64,000 bases of DNA from Patescibacteria group bacterium. GTDB taxonomy: Bacteria > Patescibacteriota > Patescibacteriia > UBA1558 > GWA2-36-10. The notes under the pieces were generated by a model that did not search any database, was not told where the DNA came from, and saw only the letters and a list, made by a program, of their open reading frames with translations. The position numbers and the translations under genes are program-made. Position 1 is the stretch's first letter; each line of letters begins with the position of its first letter. This document shows positions 1 to 64,000 of the stretch, in pieces. The stretch is from the NCBI GenBank assembly GCA_041665545.1, contig JBAYIQ010000001.1, positions 67,495-131,494 of the forward strand, written 5' to 3'.

Positions 1-1188
1 AAGTTGCTCCTAAATTTATAGGCCTTAATCAGTCTTTCTCGTCTTTTGGCCAATCTATATTTGACAAAAAACCATTCTACTTTAGTTTTGGTCTTGGAAT
101 CTGGCTTGAAGGCGTTCAAATTCATAGTGCTGAATTGTTTCAAAGAGCCAAAAACTGGGGAAATAACACGGCCGGGATTATATTGATCGTGTGGTGAAAG
201 ATAAATTAATCTGATCTTACATTCAAAGCCAATTTTTGCGGCCTTCTTCTGTATCGCTTCCAAGGCGTCTTTTTCTCCGGGTGTCAAATGCAACATGATG
301 CTAGGCAAGTCGTCTTTTTTAACATCTTTTCTTGACTTATCACCTGGTACATCATTCCACCAAAACATTGACTGGCCATTCTCCAAGGTGAAAAGGCCAA
401 ATATTGACGGTAAAATATTTGCGTACCATGATTTTTTTGATTCTGGCGCTTTTTTACCCGCCAATTTCATGGCTGCTTCTTTAGCTTTTTTTTGCCATTT
501 TTCACCATAGCAAGGACGAATCAACAACTGCAACCAAACACGCTCACCATTTCTTATTTTACTCATGGTTTCTATTACCGAAGCCATGGGATCTTTGAAT
601 TCACCACTGACTGAATCCTCAAATTCGGTGTAAGTGCGTATGGGGTAAATTTCCGAAGCTACTGGCACCACTTCTGTGCCCCACATATTATAATCATCAT
701 TGGGAAACTTGGATGAAACATCGGTGGTATAGTCGTTGACTTCGGTTATTTCCGCGTCCGGATACTGTGAATAAATTGAGCTTTCCACTAGGTCTCGCCA
801 ATAGTCGGGTGTTCTAATGAGAAACTGCACATAACCATCAATACTAATGATTTCAAAAGAAAAAGCTAATTGAAAAACTCCTTCCATTTTTTCTTTAAAA
901 CTAATGGGTGTATGAGCACCAGAAAGTGTGGCAAATAATTGCTCGACAGCTTTGGGAGTTTGTTCGGAATCGCGCGGTATGTCAATAGCCAAAAAAATCC
1001 ATTTTATTTTATTGAACCATTTTACTTGCTTATAATTGTGCCAGACATCATAAGCCATCAAGACAACAACAAAAGCATAAATCAAACCCACACCATGAGT
1101 AAAGGCATAGATCATTAGCTCGTCGGCTGGCAGTGAGCCAACCTCAGCCACAGCATTCCAGTCTATTAAAAAAGAAGTCAGATCCATA
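1..1188 (-). CDS. Partial CDS (C-terminus lies beyond the window start). N-terminal TM helix plus domain, paralogous to the N-terminal region of the VirB4/TraC-like ATPase at 17242-19698.
   Basis: Own translation of the minus strand from the ATG at 1186-1188 is open to the window edge (MDLTSFLIDWNAVAE...). It shares the N-terminal TM segment and a domain pattern with the 818-aa VirB4-like protein, the 5' portion of a large gene. Confidence 0.4.
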
Positions 1189-1297
1189 TAGCTCTATTTG
1201 TCTATATTATACAATTTATTAACATTTTTTGCTAGTCAACGGTCAAATAAAATAAAAAAACAACCCACTAGCTTAGTAGAGTTGTTTTCTTATAAAA

Positions 1298-2401
1298 TTA
1301 GGCATTTTTCAAAGAGTATTTTCCGTTTTCGTTTTTAATAAATCTATCTTTGTTCATTAAAGCTAAGGCGACAGTTGTTTCTTTGATCATGCGATGCTTC
1401 AAGACCTCTTCCACAATTTCTTTTTTATTCAATGGTCTATCGCTCTGGCGTAATATTTCTTCGATTACATCAGAAACCACGCCTGGTTTGTAGCCCCATT
1501 CTTTTAGGGCATAAATACCGCGACCAACCAAAACATATTTGTCATCCAAAATCAATTCATTGTGAATAGTGGCTGGATAAGCTTGGCGATGATCAAAATT
1601 CATCTTGTTGATAGTCTCGGCAATTTCGTTGAAATGCATTGGCCTGTTTTCTTTCTTCAAAATCAAATAGATTTTATCATTCATTCTCTTGGGAGAAATA
1701 TCTGGCCAATGAGTCAAACCCCATTCTTCGTAAGGATTTGATTTTAACTTTTTGGTAATATAAATAAAATTCAACACAACTTTATCAGTCAAATTTTCAT
1801 TTTGCTTGTAGTAGTCAGTATCTTGCACTCGGCTCAATAGAGTGTCTAATGGCAAAGGCGCACTGTGTTTCTCCACAATCTCTAACACTTTATCAATGGC
1901 TTGGTCATAAAAATCCACAGAAGACTCGGGAGATTTCCAGTAATCAAAATTTTCTTTTGTTTCTCTGATAAATTGAAAACGGTGTTTTAGTAATTGACCT
2001 AAGATAAAAACCACAGCTGAATGATTGTCGTTGTTATAGCCAGAAGAAGTCAATAATTCTTTAATCAAATTAGCTTCGGCCATTAAGCCGCCATGTTCTG
2101 ACAAAATGCCATTAGTAACATCTTCAATCTCCTGTAAATAAGTTTCATCAAAATTCTTGATGATTTTCTTCAGTGAACTGTTTTCAATCTGCCTGACACG
2201 TTCACGGGTAATAGCATATTCTTTGCCGATGTCTTCTAAAGTTTTTTTGTCATAGCCAGACAAGCCGTGGCGGAGCTTGATAATCTCGCGTTCACGATCA
2301 GTCAGAGCAGTCAAAATGCCGTCTAGCGTTTCATGAGGATTGAAACTAGCTAAATTTGATAAATGTTTGGCTGTAATTACTTGGTCTAAAATTGATTCCA
2401 T
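1298..2401 (-). CDS. Sigma-70 region-4-like HTH protein with a C-terminal winged-helix (HARE-HTH-like) domain
   Basis: N-terminal motif ITRERVRQIENSSLKKI is typical of sigma-70 region 4. The C-terminal part is a wHTH-like segment. 367 aa. Confidence 0.5.
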   Translation of the reverse strand: MESILDQVITAKHLSNLASFNPHETLDGILTALTDREREIIKLRHGLSGYDKKTLEDIGKEYAITRERVRQIENSSLKKIIKNFDETYLQEIEDVTNGILSEHGGLMAEANLIKELLTSSGYNNDNHSAVVFILGQLLKHRFQFIRETKENFDYWKSPESSVDFYDQAIDKVLEIVEKHSAPLPLDTLLSRVQDTDYYKQNENLTDKVVLNFIYITKKLKSNPYEEWGLTHWPDISPKRMNDKIYLILKKENRPMHFNEIAETINKMNFDHRQAYPATIHNELILDDKYVLVGRGIYALKEWGYKPGVVSDVIEEILRQSDRPLNKKEIVEEVLKHRMIKETTVALALMNKDRFIKNENGKYSLKNA

Positions 2402-2475
2402 ATTATTTATTTAAATCAATAAATATTCGATGTTTTTTAATATCCCCCATAGCATAACACATTTATTAAAATAAG

Positions 2476-2509
2476 TCAACCCCAATTTAGTAAAAAACAG
2501 GGGTTGACA
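2476..2509 (-). terminator. Perfect 9-bp inverted repeat (GTCAACCCC...GGGGTTGAC) downstream of secF
   Basis: Hairpin seen directly in the sequence. It is followed by T-rich sequence on the minus strand. Confidence 0.4.
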
Positions 2510-2517
2510 AAAAAGAT

Positions 2518-2629
2518 AATATTTTGGCTACCCGCCTTGACTCGCCTACTTTTATAGTAAACTATTTTTTTAGCTAATATTAGCTAAAAATAAGACAAAA
2601 TATCACCTAAGGCGAGGCAGGATTTTAGC
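2518..2629. repeat. Copy 1 of a ~115-nt intergenic repeat (AATATTTTGGCTACCCGCCTTGACTCGCC ... AAGGCGAGGCAGGATTTTAGC)
   Basis: The 29-nt left arm and 21-nt right arm are identical to the copy at 17111-17226. The arms are partly complementary. The centre contains a CTAATATTAGC palindrome. The right arm overlaps the secF stop codon. Confidence 0.7.
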
Positions 2630-3530
2630 GCTTTTTATTAAACAATAATAATAGCGGTGAGGCAATAAATATTGATGAGTAAGTTCCCACTACCACACCA
2701 ATCAACAAAGCTAGGGCCAGATATCTGGTGCTTTCTCCGCCAAAAAGTAGTATGGCTAGCAGGGCCAAAAAGGTCGTCAAGGAGGTATTTAAAGAGCGGA
2801 CTATAGTTTGGTTGATGCTGATGTTAATAATTTCTTCAAAGTTGTCATAACTGCGACTTTTGAAAAGATTTTCTCGAATACGATCAAAAGTAACGATGGT
2901 ATCATGGACTGAGAAGCCCAACAAGGTTAATAAAGCGGTCACAAACAAACTATCTACTTCTACTCCAGCAAATCTACCTAAGAAAACAAAGACGCCAGTC
3001 ACCACCAAGACATCATGAATCAAAGCAATGATAGCTGAAACTCCATACTTCCATGATTCTACTGGTTTGGATACTTTTCTAAAAGCGTAAGCAATATATA
3101 AAACTATAAAAACCAAAACAATAACAATCGCCTGAATGGCTTTGGTTTTTAATTCTTTGCCTAAAGATGGTCCAATAGACTCAAACTTATTTTCTGAAAA
3201 AGTATTATTGTCAGTATTGGCTACTTTTATTCCAGACAAAGCTTTGACAATTTCCTGATGACGAGTTTCGTCAATATTTTGGAAACGGAAAATATAATCT
3301 TTTTCTCCAGATGGCTGAACTATAACATCAGCTATATTTACCTGACTGAAAACTGTCTTAACCTCATCTGCGCTAGGTCGCTGTTGTGAGTAAGTGACGT
3401 CCATCAAGCTTCCACCAGTAAAATCCAAACCGTATTTTAGTCCCCAAAGAAACCAACCAAGTATTGAAATAGAAACAAGCACTATTGAAACGGTGTACCA
3501 AATTTTTCTTGTTTGAATGATTTTGAACAT
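2625..3530 (-). CDS. secF: Protein translocase subunit SecF
   Basis: 301 aa, 6 TM, SecF architecture, immediately downstream of secD. Confidence 0.85.
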   Translation of the reverse strand: MFKIIQTRKIWYTVSIVLVSISILGWFLWGLKYGLDFTGGSLMDVTYSQQRPSADEVKTVFSQVNIADVIVQPSGEKDYIFRFQNIDETRHQEIVKALSGIKVANTDNNTFSENKFESIGPSLGKELKTKAIQAIVIVLVFIVLYIAYAFRKVSKPVESWKYGVSAIIALIHDVLVVTGVFVFLGRFAGVEVDSLFVTALLTLLGFSVHDTIVTFDRIRENLFKSRSYDNFEEIINISINQTIVRSLNTSLTTFLALLAILLFGGESTRYLALALLIGVVVGTYSSIFIASPLLLLFNKKR

Positions 3531-3535
3531 ATTTT

Positions 3536-5215
3536 TTATTCCTCAGTTTTTTCTAATTTTACACCAAACCAGCCGAGTTTATTTTCTAGTTTTTTATTAA
3601 CCACCAAACGCATAATGGTGTGAGTCACAGTAAGAGCGGAAAACATGGATACCAAAATACCAATACCCAAAGTTATAGCAAAACCTTTGATAATCGAAGT
3701 GCCAAACCAAGCCAGAATCACACAAGTGATAATTGACGAAAAGTTTGAATCTCTAATTGATGGCCAAGCTCTCTCAAATCCATCTTCAATGGCTGTAACT
3801 AAATTTTTGCCATTGTAAAGCTCTTCTTTGGTGCGCTCAAATATCAAAACATTGGCATCAACGGCCATACCAATAGATAGAATAAAACCAGCAATACCGG
3901 CCATAGTCATAGTCACTGGTATTAATTCAAATATTGATAAACTGACTACGGTATAGATACCCAAAGCAATGACAGCCAAGAAACCCGGCAAGCGATAAAA
4001 CAGCAACATAAACAAAGCGGCGGCCAAGAAACCAATAATGCCAGCCAACAAACTCTGGGTCAAAGAAATCTTACCTAAAGTCGGTCCAATAGTCTGTTGG
4101 GTGAGCAAGCTAATCGGCACTGGTAAAGCACCCAAGTTCAAATCTTTGACTAATTGCTTGGCTTCGGCAATAGTAAACTTGCCAGAGATCTGAGCTGAAC
4201 CATCTTTGATGGCTTCTTGAACTACTGGACTGGAGCGCAATGATCCATCCAAAAATATACCAATTGGTTTTCCAACATTAGCTTCAGTCAAAGAGGCAAA
4301 AACAGTTGTGCCTTCTTCATCAAAATCAAGTAAAACCATTGGATCTTGGGTATTGGGGTCAAATTGTAGTTGCGCTTTTTTTATATTTTTACCACCCAAG
4401 GTAGTATCCAGCCAATTATTATTCAAATCAGCGTTTGCTTTGGCAAATAAAATATGCGCGGCATGCACTTCTAGTACACCATCAACTGTAGTGCGCTCCT
4501 CTATTTTTTTTATAATATGATAGCCAAACTGAGATTCCACTAATTGCTTACTGATTTGTCCGGATTTTAAATCTTCAAAAATAGCTTTGTCAAACTCGGG
4601 TACAAAAGTATCTTTTTTGGCCCAGCCCAAATCACCGCCAGCGTCTTTTGAGCCCGGATCTTCGCTGAATTCTTTGGCTAGCTTGGCAAAATCCTCATTT
4701 TTTAGGGCGCGCTTCAAGACTTCTTCGGCTTTCAAACGAGTAGCGTCATTATCAGTTGAACTTGTATCTGCTCCTTGAGTTTTGAATTCTAATAGCGGTG
4801 TCTTATCAATGATTTTTATAGCTTCATTGACATCAGTAACGCCGGCTAATTCTACAATAATACGATAATTTTCTCCACTGTAGTTGGTCTGGACCAGTGG
4901 CTCAGAAACACCGTAGGCATTGACCCGTCTTTCAATGACGTCCCGTAGGGCTTCCACACGGTCACGACGCTCGCTATTAGGCACGTTGGTAACATCGGCC
5001 TGATAAACAAGATGGGTGCCACCCTGTAAATCAAGACCCAGATGCATTTTGACCTTATTTACCCAATGATCTTTGGGTAAAAAAGACACATTTGGCAGAA
5101 CAAAAAGTATAGCCATTATTGTCAAAATAGCTATAAATATCCCTGTCCATCTGAGCCGATTTTTGCTAATAAGCTTGTGTTGCTGTGGATAACTATATTT
5201 ATTCATAATTTCCAA
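3536..5215 (-). CDS. secD: Protein translocase subunit SecD
   Basis: 559 aa, N-terminal TM, large periplasmic domain, C-terminal 5 TM. Precedes secF. Confidence 0.85.
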   Translation of the reverse strand: MEIMNKYSYPQQHKLISKNRLRWTGIFIAILTIMAILFVLPNVSFLPKDHWVNKVKMHLGLDLQGGTHLVYQADVTNVPNSERRDRVEALRDVIERRVNAYGVSEPLVQTNYSGENYRIIVELAGVTDVNEAIKIIDKTPLLEFKTQGADTSSTDNDATRLKAEEVLKRALKNEDFAKLAKEFSEDPGSKDAGGDLGWAKKDTFVPEFDKAIFEDLKSGQISKQLVESQFGYHIIKKIEERTTVDGVLEVHAAHILFAKANADLNNNWLDTTLGGKNIKKAQLQFDPNTQDPMVLLDFDEEGTTVFASLTEANVGKPIGIFLDGSLRSSPVVQEAIKDGSAQISGKFTIAEAKQLVKDLNLGALPVPISLLTQQTIGPTLGKISLTQSLLAGIIGFLAAALFMLLFYRLPGFLAVIALGIYTVVSLSIFELIPVTMTMAGIAGFILSIGMAVDANVLIFERTKEELYNGKNLVTAIEDGFERAWPSIRDSNFSSIITCVILAWFGTSIIKGFAITLGIGILVSMFSALTVTHTIMRLVVNKKLENKLGWFGVKLEKTEE

Positions 5216-5273
5216 GTTTTTAAATAAATAACCAACTCATTTTAACACAAATAACAATTTTGACAAGTATAGA

Positions 5274-5300
5274 AAAACCCCTGCCTTAGCACAGGGTTTA
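5274..5300 (-). terminator. Rho-independent terminator (CCCTG/CAGGG stem plus T-run on the minus strand)
   Basis: Hairpin AAACCCTGtgctaaggCAGGGGTTTTT read on the minus strand, downstream of the 5383-5799 gene. Confidence 0.45.
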
Positions 5301-5382
5301 AAAGGTCTTTTTGGGTAAAAAAAGAAAGACCCTATTCTAACCCGGGTCTCAATGGGTTGATCCGAAGACCAAGATGCATGTC

Positions 5383-5799
5383 TTACTTATAGACGCCATA
5401 AAGCGTCAAAAGAAAGACGAGTAAGAATTGACAGGAATGGATAATGATTCTTGCCCTCTTACTGACATTGGGATCAGTGGCCATGCCAATAACTAAAACG
5501 ACAATAAGGGCAATGACCAAAACAAAGTCAAGAAAGAGATTAAAAAAAATTGATATGGGCCTGCCGACGTTGATAGCAAACGCGGTAAAAGCAGTCATAC
5601 CGGTAGCGAGGACAAGAGCAAAAAAAGCAACGAAGGACTCATTTTTGTCGACGCCAAAAATGCAACAGGCGATCACAGCGGTTGCAACCACAGCAATGAG
5701 GGCGAAGCCGTTATTATTCGTAAGGCCCAGGACAACAAAAAACGCCACCAAAGCCGTGATTGTGGTGACCAGTTGCTGCACGATCATCTTCTTCATCAC
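5383..5799 (-). CDS. Small polytopic membrane protein, unknown function
   Basis: 138 aa, about 4 hydrophobic helices. The overlapping plus-strand ORF is rich in R/K and looks like a frame artefact. Confidence 0.5.
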   Translation of the reverse strand: MMKKMIVQQLVTTITALVAFFVVLGLTNNNGFALIAVVATAVIACCIFGVDKNESFVAFFALVLATGMTAFTAFAINVGRPISIFFNLFLDFVLVIALIVVLVIGMATDPNVSKRARIIIHSCQFLLVFLLTLYGVYK

Positions 5800-5967
5800 A
5801 ATCTCCTTTCATGTCATGGAACAAAACTAATGGGCTGAAATGCCCAATTTTTAGTTTTCAAGTTACCCTATAATAATCTACCAATTCTGTCAATATCTAA
5901 AATAAAAATTTCAGATAAAAAACACTCAAATGAGTTTGAGTGTTTTTTATTATAAAATAATATTAAA

Positions 5968-8073
5968 TTATTTTTTTTCTGATTCAGCAGTGGCTAGATC
6001 AAAAGTTTTTTGCTCTTCCCAGCTCTTTTCATCATAAACCTTGATTTCATTCTCACCAATTATATAGAAAGAGTCGTTGACAAAGATAGCGCGTTTGACT
6101 TGAGTCATTTGAGCGGCCTTGACCAAAGATAATTTATCATTGTCATAGCTCAACACATATCCGCCTTTACTACCCGGTATAAAGAAAACTTTATACTTTT
6201 GGTCCATCATAAAAGCTCGAGAATTACTATTGACTTCAGTATAATATTCATCTAAAGAATATTTATATAATTCTTTTGGATCAGAAGCATTGGAAACATC
6301 AAACAAAGAAATTTTTACTTTGTTGGCTTCCTCACCAACACCAATAATTCTATCTTTATTTATGGGATGCAAATAGGAAGAATAGCCGGGTATTTTCAAC
6401 TCGCCTTTTTTAATTGGATTCTTGGCATCACTCAAATCAATCACATAAAATGGATCCGTCTGCCTAAAAGTCACTATGTAAGCTTTGTCTTCAATAAATC
6501 TGGCGCTGTATATGCGTTCAGTCAAACCCATGTCTAATAATTTACCAACGATTTTGAGATCATCACCCAACACATACAGATCATTGGCGCTTTCACCGTT
6601 GCTACCAAAAGACGAATCCCACATACCGCCCAAAGTAGTAGCGATTCTCAAATTGCCTTTGTATTCGTCTAGCGACCATTGATTTAGTGGCGAACCAGGA
6701 ATACCACCGCTAGCTTTGACCTTCAAATTGTCGATGCCAATTTTTACAATTCCCGTATTAGCTAAATTTCTTTTATTATTTTTATAATAATTTTGAAAAC
6801 GATTTTGTAATTCAGTTTGCACTCGAAGTTGTTCGTCTTTACCCAAACTTTTTTGCCAATTCTCAATGATAATCTGTAGCTCCATCATCTTGGTGTAATT
6901 ACTCAAATCATAAGATTTTAGTTTGTTCACTTTTTCTTGAACACTAGCAGTCAGTAGATCAGTCGCCTCTTTATTAATAAAATCCGAATAAAAAGTGAAC
7001 ATATCAATTGACTGCGGATAAGTAATATACAAATTATCCGTTGACATATAGACCACTGATTGCCCCGCACTGGCCACAAAAGAAGTAGTGTCACCTACTT
7101 TACCAGACTTGATGTCAATCTTCATGGCCACATAAGTTGAATCAGCCGGGATTGGAGAAACTGGATGATAAATATCATTGCAAGCAATGCTAAGTTTTTC
7201 GTCATTATAAGTCAGTGGCTGAATAGGGCAGGGCTCAGTCCCATTGATATAAGTGTGGGTCACTAAATAAATATTATCATTATACAATCTGGCCTGATCA
7301 AATACTGTTTGGGAGTTGGAATCTAGCTTGATGGTCCACTTTTTTTCTGGTTTGGCTCGATTGCTAATATCATAGCCATTTATTTCATTACCAGAAAATA
7401 CCACCAACATATTATCTTTGACCAATAACTCGCCCGCCTTATCAATCTGGGATAATAATTTCATGTCAGTCAATGGCCAAGATTTAATAATATCGGTTTC
7501 AGCTGTTACTTGTTGTTGGGGATAATAGCTATCCACTGGAACTGGGACCATCATTCTCTCATAAGCATAATAATTTCCTTGCTTGGCATAGAAAATATTT
7601 TGACCATCAGTCTTTAAAACATCGGGCTCATCAATACCAGCCACTTGCACATTGGTTTCAGAAAATCTTTCGGCGTTAGCTGATCCGCTTCCACTAGGCG
7701 TGGTCTTGATGCTATCCTCCGCCATCATCGGAGCGTTCACCATAACATCTCTTGAAATAGTATTCATGCCACCATAGTAATCGGAGCTAGCCAGCAGCTG
7801 ACCTTGTGTGAGATAATCTTTGAATTCATCGACTGATTTGAATTTAGCCACTTCAGTACTAAAATCATAGTTACTTGTACCGTTGTTATTATTAATTGGT
7901 GGCAGTTTTTTCTGGCGATCATTAATATTGTTAGCTAATAAAAGCAAGCCGACCCCAATAACCAACAAAAATAAAACAATCACTAAAGATGCTTTCATGT
8001 TTCCGTAGTGATTAAGAATATTGTTGATTAATTTTTTTTGTTTTTTAGAATTTTTCTTTTTGTCTATTTTCAT
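5968..8073 (-). CDS. Secreted or membrane-anchored beta-propeller domain protein (Beta_propel-like)
   Basis: 701 aa with an N-terminal Lys-rich signal anchor. The C-terminal half has repeated strand-rich segments typical of a beta-propeller. Confidence 0.5.
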   Translation of the reverse strand: MKIDKKKNSKKQKKLINNILNHYGNMKASLVIVLFLLVIGVGLLLLANNINDRQKKLPPINNNNGTSNYDFSTEVAKFKSVDEFKDYLTQGQLLASSDYYGGMNTISRDVMVNAPMMAEDSIKTTPSGSGSANAERFSETNVQVAGIDEPDVLKTDGQNIFYAKQGNYYAYERMMVPVPVDSYYPQQQVTAETDIIKSWPLTDMKLLSQIDKAGELLVKDNMLVVFSGNEINGYDISNRAKPEKKWTIKLDSNSQTVFDQARLYNDNIYLVTHTYINGTEPCPIQPLTYNDEKLSIACNDIYHPVSPIPADSTYVAMKIDIKSGKVGDTTSFVASAGQSVVYMSTDNLYITYPQSIDMFTFYSDFINKEATDLLTASVQEKVNKLKSYDLSNYTKMMELQIIIENWQKSLGKDEQLRVQTELQNRFQNYYKNNKRNLANTGIVKIGIDNLKVKASGGIPGSPLNQWSLDEYKGNLRIATTLGGMWDSSFGSNGESANDLYVLGDDLKIVGKLLDMGLTERIYSARFIEDKAYIVTFRQTDPFYVIDLSDAKNPIKKGELKIPGYSSYLHPINKDRIIGVGEEANKVKISLFDVSNASDPKELYKYSLDEYYTEVNSNSRAFMMDQKYKVFFIPGSKGGYVLSYDNDKLSLVKAAQMTQVKRAIFVNDSFYIIGENEIKVYDEKSWEEQKTFDLATAESEKK

Positions 8074-8114
8074 ATATTTTTATTACTTATAAATTATAAT
8101 TATAGCACAAAACA

Positions 8115-8816
8115 CTAGCCACCGCCAAACCTTCTTTGGCGATTACTGAACTCCAACAAAGCTTCATCAAAATCATCTTTGGTAAATTCTGGCCACATTT
8201 TTTTGACAAAATATAATTCGCTGTAGACTGATTGCCAAGTCAAAAAGCCAGACAGTCTTTGTTCGCCTGATGTTCTAATAATAAAATCTGGGTCAGGCAA
8301 ATTACTGGTGTATAAATTTTTACTAAACAACTCTTCAGTAATTTCTGACGCTGGTATTTTATTTTTAATTATATTTTTTACAGCATTGATAATTTCATCA
8401 CGACCACCATAATTAACGCATAGATTCAAAATGCCTTTTTTGACTTCAGTGGTTTTTTCTTCGGAATTAGCTATGGCTCTTTGCAAATCAGTGCTAAATC
8501 TAGTCTTGTCACCTAATATTTGTAATTTAATCCCCTTTTCAGCTAAATTATTTGTTTCTTTATCTAAAAAAGTACTGAACAATTTAAATAAATAATTTAC
8601 TTCCTCCTCACTGCGCTTCCAGTTTTCCGTAGAAAAAGCAAAAATAGTCAAAATTTTGACGCCTTTGGCCAAAGCATATTCAGCAATTTCTTTTACCTTA
8701 TCAGAACCAACTCTGTGCCCTTCTAAGGTGGGTAAATTATGCGCTTTGGCCCAACGCCTATTGCCATCAATTATAATTCCGATGTGATTCGGCACTATTA
8801 TATCTTTTGAATTCAT
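8115..8816 (-). CDS. uppS: Undecaprenyl-diphosphate synthase (isoprenyl transferase)
   Basis: IIDGNRRWA and RTSGEQRLSGFLTWQ motifs. Start placed at the internal ATG (MNSKDII) rather than the longer ORF. Confidence 0.85.
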   Translation of the reverse strand: MNSKDIIVPNHIGIIIDGNRRWAKAHNLPTLEGHRVGSDKVKEIAEYALAKGVKILTIFAFSTENWKRSEEEVNYLFKLFSTFLDKETNNLAEKGIKLQILGDKTRFSTDLQRAIANSEEKTTEVKKGILNLCVNYGGRDEIINAVKNIIKNKIPASEITEELFSKNLYTSNLPDPDFIIRTSGEQRLSGFLTWQSVYSELYFVKKMWPEFTKDDFDEALLEFSNRQRRFGGG

Positions 8817-8857
8817 TTTTTTATTATAGCAATATAAAATCTGCTTGAAAAGGGTGC

Positions 8858-8899
8858 TAAAAAAATAAAGCCCCCCCCTCAAGCTCTGCTTAAGGGGGG
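8858..8899 (-). terminator. Intrinsic terminator (7-8 bp C/G stem plus a long T-run on the minus strand)
   Basis: CCCCCCCC-13 nt-GGGGGG hairpin followed by TTTATTTTTTT on the minus strand. It sits just after the stop of the 8912-9208 gene. Confidence 0.6.
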
Positions 8900-8911
8900 T
8901 AATGGCCAGCA

Positions 8912-9208
8912 TCAACGCACTTTGTGTTTGAACCAACGGGCGAGGCGTTTCTTTTCAAGAATAAAAAAACGCAATGGTATCAATTGTGCCCGATGAGAAC
9001 GCGTTTGGGCATCACACCAGATACGTTTCCAGGCAAGCTGGTCATCTGTTTCCAAAACAAAACCTGCTGTCTGTAGGGCAACGGTAGCTTCTTGCTCGTT
9101 CTTGAATGGTCCAAAGATGACACCACTGCGATCACCTTCATAACTATGACGAATTTCTACCTCTAGTATTTCACTAGAGCCACATCCTACAAGCACAAAA
9201 CACTGCAT
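8912..9208 (-). CDS. GC-rich small hypothetical protein (98 aa) with a basic C-terminal tail
   Basis: AGGAGG RBS 7 nt upstream of ATG CAG TGT. GC content is far above that of its neighbours. It has its own promoter and terminator. Confidence 0.55.
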   Translation of the reverse strand: MQCFVLVGCGSSEILEVEIRHSYEGDRSGVIFGPFKNEQEATVALQTAGFVLETDDQLAWKRIWCDAQTRSHRAQLIPLRFFILEKKRLARWFKHKVR

Positions 9209-9252
9209 GACCTGCCTCCTTTGATGTTTGTTCAAATAACTTTCAACAACAT

Positions 9253-9281
9253 AATATATCATTATATTTATCTTTTGTCAA
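9253..9281 (-). promoter_or_regulatory. Sigma70-like promoter on the minus strand (TTGACA-17-TATATT) for the 8912-9208 cassette
   Basis: Reverse complement reads TTGACAaaagataaatataatgaTATATT. Confidence 0.5.
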
Positions 9282-9371
9282 TATTTTGTACCCGGATATT
9301 ATTTGTTATAAATAAATAATTTTTTTAACAAAACAAAAAAGCGGTCTATTAAATAAGCCGCTTTTTAAAAT

Positions 9372-11171
9372 TTATTCTTCGTTATTCAATGCTTGACGAT
9401 TGGCTTTACGACGGTCATTATCAGTTAAAGCCATTTTGCGCAAACGCACGCTTTTTGGGGTTATTTCCAAGTATTCATCATCAGCTATTATTTCCAAACC
9501 CTTTTCAATACTCAAAATATTCGGTGGCACCAAGGCAATAGCTTCATCTGAAGCTTTACTGCGCATATTGGTCAATTGCTTGCCCTTGGTGGGATTGACA
9601 TTCATATCCATGCCTTTGGCGGCATTGCCGATGACCATACCCTCGTAGACTTCCACGCCTGGTCCGATATACAGCACCCCTCTATCTTGTAGATTGTATA
9701 AAGAAAATCCTAAGGCCTTGCCAGTGGCCATGGAGACCATAGAGCCAACATCACGCTTTTTGATCTCACCAGTATAAGGACGATAGCCAATGACTCGCGC
9801 ACACAAGATGCCTTCGCCACGAGTATCAATAATAAATTCTCCCCGATAACCCAGCAAGCCCCGAGTCGGCATTTCAAATATCAAACGCGTTTGACTGCCA
9901 TGACTTTTCATACTAGTGACAATCCCCTTGCGCTTGCCGATTTTTTCCATGACTACTCCAGAACGATTTTCTGGCACATCTATAGTCACCTCTTCAAAGG
10001 GCTCCAGTTTTTTACCATCTTTTTCTTTGATAATTACTTGGGGTTGTGATACTTGCAGTTCATAACCCTCGCGACGCATGGTCTCAATCAAAATAGCAAT
10101 ATGTAATTCACCGCGACCATACACTTTGCAAGTGTCGTTGGAAAAATCAATTTTCAAGCCGACATTAATTTCCAATTCTTTTTCCAAACGCTCGCGCAGT
10201 TGCTTGCTAGTAACATATTTTCCTTCGCGTCCAGCAAAAGGAGAACTGTTCACTAAAAAATCCAAAGATATGGTGGGTTCATCCACAGTAATAGCTGGTA
10301 GCGCTTCTTGGTCAGCTGACAAACAAACAGTTTCCCCAATATCAATATCGGGAAAACCAGCCACCATTACTATATCGCCAGCCACAGCTTCCTCTACTTC
10401 CTTCCTTTCTAATCCATGAAAGGTAAATATTTTTGTAATACGACCAGTTTTATTTTCACCATTAGATTTTTTCAAAACCAAATTGCCTTTATTTTTCAAA
10501 CACCCTTCATAAATCCGACCAATAGCTAGTCGTCCCAAAAAATTATCATAGCCAAGATTGAATGGTTGAAAACGTAAAGGCAAATCTACCAAGGAAGCGG
10601 CTGGTGGAACTTTTTCTAATATCGCATCAAGCAGTGGCATGATGTCTTGAGAATCGTCAGTCAAATAACGCTTGGCAATTCCGGATTTGGCAATGGCATA
10701 AACAGTGGTAAAATCCAGTTGCTCATCAGTGGCGCCTAAGTCCAAAAATAATTCAAAAACTTGTTCATGCGCTAAATTAGGATTGGCCGCTGGTTTGTCA
10801 ATTTTGTTGAGCACCACGATTGGCTTCAAACCCAATTCCAAAGATTTTTTCAAAACAAATCTGGTCTGGGGCATAGGACCTTCTTGTGCGTCAACAACCA
10901 ACAAGACGCTGTCAATGGAGCGCAAAACCCGCTCTACTTCTGAACCAAAATCAGCGTGTCCGGGGGTATCGACAATATTTATTTTGGTGTCTTTGTAAAA
11001 CACTGAAGCATTTTTGGAATAAATCGTAATACCACGCTCTTTTTCTAGCGTATTGGAGTCCATACCCACACCTTCGTCTGCCAACATGCCGGTTTGCTTC
11101 AAAATAGCATCAGTCAAAGCAGTCTTTCCATGGTCAACGTGGGCGATAATTGCGATGTTTCTAATTTCCAT
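9372..11171 (-). CDS. typA: Translational GTPase TypA/BipA
   Basis: AIIAHVDHGKT, DTPGHADF and NKIDK GTPase motifs with a BipA C-terminal domain. Start placed at the internal MEIRN. Confidence 0.85.
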   Translation of the reverse strand: MEIRNIAIIAHVDHGKTALTDAILKQTGMLADEGVGMDSNTLEKERGITIYSKNASVFYKDTKINIVDTPGHADFGSEVERVLRSIDSVLLVVDAQEGPMPQTRFVLKKSLELGLKPIVVLNKIDKPAANPNLAHEQVFELFLDLGATDEQLDFTTVYAIAKSGIAKRYLTDDSQDIMPLLDAILEKVPPAASLVDLPLRFQPFNLGYDNFLGRLAIGRIYEGCLKNKGNLVLKKSNGENKTGRITKIFTFHGLERKEVEEAVAGDIVMVAGFPDIDIGETVCLSADQEALPAITVDEPTISLDFLVNSSPFAGREGKYVTSKQLRERLEKELEINVGLKIDFSNDTCKVYGRGELHIAILIETMRREGYELQVSQPQVIIKEKDGKKLEPFEEVTIDVPENRSGVVMEKIGKRKGIVTSMKSHGSQTRLIFEMPTRGLLGYRGEFIIDTRGEGILCARVIGYRPYTGEIKKRDVGSMVSMATGKALGFSLYNLQDRGVLYIGPGVEVYEGMVIGNAAKGMDMNVNPTKGKQLTNMRSKASDEAIALVPPNILSIEKGLEIIADDEYLEITPKSVRLRKMALTDNDRRKANRQALNNEE

Positions 11172-11245
11172 AAGTGCCAATAATACCAGAATTATAATGT
11201 TTTGGCAAGGTTTAGAGCCCAATAAAATAGCTTGCGCGCAAAACA

Positions 11246-11274
11246 TTGACAGAATTTACAATAAATGCTAATGT
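11246..11274 (+). promoter_or_regulatory. Sigma70-like promoter (TTGACA-17-TAATGT)
   Basis: TTGACAgaatttacaataaatgcTAATGT about 45 nt upstream of the RBS of the 11321 gene. Confidence 0.45.
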
Positions 11275-11320
11275 ATTTTATTATTTCGTACACCCCCAAC
11301 CCAATAAAGGATGGTGCGTC

Positions 11321-11686
11321 ATGATCGATATCCGTCAATTGCGTCAAGGACTTCTGATGCTGTGGGAACAGAGGAATCCACTCGGAAGTACAACGGGACT
11401 CATCCCCTGTGTCGTAGCTGAGGTGAAAGAAGACGCTTTTGGCATGATAGTGATGGACGATTTTCGCGTTGAGTGGGTTCATTTGGCTTCCAGCGAGATG
11501 CTTCTCAGCGAAGGTCTGCGACTGGCTTCCGAGGAAGATGTCCGCAGCTATCTGCAAGAACGTCGACGACTACTGGCCGACCAGGTCGCCAAGGCTCAGA
11601 GTCAACTCGAGGCAGCCCAGGAACGTCTTTTCTCCTACGATGCCCGCCGTGATTTTGTTCTGGCGACCTTTCCGCCGAAATCCTAG
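11321..11686 (+). CDS. GC-rich hypothetical protein (121 aa) with a predicted C-terminal coiled coil
   Basis: AAGGA RBS, ATG at 11321, about 55% GC. It is the only plus-strand gene within 49 kb. It has its own promoter and terminator. Confidence 0.55.
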   Translation: MIDIRQLRQGLLMLWEQRNPLGSTTGLIPCVVAEVKEDAFGMIVMDDFRVEWVHLASSEMLLSEGLRLASEEDVRSYLQERRRLLADQVAKAQSQLEAAQERLFSYDARRDFVLATFPPKS

Positions 11687-11733
11687 CACCATTCGGTGCT
11701 GACCCAAGAAAAAAAACACCCCCAACACCGGGG

Positions 11734-11767
11734 ATAGAGAGTCTGGTCAACTCTCTATTCTTTTTGC
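11734..11767 (+). terminator. Intrinsic terminator (perfect 9-bp stem ATAGAGAGT/ACTCTCTAT plus TCTTTTT)
   Basis: Seen directly in the sequence. Confidence 0.7.
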
Positions 11768-11789
11768 AAAAATTTATGAACAAAAAAAC

Positions 11790-11812
11790 GGCCTTAGACC
11801 GTTTTTTTATAT
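11790..11812 (-). terminator. Bidirectional terminator hairpin flanked by A-run and T-run, downstream of the cyclophilin gene
   Basis: AAAAAAACGGcctTAGACCGTTTTTTT. Confidence 0.45.
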
Positions 11813-11826
11813 AACTATTTTTTTAA

Positions 11827-12489
11827 TTACTCTATTACTTCCGCTTTTTTTATCTTTATTTCTTCTAGTGGTCTGTCCGTAGCATCTGTTTTGCTAGTGG
11901 CAATAGCATCTACCACCTCCAGACCACTCACTACTCGGCCAAAAATAGTATAGTTGTGATCTAGAGGATAATCTTGGTGCATAATGAAAAATTGACTGCC
12001 ATTGGTATTGGGACCAGAATTGGCCATGGCCACTGTGCCACGCACATAGCCAGCTTGGTAGGAAGCGTTTTTAGGATCCAGTTCATCAGCAAACTGATAG
12101 CCCGGTCCACCGCGTCCCGTGCCAGTCGGATCGCCACCTTGAATCATAAATCCAGAAATTACTCGATGAAAAATCACATTATCATAAAAGCCCTTATTAA
12201 CTAAAGTCAGAAAATTCTCCACGGTCTTGGGCGCATCACTAGCATAAAGCTCGATAGTTATATCACCTTTATTAGTTTCGATTTTTACAATTGGCATAGT
12301 TTTTTGTGTTACTGATGTGTCCACAACTGTAGTGGTAGACAGCAAATTTTCATTAGTATTAATATTTAAATTTTCGTTATTTGGCGCCGTGACTTTTTGA
12401 TTAAATTTTATAAAAAATAACCAAAACAAGAGTAGTAATAAAATAAACACGCCAATAATTTTAATCCAATTTTTGTTTAAAAAATTCAT
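11827..12489 (-). CDS. Peptidyl-prolyl cis-trans isomerase, cyclophilin type, N-terminally membrane anchored
   Basis: HRVISGFMIQGGDP and FFI cyclophilin motifs. N-terminal TM helix. Confidence 0.85.
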   Translation of the reverse strand: MNFLNKNWIKIIGVFILLLLLFWLFFIKFNQKVTAPNNENLNINTNENLLSTTTVVDTSVTQKTMPIVKIETNKGDITIELYASDAPKTVENFLTLVNKGFYDNVIFHRVISGFMIQGGDPTGTGRGGPGYQFADELDPKNASYQAGYVRGTVAMANSGPNTNGSQFFIMHQDYPLDHNYTIFGRVVSGLEVVDAIATSKTDATDRPLEEIKIKKAEVIE

Positions 12490-12558
12490 TGTGTAACTAA
12501 AAAATTATTTTTCAGCAAGCCACCTGAAAAATTCTTATATATTTTAAGAGGTCTTAAC

Positions 12559-12837
12559 TTACAAAGAACTCTCAGCAGACTCCAGTGCTCTGGCTATCCT
12601 GCTTCTAGATACTTCTGGAATATCAGCAGACTCGATCTGGCCCTTTAAAGCACCCAAAGTGCTCTTGAGAGCTTCCCTTTCTTCAGCCGAAGGGCCACTT
12701 TCTGACACTTTTGTGGCAAAAGCATTAAGACAGTTTTCAACCTCTCCATAATCACCACCACTTAAACCTTCCATAGCCCACTTTAGTTCATCGGCGGGCT
12801 TAATACCTTCTTGTTCTTGTCTTTTTTCTAAACTCAT
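12559..12837 (-). CDS. Hypothetical acidic soluble protein (92 aa)
   Basis: ORF with elevated GC (about 45%). Third gene of a 3-gene operon of unknowns. Confidence 0.5.
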   Translation of the reverse strand: MSLEKRQEQEGIKPADELKWAMEGLSGGDYGEVENCLNAFATKVSESGPSAEEREALKSTLGALKGQIESADIPEVSRSRIARALESAESSL

Positions 12838-12868
12838 AATTTTTTTATTTATTAATTAATTATTATAT

Positions 12869-13216
12869 TTAATCCTCTTTTTTCTTGCCGAGAAATATCT
12901 GTCGTAAAGCTTGAACACGTTCTGGACCAATTTTTGCTCCCATGCTATTAAGCGCCTCCTCGTCTTCTCTGAGTAAATCTTTTGCCGCTGAAGCAAGCTT
13001 GCTTTTAAGATAGTGATGATGATCAATAAAACGCAGAAGCTGTTCGCAATATTCTAGTTCTTCAATAGTCAAGCCATCTAAGGCTGGCGGTAGCAATCTT
13101 TCTTTTAAACTTTTTGCCACCTGCCAATCCATCATGTTTTCTGCTGCTTTGATTAATTCCGTTTTTTTCTCTTCTATAATTTGTTCGGGAGTTTTTGGCG
13201 CTTCTGGTCTTTCCAT
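12869..13216 (-). CDS. Hypothetical protein (115 aa)
   Basis: ORF with elevated GC. Second gene of the operon. Confidence 0.5.
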   Translation of the reverse strand: MERPEAPKTPEQIIEEKKTELIKAAENMMDWQVAKSLKERLLPPALDGLTIEELEYCEQLLRFIDHHHYLKSKLASAAKDLLREDEEALNSMGAKIGPERVQALRQIFLGKKKED

Positions 13217-13234
13217 AATAATATTATAATATTT

Positions 13235-14257
13235 TTAATTTTTAAGAATATCGCATTTCTTTTGCAAAGCTTGGAGTGATAAATTTTTTATCATTACGTC
13301 AAGATTTTGATCGCGATTGCCCATGCGAGCAACATTGTGTTGGCTAAATAGGTAGCTGTTTTCTTTTGTAGGTGATCCTTCAGGATAATCCAAATTTTCA
13401 TTTTTACGATCGCCAGCCAGCATCAGACGGCCACGCTTGATATAGGAAATGACTATCATCAAAGTTTTGTAATCGTTATAGTCAGTCAGTAAGGCGTCCA
13501 AAGCGCGACTGACCGAGGCCTCATCACCTTCGGAGCGACGAGCTTCTTCCATACCAATGTTGACTATAAAATCCAAGAGGTCAGTTGCTCTTTTGTCAAT
13601 TTCCGCCGTTTCCTTGTCTTGGTTGTAGACGATGTCGGGTAGATTGAGTACTGGCTTGGCTAATTTATCTTCGCCTTCAGACATAAAGATCACATCAGAC
13701 ACCAAGACTTCACCGACGGCTGTTTTCTCATGAATCTGAGCTAAATAAACGCCAGCTCGACGCACTGCTTCAAAGCGGTCAATATTCATCAATGCTTCAT
13801 TGCCGATCAGGTCGGCTTTATAAATATCTTGGAGTGCCGTACCCTGAGTGTAGAGTTCAGGTTTGAGTATTTCTAGACCTTTTTCGTGCTCGCCATAATA
13901 TTCTTCCAGACCCAAGTTTCTCACATTATTCATGATTTCATTGGGACGACCACGATAGCGTTTGGGGCCGGGCATAAAAAACTTAAAAAACATTTTTGGA
14001 TGTCGACGGAGCATGTCCCAAGGATCTTTCATGACATGTTCATCGTAGTTTCTCAAAAAAATATCGCCCGCCTGGTCTACCTTGGATACAGGGCCACCCA
14101 TGTCATAAATCATGTGACCAGCTTCGTCTTGCTTGATGCGACCACCATAGACACCGACAGTGCTTTCATAGTTTTGATTGGGCAAACGAGACTCGCTCAT
14201 GACTTTATTTATGCGCTCACGCGCCACACCCAGTGGATTTTCAAAACCAAATTTCAT
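13235..14257 (-). CDS. Hypothetical soluble protein (340 aa)
   Basis: ORF with intermediate GC and no recognisable motif. First gene of the operon adjacent to the tRNA-Gln locus. Confidence 0.55.
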   Translation of the reverse strand: MKFGFENPLGVARERINKVMSESRLPNQNYESTVGVYGGRIKQDEAGHMIYDMGGPVSKVDQAGDIFLRNYDEHVMKDPWDMLRRHPKMFFKFFMPGPKRYRGRPNEIMNNVRNLGLEEYYGEHEKGLEILKPELYTQGTALQDIYKADLIGNEALMNIDRFEAVRRAGVYLAQIHEKTAVGEVLVSDVIFMSEGEDKLAKPVLNLPDIVYNQDKETAEIDKRATDLLDFIVNIGMEEARRSEGDEASVSRALDALLTDYNDYKTLMIVISYIKRGRLMLAGDRKNENLDYPEGSPTKENSYLFSQHNVARMGNRDQNLDVMIKNLSLQALQKKCDILKN

Positions 14258-14300
14258 TATAATTATAGATAATTTTTGTATATTAAATCTAAAAATGTTT

Positions 14301-14319
14301 TGGCTGCCGGATAGGGACT
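14301..14319 (-). pseudogene. tRNA-Gln 3'-end fragment (acceptor/T-arm remnant) plus duplicated downstream flank
   Basis: TGGCTGCCGGATAGGGACT matches the 3' end of the tRNA at 14600-14673. The preceding flank TATATTAAATCTAAAAATGTTT resembles that tRNA's own flank. Confidence 0.5.
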
Positions 14320-14507
14320 TCCGCGTCGCTCACCCATTAATTTTAATAAGTTGTTCGCTCCTTGTCCTGGGCAGCGCTCAAAGCTACGCCAGCTCACTTT
14401 GAGCGACGCTCGATTTATTCGCTACGCTCATATCTCGCTTCTGCCCGTTCGAGTCCCTTTCATGTATTTAATAACTGGGAAAAAATTTAAATTTATTTCA
14501 CATGACT

Positions 14508-14550
14508 TGGCTGCCGGATAGGGACTCGAACCCCAATTACCAGGGCCAGC
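14508..14550 (-). pseudogene. tRNA-Gln 3'-half fragment (about 43 nt, anticodon-stem 3' strand through CCA)
   Basis: Aligns to the full tRNA at 14600-14673 from the CCA back to GGGCCAG, then diverges. There is no 5' half. Confidence 0.55.
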
Positions 14551-14599
14551 CTGCCCCGCTCGCCGAGCACTAAACGCTTATATTAAATTAAAAAAATAT

Positions 14600-14673
14600 T
14601 GGCTGCCGGACAGGGAGTCGAACCCCGATTACTAGGGCCAGAACCTAGCGTCCTACCATTAGACGATCCGGCA
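14600..14673 (-). tRNA. tRNA-Gln (anticodon CTG)
   Basis: Reverse complement folds as a canonical cloverleaf: acceptor TGCCGGA/TCCGGCA, D-loop AATGGTA, anticodon loop TTCTGGC, T-loop TTCGACT, encoded CCA. Confidence 0.8.
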
Positions 14674-14698
14674 ATAATTAAATTAGTTTTTTAAAAAA

Positions 14699-14758
14699 CA
14701 ACGGTGACTCGCGAGGCGGGCCGGGGAACCTAGCGTCCTACCATTAGACGATCCCCGA
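14699..14758 (-). pseudogene. tRNA 5'-half fragment (first 32 nt) fused to an unrelated GC-rich tail ending in a T-run
   Basis: Reverse complement reads TCGGGGATCGTCTAATGGTAGGACGCTAGGTT. This matches the acceptor of the Gln(TTG) tRNA and the D and anticodon stems of Gln(CTG). It is followed by CCCCGGCCCGCCTCGCGAGTCACCGTTGTTTTTT. Confidence 0.5.
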
Positions 14759-14917
14759 ACAAATAAAAACTGGCTTTTTATTTTAAACTATTTACAACTT
14801 TAGACATAAATTATACAAGGTACGACTTGCCCGCCAAAACTCCGAAGGAGTGACGGCGGGTCCCCGAATGGCTATAAATAACTAAAAAATAATATAATAA
14901 TTCTGTTGCTTAGTCAA

Positions 14918-16420
14918 TCAAATCAACTCTCCCCCAAAAGTATCAATAATATCCTCAACTTCTTTTTCGTTTTTTCCTTTATACACTTGGTGATTTTGTA
15001 CAAAATCATCGTCAATAATAAAATCCAGCAACAATTTATTGTTGGTCAGTTTAAAAACTATGTCGCTTATTGTACTTTTGACTGACGATTTGTTGAGCTG
15101 TTCTAGATGAAAATTGTACTGCAAGCCAACCAAAACCTGTTTTTCATCCAAAGTCAGCGGATGGCTATTCTGCAATAAGACTGCTAATGATTTATTTATT
15201 TTTCTGGTTTCTTCAATGACCTGTTGCCAAACTTGATATTGAGTTGAGCCACCAGTATTTATAGGTGTGGTGGCTGTTTTCTTCAATTCCGGTTCGCCGA
15301 GATTCTGACTACTGGTCATTTCTGGTGATTTTTTTAATAAATATTCCACGCAAGCCAATTCCAAAGGCAGTTGTTCCACTAAAGTATCTTTTATGGCCAG
15401 CTTGGTCAAAATAATATTTATTAACCTAGATAAATCCGGTACTGAAAAATCTCGCGCATGATTTATTATTGCTTCTTTTATTTCATCAGCGGCGTCTATT
15501 TGCCAGCTACTACCCACAATATTATAAAGCATTATCTGTCGCAAATACTCCAGCAGATCAGCAATAAAAATTTTTAAATCAATGCCTTCGTTGACTAATT
15601 TATTTATCTGATTGAGTGCCGCGGCTAAATTTTGGACTTTCAAGGCCTCAATCAATTCATTGATTTCTTTCCAATTACTGCGTGGCAATACCAAAGAAGC
15701 CAATTCATCGCTTATCTTTCCTTGGCCCAATGACATTATCTGACCCAAGAGCGACTCGGCGTCTCTCATGCCACCATCCGCTCGTCTGGCAATTTCTGTC
15801 AAAATATGATCCGGCACTATTGTTTTTTCCCACTCTACTATCTCACTCAGACGACTCAATATTTCACTTTGAGTCAATTTTTTGAAATCAAATCTTTGAC
15901 AACGGGAAATTATAGTTTGCGGTACTTTGTGTATTTCGGTAGTGGCTAAAACAAAAACTATTCTAGCTGGTGGCTCTTCTAAGGTTTTCAATAAGGCATT
16001 GAAAGCCGACTTGGAAAGCATGTGCACCTCATCGATGATAAATATTTTGTAGCCAGTTTTGCTAAAAGGCGGCACTTGCGCGCTATTGATAATATTATCG
16101 CGAACATTATCAACCCCAGTATGTGAAGCGGCGTCAATCTCTATCACATCCATTGACTGATTGTTGTTTAACTGGCGGCAGACACTGCATTCATTGCAGG
16201 GCTCAGCACTTGCTTCTTTTCTGTTTAGACAATTTAAAGAACGGGCCAATAACCTTGCAATAGTGGTTTTGCCCGTGCCCCTTGGCCCAACAAACAAATA
16301 AGCATGCGCTATTTGACCAGAGATTATCTCATTTTCGAGAGTCACTTTTATAGGCCTCTGGCCAACAACTTCCTTAAATGTTTTTGGCCGATATTTTCTG
16401 TAAATTACTTCCGAATTCAT
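14918..16420 (-). CDS. dnaX: DNA polymerase III subunit gamma/tau
   Basis: GPRGTGKTT Walker A, DEVHML, zinc-finger cysteines (CNECSVC), SRC motif. Confidence 0.9.
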   Translation of the reverse strand: MNSEVIYRKYRPKTFKEVVGQRPIKVTLENEIISGQIAHAYLFVGPRGTGKTTIARLLARSLNCLNRKEASAEPCNECSVCRQLNNNQSMDVIEIDAASHTGVDNVRDNIINSAQVPPFSKTGYKIFIIDEVHMLSKSAFNALLKTLEEPPARIVFVLATTEIHKVPQTIISRCQRFDFKKLTQSEILSRLSEIVEWEKTIVPDHILTEIARRADGGMRDAESLLGQIMSLGQGKISDELASLVLPRSNWKEINELIEALKVQNLAAALNQINKLVNEGIDLKIFIADLLEYLRQIMLYNIVGSSWQIDAADEIKEAIINHARDFSVPDLSRLINIILTKLAIKDTLVEQLPLELACVEYLLKKSPEMTSSQNLGEPELKKTATTPINTGGSTQYQVWQQVIEETRKINKSLAVLLQNSHPLTLDEKQVLVGLQYNFHLEQLNKSSVKSTISDIVFKLTNNKLLLDFIIDDDFVQNHQVYKGKNEKEVEDIIDTFGGELI

Positions 16421-16426
16421 AAAGGC

Positions 16427-17005
16427 CTAAAAATCTATTTCAATATCGTCGAATTTATTTTTTTTATTTTTTATGACATTTTCTACGGCTGACCAAGTGC
16501 TGTCATGATCCTTGGGCACCAGAATAACTATTTCATCGCCTTCTTCGCCTTTGAAGTAGGTGACGCTGGCCATCAAAACTCGATAAATTTTGTCCCCAGC
16601 CAAAACCACAAATTCTCCCAAATTTTTGTCCTTGACCAAACGTCCCACCAAGCGACTGCGTTCTACTGGTGAAATTTGCTTGTAGACAAAAGCGCCAGAA
16701 CGATCAATGGTTAGCTTCAATATATCACCCTCAACCAGCTTGGATTTGGAAGCGTAATTGGCTGGCACAGAATATTGTTTGCCATCAGGACCGATCATGA
16801 TCTGCCCATTGAAAATACCTTCCACCACTACACCGGTCTCATTCTCATCCTCTTTGCCAACACCAGCTGCTTTCAAGCTATAATCAACCGCCTGCTTACC
16901 ACTGGAGCCAGTCAATTCGCCCATAATCAGCTTGGTTTTCTTCAGTTCCAATTCCAGCGAATATATTAAGGATTCTAATTCTTTTATTTTTTTTGCTTGG
17001 GACAT
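16427..17005 (-). CDS. Hypothetical protein (192 aa) with an N-terminal coiled coil
   Basis: ORF co-oriented with and adjacent to dnaX. No recognisable motif. Confidence 0.5.
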   Translation of the reverse strand: MSQAKKIKELESLIYSLELELKKTKLIMGELTGSSGKQAVDYSLKAAGVGKEDENETGVVVEGIFNGQIMIGPDGKQYSVPANYASKSKLVEGDILKLTIDRSGAFVYKQISPVERSRLVGRLVKDKNLGEFVVLAGDKIYRVLMASVTYFKGEEGDEIVILVPKDHDSTWSAVENVIKNKKNKFDDIEIDF

Positions 17006-17110
17006 TTTTATTTTTGTTTACCGAAAAAATCTCTGTTTCGTCTATAAAATTACCATAAAAAAATTTATTTGGCAATAATTTTATTTTTCCTAAATATTTA
17101 TCAAAATACC

Positions 17111-17226
17111 AAATATTTTGGCTACCCGCCTTGACTCGCCAAGCTATCAAATTATTAGATATTTTACCTAATATTAGCCAAAAAATAAGAATTAACCCTT
17201 AATAATAAGGCGAGGCAGGATTTTAG
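17111..17226. repeat. Copy 2 of the ~115-nt intergenic repeat (see 2518-2629)
   Basis: Arms identical to copy 1. It lies immediately downstream of the stop of the VirB4-like gene. Confidence 0.7.
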
Positions 17227-17241
17227 CCAAAATACTGACAA

Positions 17242-19698
17242 CTAAACAATAATTCTTTGCATGACCTCGTCATCCACAATTTTTCTATCACGGCCATACT
17301 TGAGCCTTGATAATTGTTTAATAGCTTCAGCCAGCTCCAAGTTGCCTTTTTCCGGCATAATGGGCGTAAAATTAAAAGCCGGCGGATTAGCGTTATCAAT
17401 CAACAGTTTGGCATAACAAGTATATTTGGGCATGTTCACCAAATCATAGACAGAAACTACTGGCGCCATTTGCTTAGCAATCACCTCAGCATCCTCCACT
17501 CCAATGCGATATGAAATCAAAGTCCCGACATTACCAAAAATTGCATCTTTGATTCTGGTGTCGTTGTTTTTTACTAATTGCGCAATATATTGGTGCGCTA
17601 AAATCAAATCCAATCTATATTTTCTAGCTTCCGATAAAATAATACCAATAGTCTCGGTCATAAAATTCTGGAACTCATCAATGTACAAATAAAAATCACT
17701 GCGCTGTTCTTCGGCTATATCCACTCTACTCATGGAAGCAAATAATAATTTACCAATTACTATCATACCCAAAAGATTACTATTCATTTCCCCTATTTTA
17801 CCTTTGGATAAATTAATAATAATAATTTTTTTACTATCCATGGCTTCGCGAAAATTGAAAGCACTTTTTTGCTGAGCAATTATTGGTCTGATAGTGTCGT
17901 TGGAAATAAATGGCGTCAGCTTGCTGGTGATATAGGGCACCATGTTAGCCAGTGATGCTTCACCGCCAGCTTTTTGCGCTTCTTTTTCCCAAAAATCTTT
18001 GACTAGCCGATTTTTTACTTTTGATAATTTAAATTTGCGATAGGCCTCATCGGACAGCACCCGGGGCACTTCTACTAAAGTAGCCCCCGAATCCTTGTCG
18101 TCCATAATCAAAAGCATGGCGTTGCGCATGTATTGCTCAAACATTGGTCCGCCAGTGGCTTTCAAGTCATACAACTTGTCAAAAATAGCAATCATTTCAT
18201 TGATCACGAAACCTTTTTGTTCTTCGGTGTCGTATTCCAACATATTCATGGCCAAGGGCCGTTCAATATCTGAGGGGTTGAAATATATAACATCTTCGGC
18301 TCGTGATTTTGGCACATGACTCAAGGCCTTGTCGGCTAGCTCACCATGCGGATCTATGACACACAAACCATGACCAGCCTCAATATCTTGCTTGATCAAA
18401 CTTTCCATAAACACTGATTTACCAGTACCGGTCATTCCAATCTCATACATATGGCGACGACGATCTGCTTCTTTGATACGCACTAGTGTTTCTTTGCCAC
18501 GATAAATATTTTTCCCCAAAATTACACCTTCAGTCGGCATATTTACTGGCGGTGCCGCTTTGGTAGCTTCCAGCCAATCAATGTTTGGTGTCTCGGTAGT
18601 CGGTAGTGGCAAATGAATGACACTAACCATCTCCTCGGAGTTTAATAACAAACGATAGTCCGGAGCAAAATGATGATAAATCAAATGCTCAGCAATTCGA
18701 TCTGAATGTCTAGGTACCACGGCCTGAAAACGATTACCAAATTCATAGATATTGTACTGATTATAACTATTCAAAATATCAGCTAAAATTGCTTTGGAGC
18801 GCTCATGGCTAGTGCTTGATACTACCATGCGAATATTGACTTCCAGGCCAGCTTTGGAAGTTTTCTCTTCCAAGCCCTTGGCTCGCTCCTGCTCCATGGC
18901 TGATAAGGGCTGTTTGTGATCCTCTATTTCTTTGGCTACTTCTTCTGGCTTTTTAGTTGTCTTAAAGAAACTAGCCAAAAAACCGGAGGTTTTTTCTAAG
19001 CCAGCCACAAAACCAGTGCCACCAGTTTCTTTCATGGCTTGGGAATAAGTAAAACCCTTGTGCATTTTTTGGGCTATGGTACGGCCTCTTTTGTGCCATT
19101 TTTTGGGTGCGGAGCGAAAAACATATTGAATAGCCGCTCCTTCACCGGGCACTAATTTACTCAAAGCATTAGTAATCCCTTCTTGGGGATCATTTTCAAA
19201 ACTACGGTAGGTTTTTATGGGCAAAGTATAGTCATTGGTAAATTTCAAATAGCCGGCCATTATAAATGAATTGGTCTGAAAAATATTGTAATCCGTCACC
19301 TCTTCAGCGTAGATCTTGGGGTAGACTGCCTGTAATTGACCAATAAAAAACTCCGCAAATTTTTGCGGTACTGTAGCGTAAAAATTAATCAAACCATTTT
19401 CAGAAACAATATCAAGTGAAAAAATTTCTTTCGGTTGTCCAAAAAATAATTTTTCTGCCTTTAATCCAGCCAGAGCCGAAAAAAAGTTCTCAATTTTGCC
19501 CAAGGTCTGCTCAATATATTGCTTGGATAATTCTTCTTTTTCTTCTTTAGTATATTTGGGAACTTTTATCAAAAAAACTGACAAACGCAAACTCTTGTTG
19601 GTTTTTGTCTTGTTTTTATGAATAAGGACGCTCAAAATAATAAAAGTAAATAAGGCCAACAGTCCTATTGAAATTAAACTTTCTTGGTTAAGCTCCAT
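17242..19698 (-). CDS. VirB4/TraC-like (DUF87-type) P-loop ATPase with N-terminal TM
   Basis: Walker A GMTGTGKS, HerA/VirB4-like ATPase core, 818 aa, N-terminal membrane anchor. Confidence 0.7.
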   Translation of the reverse strand: MELNQESLISIGLLALFTFIILSVLIHKNKTKTNKSLRLSVFLIKVPKYTKEEKEELSKQYIEQTLGKIENFFSALAGLKAEKLFFGQPKEIFSLDIVSENGLINFYATVPQKFAEFFIGQLQAVYPKIYAEEVTDYNIFQTNSFIMAGYLKFTNDYTLPIKTYRSFENDPQEGITNALSKLVPGEGAAIQYVFRSAPKKWHKRGRTIAQKMHKGFTYSQAMKETGGTGFVAGLEKTSGFLASFFKTTKKPEEVAKEIEDHKQPLSAMEQERAKGLEEKTSKAGLEVNIRMVVSSTSHERSKAILADILNSYNQYNIYEFGNRFQAVVPRHSDRIAEHLIYHHFAPDYRLLLNSEEMVSVIHLPLPTTETPNIDWLEATKAAPPVNMPTEGVILGKNIYRGKETLVRIKEADRRRHMYEIGMTGTGKSVFMESLIKQDIEAGHGLCVIDPHGELADKALSHVPKSRAEDVIYFNPSDIERPLAMNMLEYDTEEQKGFVINEMIAIFDKLYDLKATGGPMFEQYMRNAMLLIMDDKDSGATLVEVPRVLSDEAYRKFKLSKVKNRLVKDFWEKEAQKAGGEASLANMVPYITSKLTPFISNDTIRPIIAQQKSAFNFREAMDSKKIIIINLSKGKIGEMNSNLLGMIVIGKLLFASMSRVDIAEEQRSDFYLYIDEFQNFMTETIGIILSEARKYRLDLILAHQYIAQLVKNNDTRIKDAIFGNVGTLISYRIGVEDAEVIAKQMAPVVSVYDLVNMPKYTCYAKLLIDNANPPAFNFTPIMPEKGNLELAEAIKQLSRLKYGRDRKIVDDEVMQRIIV

Positions 19699-19700
19699 GT

Positions 19701-20174
19701 TTATTTTTTAGAATTTATTCGCATAATTTTATCGGTTTTTATTTTGGCTTCTTGCTCCAAATAAAACCTATTGACATGCGGGATGATACGCAACCAGGAA
19801 ACAATCAAATTTACAATTTTTTTGAAAGAAACCGAGCCCTTGCTCAAAAGCTTGGTAATTTGTCGCGAAACTTCTTCACCGCGCTTTTTAAATTCGGCTT
19901 GTTGGTTGACATCCAAGGACAAAAAAATATTATCCATGTCTTCAGCCAAAATTTTCTCAACTTTTTCCAAAACAATCTGCTGATTTTCAACCGGTGTCAC
20001 GCTGACTGCTTGTTGGGCACTAAGTATCTGATCATTGACAGGCGTAGGGTCTGGCACTCTAACTATATTCTCAGCCGCTCTTTCCATGGCCTGTTCTCTG
20101 CCCGCCACAAAATCAGCGTTACTAGCGCTTTCAACTGGTGGTATTTTTATTTCTGGCCTTAGGTCGCCATTCAT
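19701..20174 (-). CDS. Hypothetical protein (157 aa)
   Basis: ORF tightly coupled to the upstream gene. Confidence 0.45.
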   Translation of the reverse strand: MNGDLRPEIKIPPVESASNADFVAGREQAMERAAENIVRVPDPTPVNDQILSAQQAVSVTPVENQQIVLEKVEKILAEDMDNIFLSLDVNQQAEFKKRGEEVSRQITKLLSKGSVSFKKIVNLIVSWLRIIPHVNRFYLEQEAKIKTDKIMRINSKK

Positions 20175-20176
20175 GG

Positions 20177-20674
20177 CTATATTATACCAGATTTTTCAAT
20201 TTTAGATAAGTCCGACTCGTTTAATAAGTTATAAACTTCTTCTATTTTTTTGATATTTTTTAAATAATAAATAGAGGTGCTTGTATTTATGACTAAATCA
20301 TCCCCTACTTTGTGCATATTTTCAATGTCAGCTCTATTGATAGCTCCGCGAAGCTTGATATTGTTATCGTTTATATAAAAGACATGCCAAATTTTGCTGT
20401 GCGTAATAATATACAGCGTATTGCGCCGTAAAAGATAATTGCCGAAAAAAATCAAGCAGATCAGCAGTATTGTCAGCCACAAAAGCACACCATAGCGACC
20501 CAAGTGCCACAAAGGAAACAAAAAGAAAAAAATAGCTACCAGCCAAGCCAAATACCAAACATACAAATATTTGCTTTCTTTGGCTGCCACTACGAGTAGC
20601 ACTTCATCATTTGGGAAAAATTTGCTAAACTTATTCATAAGCAATTGCTTAAATATTTTAGTCCGCTTACCCAC
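20177..20674 (-). CDS. Hypothetical membrane protein (165 aa, 2 TM)
   Basis: ORF with two hydrophobic helices. Confidence 0.45.
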   Translation of the reverse strand: MGKRTKIFKQLLMNKFSKFFPNDEVLLVVAAKESKYLYVWYLAWLVAIFFFLFPLWHLGRYGVLLWLTILLICLIFFGNYLLRRNTLYIITHSKIWHVFYINDNNIKLRGAINRADIENMHKVGDDLVINTSTSIYYLKNIKKIEEVYNLLNESDLSKIEKSGII

Positions 20675-20761
20675 CTAAACTATGAAAAGAAAAACTCAAA
20701 AATTAATTTGGATAATATTATCCATTTTTATGATATTGTCCATGATCGCCTGGACCTGGAG

Positions 20762-22534
20762 CTAATCTCGCCTCAAGACAGCTAAGTAGGCCTCTTGCGG
20801 TATTTCTACTTTGCCGCTTTGGGCCATTCTTTTTTTACCTTTTTTCTGTTTTTCTAACAACTTTCTTTTTCGAGTAACATCACCACCATACAACTTGGCA
20901 GTCACATCTTTACGCAAGGCCGATATTTTTTCTCCGGCTACTATTTTGCCACCCACGGCTGCTTGAATTTTGACCACAAACTGTTGGCGGGGAATTATGT
21001 CTTTTAGTTTGCTAACTATATTTTTACCAGCGCGATGCGCTTGATCTTTGTAGACCAAGCTAGTCAGGGCTTCTACTGGCTCCTCGGCCACCAAAATCTC
21101 CAACTTCACTAATTCACATTTTCGATAATCGGCAAAATCATAATTAAGCGAGGCATAGCCCGAGGAAAGACTTTTCATTTTGTCATAAAAATCCACCAAG
21201 ATACTACTCAAAGGAACCTGGTAGCGTAAAATCAAGCGTTGTTCATCAAGGTACTCATTGTTTTGGGGCAAGCCACCCACCTCAGTAATATACGACATTA
21301 AATTGCCAATGTAATTTTTTGGCGTCACCACTTCTATATTCATATATGGCTCCTCAATAAATTCAATGCTTGATGGATCGGGCATTTCTGAAGGAGTGGT
21401 CAAGACAAATTGTTCGCCATTCTGCAATTTTACTTTGTAAGCAACAGTCGGAGTGGTCACTATCAAGTCAAGATTAAATTCCCGTTTCAATCTTTCTTGA
21501 AAAATTTCTAAATGTAATAGGCCCAAAAAACCACAGCGAAACCCAAAACCCAAAGCCTGCGAACTAGCTGGCTCAAATACTAAACTAGCATCATTGAGCT
21601 TTAGTTTCATGATGGCATCGCGCAGTTTTTGGTACTCACTGCCTTCTTGCGGAAAAATACCAGCGTAAACCATGGGCTTGATACTTTTATACCCTGGCAG
21701 GGCTTTGGTGTGGCTATTTTTTAAAATAATTGTGTCTCCGACTTTGGCTTTATCAAGATTTTTTACACCAGTAATGATATAACCAATTTCTCCGTTATTT
21801 AAAGAGTCGGCTTTTGTCCACTGGGGCTTAAAAAAACCAACTTCCAAAACTTCGCTTTCTTCCAGACTAAAAGCAAATTTTATTTTATCACCTTTTTTCA
21901 CTTGTCCAGCAAACACTCTGACAAAAATCACCACTCCTCGAAACTCATCGTAGATAGAATCAAAAATCAAAGCTTGCAAAGAATCAGCGTCAGTATTGGA
22001 TGGCACTGGAACTTTTTTAATTATGGCATCCAATAATTGCCCGACATTTTGTCCGGTCTTGGCTGAAGTCAAAAAAATATCTTCCTCTTGGCAACCCAGT
22101 AAATTTATTAATTCTTTTTTTACGGCTGGCACATCAGCTGCTGGCAAATCTATTTTGTTTATAACCGGAATGATCACTAGATTCTGCTCCATGGCCAAAT
22201 ACAAATTGGCCAGAGTCTGGGCCTCGACTCCCTGACTAGCGTCCACCAACAAAATAGCGCCTTCGACAGCTGCCAATGACCTAGATACTTCATAGGTGAA
22301 ATCAACGTGACCAGGAGTGTCAATCAAGTTCAATTCGTGGCCCTTCCAAGCCATACGCGCTGGCTGGAGCTTGATGGTGATGCCCCTTTCACGTTCCAAA
22401 TCCATCTGGTCCAATATTTGATTTTTCATCTTACGCTCATCAATGGTGTTGGTCACTTCCAACATACGGTCAGCCAGCGTTGACTTACCGTGATCAATAT
22501 GAGCAATAATACAAAAATTTCTAATTTTTTCCAT
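20762..22534 (-). CDS. lepA: Elongation factor 4 (LepA)
   Basis: NFCIIAHIDHGKST, DTPGHVDF and the LepA C-terminal domain. 590 aa. Confidence 0.9.
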   Translation of the reverse strand: MEKIRNFCIIAHIDHGKSTLADRMLEVTNTIDERKMKNQILDQMDLERERGITIKLQPARMAWKGHELNLIDTPGHVDFTYEVSRSLAAVEGAILLVDASQGVEAQTLANLYLAMEQNLVIIPVINKIDLPAADVPAVKKELINLLGCQEEDIFLTSAKTGQNVGQLLDAIIKKVPVPSNTDADSLQALIFDSIYDEFRGVVIFVRVFAGQVKKGDKIKFAFSLEESEVLEVGFFKPQWTKADSLNNGEIGYIITGVKNLDKAKVGDTIILKNSHTKALPGYKSIKPMVYAGIFPQEGSEYQKLRDAIMKLKLNDASLVFEPASSQALGFGFRCGFLGLLHLEIFQERLKREFNLDLIVTTPTVAYKVKLQNGEQFVLTTPSEMPDPSSIEFIEEPYMNIEVVTPKNYIGNLMSYITEVGGLPQNNEYLDEQRLILRYQVPLSSILVDFYDKMKSLSSGYASLNYDFADYRKCELVKLEILVAEEPVEALTSLVYKDQAHRAGKNIVSKLKDIIPRQQFVVKIQAAVGGKIVAGEKISALRKDVTAKLYGGDVTRKRKLLEKQKKGKKRMAQSGKVEIPQEAYLAVLRRD

Positions 22535-24107
22535 TTTTTAATAAACGCCAGCTTGGTAATAATTTTTGCTTGACAATGGCCACTTCCTCAAGTTTGAATA
22601 ATATACTTAATATTAGGTAAATTAGCAAGCCAAGCAGACCAGCCAGCAGTCCTTGCAAAAAAATGCCGGAGAATGTGCGCATATTGACTAAAGGGGCCAC
22701 AAGATACAAAACACGATTGGCTACAAATCCAGCCACTAAAGAATTAAAGGTAATTTTTAATAAAGAATTAAAAATTTTGTTATTGTCCATAAATTCAACT
22801 CTAGTGTATAGGACTAGGTACAACAAAAGCATATTTATAATGCTACTGATAGAAAAAGCCATGGCCAAACCAATAACTCCAAAAATATTAGCCAGATAAT
22901 AGGCCGAGACAATATTTACTACAATAGATATAAAGGCAATTTTAGTAGGCGTCTTGGTATCTTCTAAGGCATAAAAAGATCTAGCCAACAGCGGTATCAA
23001 TCCTTGAGCAAAAATAGAAATACTAAACCAACCCAAAGTCTGAGCGGTGTCATAAGTATTTTCCCAAGTAAAATTACCAGCCCCCAAAATAACTCTGACC
23101 AACTGCGCTCGCAACACCACAATCAAAACGGATATTGGCAAAAGTAAAAACAATAAGCGCCTAATATTTTGTGATAAATGCGTGGCAAATAATTGATGAT
23201 TTTTTTCTAAGACAGCTTGGGAAAAAGTGGGAAATACGGCAATGGCCAGTGAGACAGCAAAAAGAGAAACTGGCAAACTCTGCATATTGTTGGCCAAGTT
23301 AAAAACCGCAATACTACCAGCATTCAAATGCGAAGCCATCATGGTAATCAACACTAGATTCAACTGCCCAGCGGCCAGACCCAAAGTACGCGGTACCATC
23401 AACTTCAAAACTTTTTTTAAATTGGCGTCAAAAATAAGTTTTAGTTTATATTGAAAACCATATCGCTTGGCCTCTGGTATCTGAACTAGCAAGTGCATAG
23501 CCGCGCCCAGCACAACTCCCCAAGCTAATCCAGCCAGACCAAACTTTGGATAAAAATAAACAATTCCGATAATAATACCAATATTATAAAAAGAAGCCGC
23601 CAATGAAAAGCTAAAAAATCTTTTCCAAGAATTCAACACTCCTCCCAAGACATTGGAAAAGACAAAAAATAAAGTAGCCAGCAACATGATTCTGGACAAA
23701 ATAATAGTTTGCGCTAGTTGCCAAGCATTAAAACCCGGAGTAATAATCTTGGTAATTTGTGGGGTAAAAATAGCCGCCACAATAATAAAGGCCCCAATAA
23801 TAATTAAAAATAAATTTATCACCGAATTAGCTAGATTCAGGCCACTGTTTTTGTCTTTGTGCCAGGTTTTTTGAAAAATAGGAATAAAAGCTGAGGTCAA
23901 AGCGCCCAATACCAAAGTGTTAAAAATCATGTCTGGCAAGCGAAATGAAGCATAGTACACATCAGAGATGGCGCTGGCGCCAAAATTTACAGCAATCAAA
24001 CGCTCGCGCACCAAGGCCAAAATTTTTGCTAATAGAGAAAAAAAGGCGATGATTACCGCCCCGCCCGCTACTGAATTATTTAATTTTTGCCAAACTTTTT
24101 TGAGCAT
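22521..24107 (-). CDS. murJ: Lipid II flippase MurJ (MviN family)
   Basis: 528 aa, 14 TM. N-terminal VRERLIAVNFGAS and SFRLPDMIF match MurJ motifs. Confidence 0.8.
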   Translation of the reverse strand: MLKKVWQKLNNSVAGGAVIIAFFSLLAKILALVRERLIAVNFGASAISDVYYASFRLPDMIFNTLVLGALTSAFIPIFQKTWHKDKNSGLNLANSVINLFLIIIGAFIIVAAIFTPQITKIITPGFNAWQLAQTIILSRIMLLATLFFVFSNVLGGVLNSWKRFFSFSLAASFYNIGIIIGIVYFYPKFGLAGLAWGVVLGAAMHLLVQIPEAKRYGFQYKLKLIFDANLKKVLKLMVPRTLGLAAGQLNLVLITMMASHLNAGSIAVFNLANNMQSLPVSLFAVSLAIAVFPTFSQAVLEKNHQLFATHLSQNIRRLLFLLLPISVLIVVLRAQLVRVILGAGNFTWENTYDTAQTLGWFSISIFAQGLIPLLARSFYALEDTKTPTKIAFISIVVNIVSAYYLANIFGVIGLAMAFSISSIINMLLLYLVLYTRVEFMDNNKIFNSLLKITFNSLVAGFVANRVLYLVAPLVNMRTFSGIFLQGLLAGLLGLLIYLILSILFKLEEVAIVKQKLLPSWRLLKNGKN

Positions 24108-24109
24108 GA

Positions 24110-26689
24110 TTATTGGCTGTTTATTACTACGCCAAAATATTGATCACTGTCCAAATTTTGACTAAAAACCGTTTGATTATCTTGCACTTGGACGCTATTG
24201 TCAGAATTGGCCGCCTCCCAAATAATCTTAGTGCCTATTGGAAAAACTATTTTAGAATTTAAAATTGATTTTATCTGACCGCTTTGAGATTGAACCAACA
24301 AACTATAATGATCAAAATGGCGATTGCTAGCCAAAAATATTTTTTTCCAGTCATTGGTCAATTGGCTACCCAGGTCTAATGAAAAAGGTAACTTATATGT
24401 TATAGTCACTGTTTTTGTTTCACCGGCTTTTAGTGTCTGCCAATTAGCAAAAACTGTGCGATTGAGATTGGAAAAAATCTCGGTCTGCGATTCATTGTCA
24501 ATTAGCTTGCTTTCTTCCTCAACCAAATCCGGATCAACATCATATTGTTTGTTGTCTGGAAAATAATGCTGAGGAATGACATCAAAACCCTCGGCTGACA
24601 ATAATTTACTGCCCTTAGGTACATAGACGCGCAAATATGACACATTGTTGCCTTCTAGTCCCAAGAAAGGGTCATCAAGTGAACCATCATAAGATCGGGT
24701 AATTTTAACAGTGTTTATAATCTCACCATTGGCTTGAACTTCGGCCTGATGATCGATCAACTGATTAACTTTTAGATCGGTTTTTCCGCCAGCAATATTG
24801 GTACTAACTACCCACAAATAATCGCGATCTGTTTCCATTATTTCTCCGCGCCAACCTAAAGCACTAATCTGCTTATCAATATTTTGATCTGTGGAGTAAA
24901 CTTGCAAATCTTTTTTTTGCAATACTTCGGCTAATAGGCCAAACATATCTTCAACAGCATTGTTGGTGTCAAAAATTTTCTGTAAAACTTTTGGTGCTAA
25001 ATCAGATATTATTGTCTTGGGGTTGGCACTATTTCTTTTGCCTTCTATTTCTGTTTGTAAAACGTCAATGACATTGTCAGCGGTGATTTGGGTGTTGTAT
25101 TCTGGAAAATCAAGCGGTCCGGTAATCACTAATAATTTTTGTAAAACAGTGGCATTGATAGCTATCACTCCATCGACCGAAGAACCGCTACTTTCCGAAA
25201 AAAGCTGGCTAATTTTTTTGGCCGAAGTCGGAAAATCAGGCCACCAGTTGGCATCCCAAATATTAAAAGTAGTATTCACAACAGATAGGGCTTGCGGTGA
25301 ACGCCATTTCTTTTTTTGCCCAGCTGTCAAATCATAAGTGCCACCTTGGGGAATTTCCAATCCAACAATTTTCCCCTTGTTCACATCCAACAAAGCATAG
25401 CTACCAATAAAACCACCAGTGGCTCGTATTTCATTATTATTCTGGAAAAGCAACAAGTAGCGCTGTTCTTTTTGACTACCCAGCAAACTTTCCAGTGTGG
25501 TGGTAATAATTTTTAAATTTTTTAAATTGCTAATAACTGGCGGTAATTCTTTTTTTAAATTAGTCAGCTCTGATTGAATATTGTCAGGCAGACCAACAAC
25601 TTTGTCTAATCTCTTATTAGTATCTTCCAGCAAGGGCAAAAGCTCATCTAATTGCTGATTGAGAACTGTAATATAGTCGGTAAGATCTGTAGCTTGTTCT
25701 CTTTTTTGACTGATAATTTTGGCTGCTTTTGACAAGCTAGAGCTAATAGCCAAAACATTTTCCCCGCTTTTCAAAGTATCACCAATCAGTGGCAGTTTAT
25801 CTCCAATGTTCAATAGCTGTTGGTCGTATTTACTCAAAATATTTTGAGCATCATCAAATTCACCCAAAGCTTTGGTAAAATCAATATCCGCCTCTTGATA
25901 ATTATTGGAAGAGGCCTTGATAATTCCTGACTTAAATGCCAAGAAACCGTTTTGACCATAATTAAGCAATTTATTTTTATCTTGTTGCCATTTGCCAACA
26001 AACACAAATACCTGTACTGGCAATAGTATCACTAATGTAGTAAGAGCAATTAAAATAGATTTTTTGAAAACTAAGCGGAAATTTGTTGGCTCACTTGGCT
26101 CTGCTTCATTTAATTCCTCTACTACTTCATTTGTTGCTTCATTGTTTTCTGCTGGACTGGGAATTTGATCAACTAATTCAGCAACTTTTTCTGTTTCCGG
26201 AACTTCTGCTGTCTGCTGATCCTCGCTTAGTGGCGCTGGAATTGCTTGAATTGGCTCCTCTGCCTCTGCTTTTACTTCGGCTATTATTTCATTAGCATCA
26301 ACGCTTACTTCTTGTTTTTTGCTTTTACTAAAAAAATTAACTAAACCACTATTTTTTTTAGGTTTTTTTGCTTCAAACTCGTGGCGCAAGTCAACCACGT
26401 GTATAGATGAATAAAAATCAGCTGGCGAAACTTCTGTATTATCTGTACGGCTAATGGGCTTAGTTTCTTGACGCGATTTTAACCTGTGCAATATCTCACC
26501 GTAACTTAAATCTTGTTTTATAAGCCGATCAAGCTCTTTTAGAGCCAAAATACGCGCTTTTTCAACAGCGGGAGCTGATTCGGTATTGATATTGTTGGCG
26601 TCTAACAAAAAAGTATCAAGCTCGGACAAAATTTCCTGCTTAATTTTATCAACGTCATTGGCTAGTGGTCGGTTGTGTTCCGACGTCAT
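24110..26689 (-). CDS. Large membrane-anchored hypothetical protein (859 aa). Acidic, coiled-coil N-terminal region, a single TM, and a large extracytoplasmic domain.
   Basis: ORF. TM at about residue 200. No catalytic motif recognised. Confidence 0.55.
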   Translation of the reverse strand: MTSEHNRPLANDVDKIKQEILSELDTFLLDANNINTESAPAVEKARILALKELDRLIKQDLSYGEILHRLKSRQETKPISRTDNTEVSPADFYSSIHVVDLRHEFEAKKPKKNSGLVNFFSKSKKQEVSVDANEIIAEVKAEAEEPIQAIPAPLSEDQQTAEVPETEKVAELVDQIPSPAENNEATNEVVEELNEAEPSEPTNFRLVFKKSILIALTTLVILLPVQVFVFVGKWQQDKNKLLNYGQNGFLAFKSGIIKASSNNYQEADIDFTKALGEFDDAQNILSKYDQQLLNIGDKLPLIGDTLKSGENVLAISSSLSKAAKIISQKREQATDLTDYITVLNQQLDELLPLLEDTNKRLDKVVGLPDNIQSELTNLKKELPPVISNLKNLKIITTTLESLLGSQKEQRYLLLFQNNNEIRATGGFIGSYALLDVNKGKIVGLEIPQGGTYDLTAGQKKKWRSPQALSVVNTTFNIWDANWWPDFPTSAKKISQLFSESSGSSVDGVIAINATVLQKLLVITGPLDFPEYNTQITADNVIDVLQTEIEGKRNSANPKTIISDLAPKVLQKIFDTNNAVEDMFGLLAEVLQKKDLQVYSTDQNIDKQISALGWRGEIMETDRDYLWVVSTNIAGGKTDLKVNQLIDHQAEVQANGEIINTVKITRSYDGSLDDPFLGLEGNNVSYLRVYVPKGSKLLSAEGFDVIPQHYFPDNKQYDVDPDLVEEESKLIDNESQTEIFSNLNRTVFANWQTLKAGETKTVTITYKLPFSLDLGSQLTNDWKKIFLASNRHFDHYSLLVQSQSGQIKSILNSKIVFPIGTKIIWEAANSDNSVQVQDNQTVFSQNLDSDQYFGVVINSQ

Positions 26690-26730
26690 GCTGTATATTA
26701 TAACAAAATTAACCGAAAAATCAAAATCAA

Positions 26731-28332
26731 CTACTGCTTATAGTAAGGAAAGAGAATAATGTTATTGTCAAAATTAATAACTAGGTGCTTATTTAAATCT
26801 AAATTATTCATTAACACATCTAAGTCTCTGGAAAAAATGTAGATCGTTTGATAATCCACTAGACCCTCCTCGACTCGTTCAAGCTCTTTTTCTTTGTTAT
26901 CTTCCAAATTTTTTGGTGGCCGCGCAAAATAGCCATCATTGATAGTCAAACCATTCTTGGCTGCTTCTTGCGCAAAAAAGGCAAAATATTTGTGAGTAAT
27001 GACTGGTAAAAAAACTAAGTGTTTATACGGCGATAAATTTTGAAAAACTTCGGAGTTCTCAGGTGGCTCAAAAATTTTATTCTGATACTCTTCGTGTCTG
27101 GCTACTACTTTGGGAGTCAGATCATAAATTTGTAGAGCCAAAGCCAAAATTAATATAATTACTGCTTTATTAAATTTCAAACTTTTTATTGACAATATAG
27201 CGACTAAAGTCAAGAGATAATAAACTGGCCAAAAAAATCTGCCTGATGATCTAAATAAGCCAAAAAAATTATCCAAAACTAACTTTGGCCAATTAATTGT
27301 AAATAAAATGTGATCATCCCAAGCCACTACGTGGCTGAGCGACAGGGCTATCAATACCAAACAAAATAATATTAATAAATAATATTTTTTTAATAAATAA
27401 AGTTTATTTTTTTCTATGACAAACTTAATAATGGCCAAACAAAGCAAGCCAAGTAAACCCAAGCCAAGATAATTGAACCCCTCGGCTTGATAACGAATAA
27501 GCGATCGATCCGCTAATATGCTGGACCAGCCCAGAGGATTAATCAAGGCATTGAGATTCATGGAAAAATCTCCATAGCCAGGAGCTGTTTCTTGGCTAGC
27601 CGTAAACAATCCAAAAACATAAGCCAATGAAAAAATAAAAAGTAAAGCGCTAAACAAAAATAATAATAATTTTTTTAAAGTGAGAGTTTTCTTTATGAAA
27701 AATAAATCAATTATTTTATACAAAAGCAGGAAAAAAATCATGAACAATAAATAAGGATGAACTAGCAGTGCTAAAGCTAGCAAAGCCAGCCAAGATTTCC
27801 AAGCTAATTTATCATTGGCAAATACGAGCCACAAGGCAACCAAAATCAACCAGTGTCCAGCCAAAGCAAAGTGTCCGCCCATTCTAAAAAGCATAATCGG
27901 GCTAAGAATAAAAAATATACTACCCAAAAATGACAAAATAATATTATTAAAAAATTTATTCAGCAATAAATAGGCAAAAATCGCCTGCAAAACAAAACAA
28001 AGCATTATCCACAGGCCAGTGTATTGAAAAACTGCTGGTAAAAAATTAGAAAATAACTTGAAAAATATGGCCAACAAGGGAATAGAATCAGTGTAGCTTA
28101 TAGCTACACCGCCGGGATAAGCATAATTGCTAACTATGCCAAGGGGCCAAGACCAATTAGCTTGACGATACATCAGCCAGCCAACATAATGCTGAACTTG
28201 GTCAGGCCCAGCGCTCAACAACCAAGCATCATAAGTAAAATTTAAAAGATTGCCGTAAATTACAAAAAAAGCAACTAGGCCAAGCAAAGTGGCCCCGCCC
28301 AAACCCCCTAGTATTTTGTTTCTGGCCGTCAT
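26731..28332 (-). CDS. Polytopic membrane protein, possible GT-C-fold glycosyltransferase
   Basis: 533 aa, at least 10 TM. It lies inside the glycosylation locus. Confidence 0.45.
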   Translation of the reverse strand: MTARNKILGGLGGATLLGLVAFFVIYGNLLNFTYDAWLLSAGPDQVQHYVGWLMYRQANWSWPLGIVSNYAYPGGVAISYTDSIPLLAIFFKLFSNFLPAVFQYTGLWIMLCFVLQAIFAYLLLNKFFNNIILSFLGSIFFILSPIMLFRMGGHFALAGHWLILVALWLVFANDKLAWKSWLALLALALLVHPYLLFMIFFLLLYKIIDLFFIKKTLTLKKLLLFLFSALLFIFSLAYVFGLFTASQETAPGYGDFSMNLNALINPLGWSSILADRSLIRYQAEGFNYLGLGLLGLLCLAIIKFVIEKNKLYLLKKYYLLILFCLVLIALSLSHVVAWDDHILFTINWPKLVLDNFFGLFRSSGRFFWPVYYLLTLVAILSIKSLKFNKAVIILILALALQIYDLTPKVVARHEEYQNKIFEPPENSEVFQNLSPYKHLVFLPVITHKYFAFFAQEAAKNGLTINDGYFARPPKNLEDNKEKELERVEEGLVDYQTIYIFSRDLDVLMNNLDLNKHLVINFDNNIILFPYYKQ

Positions 28333-28347
28333 TTTAGATAAGTTGTT

Positions 28348-29727
28348 TTAGCATAGTAGTATTCGCCAAGCGTAGTAGATATAAAAAAATAGTGGCAAGA
28401 ATAATACCGCATAAAGAATTAATTTATTTTTGATAATTTCTTGGATGGCCAAGTAGGCCGGAATAGTAAATAGTGGATAAGTGTAATAAATAAAATGCGC
28501 TTTCAAAACTCCAGCTTCCAAATATGGCAATCTCAAATTCTGATACAACAAAGCCAACCAACCACCAAACAAAGCAATCAGCCAAAATAATTGGTAATTA
28601 TTTCTGGCAATTTTTTTTCTAAACCATAAATACAAGTATGACAAAAAACCAAACAACCAGCTAACAAAAAATATCAGAGCTAGCCGGTTGGTGTTGAGCA
28701 TAGCCCGCCAATCTTCAGGCGTGGTGTAACGGCCATTGCCAACTAATATTTTACTGTCTTTGGGCAACTCTTCCATTTTTACATAATCATTAAACAAATT
28801 ATAATAATCGCCGAATGAATCGCTCAGTAATATGGAAAAATAAGAATGCGGTAATTTGTACCAATAAGGATAGTCTAAGAAAACATTTTTATTTATTCGG
28901 AAAATATAAGCCAAGGCCTGGCTTTTGACAATACTTTGTCTGGGTTTGGCGTCATAAATATTTATCGTAAAGTAAGACCCAAAATTATTTTTTTTGTAGA
29001 TCAACCACGGAACATTGAGTGTCAGAGGAATAATTATTATAAGCAAAATATATTTCCACAAATATTTTCGTTTAAATAAATGAAAAATAAAAAATACAAG
29101 CGCTGATAATAAAACTACAAAAATTGTTAATTTTATCCACAGACCAATGGCTAACAAAATAGACCATAAAATTATTTTTTTTGTTTTTTGATCTTCTAAT
29201 AAACCATATTTTATAAATAAATAAATTAACAACAAAATATAGGTTTGGGCTAAAAGCTCGTTGTTTATGTAAGCGCTTAATTTTACTCCCACAAAAATAA
29301 CGGAAAACAAAGATACGCTAATGGCGCTAACTAAAGAACTTTTGAAAAACAAACGACTCAACTTCCAAACTAACAACAGAAAAAAGCCATATATTATAAT
29401 ATTCAAAGAAGCGGCCCAAGACATGTTGATGGCCCCAAAAAGCGCATTTATTTTTAACCAAGGATAAAGCAAAGCATAGTAAAACGGCTCGTGCCAAGCC
29501 AAATACGTTTCTGCAAAAAAAGGCAGTCGATGCTGGTAATAAATTGTTTCCATGTATTTGATGTGACCGCCCCCATCATCTGCCCAATAGGTATTATAAT
29601 TTAATACATTGTGTAATCTCAAATAAAACCCAATAGCAACAAAAATCGCCAAAAGTATATAAGGTAAATAATTTTCTATTTTGCTAATAAGCTTATTATT
29701 TTTGATCATAGATTTCCTTGATCTCAC
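28348..29727 (-). CDS. GT-C-fold glycosyltransferase (ArnT/PMT family 39/83-like)
   Basis: 459 aa. The N-terminal TM followed by YWADDGG, and many TM helices, are typical of the ArnT/PMT family. Confidence 0.55.
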   Translation of the reverse strand: MRSRKSMIKNNKLISKIENYLPYILLAIFVAIGFYLRLHNVLNYNTYWADDGGGHIKYMETIYYQHRLPFFAETYLAWHEPFYYALLYPWLKINALFGAINMSWAASLNIIIYGFFLLLVWKLSRLFFKSSLVSAISVSLFSVIFVGVKLSAYINNELLAQTYILLLIYLFIKYGLLEDQKTKKIILWSILLAIGLWIKLTIFVVLLSALVFFIFHLFKRKYLWKYILLIIIIPLTLNVPWLIYKKNNFGSYFTINIYDAKPRQSIVKSQALAYIFRINKNVFLDYPYWYKLPHSYFSILLSDSFGDYYNLFNDYVKMEELPKDSKILVGNGRYTTPEDWRAMLNTNRLALIFFVSWLFGFLSYLYLWFRKKIARNNYQLFWLIALFGGWLALLYQNLRLPYLEAGVLKAHFIYYTYPLFTIPAYLAIQEIIKNKLILYAVLFLPLFFYIYYAWRILLC

Positions 29728-30805
29728 TAGCCATTTTTTCCCAACTATATTTTTTTACTAAATCATGCCCTTTTGATATCAATTTATCTTTAAGTGTTTG
29801 GTTTTTGACAATAATTTCTAACTTGTTCACCAGGTCTTGCTGGCTAGTTGGATCAAAATACAAGGCCGCGTCTCCTAAGACCTCTGGCAGGCAGCTGGAA
29901 CGGCTGGAAACAACGACTGTGCCGTGTTGCATAGACTCTAGTGGTGGCAGACCAAATCCTTCATATAAAGAAGGAAAAACAAAGGCCCTGGCTTGCTTGT
30001 AGTATGAGGCCAGCTCTAAATCTGGCACAAAACCCTTATAAATAATTTTATCGGCAATATCTTTATGATTTTGTTTAATATATTGCTCTAGACGATTATA
30101 AAAATAATTTCGCTTGCCTACTAAAATTAGAAAATAATCTGGATAATACTTAAGATACTCGGCAAAAGCATCAACTAGAAATTCCAGATTTTTGTGCGGA
30201 TAAGCCACGCCAACATACAGAAAAAAATTAGCTGGTAATTTTATATCTAAATTCTGATCAGTGTTTTTGAAAGAAACTCCCTCATAAATAACTTTTATTT
30301 TCTCGGCCTGCTTAGTTGATAATTTAAAATATTCCACAATATCTTGCTTGGTAAATTTTGACACAGCAATTATTTTGTCAGCTTTATGGATAGCATTTTT
30401 TATTGTCAGATTATAAGCCCAACGTTTGATATAAAAAGTAAAGCGTCCTAAAGTGCTGGCTTTTATACTAGGAAAATGCGACACAATAAGATCATGTATA
30501 GTAATGACATATTTACCACGATACAATATTGGGACATTAAAATGCGGAAAGTGTACTAGGTCTGGCTTCAAGCTGTAAATAAGCAAGGGCAACAAAAGTT
30601 GCTCGCTCAAACTATACCACTTTATATTAACGATCTTAATTGTAAAATTTTTGGGTAAATCAGTTTTTGGTGAAAAATCGCGCCTTAAAATTATGTACTC
30701 GTTTTCCTGATCAATTTTTACTAAATTTTCTAACAATTTTTGATTGTAGCGCCCTAAACCGCCGCACTCTGGCCCAAAAATTCTAAAATCTAAAATAATT
30801 TTCAT
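29696..30805 (-). CDS. Glycosyltransferase family 4
   Basis: EGFGLPPLESMQHGTVVVSS E-X7-E motif. 369 aa. Confidence 0.8.
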   Translation of the reverse strand: MKIILDFRIFGPECGGLGRYNQKLLENLVKIDQENEYIILRRDFSPKTDLPKNFTIKIVNIKWYSLSEQLLLPLLIYSLKPDLVHFPHFNVPILYRGKYVITIHDLIVSHFPSIKASTLGRFTFYIKRWAYNLTIKNAIHKADKIIAVSKFTKQDIVEYFKLSTKQAEKIKVIYEGVSFKNTDQNLDIKLPANFFLYVGVAYPHKNLEFLVDAFAEYLKYYPDYFLILVGKRNYFYNRLEQYIKQNHKDIADKIIYKGFVPDLELASYYKQARAFVFPSLYEGFGLPPLESMQHGTVVVSSRSSCLPEVLGDAALYFDPTSQQDLVNKLEIIVKNQTLKDKLISKGHDLVKKYSWEKMASEIKEIYDQK

Positions 30806-30911
30806 CCGGTTAGAAATTTAAATAATTAAATCTTTGCTTACCAAGGTAAAATTTTGATAAATATTTTTTACACATATTATTAAATATTATTTTGTGAATT
30901 TCTAACCGGAA

Positions 30912-32027
30912 TCATTTTTGTTTAACAATTTTGTTAAATATATTTAAAATCTCAAGCCCCTGATTTGGCCACTCCGGCAAATCGAAGCTATCAGTAGTCA
31001 AAGATAAATATAGCTGTTGATCCTCAACCAGTGTCTTCATAGCCATATACATATCCGAAACGCTGTAAGGATCCACATAAATAGCTTGATTGCGCAAAGT
31101 TTCTGGTAGCGAGGTTTTGAAACTGGAAATTACTGGTTTTTTGTGCGCCAGGGCTTCTAAAGGAGGAAAACCAAACCCTTCATAAAATGACGGCCAAATA
31201 AAAGCATAACTTAACTTGTAAATCGCGTCTTTGACTGGCGTTTTTTGGTAACCCAAATATTTGATATAATCACGCTTTTTTATATCACGCAATAATTTGG
31301 AATACATCCAACCGCGATCACCAACTAAAACCAACTTGTACTCAGGGTGTTCGCTATGCAGACGATCAAAGGCCTTGATTAGACCGGAAATATTTTTTCT
31401 GGGCTCTAGGGTGCCGACATGCAAAAAATATTTGGCTGGCAAATTCAGATGTTGAGTAATCTCTTTTGCTTCAGTGCTAGTTATTTTTTGATAATCTACC
31501 CCCGGATAAACAACAAAAATTTTGTCTTCGGCAATAGAAAAAAATCTAACAATATCTCGCTTGGTATTTTCGGAGACTACAATTATGGCCCTGGCTTGAT
31601 CTATTAATTTTTTTACATTGATTAATCTATGCCAAACTTTCATTTTTAGTGAATAAAAAGAATGGCTATGTAAAAAAGAAAGATCGTGCACCGTAAGTAC
31701 AAAGGGCAAGTTTTTTTTGGGCTTAAAAAAGTTTATATTTGGCAACCATAGCAAGTCAACATCATGATCAATCACATCGGTGATTGATGGGCCAAAACCA
31801 AAAATGCTGGCCATATTAATTAACTTATTCGGTAATTTTAGATGTGATAACTTTACTCTTTCGTTAAACACAAAACCGGAATTTGTTTCTTTTGTACCGG
31901 AATTTATCAACTGCCAAGATACTGACTCGTCTATCTTAAATAAATTATTAAGTGAATTATAAAGATAATAGCCGACGCCAGTCAGATTTTTTGACCCCAA
32001 CGATCTGATGTCAACCGCTATTTTCAT
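30912..32027 (-). CDS. Glycosyltransferase family 4
   Basis: EGFGFPPLEALAHKKPVISS motif. Confidence 0.8.
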   Translation of the reverse strand: MKIAVDIRSLGSKNLTGVGYYLYNSLNNLFKIDESVSWQLINSGTKETNSGFVFNERVKLSHLKLPNKLINMASIFGFGPSITDVIDHDVDLLWLPNINFFKPKKNLPFVLTVHDLSFLHSHSFYSLKMKVWHRLINVKKLIDQARAIIVVSENTKRDIVRFFSIAEDKIFVVYPGVDYQKITSTEAKEITQHLNLPAKYFLHVGTLEPRKNISGLIKAFDRLHSEHPEYKLVLVGDRGWMYSKLLRDIKKRDYIKYLGYQKTPVKDAIYKLSYAFIWPSFYEGFGFPPLEALAHKKPVISSFKTSLPETLRNQAIYVDPYSVSDMYMAMKTLVEDQQLYLSLTTDSFDLPEWPNQGLEILNIFNKIVKQK

Positions 32028-33127
32028 AACTTATCAATATATTCCTGCAAACGAGAAATAAAAATCGCTTCATCAAATTGCAAAGCATGAGCGCGAACAA
32101 GCGCTGGATCAAAATCATGCTCATTGAACCTCAAAACGCAGTGAGCCAAAGACTCCCAAGTCTGTTCATTGAAAAACACGCCCGAAAGCCCCTCTTTGAC
32201 AGTTTCCACTGCCCCACCGGCTTTTAGGGCTATTACTGGACGCCCAGAAGCCATAGCTTCTACGGCACTAATGCCAAAATCCTCTACTTGAGGATAAATA
32301 AACGCCCGACAGTGAGATAAATAATAATTTCTTTTGTTATCGGACAATTCTCCTAAAAATTCAATATTACTATTGGCCATTTTTTTTAATTTCCGCAATT
32401 CCGAACCAGAGCCAATTATTTTTAAAGGTAGCTTCAAATTATTAAAAGCCCGAATTGCCAAATCAACTTTTTTATATGGTCGCAAGCGACTGACTATCAA
32501 ATAATAATCCCCCACCTCAGAGCTTATCTGAAAATCTTTTGTCCGAACAGGCGGATATATGATTGTCGCTTCGCGATTGTATTGTTTTTTTATTTTATCG
32601 GCAATGTGCTGAGAGATAGTTATAAAATGGTCAACTTTTTGAGCTTTAGCATAATCCCATTTTTTCAAACTATCCAACAATTCTGGCCACAGTATTTTAA
32701 GCAAGCGACCTTCTGGCAAATTATCAAGATATTCTTCTTTGTCCTCCCACAAATACCTAGTCGGAGCATAGCAGTAACAAACATGCCTAAGATTTTGGCT
32801 TGTGGCAATGCCTTTTACTAAACCCGAACAAGAGCTAATTAATAAATCAACATCTTGAACTTTGGTCTGCTCCCATATTTTTGGCATCAAGGGCAAGTAG
32901 TATTTAAAAAAATGCTCAATGCCTGGAATTTTCTGCAATGATGAAGTCAATATTCTATCCTGAGGCAATAAGCTTTGAGTAATTTTTTTTATATTAACCA
33001 AAGTATAAATTGGCGCCGTTGGATACATGGATGCCAAAACAGTTAGCACGCGCTCAGCACCACCTATTTGAAATAAATGATCGTGGGCTAGAGACATTTT
33101 TAGATTAATTTTATTAACAGGCCTCAT
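32024..33127 (-). CDS. Glycosyltransferase family 4
   Basis: EDFGISAVEAMASGRPVIA motif. Confidence 0.8.
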   Translation of the reverse strand: MRPVNKINLKMSLAHDHLFQIGGAERVLTVLASMYPTAPIYTLVNIKKITQSLLPQDRILTSSLQKIPGIEHFFKYYLPLMPKIWEQTKVQDVDLLISSCSGLVKGIATSQNLRHVCYCYAPTRYLWEDKEEYLDNLPEGRLLKILWPELLDSLKKWDYAKAQKVDHFITISQHIADKIKKQYNREATIIYPPVRTKDFQISSEVGDYYLIVSRLRPYKKVDLAIRAFNNLKLPLKIIGSGSELRKLKKMANSNIEFLGELSDNKRNYYLSHCRAFIYPQVEDFGISAVEAMASGRPVIALKAGGAVETVKEGLSGVFFNEQTWESLAHCVLRFNEHDFDPALVRAHALQFDEAIFISRLQEYIDKL

Positions 33128-34505
33128 CTTTTTTGAAAAGAGCTTTGGGTGTTTTTAATAAAATTATCAAATCCAATAATATTGACCAATTTTCAATATA
33201 AAATATATCTAGCTTAGCTTCATCGCTAAACAACAAATTAGAACGACCAGAAACTTGGGCCATACCAGTAATACCTGGTTTGATGGTCAGCAATTTACGA
33301 TATCCTCGTTGATATTGGGAAACCTCCTCGGGTTCATGTGGTCTTGGACCAACCAAACTCATTTGGCCCTTGAGTACATTATAAAGCTGAGGCAATTCAT
33401 CTAAGCTGGTGCGACGTAAAAATTTGCCAAGTTTAGTCACTCGCGGATCATTTTTCATCTTAAACAAAGGGCCATCAACTCGCTCATTAAGTGGCTTAAC
33501 TTCATCCTTAAGAAGATGGGCATCCTTGACCATAGACCTAAACTTATATATTTCAAAAACTTTTCCTTTTTGCCCCACTCTCTTGAGGCGCACAATAATT
33601 GGACCAGAAGAAGACAAGGCCACACTCATAGCAATAATAACTAAAAATGGCGACAAAACTACCATAAACAAAAAAGCTAAACACAAATCAAAAATTCTTT
33701 TGTACACTCTCCGCCAACCGTCAAGCGGTGTGCCCTTGATCTCAATCAATGGCAAGCCAAAAATACTATTGAGTTCCAAGTTCAAACTCTGAGCTTGAAA
33801 TAAATTGGCAATGTATTTCAAATTGATATGATTTTCTTGGCAGAAAGTCAGCAAATCAAGAGCTTCATCTTTGTCCATAGAAGAATCAGTCTGCATGATA
33901 TATTCCACTTGTTGATCCTTGATAATGGTTTTGGGATCACCGGCATTTTTTAGTTGCGCTAGATTGTCATATTGGCCAACAATTTTGTAACCCAATGTCT
34001 TATTTTTGTTGTAGGCGTCAATAATAAGATCAGTATCAGCCGCGCGACCAACAATAATGACTGCCGACAATCCGCGTCCCAATTTCAAAAAATAATTTTT
34101 GACCAATATGACTATGATACGAACCAGCAACAAATATACAATAGCCAAAACCCAAGCCGAAATAATAATAAATCTGGAAGCAAATAATTCTCGCTGAAAG
34201 AAAATAGCTAAAATCAAAAAAATCACCGTGGTGGAAACTCCGGAAATTATCCGCGGTAATTCACTGACAATCTTTTTTGACCGCATGGTATAAAAACCAG
34301 ACCAAGCAAAAACAAAAATCGCCAGCAGAGCGATTTGCAAAATTATGTGAAAATAATCTAAAAAGGCCAACTCAAAAGTGGCTGGTCGAATCTGAATAAT
34401 TCCGGCTGAAAAACGAAGATAGTAAGCCGAAATTGCCGCCAAAACAATGGTGACATAATCAATCGGTACTAAAGCAATATTTATTATAAAATCAGCTTTT
34501 TTCAT
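33114..34505 (-). CDS. Polyprenyl-phosphate sugar phosphotransferase (WbaP/bacterial sugar transferase family)
   Basis: C-terminal KFRSM...DELPQLYNVLKGQMSLVGPRP motif. N-terminal multi-TM. Confidence 0.85.
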   Translation of the reverse strand: MKKADFIINIALVPIDYVTIVLAAISAYYLRFSAGIIQIRPATFELAFLDYFHIILQIALLAIFVFAWSGFYTMRSKKIVSELPRIISGVSTTVIFLILAIFFQRELFASRFIIISAWVLAIVYLLLVRIIVILVKNYFLKLGRGLSAVIIVGRAADTDLIIDAYNKNKTLGYKIVGQYDNLAQLKNAGDPKTIIKDQQVEYIMQTDSSMDKDEALDLLTFCQENHINLKYIANLFQAQSLNLELNSIFGLPLIEIKGTPLDGWRRVYKRIFDLCLAFLFMVVLSPFLVIIAMSVALSSSGPIIVRLKRVGQKGKVFEIYKFRSMVKDAHLLKDEVKPLNERVDGPLFKMKNDPRVTKLGKFLRRTSLDELPQLYNVLKGQMSLVGPRPHEPEEVSQYQRGYRKLLTIKPGITGMAQVSGRSNLLFSDEAKLDIFYIENWSILLDLIILLKTPKALFKKDEAC

Positions 34506-34563
34506 ACATTTTGAAGCTTGACTTTATAATAACAAGATTAGGATAAATAGTAAAATATTAAAA

Positions 34564-35029
34564 TGTCTAAATAACCCTGTAAGCCGAATTCTGTCGAGGA
34601 TGATCATCTATCTAGGCCCATGATTGCTCATGGGCTCAAGCGGTTTACCCGCCCCTTGATTTCTCTCAGGGCCTATTTAACCTTTCACCGAGTAGAGTTT
34701 ACCTCTTTTGCTTTGTCACCAAAGTAACGTGTCAGCTCATTATCTGACAATTTCACCCTTACCCATTTGACTCAGCCTTGCGGCTTCGCTCAGGGAGGAA
34801 TATTTTCTGTTGTACTTGTCTTGACTCTTGAGTCACCTCTCAAGCCAGTTGACGTTATCAACTACCCGCCCCGCAAGCGGAGCCATTGGTGTTCGGACTT
34901 TCCTCCCTGAACCACTCACTCCGTTCGGGTATCAGGGCCGAAGCCCTTTTACATTATTACGGCGTGAGCCGTGTACCCGAGCAAAGCGAGTGGTTCACGG
35001 CGATCATCTGGGTTATTTAGACGATTATT
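34564..35029 (-). ncRNA. rnpB: RNase P RNA, bacterial type A
   Basis: On the minus strand: GGGAGGAAAGTCCGAACAC (P4 5' strand), ACAGAAAATA, GGGTAAGGGTGAAA, ACAGAATTCGGCTTACAGGG (P4 3' strand), and a P1 helix CGTCTAAATAACCC/GGGTTATTTAGACA. Confidence 0.85.
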
Positions 35030-35082
35030 ATAATACAATAAAATTAACTATTTGTCAACAATAAAATCCGCCTTAAATACGC

Positions 35083-36255
35083 CTAACTCTTCTCTTTTTC
35101 TTTATCCCTTTCTTCTACAAACCGCATCACCTCTTCATGGGTCATTTGTTTAGGCCAATATAGATTACCTTTAATATCATAAATGGGCAGTAATCTATCT
35201 TGATTTGTCTGCTGGCTTGTTTCCAAAACAACTTGCGCGAGTTTTTGAGCATGTTCAGCGTTTCTCTGTGGGTCTTCGTCATAAACAAAAAACTCATAAC
35301 AATTGTCCCAAATAATCTCGCATGCCTTTCGCAATTTATCTCTATCGTGCAAATTATTTTGTGTAGTATCATCTAGCCAATTTTCCATTAATTTTTGTTT
35401 CTCCTTTAGGTACGAATGCCCGTCAATAGTGTGGTCATTTATCGCTTGAAAAAATTTAATTACAAGGGCAATAAAATTTTTCAGCTTCTTAATTTCTTCC
35501 TCGGAATATTTTTCTCCCAACATTGCCTCTAAACCCTGTTTTAATTCCGCCTCGTTCATATTTCTCTTCAATTTAAAGACTACGCCTTGCAAAAATCTCG
35601 GCGCTATTCTTTCTTTGGTAAAATATCCGTCAGTAGTCTCTGGGTATTCTTGGGGATCATCACCAATTTCAGTAGTTTTTCCAGTATGCATGTTATGCAC
35701 TTGATTATTTTTCAGAAGATGCTCCAGATCAAATAAAATAACCAGACCATCCTGACTGGCCATGTTGGGAAAGTTTTCTGCAATTTTTTTTTCAGGAGGG
35801 CAGGTTCCAAAATTTCGTGGGTCACCCATTCTGCTGACTACTTCGCGCGGTGAGGAAAGGTGGCTATACACACATTTACCCATAACGTTGAAATTTATCA
35901 AAAGAGGACGATGTTTTTTTCTATTGCCTTTATAATTTTTGGCCCAAATATTGGCCATTTCCTGCGCATTGTTCGCATTAAGCGCATCATCGTTGCCATA
36001 AGGAAAAGCCAACAAACCACTGTTTAAAACTGACTTTAATGCTAATAAATCATTATCACCACTAGTTGAGTTTAAAAATTTGGGGCTACCGAGAAATCCA
36101 ATTCCATGATATGCAGTCCAGACGGAATTAATATCTCGCACCTTTTTCATTATCATCTCAATAGTTTCTGGTGGAAGTTCGTTTTCCGAGTGTTCGGGTG
36201 TGTTTTCTCTGTCAGGTTGTGATGATAAAACTTGTAATGGTTTTTCATGGGTCAT
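35083..36255 (-). CDS. Hypothetical soluble protein (390 aa)
   Basis: ORF between rnpB and a GT4 gene. No motif recognised. Confidence 0.5.
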   Translation of the reverse strand: MTHEKPLQVLSSQPDRENTPEHSENELPPETIEMIMKKVRDINSVWTAYHGIGFLGSPKFLNSTSGDNDLLALKSVLNSGLLAFPYGNDDALNANNAQEMANIWAKNYKGNRKKHRPLLINFNVMGKCVYSHLSSPREVVSRMGDPRNFGTCPPEKKIAENFPNMASQDGLVILFDLEHLLKNNQVHNMHTGKTTEIGDDPQEYPETTDGYFTKERIAPRFLQGVVFKLKRNMNEAELKQGLEAMLGEKYSEEEIKKLKNFIALVIKFFQAINDHTIDGHSYLKEKQKLMENWLDDTTQNNLHDRDKLRKACEIIWDNCYEFFVYDEDPQRNAEHAQKLAQVVLETSQQTNQDRLLPIYDIKGNLYWPKQMTHEEVMRFVEERDKEKEKS

Positions 36256-37367
36256 ATTGTTTTTTTAAATGAATGGCCAACAATAAAATCCAATGACTCT
36301 CTGGCGCATTTTGTCCAAGAGAATTTTTTGACGCGAGCAAGGCCAGTGTTTATAAGCTGTCCTTGCAATACAGAGTCTTCTGCCAGGCGATTAATGGCTT
36401 TGGCTATATCTGTAATATTGTTGGGATCAAAATATATGGCGCACTCGCCGGCTACCTCATGCAAGACTGGCAAATCCGAGCAGATAATAGGTACACCGCA
36501 AGCCATGGCCTCCAAAAGTGGAATGCCAAAGCCCTCAAACTTGGAAGGAAAAACAAAAGCGCTGGCCGCGCCCATCAAACGCACATAATCTTTTTGGCTA
36601 ACATAACCCAAAACTGAAACACTTGACTTCAGCTCCGGATCGGACAAAAGTTCATTTATTTCTTGAATGCCGTGACGACCGGCAGAACCGGCCAAAACCA
36701 AATGCCATTTTTTATTGCTCAACTTATAGGCCCGTAAAAGATTCTGAATATTTTTTTTGGTTTCTAGGCGTCCAATATACAAAATATAATTTTTTGGTAA
36801 ATCAAATTTTTGCTTAATTTCTTCTTTTTCTATTTCTGGCAAAATTTTGAACTGCTGATCATCAAATCCCAAATATATTACTTTGATTTTATCCTTGGCT
36901 TGGGGAAAATAATAAATCAAATCTTTTTTGGTAGCTTCTGATGGCACTATGATTTTCTGCGCCTGCCGGACACCAAAGTAATGCGCTAACTTGTGATAGG
37001 GCAAGGCAAGTGGATGATATAATTTGGGGTTGCGCAAGAATCCCAAATCATGAACTGTATAAACCATTTTCCCGCGATGAAAAAATGGCACAGCATTAGT
37101 AGCAAAAAAAATATCCACTGGTTTGATTACTAGCTCTAAGCCCAAACGCAAATTGGTCCATAATTTTTTGAAAGGCCACTGCAAGCGTCTAAAAATAAAA
37201 TTATCAGCGCCCTCAGACAGCGCCGACTCTAATTCCTGATTATAATACAAAACAAACTTGTGGGGAGTGTTTATTTTTTTAAATTCTTGAATAATATGCC
37301 AAGCATACCACTCGGTTCCAGTTTTGTGCCGGTGATTAGCGCGAGTTGCTTCTAAACCAATAATCAT
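36252..37367 (-). CDS. Glycosyltransferase family 4
   Basis: EGFGIPLLEAMACGVPIICS motif. Confidence 0.8.
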   Translation of the reverse strand: MIIGLEATRANHRHKTGTEWYAWHIIQEFKKINTPHKFVLYYNQELESALSEGADNFIFRRLQWPFKKLWTNLRLGLELVIKPVDIFFATNAVPFFHRGKMVYTVHDLGFLRNPKLYHPLALPYHKLAHYFGVRQAQKIIVPSEATKKDLIYYFPQAKDKIKVIYLGFDDQQFKILPEIEKEEIKQKFDLPKNYILYIGRLETKKNIQNLLRAYKLSNKKWHLVLAGSAGRHGIQEINELLSDPELKSSVSVLGYVSQKDYVRLMGAASAFVFPSKFEGFGIPLLEAMACGVPIICSDLPVLHEVAGECAIYFDPNNITDIAKAINRLAEDSVLQGQLINTGLARVKKFSWTKCARESLDFIVGHSFKKTI

Positions 37368-37368
37368 A

Positions 37369-38385
37369 TTATTTAGCCGATAAAATGCTTCTTTTGTATG
37401 ACTCTAAATTTTCCAAAGCAATACCAGTACCGCGAGCCACACACAATAGTGAATCCTCAGCTACATAGGCTGGCACACCAGTGGCTTGCGATAATAATTT
37501 GTCCATATTTCGAAGCAAAGCTGTACCACCAGATAAGACCATGCCCTTATCCATAATATCAGCCGATAGTTCTGGAGGCGTCTGATAAAGCACAGATTTC
37601 ACAGCGGTTATCAGGCCCTGTAATTCATTTTGTAAGGCCTCTGTGACATCATCCGAGCTGACCATAATAGTCCGTGGCAAACCAGTCAGCATATCGCGTC
37701 CTTTGACATCCATGTATAGTTTCTCACCTTTGGGTAAATATTGCGCTGAACCAATTTTAATTTTTACTTCTTCGGCTGATCTTTCACCAATAGCCAAATT
37801 ATATTTCTTTTTTACATATTCACCAATAGCGGCATCGTATTTATTGCCACCGATGCGCACTGAAGTATTGGCCACTATGCCACCCAAAGATATGACAGCA
37901 ATTTCACTGGTACCGCCACCCATATCTACTATCATGTGTCCGGAAGCCGAGCCAATAGGAATGTCCGCGCCGATGGCAGCGGCAATCGGCTCTTTGATAA
38001 TAAAAGCTGCCTTGGCTCCAGCAGCTAGCGTCGCGTCAATCACTGCTCGGCGCTCCGTAGAAGTGATGCCAGCCGGCACGGCAATCATTACTTCGGGCCG
38101 GAATATTTTTATGCCACCTACGGCTTTGTTGATAAAATAACGCAACATGCTCTCGGTGGTTTTGTAGTCAGCTATTACGCCATTTTTCAAAGGACGCGTG
38201 GCAATTATAGAATCAGGTGTGCGACCAATCATTTCTCTGGCTTCATCGCCCACGGCTAAAACTTTTTTATCAAAAACTGAAATAGCAACCACGCTGGGCT
38301 CATTGATGACAATGCCTCTTTTTGGCACATAAACCAAAGTATAGGTAGTGCCTAGGTCTATTCCAATTTTTTTTACAAAAATCAT
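37369..38385 (-). CDS. mreB: Rod-shape-determining protein MreB (copy 1)
   Basis: GIDLGTTYTLVYV and DMGGGTSEIAVISLGGI actin-fold motifs. Confidence 0.85.
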   Translation of the reverse strand: MIFVKKIGIDLGTTYTLVYVPKRGIVINEPSVVAISVFDKKVLAVGDEAREMIGRTPDSIIATRPLKNGVIADYKTTESMLRYFINKAVGGIKIFRPEVMIAVPAGITSTERRAVIDATLAAGAKAAFIIKEPIAAAIGADIPIGSASGHMIVDMGGGTSEIAVISLGGIVANTSVRIGGNKYDAAIGEYVKKKYNLAIGERSAEEVKIKIGSAQYLPKGEKLYMDVKGRDMLTGLPRTIMVSSDDVTEALQNELQGLITAVKSVLYQTPPELSADIMDKGMVLSGGTALLRNMDKLLSQATGVPAYVAEDSLLCVARGTGIALENLESYKRSILSAK

Positions 38386-38852
38386 TTAATAGTAACTATT
38401 TTATACTGTGCCAAACCATTAGGCAGTTTGACTTCAATCTCATCACCGACCTTGTGACCAAGCAAGGCCTGGCCCATGGGTGATTCATGTGAAATTTTTT
38501 TATTTACTGGATCAGCTTCGGTACTACCAACAATGGTAAAACTCATTTTTTGATTATTTTTCTCCACCTCTACGTGTGAACCAATGCCAATCAACTGTCC
38601 GTGTCCACTAGTCTCGGCCACTACGGCTGTTTTAATCAATGCTTCCAATTGCATAATCCGCCCCTCAATAAAACCCTGTTGCTCTTTGGCTTCTTGGTAT
38701 TCAGCATTTTCCGAGAGATCGCCAAACTCCTTGGCCGACTTGATGCGATCAGCCACTTCTTTGCGCTTAAAATTCTTTAATTCATCTAATTCACGAATTA
38801 AATTATTTAAACCTTCTTGTGTAAAAACTTTTTTTTCCTCTTTTTCTTCCAT
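38382..38852 (-). CDS. greA: Transcription elongation factor GreA
   Basis: 156 aa. GDLSENAEY acidic tip. C-terminal FKBP-like domain. Confidence 0.85.
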   Translation of the reverse strand: MEEKEEKKVFTQEGLNNLIRELDELKNFKRKEVADRIKSAKEFGDLSENAEYQEAKEQQGFIEGRIMQLEALIKTAVVAETSGHGQLIGIGSHVEVEKNNQKMSFTIVGSTEADPVNKKISHESPMGQALLGHKVGDEIEVKLPNGLAQYKIVTIK

Positions 38853-38891
38853 ATTTTATTATATATTGATTATTACTTTCATCTTAACAAA

Positions 38892-40796
38892 TTATTGCGA
38901 AAAATACCACTCCATAAATTGTCTAGCCACAGTGACCGCTAATCCTGTATCACCGCCCTCTTCGACCAGTACTGACATGGCAATCTTTGGCTGATCATAT
39001 GGCGCAAAGGCCACAAACCAAGAATGTGGAGTTTTATTGCGATTAAACTGGGCCGTGCCTGTTTTGCCAGCTACTTCGACTGACACTGATTGTAAGCTCT
39101 GAGCAGTGCCACGGACCACAGTTTCACGCAAAGCTTTACGAATTATCTCTAAATTAGCAGAATCCACCACATTAGTCAAAGCAATTTTTGGCTCATAATT
39201 AACGCTTACTTCGCCATTTTTTACCTCCTTAATAATGTGCGGCACAAATATTTTACCGTGATTGGCAAAATATGACACCAAAGAAGCCGCCTGTATAGGC
39301 GTAGTCAAGAGATAACCCTGACCAATTGATAAGTTATAAGTATCACCCAAGTACCACCTCTCCTTCGTGGTGGCTTCTTTCCACTCTTTGCTGGGTAAAA
39401 AACCATTGGCTTCAGCTGGCAAATCAAGGCCAGTTTTGACACCTAGCCCAAATTTTTTGGCGTAGTTAATAATACGATCCACGCCCAAGCCCTCATTGAT
39501 CCACTGGTTGTTGCCTCCACCTACAGAATAAAAAAAGGTATTAACCGAATCAGCAATGGCCCAATATATATTTGTCTTACCATGACCGCCCGGTCTCCAA
39601 TCAGGAAAAAAACTACCACCAACATTGATGCCTCCGGTGCTTAAAACCGTAAATTTATCATCAATTATCTTCTCTTGTAAGCCAGCCGAACCCATCACCA
39701 ATTTGAACACCGAACCAAGTGGATACTCTCCGCTGACAGCCCGGTTGAGCAAAGGCAGATTAGGATCCTGAACTATTTTGGAGTAAGAATCATTGTTTAA
39801 AATTGTAGTAAATATATTATTGTCATAGAGTGGCAAACTATTCATGGCAATGACACCGCCATCATTAGGATCTAAAACAACGGCCGCCATTTTATTTTTT
39901 CCGGTGCGCGTAGCATTTTGTTCCATTATCTCAGCCAACTTATTTTGGGCCTTGGCATCAATAGTCAAAACTATATCATGACCGGCAATTGGCTCAATAT
40001 ATGAAACCAAACTTTTTTCATTAAACAAAGCATCAACCTCGGTTTGTCTTTTGCCGTCAACTCCTTTTAATTCTTTTTCGTAAATACTTTCTACACCAGT
40101 GCGACCAATTCTATCAAGAAAAGTGTAGTCTGGATGACTGACTAAATCTTGATCATTGACCACGCTCAAATAGCCCAAGATATGAGAAAATTGCCCAGAC
40201 GATAAATACTGCCGACGCGGTTCATAGGAAACTTTTAGAGCTGGATACTTTTCACTGACCACCATCAGGGCCATGGCCTGATCGTAAGGTACATTTTCGT
40301 AAATAAGAATCTTATTATTTTCACCAGCATTCGTCAGGCGCTTTTGAAATTCATCTTGATTCAAGGACAATCTTTTTTCCACCAAGCTACTGATTTCTGA
40401 CTGTTGGCTTTGATTGCTATCCCAAATGGCTTTATCTATATAAAGAAAAAAATAAGAAATATTGCGCACCAGCAGATTACCAAATCTATCATAAATCAAA
40501 CCACGATTAGCCGTAATAACTTCGGTCCTAATCCTATTGCCCTCGGCTATGCCCCGATAGTAGCTACCTTTCAATATTTGCAAATAAGTGGCTCGCAAAA
40601 GCAAGATGCAAACACAGCTAAAAAAAATAATTAGAGCATTTTTTATTTTTTGATCGCTGGCAAATTTACCCAAATTTTGACCACGTGACACAAATTCAAA
40701 ATTCAAATAATCGCCAGCTTTTTTATCAACAAAAAAATCCTTGACTCGAGCATCTTTGACTTCTCCTTCTTGTATTTTAAAAGGATTGTTTTTCAT
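38892..40796 (-). CDS. mrdA: Penicillin-binding protein 2 (peptidoglycan transpeptidase)
   Basis: N-terminal TM, dimerisation domain, and SxxK (GSVFK), SxN and KTG(T) motifs. Confidence 0.85.
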   Translation of the reverse strand: MKNNPFKIQEGEVKDARVKDFFVDKKAGDYLNFEFVSRGQNLGKFASDQKIKNALIIFFSCVCILLLRATYLQILKGSYYRGIAEGNRIRTEVITANRGLIYDRFGNLLVRNISYFFLYIDKAIWDSNQSQQSEISSLVEKRLSLNQDEFQKRLTNAGENNKILIYENVPYDQAMALMVVSEKYPALKVSYEPRRQYLSSGQFSHILGYLSVVNDQDLVSHPDYTFLDRIGRTGVESIYEKELKGVDGKRQTEVDALFNEKSLVSYIEPIAGHDIVLTIDAKAQNKLAEIMEQNATRTGKNKMAAVVLDPNDGGVIAMNSLPLYDNNIFTTILNNDSYSKIVQDPNLPLLNRAVSGEYPLGSVFKLVMGSAGLQEKIIDDKFTVLSTGGINVGGSFFPDWRPGGHGKTNIYWAIADSVNTFFYSVGGGNNQWINEGLGVDRIINYAKKFGLGVKTGLDLPAEANGFLPSKEWKEATTKERWYLGDTYNLSIGQGYLLTTPIQAASLVSYFANHGKIFVPHIIKEVKNGEVSVNYEPKIALTNVVDSANLEIIRKALRETVVRGTAQSLQSVSVEVAGKTGTAQFNRNKTPHSWFVAFAPYDQPKIAMSVLVEEGGDTGLAVTVARQFMEWYFSQ

Positions 40797-41277
40797 GCTT
40801 TTTTATCCAAAAATTATAGTGCCAAACATGCCAAAATATAACCACAAAAATATTAATAGCCGCGCCCTTTAAAATAGCTCCTAAATAACGTGAGTCAATG
40901 TGGTAGATCACTACATTAAATACACTGTGCGCCAAAAATACGAACAGCCAGTATAAAATAAAAGAAAAACTCGTGAGCGCTAAAACTGTTAATATATTTT
41001 TTGAAGTAAAAGTAGTTAGTTGTAAGTTTTTTAAAATAAAAATAATAAAAACAAAAACTATTGCATGAAAACCAAACTGAGCCGAAATTGAATCTAGCAA
41101 AACACCGGCCGTTAGAGCAAAAGCATAAGCCACCCACTCTTCCTTGATATTAAAATATACCAACAATAAGCTGATCAAAAATGGTTGAACATACTGCCAA
41201 CCATTACCATAAAAATTTAGCACCAGATGAAAATACAATGATACTAAAAATAATATCAGCGCCGTAATATATCTCAT
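40777..41277 (-). CDS. mreD: Rod-shape-determining protein MreD
   Basis: 166 aa, 5 TM, located between mreC and mrdA. Confidence 0.6.
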   Translation of the reverse strand: MRYITALILFLVSLYFHLVLNFYGNGWQYVQPFLISLLLVYFNIKEEWVAYAFALTAGVLLDSISAQFGFHAIVFVFIIFILKNLQLTTFTSKNILTVLALTSFSFILYWLFVFLAHSVFNVVIYHIDSRYLGAILKGAAINIFVVIFWHVWHYNFWIKKHEKQSF

Positions 41278-41278
41278 A

Positions 41279-42013
41279 TTATTTTATTATTGCTACAACC
41301 GTTAAGGTGTTCAAATCAATTATTGGATCCACTGTCGATACTTTGAATAGCTCCTCAGCTTCGGCTTTTATTTCGCCAATACGTCCCACAACTAGCCCAG
41401 CCGGTATGTCAGGATTTAAATCCGAGGTATAGACCAAATCGTTTTTTTTGATTTCTTGGGACTGAGGTATAAAGCTCAAACTCATGCCCAAGCCAAATGA
41501 ACCAGTCAAAACACCAGACACCGACTGCTCGTCCCCTACTCGCACCGCGATTTTACTGCCATTATCAATCACTAATCTGACCACAGCCGAGTCCGCATTG
41601 ACGGCTGATATTTTGCCAACCATAATGCCATTGTTTACAACTACCGCTTGTCCAAAATTTACACCCTTGTTTGATCCGGCGTTGATTAGTAGTAAATTTT
41701 TATTGATTGGATCGCGACTCAAAATATTGGCTAACTCCAAATTATATCTTTTTTCTTCACGAAAATTTAATAAATTTCTCAATTGCTCATTTTCCGACTT
41801 CAAGGCCAGTAGCTTGGCATTGGCCACCAACAATTTTTGATAATCTTGCTGCAAATTATCACCCGGGGCTAGCAAGCTATTAACCGAATCTTTTGGCACA
41901 AAAATCGTTCTGACAAACACGCCAAAATCAAAAATTTGGCTATTCTTCAATAAGATTAATAAAAAAATAGCCACCAAACACAAGCCGAATAATTTTAAAT
42001 TTAACCTCAGCAT
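41279..42013 (-). CDS. mreC: Rod-shape-determining protein MreC
   Basis: N-terminal TM, coiled coil, C-terminal beta domain. Confidence 0.7.
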   Translation of the reverse strand: MLRLNLKLFGLCLVAIFLLILLKNSQIFDFGVFVRTIFVPKDSVNSLLAPGDNLQQDYQKLLVANAKLLALKSENEQLRNLLNFREEKRYNLELANILSRDPINKNLLLINAGSNKGVNFGQAVVVNNGIMVGKISAVNADSAVVRLVIDNGSKIAVRVGDEQSVSGVLTGSFGLGMSLSFIPQSQEIKKNDLVYTSDLNPDIPAGLVVGRIGEIKAEAEELFKVSTVDPIIDLNTLTVVAIIK

Positions 42014-42020
42014 ATTAGCC

Positions 42021-43067
42021 CTAGTTTAAATCTTTAGTTGGTGGCAATAATATTTCTTTTAGATGCTCCAAATCATCCAGTATTTTACCAGCTCCTCTGA
42101 CTACAGCTGTCAACGGCTCATCAGTAATATACACTGGCATTTTTGTTTCTTTGGAAATCAATTCATCCAAGCCACGAATCAATGCTCCACCGCCAGTCAA
42201 GACCATGCCTTTTTCATACAAATCAGAAACCAGTTCTGGTGGTGAATTTTCAATGGTGGCTTTTATGTTGTCAATGATTATTTTCATTGGCTTAATGATG
42301 GCCTCACGAACATTGGCATCGGTAATGTGAACTTCTTTGGGTAAGCCCGTGATCAAATCACGTCCGCGCATGATTGTTTCTAAAGTTTGGTTTAGTGGCA
42401 AAACAGAGCCAACTTGAATTTTTATTCTTTCGGCTGTGCGCTGTCCTAACAATAAATTAAATTTGTCTCGAGCATATTGAATAATAGCTTCGTCAAGTTT
42501 GTCGCCGGCAATTTTTAATGATTTCCAAGACACAATACCCGAAAGTGAAATCACGGCAATCTCCGTCGTACCGCCCCCCAAATCCACCACCATACTGCCA
42601 CTGGCCTCTTGGATGGGTAACCCAGCGCCAATAGCCGCGGCTATTGGCTCTTCTATCAACCAGACTTCAGAAGCGCCAGCTCGCAAGACAGCGTCTTCCA
42701 CAGCCTTTCTTTCTACTTCAGTGACATCAAGTGGGATGCCGATCACTACGCGCGGTCGAGGCATAAAAGTCATTGACTCACGATGCACTTTTTCAATAAA
42801 ATACTTAATCATTTTTTCCGTTACTTCAAAATCAGAAATTACGCCATCCACCATTGGTTTGGTGACAGTAATGTGCTGAGGGGTCTTGCCCAACATAGTC
42901 TTGGCGTCATCACCAACCGCAATTATTTTTTCGGTGCGATTGTTGATAGCTACCACACTGGGTTCATTGATCACAATACCCTGGTCTTTGACATAGACCA
43001 AGGTGCTTGAGGTGCCAAGGTCAATACCCATGTCCTTGGAAAATTTTCTGAATAATTTCTTAAACAT
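42021..43067 (-). CDS. mreB: Rod-shape-determining protein MreB (copy 2)
   Basis: GIDLGTSSTLVYV and DLGGGTTEIAVISL motifs. Confidence 0.85.
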   Translation of the reverse strand: MFKKLFRKFSKDMGIDLGTSSTLVYVKDQGIVINEPSVVAINNRTEKIIAVGDDAKTMLGKTPQHITVTKPMVDGVISDFEVTEKMIKYFIEKVHRESMTFMPRPRVVIGIPLDVTEVERKAVEDAVLRAGASEVWLIEEPIAAAIGAGLPIQEASGSMVVDLGGGTTEIAVISLSGIVSWKSLKIAGDKLDEAIIQYARDKFNLLLGQRTAERIKIQVGSVLPLNQTLETIMRGRDLITGLPKEVHITDANVREAIIKPMKIIIDNIKATIENSPPELVSDLYEKGMVLTGGGALIRGLDELISKETKMPVYITDEPLTAVVRGAGKILDDLEHLKEILLPPTKDLN

Positions 43068-43137
43068 TATAGAATTTTTTTACCTGATAGCCTCTTTAGT
43101 TCTTACCATTTTTTGACTAAATTAGCAAACTACAAAA

Positions 43138-44604
43138 TTAATAAGCTTTGGCAAATAAAACACGTTTTTTAGACGGCTTACCACTATAAACGCACTTACC
43201 GACTTCGGGCTTTTGCTCAAACGGTATGCATCTTATAGTAGCGCTTGTTTCTTGCTTAATTTTCTCTTCAACCTCACTGTCCCCTGACCAGTGAGCCAAA
43301 ACAAAATTATTATTATTTATTTCTTTTACAAAATCTTCCCAATTATCTACTGACACTGTTTTGTGTAATCTAAAATTTTCCGCTTGTTTAAACATTGAGT
43401 TCTGAATATCCTTTAGAGTTTTTTTGATAATTGTCGGCAAATTATCCAAATTGACATTTTCTTTACTCATCTTATCACGACGCAGTAAAACAACGGAATT
43501 ACTTTCAATTTCTTTGTTGCCTACTTCCAAACGAATTGGCACTCCTTTTTTCTCCCATTCATTGAATTTAGCGCCAGTGCTAAGATCTGTTCTTTTATCA
43601 ATTTCCACTTCTTTGACGCCATATTTTAATTTTTTTACAAAGTTTAAAATTAAAGAATTGTCTTCATTATTTTTTAAAATAGGCACTACCACTACTTTGA
43701 TAGGGGCGATTTCGGGAGGCAAGACCAAGCCCAGATCATCACTATGAGTCATGACTAAACCGCCAATAATACGCGTGCTCATGCCCCAACTAGTTTGCCA
43801 GACGTATTGAAATTTATTGTTCTGATCCAAATATTTTGTATCAAAAGCTTTGGCAAAATTTTGTCCTAAATTATGGGAAGTAGCAGACTGTAAGGCCTTG
43901 CCGTCCTGCATCATAGCTTCAATAGTATAAGTATATAAAGCGCCAGCAAATTTTTCACTTTCCGATTTGCGACCAGCCACTACACTCATAGCCAATTTCT
44001 TTTCCACCAAGTCTTTGTAAACTTTCAACATTTTTTTGGCTTCTTTTTCAGCTTCGGCTTTACTAGCGTGAGCCGTATGACCTTCTTGCCATAAAAATTC
44101 TGAAGTCCGTAAAAATGGACGGGTACGCATTTCCCAACGCATAATATTGGCCCACTGATTTATCAAAATTGGCAAATCACGCCAAGATTTTACCCACTGA
44201 GAAAAACTATTATTAATAATAGTTTCTGAAGTTGGACGAACAATCAATTCTTCTTCCAGCTTTGCCTCATCATCAACCACAATTTCTCCATTAGTATTAG
44301 TTTTTAAACGATAATGAGTAACCACAGCACACTCCTTAGCAAAACCCGCCACATGACTGGCTTCTTTAGCAAAAAAAGATTTTGGTATAAGCAGTGGAAA
44401 ATACATATTCTTGTGCCCAGTATCCTTTATTTTTTTATCAAGTAATTTCTGAATATTTTCCCAAATAGCATAACCATAGGGCTTGATAATCATAGTTCCT
44501 TTTACTGGACCATACTCTGCCAGATCAGCCGCTCCTATAACATCCAAATACCATTTGGAATGATCCTCCGCTCTTTTTGTAATTACATTGTTTTGTTTAC
44601 TCAT
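43138..44604 (-). CDS. proS: Prolyl-tRNA synthetase, archaeal/eukaryotic type
   Basis: Class II motifs. C-terminal zinc domain ending in a conserved terminal Tyr (AKAY). 488 aa. Confidence 0.85.
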   Translation of the reverse strand: MSKQNNVITKRAEDHSKWYLDVIGAADLAEYGPVKGTMIIKPYGYAIWENIQKLLDKKIKDTGHKNMYFPLLIPKSFFAKEASHVAGFAKECAVVTHYRLKTNTNGEIVVDDEAKLEEELIVRPTSETIINNSFSQWVKSWRDLPILINQWANIMRWEMRTRPFLRTSEFLWQEGHTAHASKAEAEKEAKKMLKVYKDLVEKKLAMSVVAGRKSESEKFAGALYTYTIEAMMQDGKALQSATSHNLGQNFAKAFDTKYLDQNNKFQYVWQTSWGMSTRIIGGLVMTHSDDLGLVLPPEIAPIKVVVVPILKNNEDNSLILNFVKKLKYGVKEVEIDKRTDLSTGAKFNEWEKKGVPIRLEVGNKEIESNSVVLLRRDKMSKENVNLDNLPTIIKKTLKDIQNSMFKQAENFRLHKTVSVDNWEDFVKEINNNNFVLAHWSGDSEVEEKIKQETSATIRCIPFEQKPEVGKCVYSGKPSKKRVLFAKAY

Positions 44605-44605
44605 A

Positions 44606-44893
44606 TTATTTACTATCTATATATTGTTGAATTCTTAATTTTTCTTGAAGCAATAATTCTCCCCCGTATTCTCCGCTGTGGGCTTTTTGCCCTTCATAAG
44701 AAACTTTTTTTTGATCAAGATGTAAGTCAATAATCAATCGATCTGGCTCTGATCGAACATAGGCATGATAACGCGGATAAAGACCAGTACCCAAGCGACG
44801 AATAAAACTATCGCTGTGTGGACTGGGATGATAGCCCAGTTGCCGAAACAGCAACAAGTGATTGCCAAAAACATTTTTTACAGAAAAATTCAT
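44606..44893 (-). CDS. Hypothetical protein (95 aa)
   Basis: ORF tightly packed between proS and rseP. Confidence 0.4.
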   Translation of the reverse strand: MNFSVKNVFGNHLLLFRQLGYHPSPHSDSFIRRLGTGLYPRYHAYVRSEPDRLIIDLHLDQKKVSYEGQKAHSGEYGGELLLQEKLRIQQYIDSK

Positions 44894-44894
44894 T

Positions 44895-46199
44895 TTAAAA
44901 TAAACCTTTAATTTTTTCTAAAAAGCCACCGCCATAGCGCATCAAGTCGCGATAAGTAATGACTACTATCAAAAGCATCAATAAAGCAAAACCGCTATTG
45001 TGCACAATACCTTCTATTTTTTCACTGATTTTTTTGCGGCGAATTTTCTCAATGAGAATAAATAATAAACGGCCACCATCTAAAGCCGGAAAAGGAAGAA
45101 TATTGATAATTCCCAAATTGATAGATAATATAGCGGCAAACTGTAATAAATAAATAAAACCCATTTGCGCCACCTGGCCAGTGATCACGGCCACGCCAAT
45201 TGGCCCAGACAAATCAGCTGACACTTTGCCCTGAGTGATTAAGTTGAAAAGCAAGGAATATAGAGCTTCCAAAACGCGATAGGACAAAACAGCGGTAGCG
45301 CTTAAGCCCTGCCAAATACTACCGAAAAAACCATATTTTATGATTCCAGTATCGACCATGGCAATGCCAATTATGGGATCCTTATGATCCGGCATTAATT
45401 TTGGTGATAATTTTATTTCTTGTTGTTGCTTGTTTCTTTCAATAGTAAAAGTCACCGACTGATTGACTTTTAGCTTACTAAAAACTTCATCAGTATTTTT
45501 GACTTTAGCGCCATCAATAGCCACAATGATATCATTTGTTTTCAAACCCTGCTCCTCGGCTGGGCTCTGCGGAAAAATTTCTACAATTACTACATTTTGT
45601 TTGGATATTTTGTCTGGTGCTGTGTTTTGGTCAATAGTCTGCGGCAAGCCAAGTAAAAAACCAATGGACAATAAAACAAAAGCAAAAACAAAATTCATGA
45701 TCACTCCGGCTGACAAAACAACTGATCTTTTCCAAGCTGGCTGATTGGCAAAATTTTTGGGATTGCTATCTTGTCCGCCATTTTCTCCGATAATTTTCAC
45801 AAAGCCACCCAAAGGCAACAAGTTCAAAGAATAGACCATAGCGTCATCCACATCTTCCTTTAATTCCGACGGAGTTATTTTGTTGCCCCAAAACCATTTC
45901 CACTTCTTGATTGTTTTTGGTTCATCAATTTCTCTTATTACTTCAGTGACTGTTTCTTTGACTAGCTCAGTTGACTCATCAATTTTAGTATCTTGCAATT
46001 CAATGCTTATTTCGTCGGTTTTTACAATCGGCTGTAATATCTTTTTTTTGGTGACCAATACGCCAAAAATTCTCGGCGGATAGCCAAAGCCAAACTCCTC
46101 CACGCCTACTCCTAATTTTCTAGCACTAACAAAATGACCCAACTCGTGGACAAAAACCAATAAACCCAAAACTAAAATAAATACGATAATTGTGGTCAT
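44895..46199 (-). CDS. rseP: Site-2 zinc metalloprotease RseP
   Basis: HELGHF motif in TM1, PDZ domain, LDGG motif. Confidence 0.85.
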   Translation of the reverse strand: MTTIIVFILVLGLLVFVHELGHFVSARKLGVGVEEFGFGYPPRIFGVLVTKKKILQPIVKTDEISIELQDTKIDESTELVKETVTEVIREIDEPKTIKKWKWFWGNKITPSELKEDVDDAMVYSLNLLPLGGFVKIIGENGGQDSNPKNFANQPAWKRSVVLSAGVIMNFVFAFVLLSIGFLLGLPQTIDQNTAPDKISKQNVVIVEIFPQSPAEEQGLKTNDIIVAIDGAKVKNTDEVFSKLKVNQSVTFTIERNKQQQEIKLSPKLMPDHKDPIIGIAMVDTGIIKYGFFGSIWQGLSATAVLSYRVLEALYSLLFNLITQGKVSADLSGPIGVAVITGQVAQMGFIYLLQFAAILSINLGIINILPFPALDGGRLLFILIEKIRRKKISEKIEGIVHNSGFALLMLLIVVITYRDLMRYGGGFLEKIKGLF

Positions 46200-46202
46200 A
46201 AA

Positions 46203-46757
46203 TTAAATAGTCATTATTTCTTGCTCTTTTTTGTCGCCAATTTCTTTGATCTTGTCATTGTATTCTTTGATCAAAAGATCGAGGTCTTTCAAAGCCACAA
46301 ATTTTTCGTCTTCGGGTATGTCTTTATTTTTTTCCATGGCCATTACTTCTTCGCGGATTTTTTCTCGCTGACCGCGCAAGATGACGCGTCCCTCTTCCAA
46401 TTTTTTATGCAAAACCTTGACCAGCTCTTTGCGACGCTCCTCAGATAGGGGTGGGAAATTCAGTCTAATCAAATCGCTATCAACCACAGGATTGATGCTA
46501 AGGTCTGAAGTCTGTATCGCCCGCTCAATGTCTTTCAAGATACTTTTGTCCCAGGGTTTGATAGCAATGGTCTGTGGCTCAGGACTGGTGATGGAAGCCA
46601 ATTGCAACAACTCCGAAACTGTACCGTAGACTTCGACTTTTATCTTTTCCACCACACTAGGAGAAATGCGTCCGGTGCGTAAAGTATTAATATCGGTTTT
46701 CAAAAACTCTATGGTCTTTTCAAACTGATTCTTGTTGGCCAAAATAAATTGGTGCAT
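46203..46757 (-). CDS. frr: Ribosome recycling factor
   Basis: 184 aa RRF fold sequence (RTGR, EERRKEL motifs). Confidence 0.9.
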   Translation of the reverse strand: MHQFILANKNQFEKTIEFLKTDINTLRTGRISPSVVEKIKVEVYGTVSELLQLASITSPEPQTIAIKPWDKSILKDIERAIQTSDLSINPVVDSDLIRLNFPPLSEERRKELVKVLHKKLEEGRVILRGQREKIREEVMAMEKNKDIPEDEKFVALKDLDLLIKEYNDKIKEIGDKKEQEIMTI

Positions 46758-46762
46758 ATAGT

Positions 46763-47926
46763 TTATTTTTTCGTTGGATAATAATAATTTGCTAAGTAAA
46801 AAAATTTGCTGTCATCGGAAAATACTGACCAAACTGGTTTGCCACTATTTGGTAGCGGTGTGATGTTCCAGTTCACTCCGGCGTCAAAAGTGCGATAAAA
46901 CGCGCCGGTGCTAGCGTACAGCACTTCGTTGGTATTGTCCGGATTAACTCCGACAGCCGTAATGGTTTCTTTTTTCTTGGGTGGAATCAATTTCAACTGA
47001 CGCCACATGTCGCCAAATTTGAGACGATAAATACCAACCGTATTAACATAAATCAAGCCATCGCCAACGCTTTTGTCAGCACTAATAGCCAAATAGCTCT
47101 TAGAACCGCTGACTTTACCAAATTCTTTGAAATTACCCTCATCAGCAACCTCTGACTGATCAACCTGCGTTGTCATCAAATCCACCCAATTGGCGGGATT
47201 TTCCGCGCCATCAGGACTGCGCCAAATACCAGCTGACTGCGTGACTACATAAATTATTTTGCTATCAACATGATTCTGGATAATGATGTTAACAATATTA
47301 TTGTTAAAACGATAGATTGAATCCCAAGTCACTCCGCCATCAAAACTGCGGATAAAATTACCCTCGCTAGTGCCAGCGTAAATTATTTTGGGGTTGTCTT
47401 TGCGAATGGCCAAGGCCGTTACTATTATTTTTGTCCGCGCTTCAAAATAAACTGGAACCCAAGTGCGACCACAATCCTTACTCATATAAATATAATTATT
47501 GGCCGCGGCATAAATAGTGCATTTGTTGGTGGCTGGATCCGGACTAACGGCAATAGCATTGACCGCACCCTTGTCAGCCAAAGTCTGCAACCAAGCTTGA
47601 CCATAATTATAGGTGTAGTAGATACCTTCATTTTGCGAACCAATATACAAAGCCGCCGGATCATTGGGGTCCAGGGCATATGATACTATAGAAGCTGTGT
47701 CTAGTGTTCTTACTTTACCGCCCGTAGCATAGACATCAGATACTTTTTGCCAATTCAAAGTGTTGGCTTGCACGGAAAAATCAGCTGTCCTAAAAATACC
47801 GCCTTTGTAAGTGACTGGTACGGCCGCTTTCTTGGAAGAAGTGGTGGGAAAAATAGTACAACCCGAAACAAAAAAGGCCAAGATTAATAAACTAACTGCT
47901 CTAAAAATCGTTTTTTTGTTTTTCAT
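46763..47926 (-). CDS. BNR/Asp-box repeat beta-propeller lipoprotein
   Basis: Lipobox FVSGC. Repeated S-x-D-x-G-x-T-W motifs (SKDCGRTW, SFDGGVTW, TFDAGVNW). Confidence 0.6.
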   Translation of the reverse strand: MKNKKTIFRAVSLLILAFFVSGCTIFPTTSSKKAAVPVTYKGGIFRTADFSVQANTLNWQKVSDVYATGGKVRTLDTASIVSYALDPNDPAALYIGSQNEGIYYTYNYGQAWLQTLADKGAVNAIAVSPDPATNKCTIYAAANNYIYMSKDCGRTWVPVYFEARTKIIVTALAIRKDNPKIIYAGTSEGNFIRSFDGGVTWDSIYRFNNNIVNIIIQNHVDSKIIYVVTQSAGIWRSPDGAENPANWVDLMTTQVDQSEVADEGNFKEFGKVSGSKSYLAISADKSVGDGLIYVNTVGIYRLKFGDMWRQLKLIPPKKKETITAVGVNPDNTNEVLYASTGAFYRTFDAGVNWNITPLPNSGKPVWSVFSDDSKFFYLANYYYPTKK

Positions 47927-47930
47927 GTTT

Positions 47931-48935
47931 TTACTTTAAATTTAAAAAAATATTTTCCCACAATAATTGCGGGTTAACATTGTTATTTAATTTTTGTTTA
48001 TAATCCGTCAGACGAGTTAAGTTTTGTAATAATTGCTCGGATGAATAACTAGAAGAAATATTATTTAACTCACTCTGAAAAACTTGATTGACAATGGGCT
48101 TGTCTAATTTTATCCACAGCAAATCGCGCATCATCACCTCCAAATAATCTATATACACCTTAGTATTTTGACCAAGATCTGAAACACGAGCTTCGGGATT
48201 TTCTTTTTTCAACAAAGCAAACCATTTTTCAATAATCTGCATTATGTTGAAAGTATTGCTGGATAATAATTTGATAATAAAATTGCAATTTTTCTTCCAA
48301 GGATCTAAATTTTCTTGCATCAGTTGTTTGGCTAGTCCGGGTTTGCCAAAAGATAAATTCATAATGGTCTGGCGTTCACTGTCATCAAAATCAAACTTGG
48401 AAATCCACTCCTCCATTTCTTCTTTTTTCAAAGCCTGAAATTTGATGAGCTGACAACGAGAAACCACGGTGGCTGGCAATAAATTAATATTATCCGATAA
48501 TAAAATAATAAGCGTATTAGCGGGTGGTTCTTCTAAGGTTTTCAATAATGCATTAGCCCCAAAAATATTTATTTTTTCCACATTGTAAACAATGGCGATT
48601 TTTTTGTTGCCATAAATGTTGGCCATCTGCAAGCTATGCATAAACTCGCGAACATTTTCCACAGACAACTCTTGATCGTCTTTACCTAAAGTGTAAAGGT
48701 CAAGATAGGCATTTTTGGCCACCAGTTTGCAGGGCTGGCACTGTCCGCAGGGCTTTTTGTCAGCACTGGCGCAGAAAATACTACTGGCAAAATAATTAGC
48801 AATCATTTTCTTGCCCAAGCCCTTTGAGCCGTAAAACAAATAAGCATGAGCTAACTTCTCTTGCTCAATAGAATTTTGTAAAAACTGAATGGCTTGTTTA
48901 TGACCAAAAATTGGCCAATGATATTTGTCCGACAT
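47931..48935 (-). CDS. holB: DNA polymerase III delta-prime subunit
   Basis: AYLFYGSKGLGK P-loop, CxxC zinc module, SRCQ motif. Start placed at the internal MSDKYHW. Confidence 0.8.
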   Translation of the reverse strand: MSDKYHWPIFGHKQAIQFLQNSIEQEKLAHAYLFYGSKGLGKKMIANYFASSIFCASADKKPCGQCQPCKLVAKNAYLDLYTLGKDDQELSVENVREFMHSLQMANIYGNKKIAIVYNVEKINIFGANALLKTLEEPPANTLIILLSDNINLLPATVVSRCQLIKFQALKKEEMEEWISKFDFDDSERQTIMNLSFGKPGLAKQLMQENLDPWKKNCNFIIKLLSSNTFNIMQIIEKWFALLKKENPEARVSDLGQNTKVYIDYLEVMMRDLLWIKLDKPIVNQVFQSELNNISSSYSSEQLLQNLTRLTDYKQKLNNNVNPQLLWENIFLNLK

Positions 48936-49029
48936 TGAATAAAAAATACCATTTTTCAGGTAAAAAATCAACAGTGAAAAATAGTATTTTGCTCAATAAA
49001 TCAACATTAATTTGAATGTGTCTACAACA

Positions 49030-49058
49030 TTGACAAAATCTATAAAATGTGATATATT
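49030..49058 (+). promoter_or_regulatory. Near-consensus sigma70 promoter (TTGACA-17-TATATT)
   Basis: TTGACAaaatctataaaatgtgaTATATT about 65 nt upstream of the start codon. Confidence 0.55.
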
Positions 49059-49126
49059 ATAAAGTAAACCAAAATGGCTAATTCCAGCCACTGGTAAGTA
49101 CTCTAAACATTCCCTAGGAGGTCGTG

Positions 49127-49753
49127 ATGGCAGCGATTCTGTTGTTCGCCTTTCAGGTCATCATGGCCTGGATCTACATGATTCCGCAGGTGATCGGCAT
49201 CCTGCATGGTAAGACCGGTGGTCTGACGCTGGCGATGTGGCTCATTTTCATGGGCTACCTCTTCGTCAGCCTCTCGTTATCAGTCATGGCCTGGAAAGAG
49301 AAGAGGGAGCGGATTAGGCTCTACACCATCATCATCTTTGCCCAATGGGTCGTCTTTATCTCTGCACTGTTCATCATGTGCATTGGATCAGTCCATTGGT
49401 CAAACGGTGACACGGCAGTATGCATAGCTGTTGTAGTGCTATCCATCTTCACTATTTCTCGCCATGGACTCAAGAACCCCATCACTCGTGGCTGGCTAGC
49501 AGTTTGGTGTAAGGGCATCCCCCAACTCTGGATGGCTTATACCATGTGGCACCAAGGTAGTGCTGAATGGCTACCGACCATTTCACTACTGGCCACCAAT
49601 GCTACAGCCATGCCTCGGCTGGTGCAGGTCTATCTGCAAGGCAAGCACGGTGGCTGGGACAGACCGACCAAAGCACTAATGCTGGGCGAGTCATCTAATG
49701 TCGGAACATGGCTAGTGGTAACACTGGTCTGGCTCACCCTTAGAGTGTTCTGA
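49127..49753 (+). CDS. GC-rich polytopic membrane protein with two IPQ-initiated 3-helix repeats (PQ-loop/SWEET-like)
   Basis: GGAGG RBS with a 5-nt spacer. About 6 TM. IPQ motifs at residues about 20 and about 130. GC about 55%, against about 33% in the flanking sequence. Confidence 0.45.
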   Translation: MAAILLFAFQVIMAWIYMIPQVIGILHGKTGGLTLAMWLIFMGYLFVSLSLSVMAWKEKRERIRLYTIIIFAQWVVFISALFIMCIGSVHWSNGDTAVCIAVVVLSIFTISRHGLKNPITRGWLAVWCKGIPQLWMAYTMWHQGSAEWLPTISLLATNATAMPRLVQVYLQGKHGGWDRPTKALMLGESSNVGTWLVVTLVWLTLRVF

Positions 49754-49801
49754 AACACTAGGGGCATACAGACTGGAGCATGTCTGTCATCAAAACTGCT
49801 C

Positions 49802-49836
49802 GAAGCCCGTTGCACACGCGACGGGCTTTTTCTTTA
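49802..49836 (+). terminator. Intrinsic terminator (8-bp stem AAGCCCGT/ACGGGCTT plus T-run)
   Basis: Seen directly in the sequence. Confidence 0.65.
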
Positions 49837-49905
49837 CAAAAAAAGAAAGTAATTAAAAATTATACTTTTTAAATACTTTCTACTTTTTACTTGTCACTTG
49901 ATGCT

Positions 49906-50307
49906 TTATAACTCTTTGTCTAGAGCCAAATTGACCATCTGATCAGCCACTTTATTTTTCTCTCTGACAATGTGGTGAAACTTGATGTGATCAAATTGTG
50001 TTAGTAAATTCCAAACTTTTACAAAAATTTTGGCTAGCTCTTTGTCTTTGACGCGATATTCTTGATTGAGCTGTTTGACTACTAGCTCACTATCCAGATA
50101 ACAATCTAAAAATTTAATTTTATGCTTGATGGCTAAACTAATGCCGTGCAACAAGGCCTGATATTCGGCTTGGTTGTTGGTGGTAGAGCCAATGGTGATT
50201 CCAAAGCGGTCAATCTCTTTTTCCTCCGCATAAAGTACCCCGCCAATAGCGGCTGGTCCGGGATTGCCTCTTGAACCCCCATCAGTAAATAATTTTGCTT
50301 TAATCAT
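49906..50307 (-). CDS. rnhA: Ribonuclease HI
   Basis: TDGGSRGNPGPA, NNQAEYQAL and the DEDD catalytic pattern. Confidence 0.85.
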   Translation of the reverse strand: MIKAKLFTDGGSRGNPGPAAIGGVLYAEEKEIDRFGITIGSTTNNQAEYQALLHGISLAIKHKIKFLDCYLDSELVVKQLNQEYRVKDKELAKIFVKVWNLLTQFDHIKFHHIVREKNKVADQMVNLALDKEL

Positions 50308-50346
50308 TATTTATAACTTTATTTTTATTAAACTTACGCTAAATTC

Positions 50347-50456
50347 TGTCATTCTATCGTTTCGTCCGAAGGACAAAACGATAGAATCTACAAGTATAAA
50401 TTAAGGATATGGATTCTATCGGCCATTCGCCCGTGCTCATGGCCTCCAGAATGACA
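50347..50456. repeat. Palindromic MITE-like element, copy A (TIR TGTCATTCT/AGAATGACA; internal GATTCTATCG/CGATAGAATC hairpins)
   Basis: Perfect 12-bp hairpin ATTCTATCGTTT/AAACGATAGAAT. The termini are inverted repeats. It shares its core with the elements at 52179 and 55338. Confidence 0.55.
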
Positions 50457-50464
50457 AGTCTATT

Positions 50465-52162
50465 TTACTTAACGTGAATATCTTTAATTTTTAATTGTAT
50501 TTCACGATTACCATTCCATTCGTTGATATTTATATTATAAACGATGTCGACATTGTGGCCAACTGCCAAATCAATATTTCCGAGACCAAAACCAATGCCA
50601 CCAATTTTTTTGTTGTTTTGCGCTAATTCTAATTTCAAATGTTTGCCATCAGAACCAACTTTACGCGCTTGGCTGATCATAACATTTTCACTGACAAAAT
50701 ATGGCTCGGGATTGCCTTGGCCGTGTGGCTCAAATTTCTGCAACCAATCAACCAACTCCCAGTTTATTTGCTCCAAATCAATTTTTTTCTCAATTTCCAA
50801 TTTACTTTGAAAAAGCGAATCTTTTAACTGATCTTCAGCTAATGCTTTAAGATTTTTTATTAAAGTTTCATAATTTGCTTGAGTTGTGGTAAAACCAGCG
50901 GCCTGCGGATGTCCACCAAATCTAAGCAACAAATCTTTGTTCTTGGTCAGTGCTTCAGTAATATTGAATCCCTCCAAACTACGGGCTGAACCCACAATCT
51001 TGTCGCCTTGACCGCAAATCACTAGGCAAGGACGATTATACTCCCTGAGCAGTTTGTTGGCAGCCAAACTTACTAGACCAGCTGGCCAGTCCGCTTTATA
51101 GAAAACCAACAATTTGTCAGTAGCGCTTATATCTAAAGTCTTGGCCTCACGAAAAATATTTTCAGTGATTTTTTGCCTTTCACTATTATTTTGATTCAAA
51201 GCTGCAGCCATTTCAGCGGCTTTGGCTTCGTCTGTTTCAATCAATAAAAAATAAGCTTGGTTGGCATGGTCCATGCGTCCGGCTGTGTTAATTCGCGGCG
51301 CTATGGCAAAAGCAATATTCGTAGCATCAATTTCTTTGGGTTCCAAACCCGCCACTTTGAACATCATCTGCAAGCCGACGCGCCGCGTCTTCCGCAAGAC
51401 AATGAGTCCGTGCTTAAGTAGGGTTCTATTTTCTCCAATAATAGGCACCATGTCAGCCACAGTAGAAATAGCCACCATGTCCAAAAGCCATTTTTCTTTG
51501 GATTCTCTGTCTTTGAGCTCAAATTTATTACTAGCATGCTTAAGTAGCGCTTGTGCTAATTTGAAAGACACTCCGCCACCACACAAAAATTTGAAAGGAT
51601 AAGTTTCCCCGGGTGCTTGCGGATGAATAATGGCGTAGGCCTCTGGCAATTTTTCCGGCATGGCATGATGGTCAGTGATGATCACATCAACATTTTTGCT
51701 GTTGGCTAAGGCCACTTCTTCATTGTTACTGACTCCACAGTCGCAAGTAATTATTAATTTTGTACCGTTGCTGGCAATCTCTTCCACTGAAATCAAATTC
51801 AAACCATAGCCCTCTTTTTCGCGGTGTGGTAAATAGACCGCAACCTTGGCTCCCAAATCAGTGAGCACACTATTCAAGATCACTGCCGAACTCACGCCAT
51901 CAGCATCATAGTCAGCATAGACAGTGATTAATTCTTTTTGCTCAATAGCTTGGTAGATGCGTTGACAAGCTTTTTCCATGTCTTTGAACAAAAAAGGATC
52001 ATGAATGTCTTGACTATAATCAGGTAATAAAAATTCATCTACTACCTCTTGATTTTGCAAATTACGAGAAAACAAAAGCTGAGTCACTATTGGTGGCAAT
52101 TCTGGAAACTTTTCCGTAAGTTCTTGGGGAGCTTTTTCTTTTATCTGCCAAATATAGGGCAT
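50465..52162 (-). CDS. recJ: Single-stranded-DNA-specific exonuclease RecJ
   Basis: DHH (DCDGVSS..., DHH) and DHHA1 (GGGH) motifs. 565 aa. Confidence 0.85.
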   Translation of the reverse strand: MPYIWQIKEKAPQELTEKFPELPPIVTQLLFSRNLQNQEVVDEFLLPDYSQDIHDPFLFKDMEKACQRIYQAIEQKELITVYADYDADGVSSAVILNSVLTDLGAKVAVYLPHREKEGYGLNLISVEEIASNGTKLIITCDCGVSNNEEVALANSKNVDVIITDHHAMPEKLPEAYAIIHPQAPGETYPFKFLCGGGVSFKLAQALLKHASNKFELKDRESKEKWLLDMVAISTVADMVPIIGENRTLLKHGLIVLRKTRRVGLQMMFKVAGLEPKEIDATNIAFAIAPRINTAGRMDHANQAYFLLIETDEAKAAEMAAALNQNNSERQKITENIFREAKTLDISATDKLLVFYKADWPAGLVSLAANKLLREYNRPCLVICGQGDKIVGSARSLEGFNITEALTKNKDLLLRFGGHPQAAGFTTTQANYETLIKNLKALAEDQLKDSLFQSKLEIEKKIDLEQINWELVDWLQKFEPHGQGNPEPYFVSENVMISQARKVGSDGKHLKLELAQNNKKIGGIGFGLGNIDLAVGHNVDIVYNININEWNGNREIQLKIKDIHVK

Positions 52163-52178
52163 TTTAATAAAAATAAAT

Positions 52179-52280
52179 AATCACACTATCGTTACTGTCA
52201 TTCCGGATTTATTCCGGAATCTAGTTAAAAAATGGCTAGATTCCTGCCTGCGCAGGAATGACGGTAGTAATTGTGTGATT
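52179..52280. repeat. Palindromic element, copy B (26-nt imperfect terminal inverted repeats around nested palindromes)
   Basis: AATCACACTATCGTTACTGTCATTCC ... GGAATGACGGTAGTAATTGTGTGATT. Internal CCGGATTTATTCCGG and CCTGCGCAGG palindromes. Confidence 0.55.
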
Positions 52281-52315
52281 ATTGTAGCAATAATTAATAA
52301 TTTTGGGAAATATTT

Positions 52316-52993
52316 CTAGTCTGCGAGGCCCCCTCTATCCATACAAAGTATATAAATCCCCTGATATTTAAAATAATCTGGCCGAGTAATATTTTCTGGC
52401 AAGGTAAGGTTATTCTTTTTATAATATAAAGTAGTTTTATCAAGATACTCGCTATAACACTTGTGAGACCAATAATAAAACCAAAAATAAAAACTAAAAA
52501 ATAATATTAAACCAAACAGTAGATATTTATAATTACCATATTTTATTACTCTAATAATAATAAAAATAATTAGCACCAAATATAAAAATAACCCACCAAT
52601 CATCATGGTTAAAATTAAAGAACCATTCCAGGTAATCATAAATTTCGGCGGAAATAAATCATAGGATTCAATAGTAAATACAAAATAAGCCAAGTAAACT
52701 GTGACTGTAATAATATTAAAAAAAATTCTAAAAATTTTATTTTTTACAGAAAACGAGATTTTTTTAGGTTGGCTTTTTAAAATTGCCTTGGGACCTAAAA
52801 TTTTCCTCAAGAAACCTATTAAAATTAATGCCAAGTAAACTAATAAAATTAAAAATAATGTACTCCAAAAAAATGAACCATCTTTTAGTCTAACAATAGT
52901 CGGCCACCAATAAAATATAATAAAAAATAAAAATAACGGCACGGTCAATATTATTGACAACCTCAAATCTTTAAAAAAATTATTTAATTTCAT
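52316..52993 (-). CDS. Hypothetical polytopic membrane protein
   Basis: 225 aa, very AT-rich, at least 5 TM. Confidence 0.45.
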   Translation of the reverse strand: MKLNNFFKDLRLSIILTVPLFLFFIIFYWWPTIVRLKDGSFFWSTLFLILLVYLALILIGFLRKILGPKAILKSQPKKISFSVKNKIFRIFFNIITVTVYLAYFVFTIESYDLFPPKFMITWNGSLILTMMIGGLFLYLVLIIFIIIRVIKYGNYKYLLFGLILFFSFYFWFYYWSHKCYSEYLDKTTLYYKKNNLTLPENITRPDYFKYQGIYILCMDRGGLAD

Positions 52994-52997
52994 GTAA

Positions 52998-53525
52998 TTA
53001 CTTTATCTTCTCCACTTTTATTTTAATGGGTTTATCCATTTTCTTTGCGGACTTTTTATCTTCCTCGTCCTCATCGTCACCTTCCTCTTCAAGCAACTCT
53101 TCCTCCACTTTCTCTACTTCTGATTCTTTGGCTAATTCCGGCTCCTCTTCCTCAATGCCCTCCTTTTCATCAACCGATTCCTCTATTTCTTCATCCTTCT
53201 TTATACTTTCAACTTTCCCACCCACGGGGTGGTCGCCCTGTGGGCGAGACTTTTTACTGCGGTCTTTATTCTGCAATTCGGCCAATAAAAAAAGTAAACC
53301 AAAAGCCAAAAGCAACAAACCAACCAACACAAACCAAAAATACATATTGCTAAAATTAAAAAATGATGTTTCTGGACTGGTGGTCAGCATGGTGTTGTAT
53401 TGCTCCTTCAACAAGTCCAACTCTTGATTGGCATTTTGCAATTGACCTTCTGTCACCTGCAAATTTTCGTTGACCGTGCTACTAGCGTTTTGCGCCAGCA
53501 AAATTACTGATGTAAATATTGCCAT
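52998..53525 (-). CDS. Hypothetical protein: signal peptide, coiled coil, TM, highly acidic C-terminal tail
   Basis: ORF. EEE/DED-rich tail. Confidence 0.45.
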   Translation of the reverse strand: MAIFTSVILLAQNASSTVNENLQVTEGQLQNANQELDLLKEQYNTMLTTSPETSFFNFSNMYFWFVLVGLLLLAFGLLFLLAELQNKDRSKKSRPQGDHPVGGKVESIKKDEEIEESVDEKEGIEEEEPELAKESEVEKVEEELLEEEGDDEDEEDKKSAKKMDKPIKIKVEKIK

Positions 53526-54667
53526 GTTTTTGTTGCTATATTTTTCATCTCACCTTCTGGGGCAATCAAAACGCGACAGCCCTTTGGTAAATTTAAATTT
53601 TTTAAAACTAAACTGCGAATTACCGCCGAGTTGGTACCTACCACGCCAGTAAACACAATGGCTTGCGGTTTCTTACTCATACCCAAATACGAAGCTAAAT
53701 AGCGCTTGATATCATAAACATAAACAGCCAAAGCTTGCTTGGCTAATTTTTTCTGAATACTTGAATATTTGAAACTTGACTTGTAGCCACTGACTTTGTA
53801 GCCCGAAGCCAGCAATACTTCTCGTAAATCAGCGCTACCACTCAAGCCCAAGAGCCCTGACTCTTGATTGATTAACTGGTCAATTTGCTCTAAAGGCATT
53901 TTTTGTTCTTTGGCTAGATACAAGGCCACGGCCGCTGGCAAATCACCGCTACGAGTCGCCATAGTCAAACCCTCATTGGGTGAAAAACCCATGGTAGTGT
54001 CTTTGACCTTGCCCGCTTCCAGCCAAGCAATGCTTGATCCCGATCCCAGATGAATAGTAATGGCTGATAATTTATTCCAAGCTATATTCAATTTTTTGGC
54101 AGCCCAAGAACAAGCCATCTCATGACTAAGCCCGTGAAAACCATATTTTCTAATGCCAAACTTTTCGTAATATTTTATGGGCAAAGAATATAAATAAGCT
54201 TCTGGCTCAAGCCCTGAAAACCAAGCTGTGTCAAAACTGGCAATTATTTTGACTTTGGGCCAAGTAGCTTGCACTATTTTTACCAACTCCAAACTTTGTT
54301 CGTTGTGTAATGGCGCCAAGTGATTGTACTGGCTTATTTTTTGTAAAATATTTTTATCCAGCTTACAGCTTTTCTTAAACTCCGCGCCACCGTGAACCAC
54401 TCGCAAGCCAACAGCTTGAATGTCCAATTTGGCCAGCATTTCATGAATAGCTTGCCAAGCGTTTTTCAAACTGTATTTTTCCGAATAATTAACTTGATTT
54501 TTTTTATTATTTTTATAATAAAGCAAAATTGACTTGGCATTGTAAGCAGAATATGAGCCCTCCAAAATTATTCGGCCTAAAACTTTTTTGTCATACTCAA
54601 AAACAGCAAATTTCAAACTACTGGAGCCGTTGTTCAAAATGAGTAAATTTTTTTTCTCATTTTTCAT
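53504..54667 (-). CDS. ackA: Acetate kinase
   Basis: N-terminal LILNNGSSSLKF (acetate kinase signature 1), VVHGG and HLGSGSSIA motifs. Confidence 0.75.
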   Translation of the reverse strand: MKNEKKNLLILNNGSSSLKFAVFEYDKKVLGRIILEGSYSAYNAKSILLYYKNNKKNQVNYSEKYSLKNAWQAIHEMLAKLDIQAVGLRVVHGGAEFKKSCKLDKNILQKISQYNHLAPLHNEQSLELVKIVQATWPKVKIIASFDTAWFSGLEPEAYLYSLPIKYYEKFGIRKYGFHGLSHEMACSWAAKKLNIAWNKLSAITIHLGSGSSIAWLEAGKVKDTTMGFSPNEGLTMATRSGDLPAAVALYLAKEQKMPLEQIDQLINQESGLLGLSGSADLREVLLASGYKVSGYKSSFKYSSIQKKLAKQALAVYVYDIKRYLASYLGMSKKPQAIVFTGVVGTNSAVIRSLVLKNLNLPKGCRVLIAPEGEMKNIATKTWQYLHQ

Positions 54668-55256
54668 AAATATATACTTTTTGCTTATTAACTAAACCCA
54701 CGGCATTAGCTTCATCAGTATCAAGATGAACATGGGTTTTGAAGTCTCCGACTCTAACCACTACATTCTCCAAAATAGCTGATCGCTCTCCCTTGACCAT
54801 GATGGCTATTTTTTTACCACTTTTGTATTTCCATTCTTTGGCCTGTTTTTTGGAAATATGCAAATGACGCTGAGCCACAATGGCCGCTGCTACGACATGA
54901 CCATGTGGCCCCTGCAAAGTGACTTGGCTAGATTTGCGTACTTGTCCAGAAAGCTGAACGACTGGCTTGATGCCCAAAAAATAGCAATCAGTCATTGACA
55001 GTTCCACTTGGGTTTTGCGTCGCACCGGACCCACAATCCTCACTTTGGGAAAATAATCACGCCCACCCTTAACCACCAGTGTTTCTTTGGCCGCAAATTC
55101 TTCGGGCTGTGACAAATCTTTAAATTTTGATAATTTAAAATTTTTACCAAATAATTTTTCCAAATCTTTTTGGTTCAAGTGGATATGTCGCGCTGATACT
55201 TCGGCTATGATTGTTTTCACCCCGTTAGAAATTTTCTTTTCTTTTTTGCTGTGCAT
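54657..55256 (-). CDS. pduL: PduL-type phosphate acyltransferase (phosphotransacetylase)
   Basis: About 200 aa with two PduL repeats (VSARHIHL ... AQRHLHI). Confidence 0.7.
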   Translation of the reverse strand: MHSKKEKKISNGVKTIIAEVSARHIHLNQKDLEKLFGKNFKLSKFKDLSQPEEFAAKETLVVKGGRDYFPKVRIVGPVRRKTQVELSMTDCYFLGIKPVVQLSGQVRKSSQVTLQGPHGHVVAAAIVAQRHLHISKKQAKEWKYKSGKKIAIMVKGERSAILENVVVRVGDFKTHVHLDTDEANAVGLVNKQKVYIYEK

Positions 55257-55337
55257 AAAATAAAAATAATAATACCAATTGTTATAATTTTACTAACTAC
55301 AAATTTTCGTGAATTTCTAAACGGGGTTTCATAAATG

Positions 55338-55440
55338 CTTTTGCTCGTCATTCTGGAGCGAACGCAGTGAGCGATAGAATCCACAAAATGTAGACTCTAT
55401 CGCTTCGTCCCGCCACACGGGACTACGCTCCAGAGTGACA
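55338..55440. repeat. Palindromic element, copy C (TIR GTCATTCTGGAGCG/CGCTCCAGAGTGAC; internal GCGATAGAATC/GACTCTATCGC)
   Basis: Seen in the sequence. Shares the GTCATTC terminus and GATAGAATC core with copies A and B. Confidence 0.5.
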
Positions 55441-55444
55441 AAAA

Positions 55445-56422
55445 TTATAATTTATACTTTTTCAAATCACCAGCTTGCAATAAGCCGGTTTGAGCGCCTA
55501 TTTTTGATACTACGGCGGCGCTATTATATGTACCCAAGGCCAAAGCTTTTTTTATATCCCTATATTTTATCCAGCCGGCCACAAAACCAGCACCAAAAGA
55601 ATCTCCCGCGCCAGTAGTGTTCAATGCTTTTACTTTTTTGACTGGCCGAAAATGTAATTCTTGACCATCAAAAGCATAAGAGCCCTTTTGGCCATCGGTA
55701 ATCACGGTAATTTTTTGTCCAAATTTATGTAAATTCTTAATCAAGTCACGAATATTATTTTTTACTTGATGTTTGACTAATATTTCCAAGGCCTCATCAC
55801 GATTGACAATCAAAACATGAGTTTTTGATAAATAATCCTTCAACCTGCTAGCTGGTAGCTGTAACTGCTGAACTCCGGGATTCCAAGCCAGCTTTATTTT
55901 CTTTCTAGCAACATGATGAAATAAAATGTCTGGTTGTTTGGTGTAACTTTTTGGCAGAGAGGCCAAATAAATCCAAGGCGTGTTGATTTTATTTACTTTT
56001 TCAGCACTAAGATCAACATAATCATTGGCTCCCCGATAAGCAAAAATAACATGTTCATTGTCTTGCCCCACATTAGCCACAAAAGACAGGCCGGTCTTGT
56101 GCTTGTGATCAAATTGCACAAGCTTGGTGCTGACTTTTTTTGCCTTAATATTAGCCAAAATATCTTTACCTAAAAAGTCCGAACCCAGACGACAGACAAT
56201 TTGCGCTTTCAAACCAAGATTGGCAAATGACACAGCCACATTGGCCGCGCTACCACCATTGACCAGATATACTTTGTCGCTATAAATTTTGGCGCCGTAT
56301 TCAAAGGCCACTAATTTTTGCCTCAACAAGTCTTGTCGATTATCCAAAAACAAAACATTGTCAGCGTAAAACATAATGTCATACACGGCGCTGCCAATGG
56401 CTGTAATGTGATTGCCTAACAT
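55445..56422 (-). CDS. PfkB-family carbohydrate kinase (ribokinase-like)
   Basis: N-terminal GG motif and C-terminal TGAGDSFGAGFVAG signature. Confidence 0.8.
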   Translation of the reverse strand: MLGNHITAIGSAVYDIMFYADNVLFLDNRQDLLRQKLVAFEYGAKIYSDKVYLVNGGSAANVAVSFANLGLKAQIVCRLGSDFLGKDILANIKAKKVSTKLVQFDHKHKTGLSFVANVGQDNEHVIFAYRGANDYVDLSAEKVNKINTPWIYLASLPKSYTKQPDILFHHVARKKIKLAWNPGVQQLQLPASRLKDYLSKTHVLIVNRDEALEILVKHQVKNNIRDLIKNLHKFGQKITVITDGQKGSYAFDGQELHFRPVKKVKALNTTGAGDSFGAGFVAGWIKYRDIKKALALGTYNSAAVVSKIGAQTGLLQAGDLKKYKL

Positions 56423-56469
56423 ATTTATTTTTATTTACTTATACTTATATTATAACACAAAAATTAATT

Positions 56470-56952
56470 TTATTTGTATTGTCTAATATAATACCCAGCT
56501 ACTCCCATGGCCACACCAACATTGAGCGATTCTTTTTGGCCGTACATTGGCAAATAAATTATTTGGTCGGTCTTTTTTAGTAATGCCTTTGATACTCCAC
56601 GCACTTCATTGCCAAGCAACAGTGCTAAAGGAAATTGCGGTTTGAATTTATTATATGGTATGGCACCAGCCCCCAGTTCTAAACCAATTATTTTTACCTT
56701 TTGTTTTTTGAGTTTGATAAATAAACTAGAAATATTTTTGTGATGCTCCCAAAGCACGAAATTCTCTGACCCCAAAGCTATTTTTGATATTTGAGAAGAT
56801 GGCGGATGACCAGAATAGCTGGTCAAATAAATTTTGTCCACACCCAAAGCATCAGCGGTACGAAATATAGTACCAATATTGTATAAACTTCTGATATTGT
56901 GGGCTATTATATAAAAATCGTGATTGGCTGAAAAAGACCTATTTTTATTCAT
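56470..56952 (-). CDS. SpoU/TrmH-family RNA 2'-O-methyltransferase
   Basis: SPOUT motifs (NIGTIFRTADALG, LLGNEVRGVS). Start placed at the internal ATG (MNKNRS). Confidence 0.75.
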   Translation of the reverse strand: MNKNRSFSANHDFYIIAHNIRSLYNIGTIFRTADALGVDKIYLTSYSGHPPSSQISKIALGSENFVLWEHHKNISSLFIKLKKQKVKIIGLELGAGAIPYNKFKPQFPLALLLGNEVRGVSKALLKKTDQIIYLPMYGQKESLNVGVAMGVAGYYIRQYK

Positions 56953-56975
56953 ATCTTGACAGTTTAGTCTTGCTA

Positions 56976-57187
56976 TTGACAAAAAATTTTATATGTGCTA
57001 CTATGTTACTGTTTTTGTTCGTCCAACTACTAGCCATGCTCGCAAGCTTACGGGGTACAGCTTACGAGATTCACCGTGCGCGTCTCCCCAGCGACAGTTA
57101 TATATGTCGCCTAAGCAAGACGCAAATATTAACTTTACTTCACACGCGGCGGGGTTTGTCTCACAAGAGCGCCCCGCCTTTTCATTT
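56976..57187 (+). ncRNA. Candidate GC-rich structured sRNA unit of about 175 nt (TTGACA-17-TACTAT promoter, transcript about 57011-57187, intrinsic terminator GGCGGGG/CCCCGCC plus T-run)
   Basis: Promoter and terminator are both oriented on the plus strand. No RBS-led ORF. Extensive hairpins (CTCGCAAGCT/AGCTTACGAG; GCGTCT...AGACGC). About 52% GC between AT-rich minus-strand genes. Confidence 0.35.
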
Positions 57188-57197
57188 ACATAAATTT

Positions 57198-58823
57198 TTA
57201 TTTGTCGTCATGATAAACTTCTTCCTTTTTCTCTTTCATGAAACCCAGCCAATCCTCAAAAGCCAAGACTATCATCTTAAATGGCGCCTCAATAATAAAA
57301 TCCATGACAAAAGCAAAAATATTTATCTTGCGGAATTTGGTAGACAGCCAACGGCCAACGCCCACAATCGGTAAAGAGAAAAAATTCATTAGGAATGACA
57401 AAACATCTTCTTTGTTATCAATCACTTTGAGCTCTTTGGCGGTACTACGAATACGAATAGCAAAAAAACTAACTGCTGTCAAAAAGAACAAAAATATAGC
57501 GCCGCTAATTATATTAAAATTTAACTTACGCAAGAGGTAAATAATTCCCCCAAAAACAGCGATGTACAACAAGGTGTACATAAAATTATAAAAAATCTGA
57601 TAACTCAACGACTGTTTGTATTTTGACTTGAGCTGACACAAAATTGATCGCTCGGATTTACCATAGACCAAATCTTTCAAGTTGGCCAAAATTTTATCAG
57701 TATTGTTGGTTCCAGGCACAGAAAAAGACAAAGTAACCAAAAACATCAGCAAAGGTGGAAACACTATATTGATTCCTAAATTAAGCATGTTGATGTGCCC
57801 CAAAACATATCTTTCATAAGGAAACTCCAAAGCAACAGCAAACAACACTTTAGTAATAAAAATATAAATAATGGCCCGCATGGAACTCTTGCTGAGCTTA
57901 CTGCGAATAGATTTGTAACGCTCAATAATCAGTTTTCTGGCTTCGGCTTCCAGCTCCTCTGGCTGGACCAATAAATCCTCTATTTTGGTCTCGTGACGCA
58001 ATATTAATTCGTGCAAAACCTGAAAAGTAACGACCGGCTCTTTGATGGCTTGTGATATACGGCGTTGATAAGGGTGGCGCAAATGACGCTGGATAGTGCG
58101 ATAGATAGGGCCTATATTAGTGGCTATTTCTGTGATTAATTTTTGATCGGCTCCAAGCCAATCTGGATAATACAAATTCAGTAGATGATAAGAAATTATT
58201 GTTACGTCAGATTTGACTAAGGATTTGTGGATAGTAATATAAAGTTGAATATTTTTTTCTCTAATACTCAAATCGTCACCTTTTAGCTTGACGCGCGGTT
58301 TGGTCACTTCATACATGGCCTCAATCACCGCATCAGCAATATCTTCCGGAGTCAGAATAATATCGATTTCACAGGCCTCAATGCCAATCAGCCAATCAAA
58401 ATAATCCTGCAAATTCTTTTGCTCCAGTTTATCATTTTCATAATGCTCGTTGAGCTGAGCAAACAAATCATTGTACTTGGCAATGACTTGCTCTACTTCC
58501 TGAACTTTTGATTCTGGAATACCATTGTTGGGTATGTATTGTCCTCTAACCAAATCCTCAATTAGACTCCTGGCAATCTGGGGTTTTAAAATTTCCAAAA
58601 TAAAACGGCGCTTTAGATTGCGCTCGATAGCATAACGCCTCAATAAATGAACTTCTTTAAAATCAACGCTGTTTCTCAGCTTTTCATAAAGCGAAGACAA
58701 GTGGCTGGCCATTTCTTCAACTGAGATGACATTTTTGTTTTCATCTTGGGCAAAAGCCTCGCGCTGGCGATAAATACGCTCAACTCTTTTAAAAAGGAGT
58801 ACTACTTCTGATGATATTTTCAT
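57198..58823 (-). CDS. Hypothetical membrane protein (541 aa; soluble N-terminal half, C-terminal multi-TM)
   Basis: ORF. Last minus-strand gene before the strand switch. Confidence 0.55.
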   Translation of the reverse strand: MKISSEVVLLFKRVERIYRQREAFAQDENKNVISVEEMASHLSSLYEKLRNSVDFKEVHLLRRYAIERNLKRRFILEILKPQIARSLIEDLVRGQYIPNNGIPESKVQEVEQVIAKYNDLFAQLNEHYENDKLEQKNLQDYFDWLIGIEACEIDIILTPEDIADAVIEAMYEVTKPRVKLKGDDLSIREKNIQLYITIHKSLVKSDVTIISYHLLNLYYPDWLGADQKLITEIATNIGPIYRTIQRHLRHPYQRRISQAIKEPVVTFQVLHELILRHETKIEDLLVQPEELEAEARKLIIERYKSIRSKLSKSSMRAIIYIFITKVLFAVALEFPYERYVLGHINMLNLGINIVFPPLLMFLVTLSFSVPGTNNTDKILANLKDLVYGKSERSILCQLKSKYKQSLSYQIFYNFMYTLLYIAVFGGIIYLLRKLNFNIISGAIFLFFLTAVSFFAIRIRSTAKELKVIDNKEDVLSFLMNFFSLPIVGVGRWLSTKFRKINIFAFVMDFIIEAPFKMIVLAFEDWLGFMKEKKEEVYHDDK

Positions 58824-58914
58824 ATATTAAATCTGCTATAAAAATACCATAAATTGGCTTTTTGTTCAATAATAGTTTATAATATTTTTGTAAATACATA
58901 CCTATAATACATCT

Positions 58915-59679
58915 ATGCTGTTGAATATTATTATCGCCTCTTTATTGGTCAGCCTTCTTTCGCTAGTGGGTTTAGCTGTTTTTTCCAAAAATCGCTATAG
59001 CCACAAAATAATGGACGGGGCTATAGCGCTGGCTGCTGGTGTGCTTTTGGGCAATGTTTTTTTTCATATGTTGCCGGAAATCATGAAAATGCAGGTAGAA
59101 AACAACTATGACCCGCAACAAATTTCCTTGTGGATATTGGGGATCATAATTTTTTTATTTTTTACCGAACAATATTTGCACTGGCATCATTGCCACCGCC
59201 ACCACTGCGACGACCAGCACGAGCACACTGACCCGGCTGGCGTAAATATCTTGCTTGGCGATGGAATACACAACCTAGTAGATGGCATGGTAATCGCCGC
59301 TAGCTTTGCCGTTGATAATTCGGTGGGCTGGATGGCAACTTTGGCTATTGCTTTGCATGAAATACCGCAAGAGATTGGTGATTTTAGTCTACTTTTACAT
59401 TCTGGCTTTTCCAAGGCCAAAGCTTTATTTTGGAATTTTATATCTGGATTACTGGCTATTGTCGGCGCTGTGGCTACTTATTTTTATGCCCGAGTTGCTG
59501 AGCACGAAATTATTTTAATATCTTTGGCGGCCGGCAGTTTTTTATACATTGCCATGTCTGATATTATGCCACACCTCCAAGAGCAGAAAAGAGTCAATCA
59601 ATTTACACAAATTTTGTGGTTTATAATTGGACTGGCTTTAATATTTATGGCCAATAAATTTTTTAATTTTGAAGCTTAA
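58915..59679 (+). CDS. zupT: ZIP-family metal transporter (ZupT-like)
   Basis: HNLVDGMVIAASF and HEIPQEIGDF motifs. His-rich loop HWHHCHRHHCDDQHEH. Confidence 0.8.
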   Translation: MLLNIIIASLLVSLLSLVGLAVFSKNRYSHKIMDGAIALAAGVLLGNVFFHMLPEIMKMQVENNYDPQQISLWILGIIIFLFFTEQYLHWHHCHRHHCDDQHEHTDPAGVNILLGDGIHNLVDGMVIAASFAVDNSVGWMATLAIALHEIPQEIGDFSLLLHSGFSKAKALFWNFISGLLAIVGAVATYFYARVAEHEIILISLAAGSFLYIAMSDIMPHLQEQKRVNQFTQILWFIIGLALIFMANKFFNFEA

Positions 59680-59704
59680 ATTTATTCCCAATCTGACGAA
59701 TCGT

Positions 59705-59733
59705 TTGACAGAAATTTGATTATATGCTATACT
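59705..59733 (+). promoter_or_regulatory. Sigma70-like promoter (TTGACA-17-TATACT) driving leader elements A and B and the receiver gene
   Basis: TTGACAgaaatttgattatatgcTATACT. Confidence 0.45.
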
Positions 59734-59761
59734 CTTTTCATTGACAATTTAACAAACCTTT

Positions 59762-59866
59762 GAAGCAAGGAAGCATTATCTTTATTTGGACGCTTGGATA
59801 ATGTGGAGCTAGTAGCGTAACCGGCAACAATTTTTGGTTACGCTTCCTAATGGGAAGTGTTTTTTG
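59762..59866 (+). promoter_or_regulatory. Structured RNA leader A (riboswitch-like) ending in an intrinsic terminator
   Basis: Conserved blocks GAAGCAAGGA / TTTGGACGCTTGG / GGAGCTAGTAGCGTAACCGGCA. Alternative 8-bp hairpin GCGTAACC/GGTTACGC. Terminator CTTCC..GGAAG plus TTTTTT. Confidence 0.45.
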
Positions 59867-59900
59867 TTGAATGTACCTTTAAAAAATCACACAATCAATC

Positions 59901-60051
59901 GATGAGGCAAGGAATGATCGTCTGTATTTGGACGCTTGGTCCTCCCACTCCGCCATCTGGCGGATATGGACGGACGAGGACGATCAGGAGCTAGTAGCGT
60001 AACCGGCAATTTTTTTGGTTATTAGCTAAACACCTCATTCAGGTGTTTTTT
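59901..60051 (+). promoter_or_regulatory. Structured RNA leader B (paralog of A with an extended internal stem) ending in an intrinsic terminator
   Basis: Same three conserved blocks. 62-nt insertion forming CCGCCAUCUGGCGG and GGUCCUC/GAGGACG stems. Terminator CACCTcattcAGGTG plus TTTTTT, directly before the receiver gene RBS. Confidence 0.45.
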
Positions 60052-60083
60052 GTTACCTGGTGGCTAGCAAGGAGGAAAAGAAC

Positions 60084-60461
60084 ATGAGCACGATTTTTGT
60101 CTTGGACCAGAAGGAATCTGCCGAATCCCTGGCCATGGCACTCTGTCAGGAAGGACACGTGACTTACATAAGTTGCGACTACAAAAAGGCCTTAAGACAG
60201 ATCGCTGAACTGACCGCCGCCAAAGCAGGGCCAGATCTAGTGTTGGCTGAATTTCTGGAAACAGACGGGGCAGAACTTTGCAGGGAACTGCGGCGATACG
60301 GTCTGACCAGGAAAATCAAGGTTGTACTGATGAGTCGCGGTGGTCCGCACAGCAATATTGATTATTACCGCCGACTGGGAAAAAGCTACGGAGCAGATGA
60401 CTACTTACTCAAGTCAGACGACCTGCGAGCAATCGCTCGAAGCATCCAACACTTGATCTAG
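60084..60461 (+). CDS. Stand-alone receiver (REC) domain protein with the phospho-acceptor Asp replaced by Glu (pseudo-receiver)
   Basis: AAGGAGG RBS with an 8-nt spacer. CheY-like fold sequence: IFVLDQ, DLVLAEF (E at the phospho-site), conserved K in KVVLMS..., GADDYLLK. About 50% GC. Confidence 0.6.
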   Translation: MSTIFVLDQKESAESLAMALCQEGHVTYISCDYKKALRQIAELTAAKAGPDLVLAEFLETDGAELCRELRRYGLTRKIKVVLMSRGGPHSNIDYYRRLGKSYGADDYLLKSDDLRAIARSIQHLI

Positions 60462-60476
60462 ACAAGGAGGTGTCTC

Positions 60477-60527
60477 ATGGATCTGATCAGCGTCCTCATC
60501 CTCATCTCGGCCAAGTACGAGTGGTGA
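60477..60527 (+). CDS. 16-aa hydrophobic micro-ORF (MDLISVLILISAKYEW), translationally coupled to the receiver gene
   Basis: Strong AAGGAGG RBS 7 nt upstream, 12 nt after the receiver stop codon. Followed by hairpins and a terminator. Confidence 0.3.
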   Translation: MDLISVLILISAKYEW

Positions 60528-60596
60528 CTCCCCTCACCAAAGAAAGGTGGTGATAAAAAATTCGACAGTACAGATGATCACTGTCGATAATAACCT

Positions 60597-60640
60597 CGGG
60601 GTCAGACACACTCACTATCTGACCCCGAACAAAAAATCAT
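60597..60640 (+). terminator. Intrinsic terminator (perfect 9-bp stem CGGGGTCAG/CTGACCCCG plus A/T-rich run)
   Basis: Seen directly. Preceded by a second perfect 7-bp hairpin CGACAGT..ACTGTCG at 60563-60586. Confidence 0.55.
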
Positions 60641-60700
60641 TGATTTTCCGACTTGATTGTGCTACATTAAAAATATATAGAATATTCACAATTTAAATAA

Positions 60701-60824
60701 AGTGAGGCAATGACTGATTACTATCCATTTTGGACGCCAAATTGGTAATCAAGAGCTAGTGGCGTAACCGGCACTTTTATCAACTAAGCCACCCACCTCA
60801 CCAAACATTAATTGAGGTTTTTTT
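60701..60824 (+). promoter_or_regulatory. Structured RNA element C (third paralog of A and B) with an intrinsic terminator
   Basis: GAGGCAATGA / TTTGGACGCC / AGAGCTAGTGGCGTAACCGGCA blocks. Terminator CCTCA..TGAGG plus TTTTTTT. Confidence 0.45.
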
Positions 60825-60839
60825 ATGCCTAAATAAGCA

Positions 60840-60868
60840 TTGACAATTTAAAAAACATGGGTTATAAT
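60840..60868 (+). promoter_or_regulatory. Consensus sigma70 promoter (TTGACA-17-TATAAT) with a 230-nt AT-rich leader for the lipoprotein gene
   Basis: TTGACAatttaaaaaacatgggtTATAAT. Confidence 0.55.
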
Positions 60869-61103
60869 AACCAGTTAATTATTAATCATAAATTAGATAT
60901 TGCGCTAACCTTGAAATTTTATTTTTAGACTAGCGGAATATCTAAATAGGAAAGAACATTACAACTTGGGAAATCACACAATCACACCGACTCCACCAGT
61001 AGTTATGAAATAATCTTACCAAAACATTAAGGGAGGTGAGTAAAACTAGAATTCTCCTTCGGTTTCTGTAGATCGCCAAATCACAGATTACAGGAGGCAA
61101 GCG

Positions 61104-62174
61104 ATGAGATTCGTAAGCGTTCTGCTACTGGTTGTGGCTTCCTCGGCGCTTCTGCTGGGTGGCTGCGAACAGAGCCCCACCACTCCGGTGGAAAACCTCA
61201 GCCCCGGACAGGAGCACAATGTCTTCCTGTCTACCATGTATGCCAACTACGGCATCGAGCAGTACCACAATGTCGATACCGAACTGGCTATCAATCGTGC
61301 CAGCAAGGTGTTCGCCAAGCAGCTGAACCTGCCCGAAGCCGAAGTGCGACAGCAGATGGAGCAAGGAATCCGGGTCTTCAACGACCTGGAAGCTGCTGGG
61401 ATCATCGATTTCGACCATTTCAAGATCATCGATCCGTCGGGGTTTGCTGAATACATCAGCAACCTCGACCCCGCCACCACCCCCGAAGAACGGCGGATGG
61501 TTCGAGACTTGATCGGCGATCTTGTCGCCACTGGCGCCGACAAGTCCCGAAGCTACGACCAGGTGGTGGCCAAATGGAACCACCACTCCGTCACCCAGCG
61601 GCTCACCAGCTGCCTGGACGTACTGGCGGCCAGTGATGAGTTCTGGACGACGCCCGACGCAGACAAGAAGCAACCCTATACCGCTGGCGAGGTCCAGATG
61701 TGGGATACCGGCGGAGCTCTGGCGGGAGCTTGGCTCGGTGGTCCCCTCGGAAGCCTGCTCGTAGGAGGGCTCACCTCTTATCTGGCAGCCGAATACTGCT
61801 CGCTCTGCCCGCCGGACGAACCGCCGCCGCCACCGCCGCCCCCGCCGCCGCCACCGCCGTCACCGAACGGTTATGATCCGCCGCCCGTCGTCCTGTCCGG
61901 TTTCATCTCTTTTCCTCCTCGCCACCCCGCTGGCTGGGCGGTGGTGGTCATGCTGATCGTCTGTGTCACGGCCTGGCTGATATTGCACAAGCGATATCAG
62001 CTTGGTAAGTTCTGGGGTTTGGGCATGATCATGCTGATCGGCTCCTTGTCCCAGATCGCCGCCAGCAGCATCAGCCACACCAACAACAGCATGTCGATCT
62101 TGCTGTTGGTGATTTCCAGCGTGATCGGAATCTGGCTCATTCGTCGCAACACCCAACGGCGAGTGTTGAACTAG
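61104..62174 (+). CDS. GC-rich lipoprotein with a poly-proline linker and C-terminal TM helices
   Basis: AGGAGG RBS. Signal peptide with lipobox LLGGC. PPDEPPPPPPPPPPPPPSP tract. Two or three C-terminal hydrophobic helices. About 58% GC. Confidence 0.6.
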   Translation: MRFVSVLLLVVASSALLLGGCEQSPTTPVENLSPGQEHNVFLSTMYANYGIEQYHNVDTELAINRASKVFAKQLNLPEAEVRQQMEQGIRVFNDLEAAGIIDFDHFKIIDPSGFAEYISNLDPATTPEERRMVRDLIGDLVATGADKSRSYDQVVAKWNHHSVTQRLTSCLDVLAASDEFWTTPDADKKQPYTAGEVQMWDTGGALAGAWLGGPLGSLLVGGLTSYLAAEYCSLCPPDEPPPPPPPPPPPPPSPNGYDPPPVVLSGFISFPPRHPAGWAVVVMLIVCVTAWLILHKRYQLGKFWGLGMIMLIGSLSQIAASSISHTNNSMSILLLVISSVIGIWLIRRNTQRRVLN

Positions 62175-62199
62175 ACACCTCAAACAGAGACCACGCATA

Positions 62200-62247
62200 G
62201 GACCCCGCATCTGTTGCATTCACAATGCACTGCGGGGTCCTCTTTTT
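62200..62247 (+). terminator. Intrinsic terminator (9-bp stem GGACCCCGC/GCGGGGTCC plus TCTTTTT)
   Basis: Seen directly. Confidence 0.65.
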
Positions 62248-62410
62248 ATTGACTAAATGCTAAATATATACTATAATTTTTTTGTTTTTTATATTTATTC
62301 GGGGACCCGTCCGCCTCGGCTACGCCGCAGGCGTGCCGGGCGAGTCTACTATTCATAAGGACATAGTCATATATAAAACAAGTAGTATAATTTACATTAT
62401 TTTTAAACAT

Positions 62411-62484
62411 TCGGGGATCGTCTAATGGTAGGACAGCGGCCTTTGAAGCCGTGAATTGGGGTTCGAATCCCTGTCCCCGAGCCA
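62411..62484 (+). tRNA. tRNA-Gln (anticodon TTG)
   Basis: Cloverleaf: acceptor TCGGGGA/TCCCCGA, D-loop AATGGTA, anticodon loop CTTTGAA, T-loop TTCGAAT, CCA encoded. Confidence 0.8.
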
Positions 62485-62741
62485 CTCGACTCGTCGTCGT
62501 TTCACTCCGCCTCGCTCGTGATTTCAGCTCCTCACTTCGTTCGTTGTTTCAACCCTTCATATAAAAAAGACGAGGTGAGTGTCCCGAGCGTAGTCGAGGG
62601 ACAAAACAATTTTTTATGAAGTATACCTAAGATGCTGCGCAATAGCGCAGCGCCCCGAGCCAGCCTTCGCCAAGGCTACGGCTGGCTTACAGCCATAAAA
62701 TATACCACAAAATTTAAAAATTAATTAAAAAATAAAATTAT

Positions 62742-63407
62742 ATGTCAGAAAACATTATTGAGGAAACTTCATCGAATACACCAGAAGAAAAGCAAAACGA
62801 AGAACAAAAAATTGATAAAAAATCAATAAAAATTAGCAAAAAACTTATAATTATTATTTCAATAATTATTGTGCTGGGTATTTTAGCTTGGTTTTCCAAA
62901 AGCTTATTTGTAGCGGCCATTGTTGATGGCCATCCAATAAGTCGCGCCTCTGTTGTTCAAAAACTAGAAAAAGAAGCTGGTAAAAATTTATTAGAATCCC
63001 TGGTTATTGAAAAACTAATCCAAAACGAAGCTAAAGTAAAAAAAATTACCGTCAGTGATGAGGAAATAAATGCGGAAATAACAAAAATTGAAACTCAAAT
63101 AACTTCACAAGGCGACACCATGGATAGCGCGCTCGCCGCTCAAAATATGACTATTGATGATTTGAGAGGACAGATTGTTACTCAAAAAGAATTAGAAAAA
63201 TTGTTGGCTGACAAAGTAGCTGTCACTGATGAAGAAGTTGCCAAATATATTGCTGATAATCAAGTCCCTATGACTGCCGGACAAGAGGCCACAATTAACG
63301 AACAAATTAAAAGCGAATTGCGCAACCAAAAACTTAGTACTGAGGCTCAAACTTTTATAGCCAGTTTAAAAGCCAAAGCTAAAATTCAATACTGGGTAAA
63401 TTATTAA
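62742..63407 (+). CDS. SurA N-terminal-domain chaperone-like protein, N-terminally membrane anchored
   Basis: 221 aa with one TM, followed by a SurA-N/PpiD-like helical domain (ISRASVVQKLEKEAGKNLLESLVIEKLI). AT-rich host-like composition. Confidence 0.55.
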   Translation: MSENIIEETSSNTPEEKQNEEQKIDKKSIKISKKLIIIISIIIVLGILAWFSKSLFVAAIVDGHPISRASVVQKLEKEAGKNLLESLVIEKLIQNEAKVKKITVSDEEINAEITKIETQITSQGDTMDSALAAQNMTIDDLRGQIVTQKELEKLLADKVAVTDEEVAKYIADNQVPMTAGQEATINEQIKSELRNQKLSTEAQTFIASLKAKAKIQYWVNY

Positions 63408-63436
63408 ATTGTTGTTAAATTAATAAACTCAAAAAA

Positions 63437-63490
63437 CACCCACCCATTCGACTACGCTCACCACAAGTCGCTCAGGGTGATTTTTTGTTA
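63437..63490 (+). terminator. Terminator hairpin (CACCC...GGGTG) plus ATTTTTTGTT
   Basis: Seen directly. Confidence 0.45.
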
Positions 63491-63503
63491 AATTTACTTC
63501 TTA

Positions 63504-63532
63504 TTGACTACATGATATATATATGATAATTT
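63504..63532 (+). promoter_or_regulatory. Sigma70-like promoter (TTGACT-16/17-ATAATT)
   Basis: TTGACTacatgatatatatatgATAATT. Confidence 0.45.
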
Positions 63533-63599
63533 ATGTTGTCAGCTCTGGTTAGACCAGAACATGTTCCTAAACTTCAACTTTCTTAAGGGGGTGATTGTC

Positions 63600-63932
63600 A
63601 TGGCGAAGGATGAACTCCCTCCGGACAAGATCGAGATCCAGGGCGGCCGAGTAGTCAGCTTGGAAGAGTGGTGTATGTGGAACGGAGAGCCCGCTCTCAC
63701 GCTCCAAGTCTCCAGAATCACGAGCGGCTACTCTGTCTGTGTGTCTGACCCCGAACATGGTGGCCATGCCCCGAGACAGGGTGCTACCCTGCAAGAGGCA
63801 GCCGTCGATGTGCTGCACCCCGAGGTCATCGGGAAACTGGAAACGCTCTTCGGGATGAAGAATCCAGCCGAAGCGCAGATACGCGAGCATCACTATCGCA
63901 AGGGTGATGGTCTGCTGGTCATCATCGGCTAG
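63600..63932 (+). CDS. GC-rich hypothetical soluble protein (110 aa)
   Basis: AAGGGGGTGA RBS, ATG at 63600, about 58% GC. Own promoter and terminator. Confidence 0.55.
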   Translation: MAKDELPPDKIEIQGGRVVSLEEWCMWNGEPALTLQVSRITSGYSVCVSDPEHGGHAPRQGATLQEAAVDVLHPEVIGKLETLFGMKNPAEAQIREHHYRKGDGLLVIIG

Positions 63933-63943
63933 TGCCCTCGACT

Positions 63944-63980
63944 CCGCCGCTCAGCTAACAACTGGGCGGCGGTTTTTCTT
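63944..63980 (+). terminator. Intrinsic terminator (CCGCCGC/GCGGCGG stem plus TTTTTCTTT)
   Basis: Seen directly. Confidence 0.6.
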
Positions 63981-64000
63981 TATTTTAAAAATTGTTAATG

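Follow-up and report, generated by a model that had tools for sequence, protein, structure and literature searches.

In a metagenome-assembled genome (MAG) of Patescibacteria, a 64,000-nt stretch of DNA (the window) contains a short block (59705-62247) in which three related RNA leaders, A, B and C, accompany a receiver-like (REC) gene, a micro-ORF and a lipoprotein gene. The locus raises the question of what these RNAs are and what they control. An earlier note, made from the sequence, regarded them as transcription-attenuating riboswitches of no nameable class. Their attenuating nature is borne out by covariance-model matches and by a terminator for each copy, and the class can in fact be named. 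The best joint explanation, to which we assign a probability of roughly 85%, is that the block contains three complete cyclic-di-GMP class II (c-di-GMP-II) riboswitches with a predicted OFF logic, A and B preceding an operon of a pseudo-receiver and a micro-protein, and C standing separately. Class membership, a covariation-backed fold, the terminators and a conserved association between riboswitch and gene are established. The features are listed in Table 1.

Table 1. Features of the block and its 3′ neighbour (bits, covariance-model scores; R1, model built in this work; SD, Shine-Dalgarno sequence).
Feature	Position	Strand	Remarks
Promoter of A-B-REC operon	59705..59733	+	TTGACA, 17-nt spacer, TATACT, TG extension; 11/12 matches; kept in L047
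Aptamer A, c-di-GMP-II	59752..59835	+	RF01786 67.7 bits; R1 87.7 bits; covariation
Pseudoknot strands of A	ACGC 59790-59793, GCGU 59815-59818		
Alternative hairpin of A	59815..59843	+	GCGUAACCGG / UUGGUUACGC; duplex energy -15.4 kcal/mol
Intrinsic terminator A	59840..59866	+	9-bp stem (59840-59860) and U-tract; stem changes in L047 preserve pairing
Aptamer B with extra hairpin	59894..60019	+	RF01786 47.3 bits, E 7.7e-9; R1 68.1 bits
Optional GC-rich 40-nt hairpin in P3 loop of B	59938..59977	+	just 3′ of pseudoknot strand; absent in L047
Intrinsic terminator B	60028..60054	+	stem 60028-60048 and U-tract
Stand-alone receiver-fold protein (REC), 125 aa	60084..60461	+	Glu56 at phospho-acceptor position; SD AGGAGG 60070-60075
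Micro-ORF, 16 aa, hydrophobic	60477..60527	+	MDLISVLILISAKYEW; SD AAGGAGG 60464-60470
Two conserved hairpins between micro-ORF and C	60562..60587, 60595..60629	.	compensatory changes among window, L047 and L122
Putative promoter of C	60653..60683	+	TTGATT, 17-nt spacer, TATAGA (or -10 TAGAAT); read by eye
Aptamer C, c-di-GMP-II	60694..60782	+	RF01786 49.4 bits, E 1.9e-9; R1 65.3 bits
Pseudoknot strands of C	ACGC 60734-60737, GCGU 60762-60765		
Terminator C	60795..60825	+	ACCUCA/UGAGGU; 6-bp stem, 12-nt loop, seven U
Sigma-70 promoter for cargo gene	60840..60868	+	past terminator C; perfect 12/12
Long hairpin in cargo leader	60896..60942	+	GATATTGCGCTA ... TAGCGGAATATC; read by eye
Lipoprotein	61104..62174	+	lipobox LLGGC, all-helical domain, Gly-zipper, poly-Pro linker, 3 TM helices; GC3 0.74
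Lipoprotein-gene terminator	62199..62248	+	11-bp stem AGGACCCCGCA/TGCGGGGTCCT and U-tract; inverted repeat I6
tRNA-Gln(ttg)	62411..62484	+	conserved landmark 3′ of module

In covariance-model searches, A, B and C matched RF01786 over its full length (E from 1e-9 to 1e-14). A exceeds the gathering score of 53.5 bits, and C and B cover the entire model at scores below it. For B this is only because of the optional hairpin in its P3 loop, which is absent from an orthologue that scores 57.9 bits and thus passes the threshold; among related loci, 24 aptamers in 15 of the 18 reach it. RF01786 was the best-scoring family of its clan on every copy, above the variants c-di-GMP-II-GAG and c-di-GMP-II-GCG, overlapping clan matches with a lower score being dropped in its favour. 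On these model matches, A, B and C are c-di-GMP-II aptamers whose predicted ligand is c-di-GMP. The earlier note had suspected this ligand from a loose resemblance to the GEMM-I (c-di-GMP-I) aptamer; c-di-GMP remains the predicted ligand, but GEMM-I membership is ruled out, since RF01051 gave no match even at E<=10 in 59600-61150. The three sequence blocks described as common to the copies are confirmed: there are exactly three occurrences of the 21-nt block GAGCTAGT(A/G)GCGTAACCGGCA (59806, 59988 and 60753; 0 expected in shuffles), TTTGGACGC is found in all copies, and GAGGCAAGGA is exact in B, with one mismatch each in A and C.

The fold is supported by covariation across 24 sequences, above all in P2 and P3. 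P3 is 99.5% paired, with changes on both sides in all eight of its pairs, and P2 is 100% paired; in P1 (67% overall) the inner pairs covary and the outer part is poorly paired. Overall, 86% of cells hold a pair, against 29-43% after the 3′ partners were slid by 1-3 columns, and none of 500 shuffles reached the observed pairing. The pseudoknot strands ACGC and GCGU are complementary in 24 of 24 sequences, an invariance due partly to the choice of loci by a pattern that contains GCGTAACCGGC; relative to the Rfam consensus GCAC/GUGC they carry two compensatory changes. The class is said to have been first described in Clostridia, by Lee et al. in 2010. The present elements share with RF01786 the P1-P2-P3 architecture, a pseudoknot joining P3 loop and 3′ tail, the conserved junction sequences and the full-length model matches, as well as an expression platform of intrinsic-terminator type and targets that encode surface and signalling proteins. 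They differ in the pseudoknot bases, in a very short P1 in A and B (about 3 and 2 bp, respectively), in the optional hairpin of B, in the predicted OFF logic and in the Patescibacterium host.

As previously proposed, A and B form a tandem pair, in which A with its terminator is followed by B with its terminator, both between the strong operon promoter and the ORF at 60084; the same layout recurs in L007, L011, L047, L055, L059, L098, L102, L113, L122 and L127. The terminators of A and B were detected by a scan, and that of C, which the scanner missed because of the long loop, by reading the sequence. The insertion that had been described in B folds as stated but measures 40 nt, not 62, against the L047 orthologue; unrelated hairpins occupy this site in seven aptamers from six other loci. 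Each unit may also fire alone, from weak promoter-like sequences that lie between the copies. Tandem c-di-GMP-II riboswitches are known as 59 doublets and 9 triplets, mostly in Paraclostridium, before a gene for a surface-anchor protein, and a steeper, pseudo-cooperative response is expected from this arrangement (PMC9481103). The present pair resembles these in that two complete riboswitches of a single class, both with their own expression platform, follow one another; it differs in phylum and in the gene that it precedes, which encodes a pseudo-receiver (accompanied by a micro-protein) instead of an adhesin.

From complementarity and thermodynamic folds, we infer that the switches are of the OFF type, with c-di-GMP causing termination. 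In the ligand-free RNA, the 5′ strand of the aptamer (UGAGGC-like) would pair with the terminator 5′ arm, letting RNA polymerase read through; in A, the strand GCGUAACC would also pair with this arm. Upon binding of c-di-GMP, these strands would be locked in P1, P2 and the pseudoknot, and the terminator would form. Two such switches in series would shut off the REC/micro-protein operon more steeply as c-di-GMP rises. The terminator is retained in aptamer-constrained folds, and in the unconstrained folds of B and C the aptamer 5′ strand pairs with the terminator 5′ arm, the complementary segments being GAUGAGG and CCUCAUU (arm plus loop) in B, and GUGAGG and CCUCAC in C. This complementarity co-varies across loci, as GAGGC-GCCUC, GAAGC-GCUUC (A) and GAGAC-GUCUC (L092). 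The alternative hairpin of A captures the pseudoknot 3′ strand together with the four opening nucleotides (ACGC) of terminator A and is thus a candidate anti-terminator.

The same riboswitches might instead follow the opposite logic, binding of c-di-GMP preventing termination, which is doubtful but deserves serious weight. In C. difficile, each of the four functional riboswitches of class II works as an ON switch (PMC6366702). Cdi-2-1, Cdi-2-3 and Cdi-2-4, whose targets include pilA1 and sortase-dependent adhesins (PMC6366702), resemble the present elements in aptamer class, surface-structure genes and the use of transcription termination, yet they are ON, whereas the platforms here read as OFF. 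Moreover, the unconstrained fold of A still holds a 7-bp terminator, and the complementarity between 5′ strand and terminator arm is clear (z < -1.5 against shuffled arms) for no more than 13 of the 27 leaders, with about half of those from related loci showing none that is significant. On the other hand, the terminators, which lie 4-22 nt past the aptamers, are hairpins complete in themselves and share no strand with P1 or the pseudoknot, so that a bound aptamer has nothing to block them with, and the sole competing pairings use aptamer strands that are sequestered in the ligand-bound fold.

With regard to C, the earlier note was right that it precedes the lipoprotein gene, but the two are separated by terminator C and a sigma-70 promoter. 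The -35 element of this promoter (TTGACA) is invariant in L047 and L122, and an equal layout is found in L007. Since a conserved promoter lies between terminator C and the gene, control of the lipoprotein by C is indirect at best, and C may add little to its expression. In the best explanation, C forms a separate promoter-aptamer-terminator unit, read-through from which would run into the second, conserved promoter and the surface-protein cargo gene. The putative promoter block of C is conserved in three relatives, and the hairpin of the cargo leader has a matching stem with changed bases in the aligned sequence of L122. It is unlikely that C is no cis-regulator of the lipoprotein gene but a stand-alone transcript of ~140 nt, acting as a small RNA, a c-di-GMP sponge or an insulator before the cargo promoter. 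Such a role would suit the conservation of the TTGACA promoter past the terminator in all three close relatives and L007, and of the aptamer and terminator while the cargo, which differs in all three close relatives, changes. However, the same aptamer type directly precedes homologous lipoprotein or secreted-protein genes in L092 and L111 (the cargo of L111 is homologous to that of L047), and read-through would still contribute to cargo transcription.

The protein encoded behind A and B has a receiver fold. Its AlphaFold2 model (pLDDT 91.7) shows the (beta-alpha)5 topology, its top Foldseek matches are OmpR-family receiver domains (probability 1.00), and a family profile matched PDB receiver domains with an E of 1e-11. 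A profile was required, as a single-sequence search for homologues gave one match only, and the single sequence scored 25.6 bits against PF00072, below the Pfam cut-off of 30.2. In the profile alignment, Glu56 is aligned with the acceptor Asp, as the earlier note had read it, and Glu occupies this position in 11 of the 12 family members aligned, one sub-branch retaining Asp. With Glu56 in place of the acceptor Asp, the protein is classed as a pseudo-receiver, which by its predicted acceptor site is unable to accept phosphate; as the earlier note proposed, Glu56 might mimic a phosphorylated state. It would probably signal by protein contacts and, more speculatively, might act at the membrane via the micro-protein. 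The Foldseek matches include PhoB D10A/D53E (PDB 2jb9) and the FrzS receiver (2i6f), which have the same (beta-alpha)5 CheY-like fold, and as in receivers of this type the acceptor Asp is replaced while K110 and a Ser at the Thr/Ser position are kept. In contrast to them, the Asp-to-Glu change here is natural and shared by most of the family, the protein (125 aa) stands alone, its first acidic pair is degenerate (D8, Q9), and it is accompanied by a conserved micro-protein and placed under predicted riboswitch control. REC-like genes lie directly 3′ of aptamers in 12 pattern-seeded loci, and also in four of five loci that were found independently via the protein.

The micro-ORF, which had been noted as a gene coupled to that of REC, is a real gene but does not overlap it: it begins 15 nt past the stop codon of REC, preceded by an AAGGAGG of its own. 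Reading frame, start and stop codons and SD are preserved in three relatives, with six of eight substitutions at codon position 3. In more distant relatives, a conserved ...LIDLFWWLR(K/R) micro-protein is encoded at the same locus, in most of them directly after the REC-like gene, and its codons show synonymous differences on inspection. The two hairpins that follow probably end or stabilise the REC transcript. An ORF of 49 aa at 60547-60696 was rejected as a gene because of frame-breaking indels in L122, the region containing instead these two hairpins with compensatory changes.

It was also claimed that the block is a GC-rich, horizontally acquired island beside tRNA-Gln(TTG). The tRNA gene is indeed there, and the ORFs are GC-rich (REC 0.51, lipoprotein 0.60), but the leaders and intergenic DNA are at 0.36-0.41, the block mean is 49.8%, and the window is at 38.6% rather than the supposed ~33%. 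Recent insertion of the whole 2.5-kb block beside the tRNA gene is very unlikely, even though the GC3 of the block genes (0.56-0.74 against a window median of 0.37), the nearby tRNA gene and the variation of the cargo between close relatives would agree with it. The riboswitch/REC/micro-ORF part occupies the same site, between a ZIP transporter gene and tRNA-Gln or a SurA-like gene, in close relatives as well as distant ones, among them relatives with flanking genes of only 66-70% DNA identity, which argues against a recent island; only the cargo is swapped. In addition, leaders and promoters have a host-like composition, and gene calls contain no integrase in the 10 kb to each side. Besides an integrase, a tRNA-linked island would be marked by direct repeats derived from the tRNA 3′ end and by an empty site in relatives; here the relatives carry the module, and the only repetition seen is a second copy of a promoter together with the initial 8 nt of the tRNA. 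The module genes are GC3-rich in most relatives examined (REC exceptions, L036 and L074); because REC proteins are only 25-35% identical between lineages, the GC bias appears old and maintained.

A further alternative is that the aptamers are a c-di-GMP-II-like variant for another ligand, such as another cyclic dinucleotide, even one derived from a host cell. Four strongly conserved positions of the Rfam consensus are changed in the pseudoknot, A and B have G in place of U18 (conservation of ligand contacts was judged from the Rfam consensus only), the same Rfam clan contains variant families, and a regex scan of the window and L001 for GGDEF, EAL and HD-GYP gave nothing useful, with no diguanylate cyclase or GGDEF motif in the 64-kb window or 8 kb beyond. 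However, all four pseudoknot differences are Watson-Crick compensatory, RF01786 outscores the variant families on every copy, and the GCGUAACCGGC variant is common among MAGs of Bacillota and Chloroflexota and, in a low-GC locus of uncertain phylum (L048), precedes a protein in which GGDEF and HD-GYP motifs can be read, all of which makes a different ligand improbable. That the three copies are merely duplicated promoter/terminator fragments with no conserved fold, a view for which only the repetition itself speaks, is refuted almost beyond doubt by the full-length model matches and the strong compensatory variation in P2 and P3. A phage origin was also rejected: the sole pattern match in a viral contig (L121) lies in coding DNA, has no upstream TTGGACGC and no model match, and is thus taken as a chance match.

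The assignment to a known class removes a false lead, namely that of a new riboswitch. What is new, and in our view moderately interesting, is the context of riboswitches of a known class in an ultrasmall Patescibacteria genome, before a decoy signalling protein and a swappable surface-protein slot; literature searches turned up no report of native c-di-GMP riboswitches in Patescibacteria. The locus offers a concrete handle on second-messenger signalling in this group. Its conserved targets, i.e., the Asp-to-Glu pseudo-receiver family, an apparently unannotated micro-protein and the swappable surface proteins, are candidate effectors of surface change in ultrasmall epibionts, and the aptamers could be used as native regulatory parts in a group without inducible expression tools, the need for which has been raised (PMC11665869).

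A wider reading, which is quite unlikely, is that of an undescribed, Patescibacteria-specific c-di-GMP output pathway. Tandem OFF riboswitches would gate a non-phosphorylatable receiver and a partner micro-protein of about 20 aa, and the third riboswitch-promoter unit would be a conserved anchor before a hypervariable slot, in which GC3-rich surface-protein genes would be exchanged between lineages. The maintained preference for GC3-rich codons would itself belong to this mechanism, by way of repeated exchange, biased gene conversion or mRNA selection, and the signal might even be c-di-GMP of the host cell that carries these epibionts.

As had been described, the cargo gene itself encodes a lipoprotein in which a poly-Pro linker precedes TM helices at the C-terminus. 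Its model (pLDDT 74.8) had no Foldseek match in the PDB at E<=0.001, and Pfam gave nothing significant for it, for p110 (63600-63932), for a GC-rich ORF at 49124, or, in relatives, for the small helical proteins and the secreted cargo. The lipobox L-x-[GA]-C can be read in MRFVSVLLLVVASSALLLGGC, and its Cys is conserved in most homologues.

The three repeated RNA elements A, B, and C, each comprised of an aptamer and its own terminator, belong, as new members, to c-di-GMP-II, a known class of riboswitches. When the whole window was scanned with Rfam at curated thresholds, RNase P, two tRNA-Gln genes, and one riboswitch were returned; the last is element A, which scored 67.7 bits against c-di-GMP-II (RF01786; gathering score 53.5 bits). 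In a second Rfam scan of 59600-61150 with permissive filters, C and B matched the same model from end to end at 49.4 bits (E 1.9e-9) and 47.3 bits (E 7.7e-9), respectively, with no match at all to GEMM-I and no other credible family. Rfam scanning, which the earlier note had proposed as a check on the three copies, found a riboswitch family, RF01786, and the statement that they fit no nameable class was wrong, since this model matches all of them. The loose likeness to GEMM/c-di-GMP-I was right in suspecting c-di-GMP as ligand but pointed to class I instead of class II. Within the 64-kb window, the 21-nt block GAGCTAGT(A/G)GCGTAACCGGCA has exactly three occurrences (59806, 59988, and 60753); shuffled sequence contained none. 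Tandem c-di-GMP-II riboswitches, such as A and B, have precedents: 59 doublets and 9 triplets have been described (PMC9481103). Coordinates are collected in the table.

Divergence of the copies from the Rfam consensus is concentrated in the pseudoknot (loop GGACGC vs. consensus GGGCAC, tail GCGUAA vs. consensus GUGCAA), in which two compensatory changes keep four Watson-Crick pairs. In a pattern scan of one genome per species, at least 118 loci carried the GCGUAA-type tail; they belong to Bacillota, Chloroflexota, MAGs labelled Actinomycetota, and many Patescibacteria. The 18 loci picked from these as Patescibacteria-like contain 24 aptamers at or above the Rfam gathering score. In an alignment of 24 aptamers, P2 is 100% paired and P3 99.5% paired, with changes on both sides in 8 of 8 P3 pairs; P1 is well paired in its inner pairs alone and poorly in its outer part. 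Overall pairing is 86%, vs. 29-43% with the 3′ partners slid, and none of 500 shuffles reached the observed value. A covariation-supported structure, whose absence would have counted against the earlier reading, is strongly supported for P2 and P3 in the 24 aligned aptamers.

Element B carries a 40-nt insertion that is missing from the orthologous copy in L047, a related locus from another genome and, like L122, a close relative; this copy scores 57.9 bits, above the RF01786 gathering score. Hairpins of unrelated sequence occupy the identical site, between GGACGCUU and the P3 3′ strand, in seven aptamers from six other loci. Both observations show the insertion to be an optional, variable stem.

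Each element terminates in a hairpin and a U-tract, and the terminator formed in all three when the aptamer helices were forced in folding. In unconstrained folds of B and C, the aptamer 5′ strand (GAUGAGG in B, GUGAGG in C) pairs with the 5′ arm of the terminator; in A, the pairing is between GCGUAACCGG and UUGGUUACGC, the latter overlapping the first four terminator bases. The terminator arm co-varies with the aptamer strand across relatives, being GAGGC(G)/(C)GCCUC in many loci, GAAGC/GCUUC in A, and GAGAC/GUCUC in L092, and 13 of 27 leaders beat shuffled arms (z < -1.5). A ligand-bound aptamer would lock those strands and let the terminator form, so that we infer OFF logic for A, B, and C from these pairings. 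The opposite direction, ON switching, is known for the class II riboswitches of C. difficile (PMC6366702), and the ligand-free fold of A still has a 7-bp terminator. In the segment between A and B, and in its equivalents in L007, L055, and L113, the U-tract of the preceding terminator leads into a -35-like hexamer, TTGxxx, which a -10-like hexamer follows at 17-18 nt (in the window TTGAAT, a 17-nt spacer, and CACAAT, immediately 5′ of B). Each riboswitch of a "tandem" may own a weak promoter.

Element C does precede the lipoprotein gene, as described in the earlier note, but simple control of that gene is not borne out, since a perfect promoter intervenes. Its -35 is invariant in L047 and L122, with -10-like hexamers at equal spacing, and L007 has the same layout, a terminator and then TTGACA. 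As this promoter fires independently, C can only contribute, at most, read-through transcription on top of it. Alternatively, C, which has a conserved putative promoter, may act as a separate small transcript.

The receiver-fold protein (REC, 125 aa) encoded after A and B reaches 25.6 bits against Response_reg, below the Pfam cut-off; with a profile built from 12 relatives, receiver domains in the PDB are matched at E 1e-11. Its AlphaFold2 model is a confident (beta-alpha)5 fold (pLDDT 91.7), with OmpR-family receiver domains, including the PhoB D10A/D53E mutant, as best Foldseek matches. Glu56 aligns with the acceptor Asp and is Glu in 11 of 12 family members (one sub-branch has Asp), which bears out the earlier description of a stand-alone receiver with Glu at the acceptor position; Lys110 is nearly invariant. 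The family is small, with about 15 clusters among 5.8 billion sequences, most without a precomputed Pfam domain. It is tightly linked to the riboswitch, because four of the five loci located from the REC-like protein alone have aptamers directly upstream.

The micro-ORF 3′ of REC encodes a 16-aa peptide, and six of eight substitutions among three relatives fall at third codon positions. Distant relatives encode in the same locus, in most directly 3′ of the REC-like gene, an approximately 21-aa micro-protein with LIDLFWWLR(K/R) at its C-terminus, whose codons differ synonymously as read from the sequences. The window peptide has an equal position and a diverged motif, and is probably orthologous. 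In many relatives, a member of a second small protein family (60-90 aa, ...ENLDWD(T/S)KVL...EE(L/Q)A...) is encoded 5′ or 3′ of the REC-like gene; the window lineage lacks this family, for which Pfam gave no convincing match.

L047 and L122, whose REC proteins are 92% and 94% identical to that of the window, have the same gene order as the window on both sides of the module. L122 reads acetate kinase, PTAC, PfkB, SpoU, a 541-aa membrane protein, ZIP transporter, A, B, REC, micro-ORF, two hairpins, C, cargo (the surface-protein genes 3′ of C), and a SurA-like gene. In more distant relatives (flanks 66-70% identical in DNA), the module still has the ZIP or 541-aa gene on one side and tRNA-Gln(ttg) on the other. 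Around the module of the window, no integrase is called up to 10 kb away in either direction. By its lipoprotein sequence, the window maps to NCBI contig JBAZSO010000001.1 (GCA_041662385.1), whose proteins carry the NCBI label "Patescibacteria group bacterium". The shared site and the lack of an integrase argue that the riboswitch, REC, and micro-ORF part is ancestral to a clade, not a recent island, and the proposal of horizontal acquisition does not hold for this part. In most relatives examined, module genes have a GC3 of 0.45-0.76 vs. 0.18-0.40 in flanking genes; the REC-like genes of the single-riboswitch loci L036 and L074 are not GC-rich. Because the bias persists in a syntenic locus with anciently diverged proteins, it cannot be explained by a single recent transfer.

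The cargo differs in all three close relatives: a 356-aa lipoprotein in the window; a 234-aa secreted protein in L047, whose homologue in L111 (43% identical) also follows a riboswitch; and, in L122, a 246-aa protein and after it a 954-aa FlgD_ig/Por_Secre_tail protein. The lipoprotein family is rare (nine representatives in 1.84 billion proteins) and has an all-helical domain and a conserved glycine-zipper segment, with no structural match in PDB. In L092 and L098, a separate membrane protein of 69-76 aa is encoded after the homologous lipoprotein gene; judged by eye, it resembles the C-terminal TM part of the window lipoprotein, so that the window gene has the look of a fusion joined by the poly-Pro linker. 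The context is new for the riboswitch class: a Patescibacterium, with a conserved operon for pseudo-receiver and micro-protein and a variable slot for surface proteins.

Features of the window and of related loci, with coordinates
Feature	Coordinates	Remarks
RNase P RNA	34564-34951 (-)	bacterial class A
209-aa ORFan	49124-49753 (+)	own TTGACA-type promoter about 49031-49059; terminator about 49806-49835
A-B segment	59867-59895	
Element B	59896-60017	insertion 59938-59977
REC	60084-60461	
Micro-ORF	60477-60527	SD, start, stop, and frame kept in three relatives
Putative promoter of C	60653-60683	
Element C	60694-60782	
Perfect promoter	60840-60868	TTGACA, 17-nt spacer, TATAAT; between C terminator and lipoprotein ORF
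Lipoprotein	61104-62174	
D1/D2 duplication	62249-62350 vs. 62364-62417	
Double-hairpin	62625-62690	elsewhere L111 6208-6245 and 6378-6408; L007 5376-5410
p110	63600-63932 (+)	own promoter-like sequence; strong terminator 63944-63972
ENLDWD-type small protein	L102 882-1157 (-); L011 1112-1375; L059 about 872-1093 (-); L098 2588-2797; L055 about 82-285 (-)	

Elsewhere in the window, the alignment of the RNase P RNA to its model (173.7 bits) shows a shortened peripheral stem and, in the outermost helix, deletions and non-standard pairs. A GC3-rich ORFan on the minority strand (GC3 0.64 vs. median 0.37) codes for a multi-TM protein of 209 aa that Pfam does not match, and no aptamer precedes it; its compositional signature equals that of the riboswitch module. 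Another GC-rich ORFan, p110 (110 aa; GC3 0.68, measured on the ORF from 63561), is missing in L122, where the SurA-like gene is directly followed by SIMPL. Pfam gave nothing for p110; its segment GYSVCVSDPEHGGHAPRQGATLQEAAVDVL presumably resembles HicB-like antitoxin domains. A second copy of the tRNA-Gln promoter, together with the first 8 nt of the tRNA (TTCGGGGA), lies about 112 nt upstream (the two repeats are D1 and D2). This upstream copy continues into GC-rich CCCGTCCGCCTCGGCTACGCCGCAGGCGTGCCGGGCGAG, which is neither a tRNA nor a match to any Rfam family. Just 3′ of tRNA-Gln lies a GC-rich double-hairpin (GCTGCGCAATAGCGCAGC ... AGCCAGCC..GGCTGGCT), of which 31-38 nt recur at 94-100% identity in Patescibacteria loci that are otherwise distant; the element may represent a repeat or a conserved small RNA.

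Follow-up and report, generated by a model that had tools for sequence, protein, structure and literature searches.

Receivers that lack the phosphorylatable aspartate make up about 4% of all receivers and glutamate is the commonest replacement, at 26%, as these figures are quoted in PMC12548384 (citing PMC4395418) and in PMC12632262. Glutamate often, although not always, mimics phospho-aspartate, and the means by which pseudo-receivers are turned on or off has been described as an unsettled matter (PMC12632262). For pseudo-receivers in general, control of abundance has been described, and there is a precedent for a Glu-type receiver placed under a c-di-GMP riboswitch (PMC12548384, PMC12632262).

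By analogy, the closest precedent for the locus described here is CmrT of Clostridioides difficile, encoded in the cmrRST operon. In brief, CmrT carries an OmpR-type receiver with a glutamate, E53, at the acceptor position, is thought to be phosphorylation-independent and has been inferred to be constitutively active; a c-di-GMP riboswitch precedes the operon, and control of expression substitutes for control by phosphorylation (PMC12548384). CmrT has features of its own: it possesses an output domain that binds DNA, it is encoded together with a kinase and a canonical regulator, and its riboswitch is a single ON switch that is combined with an invertible element. In contrast, the locus in our window, by which we mean the whole 64-kb stretch of DNA that was analysed, encodes a receiver without an output domain, has no kinase or canonical partner in the locus, carries tandem riboswitches with predicted OFF logic and belongs to a Patescibacteria host.

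Tandem c-di-GMP-II riboswitches are known from Paraclostridium and its relatives where, as in the window, complete riboswitches stand in series as twos or threes, each with an expression platform of its own. For these arrangements, 59 doublets and 9 triplets are on record and a steeper response is predicted (PMC9481103). They mostly precede genes for surface-anchor proteins of Firmicutes, whereas the gene behind the tandem in our window encodes a Patescibacteria pseudo-receiver. Unlike the Paraclostridium-type tandems, many of the aptamer copies here carry an extra hairpin in the P3 loop. Neither Glu-type receivers nor tandem c-di-GMP-II riboswitches are new in kind, and with CmrT the combination has a precedent as well. 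The pseudo-response regulators of plants (the APRR/PRR clock proteins) also carry Glu in place of the phospho-accepting Asp and are regulated by abundance and not by phosphotransfer. These proteins are eukaryotic and multidomain, and the likeness is one of features alone, from which we draw no evolutionary or mechanistic link.

The receiver gene and its acceptor site

The gene under study, at 60084-60461 on the + strand, encodes a stand-alone Glu-type pseudo-receiver of 125 aa (REC*), which carries the NCBI name 'hypothetical protein'. As read from the sequence, it starts at the ATG at 60084, 8 nt behind a Shine-Dalgarno sequence, AAGGAGG, at 60069-60075 (+) that is kept in the related loci L001-L003. 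A longer version starting at the GTG at 60060 is unconserved, and it was rejected because a 2-nt indel separates this GTG from the ATG in L001, a 94%-identical relative. Between the window and L001 the gene has 23 synonymous and 7 non-synonymous codon differences, which marks it as protein-coding and subject to purifying selection.

The G+C content of the receiver gene lies 4-18 points above that of its own locus in the window and in L001, L008, L010, L092 and L093, so that in the window, for instance, 0.505 compares with 0.386 and in L093 0.581 with 0.401. Recent horizontal transfer was rejected as a simple cause, since every ortholog is richer in G+C than its own locus. The excess is thus a persistent compositional anomaly and not the trace of a recent transfer in one lineage.

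The Pfam model Response_reg (PF00072) matches the window protein with 25.6 bits (E=1.4e-5), below its gathering score of 30.2; across the family described below, 22 of the 23 members match it at E<0.01, the best at 9e-11. The closest solved structures in a phmmer search against PDB are the receivers of YycF, VicR and PhoB (E 1e-6 to 2e-5, with YycF at 1e-6), and the best partial matches in NCBIfam are YycF, PhoB and NblR. By itself, the sequence evidence for receiver identity is weak but consistent, and it suggests that the protein derives from OmpR/PhoB-type receivers. An AlphaFold (AF2) model built with 59 sequences reached a pLDDT of 91.7 and a pTM of 0.86 and was used instead of a single-sequence model with a pLDDT of 67.5. 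Its secondary structure elements follow in the order b1a1b2a2b3a3b4a4b5a5, the (beta-alpha)5 fold of receivers. The top Foldseek matches of this model are all receivers (prob 1.0, TM 0.72-0.77), led by YycF (2zwm_A, TM 0.76) with the PhoB and MicA receivers also at TM 0.76; rank 4 is the constitutively active PhoB mutant D10A/D53E (2jb9), which is also matched by sequence. The first-pass annotation had called the protein a single-domain, CheY-like receiver, and Pfam, phmmer against PDB, the AF2 model and Foldseek concur. It was likewise right that no output domain is present: the 125 aa are receiver throughout and end with alpha5, and the winged-helix DNA-binding model Trans_reg_C (PF00486) has no match in the window protein.

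The residue at the phospho-acceptor position is Glu56, encoded by GAA at 60249-60251. HMMER places it opposite D53 of YycF (PDLVLAE against PDLILLD), MAFFT places it opposite D57 of CheY, and in the AF2 model it closes beta3 (residues 52-56) at its C-terminal end, so that the substitution of Asp by Glu proposed at first pass is confirmed by all three. Ser84 at the end of beta4 occupies the T position and Lys110 at the end of beta5 the K position, the latter being the conserved Lys noticed before; Tyr107 lies at K-3. The stretch GADDYLLK, which had been assigned to the region of helix 5, is actually beta5. At T+1 the window protein has Arg and at K+1 Ser, where most family members have Pro. An acidic pocket had also been read from the N-terminal IFVLDQ. 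One Asp of it, Asp8, is there, and the claim fails for the rest: the DD pair of the window protein is Leu7-Asp8, a single-Asp site with no acidic pair. The beta3-alpha3 loop is two residues short and lacks the usual Pro at D+4. From the canonical set of features of a phosphorylatable receiver, the protein retains the Thr/Ser and the Lys and lacks both the Asp at the end of beta3 and the acidic DD pair for Mg2+. It is recognised as a receiver and is devoid of a catalytic residue needed for phosphotransfer, which is how a pseudo-receiver is defined (PMC12632262).

A family of Glu-type receivers in one syntenic neighbourhood

A word-indexed search of 5.8 billion proteins gave one close cluster only, and an exhaustive HMMER scan of 1.84 billion representatives gave that same cluster and generic receivers only. 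Among the weak single-domain matches three have the Glu, and two of these also have the two-residue deletion. A profile built from these sequences collected 22 clusters at 155-200 bits, with the next match at 67 bits. Judged by these sequence scores, the Glu-type receivers form a discrete, sharply bounded and previously unnamed family of 23 sequences, the 22 clusters and the window protein. A profile search of the genome contigs with the family alignment had only generic receivers, and no family members, among the matches listed.

Glu56 is invariant in 23/23 sequences, which answers the question raised at first pass of whether homologs conserve it, and the same holds for Gly24, Gly62, Leu65, Cys66 and Ala104. 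Ser84, Lys110 and Asp61 are nearly invariant. The DD positions are Tyr-Ala in most members ('IFIYAKEE'); the window protein and the sequence closest to it have retained Asp8. From the beta3-alpha3 loop two residues are usually missing. Loss of the DD pair and shortening of the loop both point to phosphorylation independence. The family resembles the aspartate-less receivers and pseudo-receivers described before (Maule 2015; Bourret 2025) in that its members are recognisable receivers without a phosphorylatable Asp, and it follows the trends reported for pseudo-receivers in having a non-acidic DD2 in most members, a lost Pro at D+4 and a bulky T+1 (PMC12632262). It differs from other pseudo-receivers in being restricted to one syntenic locus of Patescibacteria type, a taxonomy that was taken from NCBI protein names.

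Ala at DD2 together with Glu at the acceptor position, which occur naturally in most family members, is the combination found in PhoB D10A/D53E (2jb9). The PhoB mutant was engineered from a full transcription factor, whereas the window protein keeps Asp8 and the alpha4 face of the family is unconserved. Conservation in the family is highest in beta3, the loop following it (loop 3), alpha3 and alpha2 and lowest in alpha4, and the alpha4-beta5-alpha5 face, the surface of dimerisation in OmpR/PhoB, is the least conserved part of all. This face is unlikely to be a conserved functional surface because conservation concentrates in beta3, loop 3, alpha3 and alpha2. A PhoB-like 'active dimer' formed through alpha4-beta5-alpha5 was considered and receives no support from conservation.

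Every placed family member lies in one syntenic neighbourhood. The orthologs are 31-37% identical to the window protein, apart from that of L001 at 94%. The shared gene order runs acetate kinase, PTAC, PfkB, SpoU methylase and a 541-aa protein, followed by the optional YibE_F and Fur, and a ZIP transporter gene usually stands just before the receiver gene (it is absent in L092). The placed family members are orthologs in one bacterial lineage.

Downstream of the receiver gene, most relatives encode a helical ORF of 57-62 aa, a second small receiver and a lipoprotein of ~234 aa. At its acceptor site the second receiver has Asp in L008 and L010 and Glu in L093. Within the DNA available, all three genes are absent from the window genome and from L001. 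The 57-62-aa ORF and the lipoproteins have no match in Pfam, nor has the 356-aa ORF described below, and the 57-aa and 356-aa ORFs have none in NCBIfam. In one sequence, P0163 (181 aa), a family receiver is fused in frame with the 57-aa helical ORF. This fusion may be natural or may stem from an error of assembly or at a stop codon, and it constitutes weak Rosetta-stone evidence that the receiver and the 57-aa protein interact.

A kinase or full-length regulator was not seen in any locus examined. A motif scan of the 64-kb window gave no GGDEF, HD-GYP, histidine-kinase H-box or PilZ motifs and one trivial EAL-like string in an 83-aa ORF; motifs of diguanylate cyclases and phosphodiesterases are absent within the window. 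Diguanylate cyclase genes have been reported in genomes of Patescibacteria/candidate phyla radiation (PMC9938205).

Between the receiver gene and a tRNA, which in the window is tRNA-Gln(TTG) at 62411-62484, gene content differs among the window (60462-62484), L001, L008 and L092, and this stretch looks like a variable cargo region beside a tRNA. Just after the receiver gene, the window has a candidate micro-ORF of 16 aa, MDLISVLILISAKYEW, at 60477-60527 (+), with an AAGGAGG of its own at 60464-60470, 6 nt upstream. The micro-ORF is 96% identical to L001 with two differences, both synonymous, against 74% for the flanking spacer, and the region may either encode a hydrophobic micro-peptide or be conserved as an RNA element. 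The 57-aa ORF that occupies the same position in other relatives has no relation to it. In two hairpins, at 60562-60587 and 60595-60629, pairing of the stem has been preserved through several compensatory changes that distinguish the window from L001. Neither has a U tract on the + strand; the former reads as a terminator on the - strand, where no convergent gene is found. The 356-aa ORF at 61104-62174 (+) has ~60% G+C in a genome of 39% G+C, and its product combines a lipoprotein-type signal (LLGGC) with 13 consecutive prolines and with hydrophobic segments towards the C terminus. In its place L001 encodes an unrelated 246-aa protein and a 954-aa FlgD_ig/Por_Secre_tail protein. By eye the 356-aa ORF seemed akin to the riboswitch-associated lipoproteins of the metagenome loci, a kinship that was rejected after tblastn gave no significant similarity. 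Elsewhere in the window, a bacterial class A RNase P RNA (34564-34951, - strand, 173.7 bits) and a tRNA-Gln(CTG) (14600-14673, - strand) are ordinary housekeeping RNAs.

The riboswitch leader and its predicted direction

Two tandem structured RNA leaders had been noticed upstream of the gene at first pass and left unnamed; Rfam identifies both as c-di-GMP-II aptamers. The locus is more informative than it had then seemed, because these riboswitches have an evolutionarily conserved link to the pseudo-receiver family. Ahead of riboswitch 1 lies a promoter-like sequence, TTGACA-17-TATACT with a TG extension, at 59705-59733 (+), which matches 11/12 positions. This block is conserved in L001, and similar TTGACA/TATAGT blocks are present in L008, L010 and L093. 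Aptamer 1 at 59752-59835 (+) matches Rfam RF01786 with 67.7 bits (gathering score 53.5, E=5e-13) and is followed by expression platform 1 at 59836-59866 (+), which consists of a terminator hairpin at 59840-59860 and a U tract at 59861-59866. Aptamer 2 at 59896-60017 (+) has 47.3 bits (E=8e-9), below the gathering score, and ahead of the gene comes terminator 2 at 60028-60054 (+), with its stem at 60028-60048 and then a U tract.

In 6/6 loci (the window, L001, L008, L010, L092 and L093) one or two aptamers lie directly upstream of the receiver gene, one in L092 and two elsewhere. The cores UUGGACGC and GAGCUAGURGCGUAACCGGC do not vary among 12 aligned copies, and in the same 12 copies the P3 stem covaries, with both-side compensatory changes at 7/9 pairs. 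As read from the Rfam alignment, the loop ACGC can pair with the tail GCGU in place of the consensus GCAC/GUGC pseudoknot. Aptamer 2 has a hairpin of ~41 nt inserted in its P3 loop, with a compensatory change relative to L001. In many copies an extra hairpin of ~25-41 nt follows GGACGCUU in this loop (window 59940-59980 and the aptamers of L010 and L093), and it differs in sequence between lineages. The Rfam scores of the insert-bearing copies are below the gathering threshold because of this insert.

A third c-di-GMP-II aptamer at 60694-60782 (+; 49.4 bits, E=2e-9, below the gathering score) is conserved in L001. Its module, at 60650-60868 of the window, has its own promoter-like block upstream, a paralog of the one ahead of aptamer 1, and, after the aptamer, a terminator-like hairpin with a U tract at about 60796-60825. 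Straight after this hairpin comes a 12/12 consensus promoter at 60840-60868. Homology between this module and L001 extends as far as the -35 box and stops there. This riboswitch may control the downstream gene, or its transcript may be a short stand-alone RNA.

When JGI metagenome contigs were searched for exact copies of the 20-nt core, 61 loci were obtained. The genes behind the core encode Flp/Fap pilins, a family-2 glycosyltransferase, many signal-peptide proteins, homologs of the 57-aa ORF and short-loop receivers. Such a set of downstream genes is typical of c-di-GMP control and supports c-di-GMP as the predicted ligand. Flp/Fap pilin genes (PF04964) follow the core in L122, L126, L127, L134 and L149, and genes for GT2, PqqD-like and MpsC-like proteins follow it in L119, L118 and L129, respectively. 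In L104, L107, L111, L137, L141, L146, L148 and L154, stand-alone receivers of 136-172 aa are encoded directly behind single or tandem c-di-GMP-II aptamers. These receivers have a short beta3-alpha3 loop and most have an insertion after beta2; the acceptor residue is Asp in some and Glu in others. In L148 the riboswitches are followed first by a 69-aa helical ORF, then by a Glu-type receiver and last by a lipoprotein.

The direction in which the leader responds was read from its platforms. In riboswitch 1 the segment GGUUACGCU (59836-59844) is complementary to the tail of aptamer 1, AGCGUAACC, with which it would form an antiterminator, and the ACGCU within it also starts the 5' arm of terminator 1. 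Platform 1 copies the aptamer loop GACGCUU and competes with that loop for the tail. The unconstrained MFE fold of riboswitch 1 has the antiterminator, built with aptamer nucleotides, and no terminator in 5/6 loci (the window, L001, L008, L093 and, by a different pairing, L092); L010 keeps the terminator in the unconstrained fold too. When the aptamer is folded on its own, platform 1 forms the full terminator in every locus. In riboswitch 2 the 5' strand of the aptamer, GAUGAGG, is complementary to CCUCAUU in the 5' arm and loop of terminator 2, and the MFE fold contains the terminator in both states, with no discrimination between them. The second riboswitch of L010 and L093 has no U-tract terminator.

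The platform architecture of riboswitch 1 argues for a switch that is probably OFF, in which c-di-GMP would cause termination. If the riboswitches were instead ON switches, like those of cmrRST and pilA1 in C. difficile, the pseudo-receiver would be made at high c-di-GMP. The characterised cmrRST riboswitch does act positively upon binding of its ligand (PMC12548384), and the MFE folds of riboswitch 2 and of riboswitch 1 in L010 fail to separate the two states. However, the terminators lie wholly outside the aptamers and none overlaps an aptamer strand, and therefore ligand binding cannot directly block termination. Moreover, the complementary segments pair aptamer nucleotides with the 5' arm of the terminator, which is OFF logic, and we regard ON switches as rather unlikely.

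Proposed mechanism and significance

We suggest, with a probability of roughly 0.6, that the protein is a phosphorylation-independent pseudo-receiver whose abundance is set by c-di-GMP through the riboswitches and which acts through protein-protein contacts. Its phosphorylation independence we infer from the residues described above: with the acceptor Asp permanently replaced by Glu and a degenerate phosphotransfer apparatus, no kinase would switch the protein. Transcription would start at the sigma-70-type promoter and pass through a leader in which two complete c-di-GMP-II riboswitches follow one another, both equipped with an intrinsic terminator of their own. Once riboswitch 1 has bound its ligand, the tail AGCGU would be locked in the pseudoknot, the mimic GGUUACGCUUCC would be freed, the terminator would form and the gene would be off, and two such switches in series would make the response sharper and tighter. 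At low c-di-GMP the protein would be made, adopt a fixed conformation and act by protein-protein contacts. The likely partners in the relatives would be the co-transcribed helical protein of 57-62 aa and the second small receiver, and candidate contact surfaces are the conserved rim of the active site and the alpha2-alpha3 face. The invariant Glu and the retained Ser84, Tyr107 and Lys110 fit a fixed, possibly active-like conformation. Lacking an output domain, the protein can act only by binding to something, and since the riboswitch pair is the sole visible input in the locus DNA examined, abundance control by c-di-GMP is the simplest model.

Could the protein be a normal phosphorylatable receiver after all, with Asp8 or Asp61 accepting the phosphoryl group? 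The near invariance of Asp61 in the family would suit such a role. Yet no different Asp occupies the acceptor position: Asp61 aligns with the usual Asp before the Gly of alpha3 and is an ordinary helix-3 N-cap Asp before Gly62 (CheY D64-G65, YycF D60), Asp8 is Ala in most family members, and Glu56 ends beta3 in every alignment and in the AF2 model. The chance of this is very slight. Hardly more probable is that the protein is itself an effector that binds c-di-GMP, like VpsT or the Cle proteins, CheY-like effectors that bind c-di-GMP through an Arg-rich C-terminal extension. It does belong to a predicted c-di-GMP regulon and has an Arg-rich stretch in alpha3 (CRELRRYGLTRK), but it ends with alpha5, lacks both a W[FLM][TS]R motif and an Arg-rich extension at the C terminus, and gave no sign of ligand binding in any of the analyses made here.

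A rival that deserves more weight, though we still think it unlikely, is that the protein is an inert decoy or inhibitor, a look-alike that titrates a kinase, phosphatase or partner regulator and does not mimic the active state. Its conserved surface is made up of the active-site rim, beta3, loop 3, alpha3 and alpha2 and not of alpha4-beta5-alpha5, the relatives encode a second receiver with an acceptor Asp immediately downstream, and regulation by pseudo-receivers through protein-protein binding is documented (PMC12632262). Against titration stand the loci themselves, none of which shows a kinase or full-length regulator to be titrated, and the retention of Ser84, Tyr107 and Lys110, which a Glu would need to engage in order to mimic activation.

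Building on the preferred reading, a phosphorylation-independent pseudo-receiver controlled by abundance, we speculate more tentatively that the locus is a kinase-free signalling cassette in which riboswitch-gated synthesis of a Glu-locked receiver sets a low-c-di-GMP programme. This is a doubtful proposal at present. If true, the cassette of the relatives would add the 57-aa helical partner, fused to the receiver in one sequence, and the second short-loop receiver, and the programme may cover functions such as attachment, the cell surface or lipoproteins in a bacterium that is ultra-small and probably depends on a host.

The locus offers a clean natural case of a minimal Glu-type receiver of 125 aa whose sole visible input, a pair of c-di-GMP riboswitches, is conserved in orthologs down to ~31% identity. 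It also documents a predicted c-di-GMP riboswitch regulon in Patescibacteria. A full-text literature search gave no paper that combines c-di-GMP, riboswitch and Patescibacteria or candidate phyla radiation. The locus therefore provides concrete and testable RNA and protein parts for second-messenger signalling in reduced genomes.
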